This document shows positions 1-6,199 of a stretch of DNA of 6,199 nucleotides, piece after piece. The DNA is from Amoebophrya sp. A120. Taxonomy: Eukaryota > Protista > Dinoflagellata. The translations under genes and the position numbers were made by a program. Where the stretch lies: positions 633,473 to 639,671 of the forward strand of contig CAJINV010000022.1 in assembly GCA_905178155.1 (NCBI GenBank), given 5' to 3'. Position 1 is the stretch's first letter. The number at the start of each line of letters is the position of its first letter. The notes under the pieces were generated by a model. The model saw only the letters and a list, made by a program, of their open reading frames with translations. It had not been told where the DNA came from and did no database searches.

Positions 1-389
1 TGGAACAAGCGCCAGCATGGGCTGGTCAGCGTGTAGAAGTTGTAGCGGGATTTTTTGCTTATGTTTCCAGTGCTGGAACGTCAAAATGCAATATTTTTTT
101 CAACAGGCGAAGATTAGCTGCATCGAAGCTTTTCAACCTCATCTTCCATGTTTTTGTCTTTATTTCAAACTCTACTGATACTGCAATTTCTACTTTTTAG
201 TTGATACAATATTTTCGGCATTTCCGCACACGACATCAAGATTTCATATACTTGATTTAGAAAACTTGAACTTGTCGGCCTTGTTGAAAAATTTTGTTTT
301 TCCTTTTATCTACTAGTCCCAGTAGTTTGCTGCGTACAATTTTATTTTCATCATTGATTCGACTGCAACATACACACGCCTGAAGCCCG

Positions 390-401
390 TGTCTCTTGCA
401 G
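390..401 (+). promoter_or_regulatory. Possible 3' splice or spliced-leader trans-splice acceptor upstream of the gene 1 start
   Basis: Pyrimidine-rich TGTCTCTTGCAG ends 11 nt before ATG 413. Motif resemblance only. Confidence 0.3.
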
Positions 402-412
402 ATTCAAAAACA

Positions 413-3400
413 ATGAAGCACGCACTGGCATCTCGGGTGCTCCTGCTTTTCTGGAGCACCAAATCTGTCCTGGTCGCCGCATCGGCCTCCAGCGACTCGT
501 CGCACACCAGAATCACTATGCGTTGCAAACGTACTTATCGTACTCGTAGAAATGCATCACAAATTTCGATTTCCTCAGCAGGAGAAACAAAATTTGTTCA
601 AATGCGAATTTAGCTTAAGAACAAGACTTGTAATGCATAACTGCAAGTACTACGAGTAGGTACGATACTTTTGCGCAGGATAATCCCCGACGGGCAGCAG
701 CAGGTGACCAACCCTCAAACGGCGCAGGAGTCTCTTGCGGGAGCTGGTGCAGCCGAATCTCCCAAAGCTACCGACGATGTGGTCCTTGAACCCGACAGCA
801 GTAGTACTTTTTTGACACCCAGCACGAGCGGCGCAGAAGGTGCCCTGCCAGAGTACGCCTGGGACCGGGTTTATTCGTTCTTGGCCGGCAATGGGGTCGC
901 GTCGGGCTCCTTCGATCAAAAAGCCTATGCTTTGCAAACATGTCTGGGTCTGGAAACTTGTGATGCTGGGTGGCGTATCATGAGGAGGCCGCGAGTCCTG
1001 GCTCAGCATGACAAGTTTTTGAGCTTCTAGATGTTGGCTCTTCTGCATGACAAACTGCGTTTCTGCATGACAGAAAAATGGGGCTCTTGGGTAAAGTGCA
1101 TGACAGATTTAAGAGTCATGCCAGACAAGCATGACAAACATGCACTTTTCCATACCCAGACAACATATTTGCGCTTGATAAAGCCGACCGCAAAGCAACT
1201 GTGGAAAACCTCGAAAGCCACCACGCAAAGACCAAGCAGGCGGCTGTGGTGGCGGCCGACCCGGGCACAATCCGTCCGGCGGTTTCTCAGAAGTGGCTCC
1301 AAGCTGCGGAAATCGTGCGCGCTGCTGGCCACAGTGGCGATAGTGGTACAGTAGGAAGCCAATCTGCCCTTACCGATGCTCATCTTGGCACCGCGACGAG
1401 AGACACCATGCTGCAAAAAGTTCTGAAGCGGAAACACCGTCTAGGCCCAGAGGGGACTGACGCAACCTCAAGCCTTGCTGCCGCAAGCAAGGCGAGTCGG
1501 AAGTTTGTGGAAAAAAAGACGAAGAATTATTTGCAAAACTGGTACAATAAAGCGACTGCCGGCATCGACAGAGCCCCTGGTCATTATCCTTTCATCGCAA
1601 AGGGACTGTTTTCTTGCACGGTGGAAGACTTTTATGACCTGCTTGCCGAGGCTATCCTGAGTAAAAACGTACCCACACCAGAGTCAAGATGGGGAGTTTG
1701 CAACACAAACCTAGGAGTTTTGTGAGTCACGCATGACAAGTTGCACTATGCAGTGTAGTGCAGGTCGGCAAGTGCAGCCGCATCACAGATTCATCTGCTC
1801 ATCCTGTTCACAGCATCACAAATTCCAAAACACGATTGGAAATGGCTCTCATGGGGATGCGCATTACAAGTCTTCCTGTCTTTGCAAATCTGCATTACAA
1901 CTCTGGTGTGGGTACGTTTTTACTCAGGATAGAGGCTCCGGACGACGAGATCGCGCACGCAGTGATGATCCACGGCGACGTCATGCCGAGCTGGCTTTCT
2001 GCGAACATTTTGCGCGAAAAGCTCCGGCCGCTCATCCAAGGAGCGCGCGAGCGTGGAGGTGGGACCGGTGGCCCCCGCCTGGAGGGTCACGGGGCAGGAA
2101 CGGCGACCGAAAGCCCCCCGACAAGCGCTGCTGGAATCACCCTTCCACACGGTGGCAGCCTGAGTGCGCAGGGCGAGTCCTTCATTGCTGTGCACAACGA
2201 CGTATGGGCAGATGACGGATTACATGGGCCAGACATGAGCGCAACCTCCCGGGCCCGCTTTCTGGAGCAAGTCGTGCGAGAGGATAATCCAAGTGCGTAC
2301 TACCCGAGGTTGTTTGTTTCGAACCCCGATTATGACCCTGACGTTCTTGTTCGTGGTCGCAGCCGCCGGACGGGCGATCGCATCACGTTGCGGCATATCA
2401 AATGCAACTATGTCTGGGTGTGGAAGATTGCCAGGTTTGTCATGCATATTTTGCATGACGCATGATGCCTGTAGTGCATGACTTAGCATCACAGATTTTT
2501 GGAAGGCATCCTAATGCCTATTCCGCATGGCAAATGCCCTCTCCGCGTAGCACAATCTGGGCTCCTCTTCCTGGTCATAGCACTACAGATCTTTTGAGAA
2601 TCCAAAGACAGCATTACAAGTTTGGATCCACCTTCCAGACCCAGACATTTTTGCGATGCATATGGCACAAGAAAAAATTTCAGGGGCGGTACGCCTACAG
2701 CGACGGTGGAGTTCATTCTACCTCGAGCATATTCTGAGAAAAAATCCCCCCTCCCCATACTACTCAAAACGGAAATTTGTGATGCTGATTTGTGACCACA
2801 AATCAGCTTCGTCTTGCATATGAGGCATCAAATGGGAGCCGTATCCCGCACTCGACAGCAAATCTGTCATGCGCTTTTACCTACCGCGCACCTGTCTGTC
2901 ATGCCGAGCTGCTAGCCTTTTGCATACTCAATCAGGCTTGAAAAATTATGCCTTCACGCTCTTGCCGCAATTATACACAGCTGATTTGTGTACAGAAATC
3001 CAGCATGGGGTGGGGGTTTTTTCATATTTCCTTTTTTGAATGGGGTGGGGGTTTTTTCATATTGATAGAGCAGTGGCTCCGATACCCTGCGTTACACTAC
3101 GGACTTCGACGCCACACGGGATATGGGGGTGTCAGGATTGAGATCGTCAAAGTTGAAATAGTTTGTCATGCATAAAATCGATACCAGTTGGAAGCCCAAT
3201 TTTCAAGCGGCGCATGACAAATTTAGGCACCGTCGAAATCCGGTCTGTCATGCTGTTTAGGGACAGAAGGCGTCTTTTGTCGTGCTACTTTACCAGCCCT
3301 ACCGCAGACCTCAAACAGGCTGACTGTCGGCCTCATTTGCCATCCCTGCAAGACAGGTACGTCATGCCTTGCATTTTATGCATGACAAATCATTTCAACT

Positions 3401-3588
3401 TTGTCGATTTCAAACCTGACGCTTCCATACGGGATCTCCTGAACGTTACCGCCGAGGAAGTCCATTTTGTCATCGTAGAGTCGCCGACGGTCATGACGCA
3501 TATTCGCTGCAAGCCGAAGAAAAATTGGGAATGCAAGCTGCAGATTTGTCAGCACAGCAGCAACGACCCTTTCTCGTCTCAGGGGTAA
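413..3588 (+). CDS. Gene 1: reconstructed 7-exon, 510-aa hypothetical protein, probably secreted. Exons 413-516, 688-925, 1186-1652, 1937-2395, 2668-2729, 3073-3121, 3435-3588; boundaries can slide within the 5-bp repeats.
   Basis: Removing six TIR elements plus one repeat copy each gives 1533 nt with no internal stop, from ATG 413 (context aaaaacaATG) to TAA 3586-3588. Junctions read SHTRI(T/P)DGQQ, FDQKADRKATVE, DLLAEAPDDEIA, RITLRHKKKFQG, HSTSSSGSDTLR and DATRDLLNVTAE. This joins parts of track ORFs 389-613, 671-1030, 1201-1725, 1758-2465, 2462-2737 and 3163-3588. The N-terminus MKHALASRVLLLFWSTKSVLVAASA looks like a signal peptide by eye. No family recognised with confidence. Confidence 0.85.
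517..682. mobile_element. Element E1 (166 bp): degenerate TIR element / putative non-canonical intron 1 of gene 1
   Basis: Left end TATGCGTTGCAAAC...TACTCGTAG versus reverse complement of right end TATCCTGCGCAAAA...TACTCGTAG (about 22/33 matches). Flanks ATCAC (512-516) and ATCCC (683-687). Contains an in-frame TAG at 611-613, and removing 171 nt keeps the frame. Confidence 0.72.
926..1180. mobile_element. Element E2 (255 bp), family A: putative non-canonical intron 2 of gene 1
   Basis: TIR core TGTCTGGGTCTGGAA (941-955) / TTCCATACCCAGACA (1148-1162). Perfect repeat AAGCC at 921-925 and 1181-1185. About 87% identical to the reverse complement of E7. Removing 260 nt restores the frame. Confidence 0.9.
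1653..1931. mobile_element. Element E3 (279 bp) with a perfect 32-bp TIR: putative non-canonical intron 3 of gene 1
   Basis: TATCCTGAGTAAAAACGTACCCACACCAGAGT (1653-1684) is the exact reverse complement of 1900-1931. Perfect repeat GAGGC at 1648-1652 and 1932-1936. Removing 284 nt restores the frame. Confidence 0.93.
2396..2662. mobile_element. Element E4 (267 bp), diverged family A: putative non-canonical intron 4 of gene 1
   Basis: TIR core ATGTCTGGGTGTGGAAG (2410-2426) / CTTCCAGACCCAGACAT (2632-2648). Flanks CGGCA (2391-2395) and TGGCA (2663-2667). The right end TTCCAGACCCAGACATTTTTGC is identical to that of E7. Removing 272 nt restores the frame. Confidence 0.88.
2730..3067. mobile_element. 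Element E5 (338 bp), family B: putative non-canonical intron 5 of gene 1
   Basis: TIR core GAAAAAATCCCCCCTCCCCAT / ATGGGGTGGGGGTTTTTTC. Perfect repeat GAGCA at 2725-2729 and 3068-3072. The interior is collinear with the reverse complement of E8. Removing 343 nt restores the frame. Confidence 0.88.
3005..3063 (+). repeat. Exact 24-bp direct duplication of the inner right TIR of E5
   Basis: ATGGGGTGGGGGTTTTTTCATATT occurs at 3005-3028 and 3040-3063. Confidence 0.9.
3122..3429. mobile_element. Element E6 (308 bp) with a ~57-bp imperfect TIR: putative non-canonical intron 6 of gene 1
   Basis: 3122-3178 (TATGGGGGTGTCAGGATTGAGATCGTCAAAGTTGAAATAGTTTGTCATGCATAAAAT) pairs without gaps with 3373-3429 (reverse complement TATGGAAGCGTCAGGTTTGAAATCGACAAAGTTGAAATGATTTGTCATGCATAAAAT). 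Perfect repeat CGGGA at 3117-3121 and 3430-3434. Removing 313 nt restores the frame. Confidence 0.92.
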
Positions 3589-4847
3589 GGCGGTCCACCT
3601 GACATTGGTACCTTTTTTGGTGCGCCGAACTTTTGGACTTTGACAGCATAACATTCTTATGCAGTTCGGCGTGGTCAGACTGAATAGAGATCCAGCTCCT
3701 GCTGCGCCATGATATCACTTGTGATGTCTGCTGCTGCTAATGACCTCTGTTTGGCGGCCTTATCTTTCCGGAAAAGATATGGTCGAAGCTAGGATATTTC
3801 ACATGCACTTACACACTGCTTTTTCTATACGATTTTTTACCGCAGAATGCCTTATTCTTTGGTCGTGTCCTGTCGTGATCGTTCATATACAATTTTTTTT
3901 ACCGCAACTCTGAGGAAGCCAGTTCTTGCTTCTATCATCAAGGCCGGGGCACAGGGGAAAGGTTTCGACAAAAGACCATTAGCCTTCAACAACTAGGAAG
4001 AACTTTATCATCACTTTGATTTTAAAGCGCTATTGCAAAAGATTTTGATTCAGGGTCGTGCGCGCAAGCGCAGCGCGCAGCTTATTTTATTTTTGTGCAG
4101 TCCATTCTACAACAACGTTAGATGACACATCAGTAGGCTACACTGCTGATAAATTTCAGCCAGGAACAAATAGTGCCGCCGACGTTCGTCTTCTCGCTAG
4201 AACTTATGCGCCACTATCTTTTTGACCACTGCCGCTAGCCACGCTTTGATACGCACTGGGCCGACGACCATCTGGGTATGCCATGTTGTGCTGGATCTAC
4301 AGTTCCCGCAGGTGGCGCGGTGCTTGGTCGACCTCGATCCTGTTCGCGTCAAGTAGTACAAGTCCTGGTATTCCTTCGGGGGACAAAGCAACCCCGAGCG
4401 AGAGCTCGACGAGATCATTTCTTCGATTGATATCGCCATCACCGAACTGTAGGAAAATACGCAGATCTGTCATTGTCGTTTTGCGATAAGTTTTCGCGAG
4501 ATGTCAGTCAAGGGTGGACCTGCAGTGAAGATCACTGTTTCAACGAATTGCTTTTGTGTGATGAGACATTTCTTTTGCAAATATAGAATTTAACACCCCA
4601 GAAATGCCAGCCTTTTAGTTTTATGCACCTTTTTGAGGCAAATATCGCGGTCGTCTTCTACTTAGTTCATTTCTTATTTCTTACCTCACATAAGTGCCAG
4701 CACCGGCTTCTTTCCTTAAATATTTTGTCCATATTTTTCTCGTGCGATTTCACTAAGCGCAGAACAAGGTTTGTTCTGTCATCAGTACGCGCCGCGCTCT
4801 ACTTGCCGCAACTTCAACATCTCTAGCTGTAATATACGGATAGAATT

Positions 4848-6199
4848 ATGGTCGCCTTTTTGAAGAAAAAGATGCTCGGGTCAATGTTGGGCCCATGCAT
4901 GATCTTATTCAGCGCAGGAGCCCCTCGCTTCGCGCTGGCTGCCGCGCCAGGAGCAGCACCTTCTGGAGGTCGTGATATTTTTGCAGGAACCGGCCTAGAA
5001 GATACAGGCGCGCTTGAGGTTGTCGGGCGCAGGAGGCTATCAAGTGCAAAAATGTCTGGGTCGGGAAGAATGCAAGTTTGTCATGCTTGTCTCACATGAC
5101 TTTTGAATTTGTCATGCACATTACCCAAGAGCCCCATTTTTCTGTCATGCAGAAACGCAGTTTGTCATGCGGAATAGGCAACACCTAGAAGCTCAGGAAC
5201 TTGTCATGCTGAGCCAGCACCTGTGGCCTCCTCATGATACGCCACCCAGCATCACAAGTTTCCAGACCCAGACATTTTTGCATTTGGTAGAGGCCGGCGC
5301 CGGCCGCTGGCGAAGATGGTGGTCGCCCAACGAGATTTCTGCGCCGGACTTTTCCTTATCGTAAGGAAAAATCCCCCCTCCCCATATCAAAACGATGTTT
5401 CTGATGCTTGATTTGCGTACACAAATTAGATTTGTCTTGCTGGCGAGGACTGCAGGCCCATATCAAGCCTGAGTAGACAGGTTTGGGCCTAGGCGCTTAG
5501 CATGACAGACGTCTACGCTGTAGGAGCAACAGCATGACAAACCGCCTGTAGAATGTGGCGGAGCCTGTAGATTTGCCTTCATGCAATACAGCGACGATTT
5601 GTGGTCTCAAATCAGCATCACAAATTTTCAGGAGTGTCCCGGTTTGGTATGGGGAGGGGGGATTTTTCCTCACAATATTCCTGATCAGCATGCTAGTAGC
5701 GGGTCCAGCTTTTTATCCGACAGAAAAGTACGGACTTATGTTTACCTCAACACTGGAAAATCATTTATTGTGTTTGTCATGCAATTTTCAGCATCACAAA
5801 AAAATTCCTGTTGTCTGTTCAACATGGCAAGCTTTTTCGGTACATATCGTTATCCTCCCCATGCACATCGTGCATCACAAATGCGAATTCCGTTGTGCGG
5901 GGCGAAAAAGTATCGGCAAAATAGTTGTCTCTGCAAAGCAGAATTTTTAGCGGCACAAATTTTTGTTGAGCAAAACAAGTCACAAAACACAGATTTAGAT
6001 ATGTTTTTTTGCTGCCATGGCGATGGCCGTACTTTTCTGAATGATAATCTTCGACGACGCAGCCAGAGATCGGAATTGTGAATCCCAACAACCTGTGCTG
6101 GATGATCAGCTTGTCGCAGAGTTTGGTCTACATTCCGTCCCTGCACGAGGAAGCCGCGGCGGTGTGCGCGCGAAGAGATGAGGAGCAGCGATTGCTAGG
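4848..6199 (+). CDS. Gene 2 (3' end beyond window): ubiquitin-specific protease (USP, peptidase C19)-like protein with a signal-peptide-like N-terminus. Exons 4848-5037, 5295-5356, 5683-5713, 6052->6199.
   Basis: Removing three elements gives MVAFLKKKMLGSMLGPCMILFSAGAPRFALAAAP...VVGRRRPAPAAGEDGGRPTRFLRRTFPDQHASSGSSFSTTQPEIGIVNPNNLCWMISLSQSLVYIPSLHEE..., open to the window edge. GIVNPNNLCWMISLSQSLVYIP (6072-6137) fits the USP Cys box GLxNxGNTCYMNSxLQxLxxxP, with Cys at 6096-6098 and Asn five residues upstream. In unspliced DNA this frame is closed by TAA 6045-6047, with no ATG before the Cys. The His box is not in the window. The start could be ATG 4848, 4872 or 4884. Confidence 0.8.
5038..5289. 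mobile_element. Element E7 (252 bp), family A, inverted relative to E2: putative non-canonical intron 1 of gene 2
   Basis: Left TATCAAGTGCAAAAATGTCTGGGTCGGGAA versus reverse complement of right TACCAAATGCAAAAATGTCTGGGTCTGGAA (27/30). Perfect repeat GAGGC at 5033-5037 and 5290-5294. Removing 257 nt keeps the frame open. Confidence 0.92.
5357..5677. mobile_element. Element E8 (321 bp), family B, inverted relative to E5: putative non-canonical intron 2 of gene 2
   Basis: Left TATCGTAAGGAAAAATCCCCCCTCCCCATA versus reverse complement of right TATTGTGAGGAAAAATCCCCCCTCCCCATA (28/30). Perfect repeat TTCCT at 5352-5356 and 5678-5682. Removing 326 nt keeps the frame open. Confidence 0.92.
5714..6046. 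mobile_element. Element E9 (333 bp): putative non-canonical intron 3 of gene 2
   Basis: Left TATCCGACAGAAAAGTACGG versus reverse complement of right TATCATTCAGAAAAGTACGG (17/20). Degenerate flanks CTTTT (5709-5713) and ATCTT (6047-6051). Removing 338 nt joins the upstream exons in frame to the USP Cys box. Confidence 0.85.

Follow-up and report, generated by a model that had tools for sequence, protein, structure and literature searches.

Transposon-like introner elements in two genes of Amoebophrya sp. A120: evidence for exact removal with one copy of a 5-bp repeat

Two genes in a 6,199-nt stretch of Amoebophrya sp. A120 DNA (in the following, the window) are interrupted by nine short inserts, which are almost certainly introner elements of the A120 type and which, as judged from homologous proteins, are removed as the element plus one copy of a flanking 5-bp repeat. 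Removal very probably takes place on RNA, a level that is taken from the literature, and we lean cautiously towards the whole explanation, namely that the introners were inserted by a transposase or integrase and leave the pre-mRNA by splicing, along with one repeat copy, through a reading of their paired ends and not of GT-AG. The intron class is already published, while the fixed 5-bp duplication, the random orientation, the chance rate of GT-AG and the palindromic target preference described below are details that were not found in the published texts and supplements cited here.

The original prediction had assigned the inserts to a probably described class of Amoebophrya introns, and this assignment was right, as the A120 introner ends reported by Farhat et al. 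(2021; PMC7789003) read TAT-N7-AAA, a motif present at 15 of the 18 element ends in the window (motif scan, with TAC allowed at E7), and the exons have matches among the annotated proteins of Amoebophrya sp. A120. The sequence after TAT deviates from the motif at the left end of E4 and at both ends of E6. With the published introners the window elements share inverted ends of at least 8-20 nt (TAT, seven freer bases and at least three A), direct repeats 3-5 nt long at the boundaries, non-canonical, non-GT-AG boundaries, repeated families with related copies at unrelated sites, a size near 240 nt, hairpin potential and a position in genes annotated in A120 or a close relative (PMC7789003). In contrast to the repeats of 3-5 nt and variable position described there, the duplication found here has a fixed length of 5 bp and lies just outside TAT...ATA; a 5-bp example is given in the legend of Fig. 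S19 of PMC7789003. Orientation, a distal target motif and retention of the 5' copy, all described here, were not found in the text of that paper. The inserts also have the properties of MITEs or non-autonomous TIR transposons, being short and non-coding, with inverted repeats, a duplication of fixed length and free sequence, and either orientation, while the GT/GC...AG ends, polar branch point and pyrimidine tract of U2-type introns were not found in them.

Table 1. Elements and host genes of the window (positions count from its first nucleotide).
Feature	Positions	Strand	Description
Gene 1	413..3588	+	exons (5' repeat copy kept) 413-516, 688-925, 1186-1652, 1937-2395, 2668-2729, 3073-3121, 3435-3588; 3' end uncertain
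E1	517-682	.	166 nt; flanking 5-mers 4/5; removal 171 nt; belongs to a family that has 32 members among the clustered elements
E2	926-1180	.	255 nt; perfect 5-bp repeat; removal 260 nt; 89% identity to E7, inverted
E3	1653-1931	.	279 nt; perfect repeat; terminal inverted repeat 30/30; removal 284 nt; GC-AG at register 3
E4	2396-2662	.	267 nt; repeat 4/5; removal 272 nt; joined form in P0008 has the 5' copy (Arg, not Trp)
E5	2730-3067	.	338 nt; perfect repeat; removal 343 nt; 67% similarity to E8, inverted; not in P0008
E6	3122-3429	.	308 nt; perfect repeat; removal 313 nt
Gene 2, 5' part	4848..6199	+	exons 4848-5037, 5295-5356, 5683-5713, 6052-window end
E7	5038-5289	.	252 nt; TAT...GTA; perfect repeat; removal 257 nt; relative of E2, inverted; GC-AG at register 3
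E8	5357-5677	.	321 nt; perfect repeat; removal 326 nt
E9	5714-6046	.	333 nt; repeat 3/5; removal 338 nt; paralog model P0007 has it removed, P0005 reads into it

All nine elements with terminal inverted repeats are present as predicted (Table 1), a recount of the flanking 5-bp repeats again gave six perfect, two with 4/5 and one with 3/5 matches, the recomputed removal lengths were identical, and the in-frame stop ascribed to the 171-nt removal sits at 611-613. The claim that all ends read TAT...ATA holds for eight elements but not for E7, and the absence of GT-AG in any register holds for all nine, GC-AG however being possible in E3 and E7. Under a strict filter (TAY..RTA ends, a repeat of at least 4/5 and a terminal repeat score of at least 6), 8/9 elements pass, E9 failing through its repeat, compared with none in 100 shuffles. 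Eight elements have relatives among the fetched loci, with up to 92% identity, and none was found there for E9. In all nine elements, pairing of the two ends is predicted whichever way the element lies. An Rfam search of the window returned one sub-threshold match only, in the intergenic region, and a scan of viral contigs with the element pattern found none.

Gene 1 encodes a product of 510 aa with a hydrophobic N-terminus and is multi-copy in A120; the annotated protein P0001 is identical to it over aa 1-423 and matches 498/510 residues overall. Pfam gave no family for the gene 1 exons or for P0001 and P0003, and a search at the level of 50% clusters gave only four relatives. Gene 2 is a USP/UCH-type deubiquitinase, also with a hydrophobic N-terminus, whose paralog P0007 matches UCH with E=1.3e-19. 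It had been predicted that one rule, the removal of the element plus one repeat copy, restores open frames at all nine junctions, which is true, but the support is weaker than presented, as stops alone force just 3/9: in gene 1, 18 of 729 frame combinations stay open (junctions 1-3 are forced, 4-6 are not), and in gene 2, 6 of 27. An open frame constrains the removal length modulo 3 only. The missing support is therefore supplied by homologous proteins, and here the exactness of removal stands, since annotated A120 paralogs agree with the rule at 9/9 junctions. For gene 1, comparison with P0001 and P0003 gives +5 nt as best or tied-best at 6/6 junctions, above +2 or +8, and P0007 matches gene 2 across junctions 7-9. 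In addition, P0008, an unnamed 99-aa fragment that is 100% identical to the window's own copy of gene 1, reads across junctions 4 and 5 in joined form. The homologous proteins retain the 5' copy wherever the repeat is imperfect, namely at E1, E4 and E9. Use of nearby GT-AG sites is disfavoured: alternatives that keep the frame are available for all nine elements, but they alter 1-11 residues, contrary to the homologs. Removal of the element plus 2 nt (one base beyond each end, adding one codon), suggested by the NT-AN pairs in Table S4 of Farhat et al., was rejected given the same best fit of P0001 and P0003 at +5 and the lack of an extra residue in P0008. The pairs of Table S4 and the splice-site counts of PMC12130899 fit a mixture of two mirror registers, which we read as aligner bias and not as the true cut.

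The annotated proteins stem from paralogous loci, and the A120 gene models rest on transcript alignments with the longest ORF picked, a choice that could favour rare skipped forms. Hairpins with direct repeats are the usual substrate for template switching, and it is conceivable, although improbable, that the joined forms are reverse-transcriptase skips over such hairpins and that the mRNAs keep the inserts or the gene copies are dead. The evidence from A120, as published, is based on cDNA with models chosen by longest ORF, and one paralog model, P0005, runs into the equivalent of E9. However, in a wider set of 298 elements, for which 135 of 138 loci come from one metagenome assembly, elements lie inside CCT-beta, DAGAT, ABC and SNF2 genes, the exons of which stay open and homologous; in the CCT-beta chaperonin gene the element lies within the conserved TIVLRGA stretch, between human residues 376 and 379. 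If retained, 160 of 163 elements would bring in an in-frame stop, and removal lengths are spread evenly modulo 3 (102/102/94), hence there is no selection for read-through.

The removal rule recurs throughout the wider set. A perfect direct repeat of 5 bp was found in 113 of 147 relatives (other lengths, 0-13), and 49 of 51 informative flank pairs require element+2 modulo 3, after exclusion from the 298 elements of 131 that were too short, 114 that were uncertain and two with strand conflicts. Junctions are open and coding-like at +5 in 169/279 cases, compared with 30-44 at other lengths. Most of 148 exon pieces submitted to Pfam (159 listed, from 164 confident junctions) had no family, and no long coding element that could represent an autonomous transposase was found in the 138 short loci.

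Precise DNA excision in expressing nuclei, as for the internal eliminated sequences of ciliates, which leave as an element plus one pointer repeat, would fit the geometry (one repeat copy kept, blindness to orientation, transposon ends), and P0008 could derive from DNA. We nevertheless consider it highly improbable, as the elements are in place in two DNA assemblies (in the window and at 135 metagenome loci), the bias on the sense strand at position 5 of the repeat (see below) is hard to explain at the DNA level, and we know of no germline/soma nuclear split in Amoebophrya. Splicing, by contrast, is favoured by the 66,565 RNA-seq-supported introns of A120, of which >60% are non-canonical (PMC7789003). 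The words "excision" and "empty" are absent from the main text of that paper, which suggests that its authors did not test DNA excision.

Insertion shows a palindromic preference at a distance of 12-15 bp from the centre of the target, with T-N-G-T at -15 to -12 and A-C-N-A at +12 to +15 (p=1e-54 and 2e-36; 288/298 sites), each side being detected separately. This distal motif largely explains the strong codon-phase bias of the elements, as it implies phase counts of 33/53/77 against 32/40/91 observed (residual p=0.05), and it does so without any splice-site requirement. Hopping of ribosomes over retained elements, with a whole codon within the 5-nt repeat serving as matched take-off and landing sites, might be read from the middle three repeat bases, which form one codon in 91 of 163 coding junctions, and from mismatches that lean synonymous. 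However, the phase bias comes largely from the distal motif, 6/10 non-synonymous mismatches lie inside the whole codon of the repeat, and hops of 170-340 nt, six per gene, are to our knowledge far beyond known cases; the probability of hopping is negligible and it was rejected.

Within host genes, the orientation of the elements is random: counts by family are 41/45, 23/31, 16/16, 9/13, 9/5 and 7/3, and nearest neighbours share orientation in 87 pairs and oppose each other in 93. An orientation bias in a first, smaller count (19 vs 44, p=0.002) was gone after fuller clustering. The logos of the 5' and 3' ends are indistinguishable. These observations bear on the alternative that the same elements are removed by a relaxed U2-type spliceosome without a recognisable U1, in which the terminal stem aligns the ends and N-UAU acts as a degenerate 5' splice site, an explanation that is possible but rather doubtful. 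A120 retains nearly all spliceosomal proteins as well as U2, U4, U5 and U6, and 35% of its introns are GT-AG, while no U1 snRNA was found (PMC7789003), and Fritillaria offers a precedent. Moreover, the repeat base adjoining the 5' TAT has a sense-strand bias (C 38 and G 91 of 248, p=0.0002) that persists after correction for codon position (p=0.0006), without such polarity at the mirror position. Against this stand the random orientation, the lack of any strand skew inside the elements that would mark a branch point or pyrimidine tract, and the occurrence of C at the 5' TAT-adjacent base in 4/9 window elements. Furthermore, no AG or GT enrichment was found in any register among 164 relatives, unlike in the Polarella elements, which function in both orientations but with GT/GC/GA-AG; GT-AG was possible in 9/164 (6.4 expected, thus at chance rate) and GC-AG in 1/164.

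Mismatches between repeat copies bear on the register. Synonymous changes make up 16 of 26, compared with 0.40-0.44 expected if one copy is discarded (p 0.02-0.05; p 0.1-0.2 after adding the four mismatches of the window), an excess that hints at a sliding register. Selection on RNA pairing was not significant over all G-U versus A-C mismatches (155 vs 137, p=0.32; 66 vs 65 per element), while the coding subset gave 110 vs 81 (p=0.04). End positions 4-7 are complementary in just 35-78% of elements.

The nonconventional introns of Euglena, as described in PMC12501133 and PMC11282704, share with the elements the lack of GT-AG, inverted pairing ends, junction repeats, a proposed MITE origin and a 3' spacer longer than the 5' one. 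However, they belong to an unrelated lineage, their core is CAG...CTG and a purine begins the following exon, and their removal as circles and their sequence rule come from experiment; with TAT...ATA in place of the N3-CDG...CHG-N5-6 signature, the window elements appear to work alike without being members. Introners of Polarella and Aureococcus (bioRxiv 10.1101/2020.10.14.339549; PMC9860276) likewise have a reported DNA-transposon origin, duplications and inverted repeats, some bidirectional classes, and a phase bias from the insertion-site sequence. They carry or recruit GT/GC/GA-AG, so that their duplications are constrained, while the duplication in the window is free and the phase bias arises from bases 12-15 bp away. 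Fritillaria borealis introns are described as MITE-derived, with inverted repeats and duplications, and mostly non-GT-AG (PMC11282704), but have dominant AG-AC/AG-AT ends and an altered spliceosome, in contrast to the window-type elements, which have no dominant dinucleotide pair. In A120 itself, introner family 38 has Copia/Gypsy-like ORFs inside inverted repeats, while the window elements are non-coding (PMC12130899). Family 38 is a candidate source of an integrase-type enzyme. Integrases of this type commonly leave a duplication of 5 bp.

Strong signatures suggest that a symmetric DNA transposase or integrase would bind the TAT-N7-AAA ends, prefer the distal T-N-G-T/A-C-N-A, cut with a 5-nt stagger and insert in either orientation. 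After transcription, the same two end boxes would lie on the RNA in either orientation, with ends predicted to pair, and the element plus 5 nt would leave so that the pre-insertion sequence is restored, the length following homologous proteins and the RNA level the literature. The 5' cut might fall at TAT or one base before it and the 3' cut 4-5 nt downstream of ATA, a placement beside TAT by which the 5' repeat copy would stay. The candidate enzyme for this step is a dedicated, end-directed pathway like that of the Euglena nonconventional introns, and not U1/branch-point recognition; we put the existence of such a pathway at about an even chance. Only tentatively can it be proposed that this Amoebophrya lineage possesses a second splicing system, blind to orientation, which reads the two end boxes of a transposon on the RNA and takes out the element with one target duplication at any junction sequence.

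The puzzle is one of scale, with tens of thousands of introns lacking usable splice dinucleotides in a cell for which no U1 snRNA was found. With the duplication fixed at 5 nt, the seeming disorder of the boundary dinucleotides comes down to ambiguity of register. The random orientation of the elements speaks against intron recognition of the usual polar kind. Imperfect repeats offer ready sites at which existing reads could locate the true cut, and the distal target motif provides a fingerprint for tracing the missing transposase. Dedicated end-directed splicing, if it exists, would amount to an enzyme system new to RNA processing, with possible use as a tool. Should the second splicing system be real, any insertion by one DNA integrase would be harmless in coding sequence, and this lineage would hold a matched insert-and-erase pair: an integrase whose target choice depends on bases 12-15 bp away from the cut, and an RNA splicing activity that is programmable and sequence-free.

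The original prediction was confirmed for all nine inserts of the window (E1–E9, at junctions 1–9), for the 5-mers that flank them and for the length removed with each, and eight of the inserts pass a strict element filter that none of 100 shuffles passed. The TAT...ATA ends ascribed to all nine hold for eight, but element 7 ends in GTA; likewise no register, i.e., cut position within the repeat, gives GT-AG, as had been stated, but GC-AG is possible in one register at elements 3 and 7. When every element is taken out together with a single copy of its repeat (element+5), frames do stay open at 9/9 junctions, yet stop codons force junctions 1–3 only, because gene 1 is open in 18/729 and gene 2 in 6/27 frame combinations, and frame evidence sets the removal length only modulo 3. 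E2 and E7, which sit in two genes of the same strand, are 89% identical in inverted orientation. The window elements match the introner elements of A120, an already known class, on each feature tested; these are described as having inverted repeats of TAT, seven freer bases and then at least three A, and direct repeats of 3–5 nt (Farhat et al., 2021; PMC7789003).

Coordinates of the features discussed (window positions unless a locus is named)
Feature	Position	Strand	Remark
Gene 1	413-3588	+	E1–E6; ATG at 413
Gene-1 stop region	3585-3590		stop codon within a GTAAG donor-like motif
Lone end-like motifs, intergenic	4031-4644		right ends at 4585 and 4644
Gene 2	4848-6199	+	E7–E9; ATG at 4848
Span in fetched locus L048	2987-4017		1031 nt

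Reconstructed by element+5 removal, gene 1 encodes a 510-aa protein and gene 2 an open frame up to the window end, and searches with the exons led to annotated proteins of Amoebophrya sp. A120, whose gene models are based on transcript alignments with the longest ORF chosen. The paralog P0001 (CAD7973304.1) aligns with reconstructed gene 1 without gaps, every residue agreeing from 1 to 423 and 498/510 over the full length; against it and a second paralog, P0003, element+5 scores best at 6/6 gene-1 junctions, and with the more distant homolog P0002, +8 is tied or preferred at junctions 1, 2 and 6. Most telling for exact removal is P0008, an unnamed 99-aa fragment of RNA or DNA origin: it is 100% identical to this gene-1 copy, including residues that distinguish it from paralogs, and it crosses junctions 4 and 5 and lacks both elements. 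Past element 4, identity to P0001 falls from 100%, which suggests that tandem paralogs underwent gene conversion or recombination, the breakpoint lying within this element or close to it. The stop codon in the donor-like motif and the differing C-terminal ends of P0001 and P0003 make an extra ordinary intron in gene 1 possible.

For gene 2, the homolog P0007 (569 aa; UCH domain, E=1.3e-19) agrees over junctions 7–9 with one unrelated difference, and P0005 agrees at the first two of these, then runs on into element 9. Gene 2, which is multi-copy in A120, codes for a deubiquitinase of the USP type whose N-terminus is hydrophobic and signal-like, and which the parasite could secrete; both the Cys and the His box are present in the paralog P0007.

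An end pattern from E2, E4 and E7 retrieved at least 138 loci, at least 135 of them from one assembly, whose elements reach 92% identity to those of the window. Among 147 family members picked by inner motif alone, 113 have a perfect 5-bp repeat on their flanks and 22 more a 4-of-5 match, other lengths reaching 0–13. A general element finder gave 298 elements with removal lengths even modulo 3 (102/102/94); element+2 modulo 3 is needed in 49 of the 51 with confidently framed flanks, and junctions are open and coding-like in 169/279 cases at +5 and in 30–44 at other removal lengths. One element interrupts a CCT-beta chaperonin gene within a conserved segment and another a DAGAT gene, the two sides being contiguous on the model in each case. 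It follows that the sequence present before insertion has to be restored, by whatever route. A 10-nt internal motif, GCAT-S-ACAAA, recurs across element families in the window and the fetched loci (4.0 per kb within elements vs 0.6 outside; 203/298 elements) and is a candidate protein-binding site. The span in L048 has ends that match and carries the 5-bp repeat of a 262-nt element sharing its left end, and is possibly a tandem or composite element. The intergenic end-like motifs, for which neither a partner nor similarity to fetched elements was found, are perhaps decayed elements.

Empty sites, reconstructed for 288/298 elements, reveal a target motif, counted from the centre, of T -15, G -13 and T -12 on one side and A, C and A in mirror position on the other (p=1e-54, 2e-36, 3e-10), present on each side separately. 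It is common to three end types and weak in a fourth (n=18); the window sites match 14/36 of its positions (p=0.05). This distal motif largely accounts for the codon-phase bias, by which the repeat begins on a third codon position at 91/163 coding junctions: fitted weights imply phases of 33/53/77 vs 32/40/91 observed (residual p=0.05). The palindromic preference and 5-nt stagger point to an enzyme of symmetric action, a DNA transposase or integrase. At the three imperfect window repeats (E1, E4, E9), homologous proteins retain the 5' copy, with minimum registers of at least 4, 1 and 3, respectively, the evidence coming from this very gene copy for E4 only. On the sense strand, C is rare at the base preceding the 5' TAT (38/248, p=0.0002), although 4/9 window elements have it there. 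Repeat mismatches are synonymous in 16/26 (p 0.02–0.05; 0.1–0.2 once the window's four are added), which argues against a fixed register, and the 5'-cut register is regarded as a lead only.

Conventional signals are scarce: GT-AG is available in any register at 9/164 coding junctions vs 6.4 expected, and GC-AG at 1/164. Both orientations occur (41/45, 23/31, 16/16, 9/13, 9/5 and 7/3 by family; an earlier count on a subset gave 19 vs 44), nearest neighbours sharing orientation in 87 cases and opposing in 93. Comparison of 5' and 3' end logos revealed no difference, and element interiors no strand skew. In the literature searched, including the PMC7789003 text and supplement, no statement on element orientation, the distal target motif or the repeat copy kept was found; its Figures 3, 4 and S19–S25, 37/58 A120 rows and files 13–14 of the PMC12130899 supplement, and subscription papers fell outside and may hold some. 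PMC7789003 reports 66,565 introns with RNA-seq support, >60% of them non-canonical, and no U1 snRNA found in A120; it leaves the removal mechanism open, and the later papers, as far as covered, repeat this account without a solution. Removal by a relaxed spliceosome without U1 is possible, if doubtful; a reverse-transcriptase artefact or dead genes is an improbable explanation, excision of the elements from DNA a very improbable one, and ribosome hopping across the elements is scarcely credible. End pairing is predicted for both orientations (z -3.7 for E2, -6.0 for E7), but comparing G-U with A-C mismatches did not clearly indicate that RNA pairing is under selection. Positions 4–7 often differ between the two ends of one element in the fetched loci, TAT and AAA being kept, and the ends look more like a two-part end signal than a perfect stem. 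Over all rivals, we favour, at about even confidence, RNA splicing through a dedicated pathway, which paired end boxes would direct, as in Euglena.

Follow-up and report, generated by a model that had tools for sequence, protein, structure and literature searches.

The 6,199-nucleotide stretch of the Amoebophrya sp. A120 genome analyzed here (the window) contains two predicted protein-coding genes, both interrupted by short inserted elements that we refer to as E1 to E9. Host gene 1 (413 to 3588, plus strand) would encode 510 amino acids from the ATG at 413 after removal of E1 to E6. Host gene 2 resembles ubiquitin-specific proteases; its 5′ part (4848 to 6199, plus strand) is interrupted by E7 to E9, and it extends past the window end. 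Without splicing, the frames stop after 66 and 83 residues. At the level of sequence, protein homology confirms an earlier sequence-only reading that placed both genes on the plus strand: the gene 1 exon at 1932 to 2390 is 100% identical to A120 protein P0001, and the gene 2 exons flanking E7, E8, and E9 align on the plus strand to P0006, which matches the Pfam family UCH (E = 1.3e-19). Gene 1 has relatives in A120 (P0001 to P0003) and matched no family in a Pfam search. Both genes exist in several near-identical copies, and the other window exons differ from the A120 copies listed.

The inserts are members of the published A120 introner elements, which have TAT-N7-AAA ends, inverted repeats, direct repeats of 3 to 5 nucleotides, several families, no fixed splice dinucleotides, and removal supported by transcriptome sequencing (Farhat et al. 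2021, PMC7789003). The window elements match them in end motif, repeats, families, non-canonical borders, and absence from likely transcripts. Gene 1 contains E1 (core 517 to 682, plus strand, family C), E2 (926 to 1180, plus, family A; a TAT...ATA core with the 5-bp duplication AAGCC on both sides), E3 (1653 to 1931, no strand assigned; a long inverted repeat with duplication GAGGC), E4 (2396 to 2662, plus, family B), E5 (2730 to 3067, plus, family D; GAGCA), and E6 (3122 to 3429, plus, family E; CGGGA). In gene 2, E7 (5038 to 5289, minus; GAGGC) is a reversed family A element, E8 (5357 to 5677, minus; TTCCT) is a reversed family D element, and E9 (5714 to 6046, no strand assigned) is single-copy-like. 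On 10 shuffled sequences the element detector made 0 calls.

For wider comparison we curated 55 elements, among which there are seven families and 12 elements (including E3) with no family partner. Four of nine metagenome matches (L002, L003, L005, and L008) were excluded as bare 20- to 21-base matches, and three of the 55 curated rows (L001 561 to 826, L004 6038 to 6290, and L009 558 to 825) were excluded as likely misjoins that carry no duplication. The element at L009 3102 to 3320 was omitted from the splice-register, arm-profile, and folding tests, pending assignment of its host strand, and later tallied as minus by reading frame only; L006 140 to 392, which may sit in a canonical intron and just upstream of which the ortholog diverges, was omitted from the 50-element tallies. 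Removing 11 elements from L001 gives a 579-amino-acid frame with kinase-like Pfam pieces, and removing those of L006 gives a CNNM protein matching the A120 ortholog P0008. A candidate degenerate element near L007 4673 to 4926 was rejected, the frame not being restored in the register tried. One A120 gene model omits the later introns of a parvulin-like gene.

The 5′ arms carry T, A, and T at positions 1 to 3 in 50, 51, and 49 of 51 elements and A at positions 11 to 13 in 40, 45, and 47; the AAA is absent from the E6-type and F-type families. Stops occur in all three frames of 44 of 50 elements. Element bins are thousands-fold deeper than exon bins in DNA-like runs, showing that the elements are repeated in the genome. 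Two element motifs had 0 matches to viral contigs, and a search of 45 kb against Rfam returned 0 matches.

Element families in both orientations

The sequence-only reading held that two independent families are each present in opposite orientations, and alignment bears this out. E2 aligned to the reverse complement of E7 gives 223 matches, 29 mismatches, and one 3-base gap over 255 columns (blastn E = 1e-90), reproducing the substitutions and gap first counted, with an alignment score of 381 on opposite strands versus 45 on the same strand. E5 and E8 are likewise inverted relatives, at 67.6% over 296 columns (E = 7e-17) and with global scores of 201 opposite-strand versus 101 same-strand; the motif originally named for them corresponds to the inverted pair I4 (2773 to 2819 and 5581 to 5627). 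Both pairs remain opposite after 35 terminal bases are trimmed from each end, and the families remain separate. The ends of family B (E4) resemble those of family A while its interior differs, and E2 plus E4 as an opposite pair inside gene 1 was rejected, given that only the ends are shared.

An even split of orientation relative to the host gene had been anticipated. In a tally of five related metagenome loci, the four larger families come close to it (4:4, 4:5, 5:3, and 2:3), and the small families stand at 3:0, 3:0, and 2:1; the minority orientation accounts for 14 of 39 elements, against 12.9 expected at 50:50. Single conserved genes (in L001 and L006) contain family A both ways round.

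Loss from putative transcripts and likely position of the cut

In run X3, which, like X4 and X7, was taken as RNA by guess, eight of the nine window elements are skipped, and all 8 listed joints omit exactly the core plus five bases: 171 nucleotides at E1 (joint 515/687), 260 at E2, 284 at E3, 272 at E4 (2391/2664), 343 at E5, 313 at E6, 326 at E8, and 338 at E9 (5711/6050). A contig of X4 with 0 differences from the window over 1180 to 1415 carries 66 letters from upstream, as at the E2 joint. For E7 the skip appears only as a 17-base loose end at 5037 that matches the next exon, in 2 contigs; P0006 joins the exons on either side. A contig at the edge of E7 departs from the window at 5032 and differs from it by 10 letters and 6 gap letters. 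The interior of E9 (5797 to 6003) has a depth of 0 in X3, X4, and X7 and is covered in the DNA-like runs X1 and X2, where E9 is at about single-copy depth and, among the matches listed, contigs cross element-exon boundaries and span E9; repeat contigs dominate the joint listing of these runs. Raw RNA runs X12, X13, and X14 yielded 3, 2, and 432 reads, all 432 on one element end, and no strand information. Together, these data support the absence of elements in both orientations, mostly without normal splice signals, from likely RNA copies; for the earlier claim of two-way removal, the joints at E2, E5, and E8 stand as evidence, with the loose end alone at E7.

Duplications are perfect over 5 bp in 34 of 50 elements and imperfect in 16. 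Of 17 mismatched duplications, nine were informative, one bore on position 5 alone, three were synonymous, one was dropped, one was without an ortholog, and two resting only on a parvulin motif were left uncounted. In all nine informative cases, whichever way the element lies, the upstream duplication is kept (p = 0.004), six of these being judged by the ortholog of another strain and not by same-strain RNA. Window elements that retain the upstream letters are E1 (mismatch at position 4), E4 (position 1), and E9 (positions 1 and 3). The retained copy therefore tracks the host gene rather than the element, implying that the cut follows the transcript, which disfavors both excision from DNA and recognition of the direct repeats. 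These had been two parts of the initial proposal, and each has further evidence against it: DNA-like runs hold the elements in the matches listed, and comparison with the ortholog shows in-frame removal of L006 1814 to 2046, whose duplications disagree at positions 4 and 5. At L007 5196 to 5452, the ortholog's residue is obtained only if position 5 is drawn from the downstream copy.

The cut likely falls one base before TAT and four bases after ATA, a register based on one conservative I/V residue and on a table open to bias from aligner conventions. It predicts removal of 925 to 1184 (E2), 2729 to 3071 (E5), 5037 to 5293 (E7), and 5356 to 5681 (E8). In this register, T is at +2 in 49 of 50 introns, all 16 end dinucleotides are seen, the 3′ cut has no fixed dinucleotide, and neither GT/GC/GA-AG nor the GT/GC...AG ends of canonical U2 introns occur (0 of 50 each).

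We considered whether these are ordinary spliceosomal introns whose GT or GC and AG are supplied by the duplication. Introners of that kind, working in either orientation, have been published for Polarella and Aureococcus (bioRxiv 10.1101/2020.10.14.339549). A canonical-like register does exist in some frame for 5 of 51 elements, including E3 and E7 (the latter a chance GC-AG register). The other 46, E2, E5, and E8 among them, have no canonical pair in any register, and at L006 728 to 978 the GT-AG register would encode W at a site that is L in all 9 of the aligned homologs not gapped there, which speaks for a different register. This explanation is thus very improbable for the elements as a whole.

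Ends of the elements and candidate mechanisms

The two arms of the elements share the same base profile. Arm positions 8 to 16 covary between the ends, and positions 4 and 7 do not. An A lies at −7 in 50 of 51 elements (E7 has G there) and is mirrored at the 5′ end; it may be merely a transposase signal. The ends are predicted to pair, whichever strand is folded, in 49 of 50 elements, with folding z scores of −3.7 for E2 and −6.0 for E7. The arms show no bias for G·U over A·C (24:28, 43:42, and 67:57), and the sense strand folds better than the antisense in 23 of 50 elements, that is, no better overall; selection for an RNA stem was therefore not detected.

Our preferred reading, to which we assign a probability of about 0.5, is that mirror-ended inserts in either orientation are removed from pre-mRNA by machinery that gauges distance from their ends, likely an altered spliceosome. 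We consider measuring at the RNA level from the element ends probable and, granted that, lean toward the spliceosome as catalyst. The RNA would always begin N-U-A-U and finish A-U-A-N4; an element whose ends form an inverted repeat shows identical 5′ and 3′ termini either way, and orientation would be invisible to a polar machine. Of the symmetric features first proposed for recognition, the mirror-symmetric ends are supported, by the shared arm profile and the lack of canonical pairs in 46 of 51 elements, and the direct repeats are not. The conflict with spliceosomal polarity that had been implied is not supported either, two-way introners with canonical sites being described in Polarella and Aureococcus. 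Under the preferred reading, the ends would be kept together by the inner stem, which starts at arm position 8, with positions 4 to 7 open, and removal of element plus five would reverse the insertion at any site. The candidate catalyst is a spliceosome altered by lack of U1, with U retained at +2 and the 3′ site set by distance; the A at −7 might serve as its branch point. U1 snRNA was undetected in strains A25 and A120 (PMC7789003) and detected in a GT-AG Amoebophrya (PMC12005148); nearly all spliceosomal proteins are retained where U1 is undetected (PMC7789003, PMC12005148). More broadly, we narrowly favor the existence in A120 of a second, sequence-free splicing code, a paired TAT/ATA ruler (one base in, four out) read either by a spliceosome that dispenses with U1, G+1, and the 3′ AG or by a new RNA nuclease-ligase convergent with the system of Euglena.

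The same measuring of paired RNA ends could instead be the work of a nuclease and a ligase dedicated to this task and separate from the spliceosome, of the kind proposed for euglenids, releasing linear or circular RNA. Normal spliceosomal chemistry requires constraint at +1, −1, and −2, and here these positions are unconstrained; the predicted terminal pairing also suits such a system. Nonconventional introns of Euglena provide a precedent, with a paired triplet, spacers of 3 and 5 bases, machinery described as unknown (PMC12501133), and circular products (PMC11282704). They have in common with our elements an inverted terminal motif, frequent direct repeats, a proposed MITE origin, and spacer-set cuts with the shorter spacer 5′, although Euglena is a lineage unrelated to Amoebophrya and its introns have CAG/CTG motifs (signature N3-CDG...CHG-N5-6) with a purine after the 3′ cut, in contrast to TAT/ATA with likely spacers of 1 and 4; the text of PMC12501133 available to us had no passage on orientation. 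Against a nuclease-ligase, the two Amoebophrya strains share T at +2 although their end motifs differ (Table S4 of PMC7789003 lists nine motifs as predominant in A120, each with N-T as its 5′ dinucleotide, and gives TT for A25), U1 detection is lost where these introns occur while the spliceosomal proteins are kept, the same repeat layout is found in 15% of canonical A120 introns (PMC7789003), and the wobble bias expected of an RNA stem is missing. We regard this alternative as unlikely.

Less probable still is removal on DNA or during transcription, by transient excision of the template or by a polymerase jumping across a DNA hairpin. It would fit the full strand symmetry without RNA-specific wobble bias and the far thinner element sequence in RNA-type than in DNA-type runs, and a polymerase jumping from the first to the second duplication would also retain the upstream copy. 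However, re-annealing requires 3′ homology, and the duplications are mismatched at positions 4 and 5 in L006 1814 to 2046 and at position 4 in E1; the L007 case draws position 5 from the downstream copy; the single-copy depth of E9 in DNA-like runs speaks against DNA excision; and a symmetric DNA cut yields no host-polar retention. Ciliate internal eliminated sequences, with TA-rich inverted ends, either orientation, and precise removal from coding sequence, are excised at the DNA level, in a distinct somatic nucleus, whereas in the Amoebophrya data the listed matches of DNA-like runs still contain the elements and retention tracks the transcript. It is also hardly credible that the joints are template-switch artefacts of reverse transcriptase, or element-free gene copies with the interrupted copies unexpressed. 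A hairpin with a short direct repeat is the classic layout for such artefacts, the window genes do have near-identical copies, and mismatches separate the E7-edge contig from the window sequence. Yet unspliced frames soon stop and most elements have stops in every frame, conserved genes with 8 to 11 elements require exact removal, a backward-running enzyme would retain the downstream copy, and the X4 contig matching the window exactly carries upstream sequence.

If A120 does use such a sequence-free code, the elements would be universal scarless introns able to land almost anywhere without breaking a gene, and, with any insertion undone, this geometry would explain dense invasion of coding sequence. 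How Amoebophrya rids itself of more than 60% of its introns without splice dinucleotides is treated as an open question in PMC7789003. The range of mechanisms is narrowed by removal in either orientation, by the fixed length of element plus five, and by a cut that tracks the transcript. Exact predictions also follow, namely where the cuts fall, that the A at −7 is a candidate branch point, and that mismatched duplications are tolerated. The element-plus-five rule could also repair gene models, and an intron that is site-independent and works both ways is of practical interest.

The elements have been described before, and Polarella provides known two-way introners that use canonical sites; the site-free, orientation-free removal geometry was not found in the literature searched. 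The available text of PMC7789003 gives no tally of orientation relative to the host gene and describes borders as variable or unknown, whereas here the upstream duplication is retained and the length removed is always core plus five. Introners of Polarella glacialis and Aureococcus anophagefferens create introns both ways and, like the window elements, resemble DNA transposons with target duplications; they draw GT/GC/GA and AG from the element or a constrained target, and their classes 6, 8, and 10 are orientation-biased (bioRxiv 10.1101/2020.10.14.339549), in contrast to the unconstrained target, non-canonical ends, and near-even larger families found here. With MITEs, the window elements share a short non-coding body, inverted ends, a fixed 5-bp duplication, high repeat depth, and random orientation; they differ from them in being precisely removed from transcripts.

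Inverted element pairs and their host genes

The nine elements of the window (E1 to E9) all run from TAT to ATA between 5-base target duplications, except that E7 ends in GTA; the element detector returned 0 elements from 10 shuffled sequences. They are the A120 introner elements described in the main and supplement text of Farhat et al. 2021 (PMC7789003). End to end, E2 (926-1180) and the reverse complement of E7 (5038-5289) share 223 matches, with 29 mismatches and a 3-base gap (E 1e-90), and E5 (2730-3067) aligns with the reverse complement of E8 (5357-5677) at 67.6% over 296 columns (E 7e-17). Both pairs, proposed as inverted relatives by the sequence-only reading, remain opposite after removal of 35 terminal bases per end and belong to two different families, A and D.

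That reading also placed both host genes on the + strand, and homology, on which the strand is assigned here, agrees. With the elements taken out, gene 1 yields a 510-aa frame on +, and gene 2 a frame, likewise on +, running from 4848 to the end of the window; without splicing they end after 66 and 83 residues. Exon 1932-2390 shows 100% identity to a protein whose source names it Amoebophrya sp. A120, and the exons flanking E7, E8, and E9 align on + to P0006, a matched protein with a Pfam UCH domain (E 1.3e-19). Near-identical copies of both genes exist, and the window departs from the listed proteins in places. Across its large exons, gene 1 (413-3588) equals the matched protein P0001, but from about residue 425 onward it departs from both P0001 and P0003, which makes it a mosaic among copies. 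Gene 2 (4848-6199) is ubiquitin-specific-protease-like with a hydrophobic N-terminus, and its predicted product is possibly a secreted deubiquitinase of the parasite; it occurs in several copies (P0004 to P0006), at a depth of about 100 to 180 versus 30 to 45 in the DNA-like run X1. At 4352, a contig of run X4 continues into 124 unrelated bases, and 4348 is a break point shared by contigs of X1, X2, and X3.

Orientation relative to the host gene

A 20-base family A motif used as query led to nine metagenome loci, four of which were chance matches to the motif and were left out. The other five carry the same families as the window at up to 93% identity, giving a curated set of 55 elements (9 from the window and 46 from the loci). 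Host strand in the loci was assigned by restored frames, Pfam, and orthologs, and by reading frame only for L001 128-453, L007 1164-1425, L007 9850-10107, and L009 3102-3320. Among the hosts, L001 has a kinase-like gene (579-aa frame once 11 elements are taken out) and L004 a family B DNA polymerase; the host in L006 is a CNNM gene that matches its A120 ortholog P0008, and the one in L007 is parvulin-like, with a putative parvulin motif beyond the matched exon.

Orientation with respect to the host gene was 4:4 in family A, 4:5 in B, 5:3 in C, 2:3 in D, 3:0 in E, 3:0 in F, and 2:1 in G. The roughly 50:50 distribution anticipated from the window is borne out in total across the five loci and the window, the minority orientation summing to 14 of 39 versus 12.9 expected at 50:50, but not in families E and F, which count against a two-way reading (p 0.25 each). 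Opposite orientations occur within single genes (A in L001 and L006, B in L006 and L007, C in L004), which removes the worry over the strand of gene 2.

Cut register and route of removal

Contigs of X3, presumed to be RNA, contain joints that skip exactly the core plus 5 bases at E1 (171), E2 (260), E3 (284), E4 (272), E5 (343), E6 (313), E8 (326), and E9 (338); at E7, the loose 17 bases at 5037 in two contigs match the next exon. In the genomic-DNA-like runs X1 and X2, contigs cross from element to exon and also pass through E9, with a depth in element bins thousands of times that in exons. In X4 and X7, also presumed RNA, depth is 0 within E9 and contigs depart from the window at duplication edges; the joint table of this second contig comparison (X1, X2, X4, X7) was swamped by repeats, so joints may also exist in the DNA-like runs. 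Raw RNA runs X12 to X14, compared with the window, gave no coverage of the host genes. The E3 end (1653-1695) occurs in 432 raw RNA reads of X14 in another sequence context and in both read directions, as an element end retained in the RNA or DNA of another locus.

No duplication register offers GT-AG, GC-AG, GA-AG, or AT-AC in 46 of 51 elements; GC-AG is on offer at E3 and E7. Mismatched duplications, informative in 9 of 17 cases, tell which copy survives. The upstream copy was retained in 9/9 (p 0.004): RNA-type joints keep its letters at E1 (position 4), E4 (position 1), and E9 (positions 1 and 3), P0008 agrees with it at 5/5 informative L006 sites (family A in both orientations, family B in one), and the ortholog P0042 does so at the single informative site in L007. 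At L006 728-978, a GT-AG register would encode W, where all 9 aligned homologs having a residue carry L. The suggestion that direct repeats are recognized finds no support at L006 1814-2046, where frame and ortholog match are preserved despite duplication mismatches at positions 4 and 5. At L007 5196-5452, the ortholog match requires the downstream copy at position 5, which with the other mismatch cases puts position 4 before the cut and position 5 after it. The intron is thus likely N-TAT...ATA-N4, a 1/4 register with T at +2 in 49/50 introns, a free first base (C 17, G 16, T 9, A 8), and all 16 end dinucleotides. As given in Table S4 of PMC7789003, the nine predominant A120 motifs all have N-T starts and A25 has TT starts, which fits this register; aligner conventions may contribute.

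The 5' arm shares its base profile with the complemented 3' arm, and the ends covary at arm positions 8-16, weakly at 5-6, and not at 4 and 7, partly due to family relatedness. Predicted folding closes the ends in 49/50 elements on either strand (z -3.7 for E2, -6.0 for E7). On the sense strand, G.U pairs were no more frequent than A.C pairs, and folding gave this strand no advantage, so the signal read may be either end pairing or the end motif alone.

Elements of both orientations are removed at a fixed length, with transcript-polar retention and no 3' dinucleotide. We put slightly better than even odds (about 0.55) on A120 possessing a TAT/ATA ruler that undoes insertion at any site and in either orientation, through a U1-less spliceosome or a new RNA nuclease-ligase. 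Elements would be taken out of pre-mRNA by measuring from their symmetric ends. An inverted repeat would give a polar machine the same input whichever way it lies, so the conflict with spliceosomal polarity implied by the sequence-only reading dissolves. We favor an altered spliceosome as candidate catalyst given U at +2 in both strains, arm positions 4-7 as an open zone for possible U6 and U2 pairing, A at -7 in 50/51 elements, and U1 snRNA undetected in A25 and A120 in the text of PMC7789003; the text of PMC12005148 reports U1 in a GT-AG Amoebophrya. The main rival is a Euglena-like nonspliceosomal route, as outlined in parts of PMC12501133 and PMC11282704. That removal proceeds without 3' homology and that elements are retained in DNA disfavors polymerase jumping and DNA excision, along with the proposed action on double-stranded DNA. 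Were the joints reverse-transcriptase artifacts, the opposite polarity would be expected, and the conserved genes would be left unexplained.

The feature is real and the element class known. The main and supplement text of PMC7789003 use "orientation" for gene blocks only (4 and 3 times). In Polarella and Aureococcus, introners with canonical sites that work in both orientations have been reported (bioRxiv 10.1101/2020.10.14.339549); Gozashti 2022 used a method admitting opposite-orientation pairs, and Gozashti 2025 included A120 and filtered on same-orientation similarity. We found no Amoebophrya orientation tally or fixed cut register in the literature, mostly open-access text, and figures or datasets may show one; removal that depends on neither orientation nor site, by a likely 1/4 ruler, is apparently an undescribed property.

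Unusual copies and internal motifs

In the parvulin-like gene (L007 2826-4279), two elements lie 7 bases apart with a net exon of 2 bases between them; the upstream one, of 1178 bases, is a family B copy with a long internal insertion. Internal insertions also enlarge a family C copy (L004 1746-2273) and a family B copy (L006 1373-1776). The frame of the ortholog is preserved when the latter is taken out, so the element interior seems free of constraint. Full elements at L001 561-826, L004 6038-6290, and L009 558-825 lack a target duplication; flanks of the L001 copy look coding on opposite strands, which suggests that the assembly is misjoined there or that copies have recombined. L007 11535-12101 and L009 3854-3995 are inverted-repeat segments of a different type that lack the 5-base duplication. 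The family A copy at L006 140-392 is likely not exonic but located a few bases into a canonical GT intron. In E5, the right end motif is perfectly duplicated over 24 bases (3005-3028 and 3040-3063), and the joint uses the outer copy. A short motif type, GCATGACAAA/GCATCACAAA, is repeated within elements of all families (window 553-5963) and is possibly a shared protein-binding site.

Follow-up and report, generated by a model that had tools for sequence, protein, structure and literature searches.

Background

Amoebophrya A120 carries tens of thousands of non-canonical introns, and its genome paper, in the portions available, reports neither a transposase nor U1 (Farhat 2021, PMC7789003). The same portions already describe introners of about 240 nt that are spliced non-canonically, lie between direct repeats of 3–5 nt and have inverted ends composed of TAT, seven variable nucleotides and AAA. 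In the accessible text of Gozashti et al. (2025, PMC12130899), a “5-bp TSD, TA/TA Termini” is given for A120 family 38, which is classed as Ginger-like. Introners of A25 have TTA ends. Both A120 accounts, in these portions, describe ends and direct repeats only; an internal motif common to the elements, a rule for its spacing and a test of its conservation do not appear.

Nine introners of the A120 type

The window, i.e., the whole stretch of 6,199 bp analysed here, contains nine elements (E1–E9, Table 1) that are known TAT...ATA introners of the Amoebophrya A120 type with a 5-bp duplication. Their inverted ends show TAT, seven variable nucleotides and AAA, reproducing the end logo published for A120 (PMC7789003, in the portions available), and the protein of the first host gene is identical over its first 423 aa to the public A120 protein P0001. 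A 5-bp direct repeat borders eight of the nine elements (six exactly, two with one mismatch), E9 being the exception. Copies with 69–93% identity exist for eight elements in a second Amoebophrya lineage, which has 87% protein identity to A120, and none was found for E9 in the 601 kb covered there. The nine are not independent, as E2 and E7 are inverted copies (90% identical) and E2, E4 and E7 are members of one family.

Joints across eight of the nine elements were found in run X3, whose identity as RNA is a guess, and the joined form lacks the element plus one duplication copy. For E7, the joined form consists only of a 17-nt loose end at 5037; the terminal RNA stem of this element has a z of -6.0. 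Protein P0001 shows the identical joining across E1–E3, continuing across E4–E6. Together, the X3 joints (presumed RNA) and the joined A120 protein indicate removal from the transcript as non-canonical introns, with removal at the DNA level a formal alternative. The recorded RNA runs X9–X11 (3, 2 and 432 reads, hardly any of them on exons) gave no joints. The frame of host gene 1 opens once each element and one duplication copy are removed, and that of host gene 2 is likewise open after element removal, with joints at its elements. A Pfam search of P0001 returned no family. The elements do not show the GT/GC donor and AG acceptor of canonical introns: the junction logos of 185 oriented elements are flat, and the flanks of E8 and E9 are without AG.

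Table 1. Introners, motif copies (GCATBACA) and host genes in the window, with strand as + or -
Feature	Position	Strand	Details
Host gene 1, ~510 aa	413..3588	+	hydrophobic N-terminus; interrupted by E1–E6
E1 introner, 166 bp	517..682		TAT...ATA; duplication ATCAC/ATCCC; joint 515>687 in X3 skips 171, also joined in P0001
E1 motif	554, 629	+, -	both pointing inward
E2 introner, 255 bp	926..1180		duplication AAGCC; joint skips 260
E2 motif	959, 1006, 1045, 1065, 1098, 1129	-, +, +, +, +, +	spacings 33 and 31
E3 introner, 279 bp	1653..1931		duplication GAGGC; joint skips 284
E3 motif	1731, 1780, 1813, 1861, 1892	+, +, +, +, +	sense strand throughout; spacings 33 and 31
E4 introner, 267 bp	2396..2662		duplication CGGCA/TGGCA; joint skips 272
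E4 motif	2438, 2486, 2611	-, +, +	
E5 introner, 338 bp	2730..3067		duplication GAGCA; joint skips 343
E5 motif	2778, 2865, 2897	-, -, -	antisense throughout; spacing 32
E6 introner, 308 bp	3122..3429		duplication CGGGA; joint skips 313
E6 motif	3164, 3212, 3246, 3380	-, +, -, +	
Host gene 2, predicted	4848..6199	+	running off window end; interrupted by E7–E9
E7 introner, 252 bp	5038..5289		duplication GAGGC
E7 motif	5079, 5110, 5143, 5163, 5202, 5249	-, -, -, -, -, +	
E8 introner, 321 bp	5357..5677		duplication TTCCT; joint skips 326
E8 motif	5500, 5532, 5615	+, +, +	spacing 32
E9 introner, 333 bp	5714..6046		flanks CTTTT/ATCTT, just 2/5 alike; ends read off sequence; joint 5711>6050 skips 338 (element + 5)
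E9 motif	5775, 5791, 5872	-, +, +	

A motif shared by introner families

A sequence-only reading had counted 35 copies of GCATBACA, all within the elements, and exact search returns the same number (21 on the + strand, 14 on the - strand), with 35/35 inside the 2,519 bp of element DNA and 0 in the remaining 3,680 bp. The counts per element (2, 6, 5, 3, 3, 4, 6, 3 and 3 for E1–E9) agree with that reading, as do the five positions that it gave for E2, to which the copy at 959 on the - strand adds a sixth. Its estimate of chance occurrence, “under one” copy, was slightly too small: 200 dinucleotide shuffles of the window give a mean of 1.01, i.e., about one copy, and at most 5. Copies with one mismatch number 16 within the elements and 7 outside. 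The true length of the motif is about 10 bp, GCATBACARR, with two purines added at the 3′ side (position 9 is A or G in 35/35 window copies and position 10 a purine in 34/35); variants with A at position 4 or G at position 7 are common and tolerated. An Rfam search of the window gave no match, and the literature searched, in its available portions, holds no description of the motif.

In the second lineage, where every count comes from 601 kb selected around a single TIR family, the motif occurs in 332 of 343 elements found motif-blind or, with the anchor family left aside, in 225 of 235. Its density is 11.5 per kb in elements and 0.28 outside, so that it is about 40-fold rarer outside rather than equally common. 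All 12 families with at least three copies contain it, at positions and in orientations that vary by family, and the claim that elements with unrelated TIR cores share it in mixed orientations extends to this lineage; since some BLAST hit links 328 of the 343 elements, the families are not fully independent. Two TAT-ended elements nested in other introners are without the motif, and one of them, having a 5-bp duplication, apparently moved without it.

Spacing, phasing and strand

A spacing of 31–33 bp between motifs on the same strand recurs in 8 of the 11 families (1.1 under the null, p = 5e-5). The spacers between paired motifs are unrelated (28% alike between families), and tandem duplication as the origin of the spacing was rejected (16–38% against 27% in the control). 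Outermost copies stand 32–36, 40–45, 53–55 or 67 nt from the element end, phased at a period of 10.5–11 (Rayleigh p of ~2e-4, n = 19, period scan uncorrected), within which 10.5 (B-DNA) is indistinguishable from 11 (double-stranded RNA); just 2 of 995 copies come closer than 30 nt to an end.

The elements lie in genes in both orientations, with 250 sense and 308 antisense motif copies, and the intact fractions for the two transcript strands are 204/398 and 243/419 (p = 0.06). Among 185 coding-context elements, 41 are without a sense copy, 28 without an antisense copy and 7 without any exact copy. E3 and E8, whose exact copies are sense only, and E5, whose exact copies are antisense only, all have joints. 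A strand-specific RNA splicing enhancer is not indicated, as there is no transcript-strand preference and neither strand bears the motif in every element; the strand data disfavour an RNA-strand reader in general.

A reader on DNA would disregard strand and respect helical phase, and this leaves room for the “remove me” code proposed from the sequence alone, which we consider unlikely. A host factor would read the phased array, most plausibly on DNA during transcription, and recruit the machinery that excises the element from pre-mRNA, alone or alongside a role in transposition; it would then be thanks to the motif that an insertion is tolerated as an intron. Consistent with this, the motif is common to unrelated TIR cores, and the only two TAT-ended elements without a trace of it are nested in introners and need no splicing of their own. 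Moreover, junctions without GT/AG in 185 elements and the undetected U1 of A120 (PMC7789003, portions available) call for some non-standard signal. Against it, the 7/185 coding-context elements without an exact copy still leave an open frame on removal (frame evidence only), although six of them keep a relaxed-pattern copy and the seventh two one-mismatch copies. Motif number does not clearly differ between coding-context and other copies (3.0 and 2.8, p = 0.09), and since Farhat 2021, in the portions available, assigns just part of the non-canonical introns to these elements, other splicing signals must work too.

Conservation and erosion

The motif does not decay like neighbouring bases: it changes 2.5-fold less. 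Mismatch to the family majority is 9.8% at its seven fixed positions, 9.2% in the TIR core, 25% in the interior and 31% in the flanks, and 32 of 45 motif sites fall within the top 10% of interior windows for conservation; identical motifs anchor the alignments, which may inflate these values. The wobble position is as free as the interior (30% mismatch), yet A almost never stands there (10 vs 902 copies). Nearest-neighbour pairs were the sole means of telling recent from old changes, and the singleton rates of substitution (1.3% for the motif, 2.2% for the interior) were left unused because variable columns hide singletons.

The ratio of motif to interior change is 0.35 in distant pairs (CI 0.29–0.43) and 0.54 in close pairs (CI 0.38–0.76), the closest bin being uninformative (0.72, CI 0.21–2.46, 18 copies). 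Motif change reaches 4.5% in copies with a mutated duplication and 3.0% in the others (p = 0.016); interior change shows no such rise. The motif erodes in older copies. All shared sites are lost in 17 of 295 copies (12.9 expected from independent loss), and the lack of any sign of a rule to keep at least one weighs against an excision signal, whereas the residual constraint in close pairs speaks for it. The terminal TAT erodes too, at 28, 15 and 17 of 449 ends for positions 1–3, some of these being misplaced, and an end-blind test did not single it out as a protected splice signal. Since TAT ends erode at a similar rate, motif erosion is compatible with a role in splicing.

With no protein reader, the motif could be explained by common ancestry of all families or by inverted pairs of it that simply lengthen the RNA stem. 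The BLAST links among most elements and the complementarity of outward-pointing copies at the two ends agree with this. However, positions and orientations vary by family and the spacers are unrelated, pairing in a stem does not depend on a fixed sequence, variation at the wobble position matches that of the interior except that A is nearly absent, and the exact copies of E3, E5 and E8 are confined to one strand. We judge an origin of this kind very improbable.

The motif might also be a chromatin or silencing site, at which a host protein binds or modifies the elements without taking part directly in the cleavage of DNA or RNA; active copies would retain it for the protection or positioning that binding gives. 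Any DNA-level reader is compatible with strand independence and helical phasing. The earlier statement that the motif was not found elsewhere stands for the window; the second lineage has 135 copies outside detected elements where 41.8 are expected, and this threefold excess could represent host sites. Yet it may reflect undetected old elements: 30 of these copies are placed within relaxed element candidates, next to element-like DNA or on the edges of contigs, which leaves 105 without explanation. A silencing target would be expected to be lost, not conserved, in successful lineages, and the array is tied to the termini by a fixed distance to the element ends. Such a site seems to us quite improbable.

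A candidate docking array for mobilising machinery

Overall, we lean towards the motif being a subterminal DNA-binding array for the machinery that mobilises the elements, resembling hAT subterminal repeats. A shared mobilisation protein would bind several phased copies on double-stranded DNA, and the bound array would bring both element ends together for transposition. The reader would be a protein on DNA, possibly a DNA-binding domain that the transposases share, an accessory protein of transposon origin or a bending factor of the host. Family specificity may reside in TIR positions 11–30, selection would act mainly on copies that keep moving, and splicing would depend not on the motif but on the terminal stem. 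Close pairs are still under constraint (ratio 0.54), which weighs against this reading.

The proposal that the motif is a common site for one trans-acting factor is the natural reading and is supported by the unrelated TIR cores, conservation and fixed spacing, although no binding protein was found. Among the candidates once named for this factor (transposase, chromatin marker, splicing recruiter), a transposition factor fits best, and the “remove me” code gained no positive test. Of the 199 ORFs over 230 aa, the 75 longest yielded no transposase or binding protein, and neither appeared in 46 ORFs chosen among 104 within long elements. One of two apparent long elements (L064, 6 kb; the other is L066) proved to be internal parts of separate short copies. 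Viral contigs gave 0 matches to the TIR pattern; 120 loci there match the tandem-motif pattern, none resembling the elements, and are regarded as unrelated.

Families with different TIR cores normally need different transposases, so the shared motif is no less compatible with a host factor. A single protein, host or domesticated, might even read a helically phased DNA tag common to all introner families, both joining the ends for transposition and marking the element for removal from nascent RNA. We think this dual role rather unlikely; if true, introns in a eukaryote with undetected U1 would be defined by a protein array on DNA, not by splice sites.

Comparison with known systems

A near-universal, conserved and phased 10-bp array points to one sequence-specific partner common to many TIR families, and the motif, as its likely docking site, would give a first handle on how Amoebophrya introns spread. 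It offers a bait for pull-down and a signature for the autonomous element and for classifying “singleton” introns, and relating retention to motif loss genome-wide would separate mobilisation from splicing.

A close parallel is found in hAT transposons (Hermes, Tol2, Ac; PMC10368747), whose subterminal repeats are likewise short multi-copy motifs just inside the TIRs, with mixed orientation, asymmetry between ends and position sensitivity; here, too, the motif recurs internal to the TIRs and its positions are constrained. In Hermes, a 4-bp site is read by the element's own BED domain (PMC10368747), whereas here a 10-bp site is common to differing TIR cores. Also unlike hAT elements, the introners have three-turn tandem spacing and are spliced, and no BED or hAT protein was found. 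Their duplication is 5 bp; that of hAT is usually 8 bp (5–7 bp in subgroups; hAT5 = 5 bp). IS3EU/GingerRoot and Ginger-like integrase transposons (PMC10045372, PMC12730594) have TA..TA or TAY..RTA termini, as here; the duplication of IS3EU and GingerRoot is usually 6 bp instead of 5 bp. A 5/5 duplication match is seen in 228 of 298 two-ended copies, and the ORFs scanned (75 + 46) contain no integrase-like DDE transposase. In CACTA (TnpA) and Harbinger (Myb-like) elements, a second protein binds multi-copy subterminal motifs, apart from TIR recognition; their termini and duplication lengths differ from those here, where no such protein was found. The nonconventional introns of euglenids (PMC11282704) share a TIR-based stem, junction repeats and non-canonical borders with the introners, but have another terminal consensus, and the portions of that source available describe no internal multi-copy motif. 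Finally, while Farhat 2021 (PMC7789003, in the portions available) argues against general mobilisation by a transposase, the array described here argues for a shared protein–DNA step.

A shared internal motif in the introners of the window

A pattern search returned 35 exact matches to GCATBACA in the whole window (mean in shuffles 1.01), all of them inside the nine introner elements E1–E9 (2,519 bp) and none in the remaining 3,680 bp; the counts that the sequence-only reading had given for each element were reproduced. An unbiased k-mer ranking of the window was headed by GCATGACA and GCATCACA, each present in 8/9 elements with 0 copies outside. Since the two bases 3′ of the motif are purines in 35/35 and 34/35 copies, the site extends over about 10 bp (GCATBACARR).

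Elements E1–E8 were recovered by a search in which TAY...RTA segments had to have inverted ends (TIRs) and be flanked by a 5-bp repeat; E9 was bounded by its own ends and one joint. Contigs of run X3, possibly an RNA run, contain joints that skip exactly the element plus 5 nt for 8/9 elements, with only a 17-nt loose end for E7; no joints occurred in the three recorded RNA runs, whose window coverage is minimal. In the only three elements whose repeat copies are not identical (E1, E4, and E9), it is the upstream copy that is retained, consistent with cleavage close to the first TAT and 4–5 nt past the last ATA. The flanks of E9 match at only 2/5 positions, yet its joint skips the element plus 5 nt, which speaks against an artefact of template switching at direct repeats. 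In run X11, 432 RNA reads match E3 in its 43-nt left end alone and have a different flank and interior; they stand alone in a window otherwise almost without coverage and represent an abundant transcript with the E3 TIR, which may come from an element that was retained or from a longer relative.

Removal of the elements opens a frame of ~510 aa in host gene 1. The first 423 residues of its matching protein, P0001, join identically across E1–E3, and the match continues across E4–E6 with differences. A paralog in A120, P0002, is 57% identical to the product.

Coordinates of host gene, element, and insertion features
Feature	Position	Description
Host gene 1	window 413-3588, +	hydrophobic N-terminus; no Pfam family; six introners
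Exon of host gene 1	window 1935-2393	matches Amoebophrya sp. A120 protein P0001 at 100% identity
E3 left end in X11 reads	window 1653-1695	
E9	window 5714-6046	
E9 flanks	window 5709-5713, 6047-6051	
Motif-less TAT...ATA element	L012:1612-2134	523 bp; 8-bp direct repeat; nested in introner
Motif-less TAT...ATA element	L013:1641-1751	111 bp, nearly complete palindrome; 5-bp duplication; nested in introner
E3-family copy	L059:10097-10376	8-bp direct repeat in place of 5 bp
Insert inside introner	L064, ~5850-6080	~230 bp; ~16-bp direct repeat

Prevalence in a second Amoebophrya lineage

A motif-free TIR pattern scan yielded at least 144 loci, all from one assembly, which represent a second Amoebophrya lineage because a protein encoded at one locus (L008) shares 87% identity with its counterpart in A120. 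Element families at 69–93% identity to 8/9 window elements occur there, including families termed strain-specific in PMC7789003. The sample comprised 67 non-redundant large loci (601,250 bp), small loci being biased to the anchor family used for locus choice and therefore left out. Motif-blind detection gave 396 candidates, of which 343 were kept at a TIR score of at least 30, a score reached by 0/17 candidates from one shuffle.

The motif is present in 332/343 of these elements (225/235 outside the anchor family) and in 12/12 families with at least three copies, with family-specific positions and orientations and different TIR cores; three singletons have no exact copy. Its density is 11.5 per kb in elements versus 0.28 per kb in other DNA, and four control 8-mers stay below 0.35 per kb. 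The other DNA nevertheless holds 135 copies versus 41.8 expected, partly belonging to undetected elements, so that the claimed absence elsewhere stands for the window but not for the second lineage. Duplication length may vary within one family (L059), and the L064 insert is perhaps a retroposed piece.

Spacing of the sites

At the family level, 10/16 same-strand pairs within 70 nt lie 31–33 bp apart, in 8/11 families (null 1.1, p 5e-5); in the window the figure is 8/20 (null 1.07), with E2 and E7, one family, counted twice. From one family to another the spacers are 28% alike, and tandem duplication was rejected as the origin of the pairs. Back-to-back pairs recur at 44–48 and face-to-face pairs at 34–35 and 66. 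Only 2/995 copies lie less than 30 nt from an element end and 442 lie at 30–49 nt; the outermost copies group at 32–36, 40–45, and 53–55 nt, with the best period at 10.5–11.5 (Rayleigh p ~2e-4, n=19, uncorrected). Three helical turns between tandem sites point to a protein oligomer that would read them from one face of the double helix. Within one element, identity between the arms is 39–86% at positions 4–10 versus 93–95% at 11–13, a pattern of two TIR domains with a free spacer between.

Conservation and possible roles

When 306 copies from 11 families were compared with their family majorities, mismatch was 9.8% at the seven fixed motif positions and 9.2% in the TIR core, versus 25% in the interior, 31% in the 8-nt flanks, and 30% at the wobble position, so that the motif is better conserved than its neighbouring bases. 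The motif/interior change ratio of nearest-neighbour pairs was 0.35 (CI 0.29–0.43) for distant and 0.54 (0.38–0.76) for close pairs, the closest bin being uninformative. Motif change per site (3.3%) is on the order of duplication decay (4.8% per pair of sites) and amounts to 4.5% with a mutated duplication versus 3.0% otherwise (p 0.016); loss of all shared sites (17/295 copies versus 12.9 under independence) is not rarer than expected. This decay pattern fits selection on moving lineages. The terminal TAT also erodes by 3–6%, and the decay test is thus compatible with a redundant splicing role of the motif.

A codon model oriented 185/343 elements (141/142 agreeing within loci) and showed that families insert in both orientations, with no GT or AG signal at the junctions of these 185. 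They carry 250 sense and 308 antisense copies; a sense copy is absent in 41, an antisense copy in 28, and both in 7. Use of both strands and both insertion orientations makes a strand-specific RNA enhancer unlikely. Opposite orientations are also seen for E2 and E7, both with a predicted terminal stem (z −3.7, −6.0).

We lean slightly towards a phased motif array that serves a transposition complex, with splicing by way of the terminal stem. Family-specific TIR cores, the variable spacer (positions 4–10), and the shared array would together build the complex, and splicing would rely on the stem. Counting against the transposition role are some shared ancestry among families and the lack of a transposase in the ORFs scanned (75/199 long ORFs, 46/104 ORFs inside long elements); Farhat 2021 (PMC7789003) likewise reports none in A120. 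The two nested motif-less elements (L012, L013; n=2) also count against it and are consistent with a splicing role. Among the rival readings, a DNA-read splicing code appears unlikely, a chromatin site improbable, and descent or structure alone very improbable.

Relation to described introners

In the sequence-only reading the motif was not known to have been described, and the literature examined agrees. No description of it occurs in the abstract, section 16, and supplement text of PMC7789003, or in the portions consulted of PMC10045372, PMC12730594, PMC11282704, PMC10368747, PMC12005148, PMC6482013, PMC9860276, and PMC11453091; the single match in PMC6482013 is a primer. For PMC12130899, two motif spellings had 0 matches in 12/14 supplements, and neither the 21/58 A120 rows consulted nor the entry for family 38 describes the motif. 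The elements themselves are already known, as the anatomy of E1–E9 matches the A120 introners of Farhat et al. 2021 (PMC7789003), whose ends consist of TAT and AAA separated by seven variable bases and whose direct repeats measure 3–5 nt. The motif is a real, general, and apparently undescribed cis-element with a spacing rule, within this known introner class.

What the first reader, a model, noticed from the sequence alone, without database searches (positions are those of the whole stretch)
517..6046. Bipartite end signal TAT-N7-AAA is conserved while the spacer loses complementarity
Seen: 14 of 18 element ends read exactly TAT-N7-AAA inward. The exceptions are E4 left (AAC), E7 right (TAC) and both ends of E6. 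The N7 spacers often differ between the two ends of one element (E1 GCGTTGC/CCTGCGC, E2 GCTTTGC/CAAGCGC, E5 TCTGAGA/CAATATG, E9 CCGACAG/CATTCAG). Inference: the two triplets, 10 bp or about one helical turn apart, are read as sequence, and perfect pairing at the stem base is not needed. I recall a TAT/seven variable bases/AAA motif being reported for Amoebophrya strain A120, which would point to the source organism (unverified).
Basis: partly seen in the sequence, partly recalled or inferred. Interest (0 to 1): 0.7.

Follow-up and report, generated by a model that had tools for sequence, protein, structure and literature searches.

The report
Transposon end signal of Amoebophrya introns
Nine short mobile elements interrupting two genes of what is likely an Amoebophrya-type marine parasite carry an end motif that is already published and is likely read by the enzyme that moves them, and related copies show that only a few letters between its two fixed triplets vary freely.

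Summary
Observation confirmed: 14 of 18 ends read TAT-N7-AAA. The motif is published for Amoebophrya A120 introners (PMC7789003), and 5-bp duplications with TA..TA termini are listed for A120 family 38 (PMC12130899 supplement). All nine elements are skipped, each with one 5-nt duplication copy, in contigs that are likely RNA.

The interpretation needs correcting. In 133 related copies, positions 6, 8 and 9 are about as fixed as the triplets. Only 4, 5 and 7 are uncoupled between the two ends; 10 and 14 covary. The mismatch is not decay after insertion: it is present in 86 of 112 copies with a perfect duplication, and in the E1 family it is tied to one side in 11 of 13. AAA is not needed for removal: E6 lacks it at both ends. 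Best reading: a transposase end signal reused as an intron boundary.

Not found in my searches: spacer letters turn over faster than the element body (29% vs 9.5%), and all nine elements carry an internal GCATSACA repeat. The scan noted similar hairpin introns on other DNA. Motif already known; interest 0.35.

The parts
517..682 (.). E1, TIR element, 166 bp; ends TAT-GCGTTGC-AAA / TAT-CCTGCGC-AAA; 5-nt duplication 4 of 5
   Evidence: Joint 515/687 in 4 of 4 runs; 12 complete relatives in the loci
926..1180 (.). E2, 255 bp; same subfamily as E7, inserted in the opposite orientation; duplication 5 of 5
   Evidence: Joint 919/1180 or 920/1181 in 4 of 4 runs; inverted match to E7, 230 nt at 90%
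1653..1931 (.). E3, 279 bp; perfect 32-bp terminal inverted repeat; duplication 5 of 5
   Evidence: Joint 1647/1932 in 4 of 4 runs
2396..2662 (.). E4, 267 bp; left end has AAC at 11-13; duplication 4 of 5
   Evidence: Joint 2391/2664 in 4 of 4 runs
2730..3067 (.). E5, 338 bp; shares its inner TIR with E8; duplication 5 of 5
   Evidence: Joint 2724/3068 in 4 of 4 runs
3122..3429 (.). E6, 308 bp; TAT ends but TCA instead of AAA at both ends; duplication 5 of 5
   Evidence: Joint 3115/3429 in 4 of 4 runs
5038..5289 (.). E7, 252 bp; right end TAC (G-U wobble at pair 3 in + strand RNA); duplication 5 of 5
   Evidence: Joint 5032/5290 in 3 of 4 runs
5357..5677 (.). E8, 321 bp; duplication 5 of 5
   Evidence: Joint 5351/5678 in 4 of 4 runs
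5714..6046 (.). E9, 333 bp; low-copy element with a weak duplication (CTTTT / ATCTT) but the same +5 skip
   Evidence: Joint 5711/6050 in 4 of 4 runs; interior depth 30-49 in DNA-like runs; no BLAST hit in 138 loci
413..3590 (+). Host gene 1: 510-aa open frame once E1-E6 plus one duplication copy each are removed; end coordinate approximate; no Pfam hit in the 3 exon pieces scanned
   Evidence: strand inferred from the open frame, not from stranded reads
4848..6180 (+). Host gene 2: 143-aa open frame once E7-E9 are removed; end coordinate approximate; no Pfam hit in the 2 exon pieces scanned
554..5880 (.). Internal repeat GCAT[GC]ACA, 1-6 copies per element in both orientations; 31 of 31 window hits lie inside the elements
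   Evidence: families D1, D2, D5

Best explanation
The nine elements are short inverted-repeat insertions flanked by 5-nt duplications, of the kind described as Amoebophrya A120 introners, and TAT-N7-AAA is likely the DNA end signal of the transposase that would move them, reused as an intron boundary. Shown: fixed ends, 5-nt duplications, high copy number, both orientations relative to the host frame, and exact skipping of element plus 5 nt in contigs of one sample. Inferred: those contigs are RNA; TAT..ATA is the cleavage end of an integrase-related DDE transposase acting in trans; positions 8-13 onward and the internal GCATSACA repeats are binding sites; positions 4, 5 and 7 are not contacted and so are free. 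The two ends differ there because elements are inserted with unlike ends, inherited as a left/right asymmetry and then reshuffled by recombination between the shared TIRs. Removal from RNA likely uses TAT..ATA and the inner stem, cutting 0-1 nt before TAT and 4-5 nt after ATA. It needs neither AAA nor the bubble.
For: Duplication: exact 5-nt in 112 of 145 anchor-found copies, against 0-13 of 145 for other lengths from 2 to 9. Positions 1-14 were not part of the search pattern, yet 256 of 284 ends from the main assembly are exact TAT-N7-AAA. Copy number: element bins reach depth 1e4-1e5 against about 30-60 for single-copy DNA in X5/X6. Skipping: all nine skips equal element+5 and restore a 510-aa frame; 8 of 9 skips are not multiples of 3. 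AAA or bubble not needed: E6 (no AAA), E4 (AAC), E7 (TAC) and E3 (no bubble) are all skipped. No donor/acceptor difference in end sequence in 67 of 133 strand-called copies (G at position 4: 20 vs 23), and both orientations occur. No G-U preference among mismatches: 8 vs 7 at position 10, 14 vs 11 at 4-8. Departures from TAT (12 of 798) are about as frequent as duplication decay per copy-site (21 of 1330). The E1 family keeps the CC-type end on one side in 11 of 13, with one swapped and one double-G copy. [quoted passage not shown] IS3EU/GingerRoot have TA..TA termini (PMC10045372 passage).
Against: No transposase was found or could be searched for: no whole genome is held, and Farhat et al. 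report no transposase in A120 (section 16). If only one duplication copy is free to drift, TAT decays more slowly than neutral (1.5% vs 3.2%, p=0.05), and AAA is lower still (6 of 798). Selection after insertion, for splicing, is therefore not excluded. Over all free positions G-U mismatches lean upward (40 vs 26, p=0.11). E9 keeps perfect triplets and pairing at 8-20 although its duplication has decayed, which suits selection in RNA. In the large family, spacer type is only weakly tied to side (G at position 4: 25 vs 43 of 117), so inherited asymmetry alone does not explain it. RNA status of X1-X4 is the tool's guess, all four are one sample, most joints are flagged 'between: not known', and contigs give no strand. 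The 133 copies come from one other assembly and mostly one family, and are not shown to be the window's strain.
Confidence: 0.7

Rival explanations
1. The motif is mainly an RNA splice signal. A U1-less or protein-based splicing machine reads UAU and AAA on a stem-bubble-stem formed by the intron ends, and this keeps the triplets fixed.
For: No GT..AG in any allowed register of the nine joints; GC..AG is possible only for E3 and E7. U1 was not detected in A25/A120 (PMC7789003 section 10). Pairs 1-3 hold in 27 of 27 with wobble. AAA departures are rare (6 of 798), and E9 keeps its ends despite a decayed duplication.
Against: E6 lacks AAA at both ends and E3 lacks the bubble, yet both are skipped at the depth of their neighbours. 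No 5'/3' asymmetry and no significant G-U bias. Mirror pairing of 1-3 is predicted at 0.05 or less for E1, E2 and E5. This rival is not exclusive: TAT may serve both processes.
Confidence: 0.2
2. The spacer mismatch is ordinary decay after insertion of once-perfect inverted repeats, with the triplets kept by selection.
For: At E9, contigs of X5/X6 differ from the window at position 4 of the left end, position 7 of the right end and the first letter of the downstream duplication copy. These sites can therefore change in place.
Against: 104 of 133 copies differ at 4-7 between their ends, including 86 of 112 with a perfect duplication. The same few multi-letter spacer types recur at both ends of different subfamilies. 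0 of 13 E1-family copies have matching ends.
Confidence: 0.05
3. The ends are rewritten at each round of copying, for example by template switching between element copies or through the excised intron RNA, so the terminal 14 nt are drawn from a shared pool rather than inherited with the body.
For: In 20 close pairs chosen on half the interior columns, the held-out interior differs at 183 of 1930 sites (9.5%), positions 4-7 at 46 of 160 (29%) and the triplets at 6 of 240. Positions 10 and 14 covary across the two ends within subfamilies (81 vs 62 and 88 vs 66 of 117), but mostly do not track interior similarity.
Against: End differences still fall as interior identity rises (Spearman -0.20). 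Interiors also have hot columns (6-11%) and look mosaic, so plain ectopic conversion plus selection on most interior sites could give the same pattern. No mechanism was observed.
Confidence: 0.15

Closest known systems
Introner elements of Amoebophrya sp. A120 (Farhat et al. 2021, PMC7789003; seen: abstract, passages of sections 11, 17, 32 and 34, whole sections 10, 12 and 16, supplement legends S19-S27; figures not visible)
   Same: TAT, seven less-conserved letters, three or more A; 5-bp direct repeats; non-canonical borders; repeated families; hairpin potential.
   Different: The text I read gives no left/right covariation, no single cut register, no internal GCATSACA repeat and no spacer turnover. 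Figures 3, 4 and S19-S25 could hold some of this. The window's strain was not determined.
A120 introner family 38 and other A120 TIR families (Gozashti et al. 2025, PMC12130899; seen: passages, 22 of 58 A120 rows of supplement file 8 plus row 580; files 13-14 not searched)
   Same: TIR DNA elements; family 38 is annotated Ginger, 5-bp TSD, TA/TA termini, with a region similar to Copia/Gypsy elements.
   Different: Family 38 is about 810 bp with open frames; the window's elements are 166-338 bp. I could not compare family 38's end sequence.
Integrase-related DNA transposons: IS3EU/GingerRoot, Ginger2/TDD, IS481EU (PMC10045372 and PMC2836005, passages)
   Same: TA..TA termini (IS3EU/GingerRoot), TNT..AYA (IS481EU), 5-bp duplication (TDD-4/5).
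   Different: No single family there combines TAT ends with a 5-bp duplication: IS3EU usually 6 bp, Ginger2 TGTNR, IS481EU about 4, 15 or 25 bp. No transposase sequence was available here.
Tn7 end architecture (PMC9308760, passages)
   Same: Imperfect inverted ends made of a short terminal sequence plus an array of weakly conserved internal binding sites, with left/right asymmetry.
   Different: Bacterial system. This is an analogy of layout only; no homology was tested.
Euglenid nonconventional introns (review PMC11282704, passages)
   Same: TIR-derived stem joining the intron ends, duplication-like repeats at junctions, non-canonical borders.
   Different: Their CAG/CTG pair at +4..6 and -8..-6 is absent here, and here the stem's outer edge is offset 4-5 nt from the 3' cut.

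Membership tests
Amoebophrya A120-type introner element | End motif TAT + 7 + at least three A | tested here: met
   14 of 18 window ends; 256 of 284 ends of related copies; definition
Amoebophrya A120-type introner element | 3-5 nt direct repeat at the exon/intron borders | tested here: met
   5 of 5 in six elements, 4 of 5 in two, weak in E9; 112 of 145 exact in loci
Amoebophrya A120-type introner element | Removed from transcripts without canonical splice sites | tested here: met
   Nine joints in contigs of one sample that are likely RNA; no GT..AG in any register
Amoebophrya A120-type introner element | Repeated in the genome | tested here: met
   Depth of 1e3-1e5 over the bins of E1-E8 except the right half of E5 (about 900-1,500); E9 is near single-copy; BLAST to loci
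Amoebophrya A120-type introner element | Source is strain A120 | not tested
   No named genome held; organism label coded. The A25 motif (TTA, two purines) does not fit.
Non-autonomous TIR DNA transposon (MITE) | TIRs, fixed-length duplication, short non-coding body | tested here: met
   166-338 bp
Non-autonomous TIR DNA transposon (MITE) | Cognate transposase with the same ends | not testable with these tools
   No genome; end pattern gave 0 hits in viral and prokaryote collections
Ginger1/Ginger2 | TGTNR termini | tested here: not met
   Ends are TAT; definition
IS3EU/GingerRoot | TA..TA termini | tested here: met
IS3EU/GingerRoot | Usually 6-bp duplication | tested here: not met
   0 of 145 at 6 bp, 112 of 145 at 5 bp
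Canonical U2 spliceosomal intron | GT/GC..AG ends | tested here: not met
   GC..AG possible in 2 of 9 and outside the common register; GT..AG in 0 of 9
Euglenid nonconventional intron | CAG at +4..6 pairing CTG at -8..-6 | tested here: not met
   End sequences; definition

The most novel reading that the evidence does not exclude
The terminal 14 nt of these introners form an exchangeable module, shared across otherwise diverged subfamilies and swapped or rewritten faster than the body. The introns are cut from RNA by a machine that needs only UAU..AUA and an inner stem, works in either orientation, and measures a fixed 0-1 / 4-5 nt offset that restores the host sequence exactly.
Probability: 0.3. 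Interest if true: 0.65.

Novelty: already known. Interest (0 to 1): 0.35.

Why it matters
How Amoebophrya removes tens of thousands of non-canonical introns with no detectable U1, and what mobilises them, are open questions in the papers read. The motif adds nothing new by itself. The position map does narrow the tests. It gives a common cut register (0-1 nt before TAT, 4-5 nt after ATA), shows that AAA and the bubble are dispensable for removal, lists fixed versus free end positions for a transposase, and adds an internal repeat that could serve to pull down the binding protein or to find the autonomous element.

Tried and rejected
No whole genome is held for the window, and the metagenome records behind the loci could not be searched further, so no genome-wide survey or transposase search was possible. 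No RNA holder was listed on record. End patterns gave 0 hits in viral contigs and genome contigs. Random shuffling of element halves was rejected: halves pair in fixed subfamilies. A link between spacer letters and the adjacent target sequence was rejected: 5 of 50 tests had p of 0.05 or less, the lowest 0.005. A donor-side versus acceptor-side spacer preference was rejected. The idea that the end is TAT plus a copy of the internal repeat stays open: the match is 7-9 of 10 for G-type ends but 3-6 of 10 for the others. The strict motif-blind scan recovers only 4 of the 9 window elements, so it undersamples imperfect TIRs. Pfam gave nothing for 5 exon pieces. Look-ups of earlier findings by place and by sequence were empty. 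Literature searches. One search listed no paper holding the internal repeat together with Amoebophrya or introner terms; subscription papers and figures are not covered.
Full report
1. Observation. The window holds nine inverted-repeat elements (coordinates under parts). The pattern occurs 21 times against 3.1 expected, and no shuffle of 200 reached 21. The edges do not depend on the motif. Contigs of runs X1-X4 join across every element, E7 in 3 of 4 runs and the others in 4 of 4, and each skip is the element plus exactly 5 nt. The 5-nt flanks match 5 of 5 in six elements and 4 of 5 in E1 and E4, and are weak in E9.

2. These are likely introns. Removing E1-E6 gives a 510-aa open frame from 413 on the + strand. 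Removing E7-E9 gives a 143-aa frame from 4848. Eight of nine skips are not multiples of three. X1-X4 are one sample and their RNA status is the tool's guess. They behave like RNA: E9's interior has no cover and element bins stay at or below about 320. In X5/X6 E9's interior is covered, pieces cross element/exon edges, and element bins reach 1e4-1e5 against about 30-60 for single-copy DNA. The joint table for X5/X6 was cut (15 rows shown, 583 not), so absence of the joined form in DNA is not shown. Strand is inferred from the frame. No allowed register gives GT..AG, and GC..AG is possible only for E3 and E7. The one register shared by all nine is a 5' cut 0 or 1 nt before TAT and a 3' cut 5 or 4 nt after ATA. 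It rests on the three mismatched duplications (E1, E4, E9). E2 and E7 belong to one subfamily in opposite orientation, and both are skipped.

3. Where the ends fail to match. In the window, left/right identity is 26 of 27 at positions 1-3, 20 of 45 at 4-8, 15 of 18 at 9-10, 26 of 27 at 11-13 and 53 of 63 at 14-20. Of 148 matches, 2 were dropped at contig edges and 1 as a duplicate, leaving 145. Three came from other records and have unrelated ends. Of the remaining 142, 256 of 284 ends are exact TAT-N7-AAA and 112 have an exact 5-nt duplication. Nine more were dropped for a duplication under 4 of 5 at the fixed register, leaving 133. These are relatives of E2, E4 and E7 (best full-length hits 83-92%). 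No exon matched, so they are not shown to be the window's strain.

In the 133, positions 1-3 and 11-13 are 98-100% fixed, and so nearly are 6 (A, 97%), 8 (T, 97%) and 9 (G, 98%). The variable positions are 4, 5, 7, 10 and 14. Within oriented subfamilies (117 copies, E2, E4 and E7 included), positions 10 and 14 match between the ends more often than permutation gives: 81 vs 62 and 88 vs 66, with 0 of 3000 permutations as high. Position 4 is at chance (66 vs 66), and 5 and 7 are slightly below it (66 vs 72; 34 vs 44). A motif-blind scan of the flanks gave 25 hits outside the anchor family. 16 have TAT at both duplication-defined edges, and 31 of their 32 ends have AAA; the other 9 are register shifts or internal repeats. 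With one weight per family over nine families, positions 11-13 carry 1.5-1.9 bits and 4-10 carry 0.05-0.81 bits (five families have 1-2 copies). The bipartite picture holds across families and is too simple within one.

4. Inherited, not decayed. 104 of 133 copies differ at 4-7 between their ends, including 86 of 112 whose duplication is still perfect. The spacer takes a few recurring forms (CAAAT, GCATT, CAACT, CAAGT, GGATT) at both ends of different subfamilies. In the E1 family 0 of 13 copies have matching ends. Eleven carry the CC-type end on the same side of the body, one has the ends swapped and one has two G-type ends. This points to a built-in asymmetry with occasional exchange between ends. 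In the large family the link to side is weak (25 vs 43 of 117), and the free sites change quickly: in 20 close pairs the held-out interior differs at 9.5%, positions 4-7 at 29%, all of 1-14 at 14.8% (p=5e-4) and the triplets at 2.5%. Against over-reading this: end differences still track interior identity weakly (Spearman -0.20), and 6-11% of interior columns are as variable. At E9, DNA-like contigs differ from the window at position 4, at position 7 and in the downstream duplication copy (table cut).

5. What reads the signal. For a DNA-level reader: E6 (no AAA), E4 (AAC), E7 (TAC) and E3 (no bubble) are all skipped. In 67 of 133 copies with a confident strand call from a codon model there is no 5'/3' difference, and both orientations occur. 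Mismatches show no significant G-U preference (8 vs 7 at position 10; 40 vs 26 overall, p=0.11). TAT departures (12 of 798) equal duplication decay if both copies drift (21 of 1330). For a role in RNA: the same comparison gives p=0.05 if only one copy drifts, AAA departures are rarer (6 of 798), the filter on duplications lowers the decay estimate, and E9 keeps its ends. Predicted folds pair the ends in mirror register in 6 of 9 elements, but not in E1, E2 or E5. All nine elements carry GCAT[GC]ACA. All 31 window hits lie in the 2,519 nt of elements and none in the 3,680 nt outside; the loci give 447 in 34,587 nt of elements against 3 in 22,330 nt of exon context. A short terminal sequence plus internal site arrays is the Tn7 layout (PMC9308760 passages); that is an analogy only. 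I commit to a transposase end signal reused as an intron boundary, at 0.7. The transposase, its binding sites and the splicing chemistry are all inferred.

6. Known work. Gozashti et al. 2025 class many A120 families as TIR DNA and list family 38 as Ginger, 5-bp TSD, TA/TA termini, while their text notes that it lacks the termini expected for Gingers. IS3EU/GingerRoot share TA..TA but usually duplicate 6 bp. Ginger2 has TGTNR ends. PMC12005148 (passages) says such introns are confined to part of the genus. The position-level covariation, the common cut register and the internal repeat were not in the text I read or in searches. Figures, and supplement files 13-14 of PMC12130899, were not visible and may hold some of it.

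7. Verdict. Interest 0.35. The most novel reading not excluded is exchangeable end modules plus an orientation-blind, fixed-offset splicing rule (probability 0.3, interest 0.65).

Noticed in passing
window, inside E1-E9 (e.g. 2436-2448, 3162-3174, 3377-3389): Internal repeat GCAT[GC]ACA in both orientations in all nine elements and in other families. Three copies read TATGCATGACAAA and so match the end pattern while facing outward; in E4 and E6 they end 53 nt from the element edge.
   Followed up: partly
L007:641-789; L066:90-251: E1-family copy whose two ends are swapped relative to the body, and a copy with two G-type ends. These look like exchange or inversion between the TIRs.
   Followed up: partly
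67 strand-called loci: The position just before the 5' TAT falls in one codon phase in 35 of 67 copies against 16 and 16. Frames come from a codon model, so this is provisional.
   Followed up: no
window 1220-1594 and 4795-4997: Exon letters differ between runs of one sample, and in-frame 3-nt indels occur. This suggests several alleles or paralogs of both host genes, not editing.
   Followed up: no
window 388-415: A pyrimidine-rich stretch ending in CAG lies just before the ATG at 413 and could be a trans-splice acceptor (recalled feature; no leader seen in the rows shown).
   Followed up: no
window 413-490 and 4848-4950: Both host proteins begin with hydrophobic, signal-peptide-like stretches and have no Pfam match in the pieces scanned.
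   Followed up: partly
window 5349-5370: The host flank and E8's left end form a perfect 9-bp local hairpin. No general spacer-to-flank link was found in 133 copies, so it is probably chance.
   Followed up: partly
L024:279-564: An unrelated inverted-repeat element from another record, with TGT..ACA-type ends, caught by the same anchor.
   Followed up: no
L063:28-240, L110:619-785, L112:615-765, L128:590-704: Further TAT-N7-AAA families with different inner TIRs and exact 5-nt duplications.
   Followed up: partly
window 3590-4350: The stretch after gene 1's stop is covered by one contig at exon-like depth in X1-X4; possibly a long 3' untranslated region.
   Followed up: no
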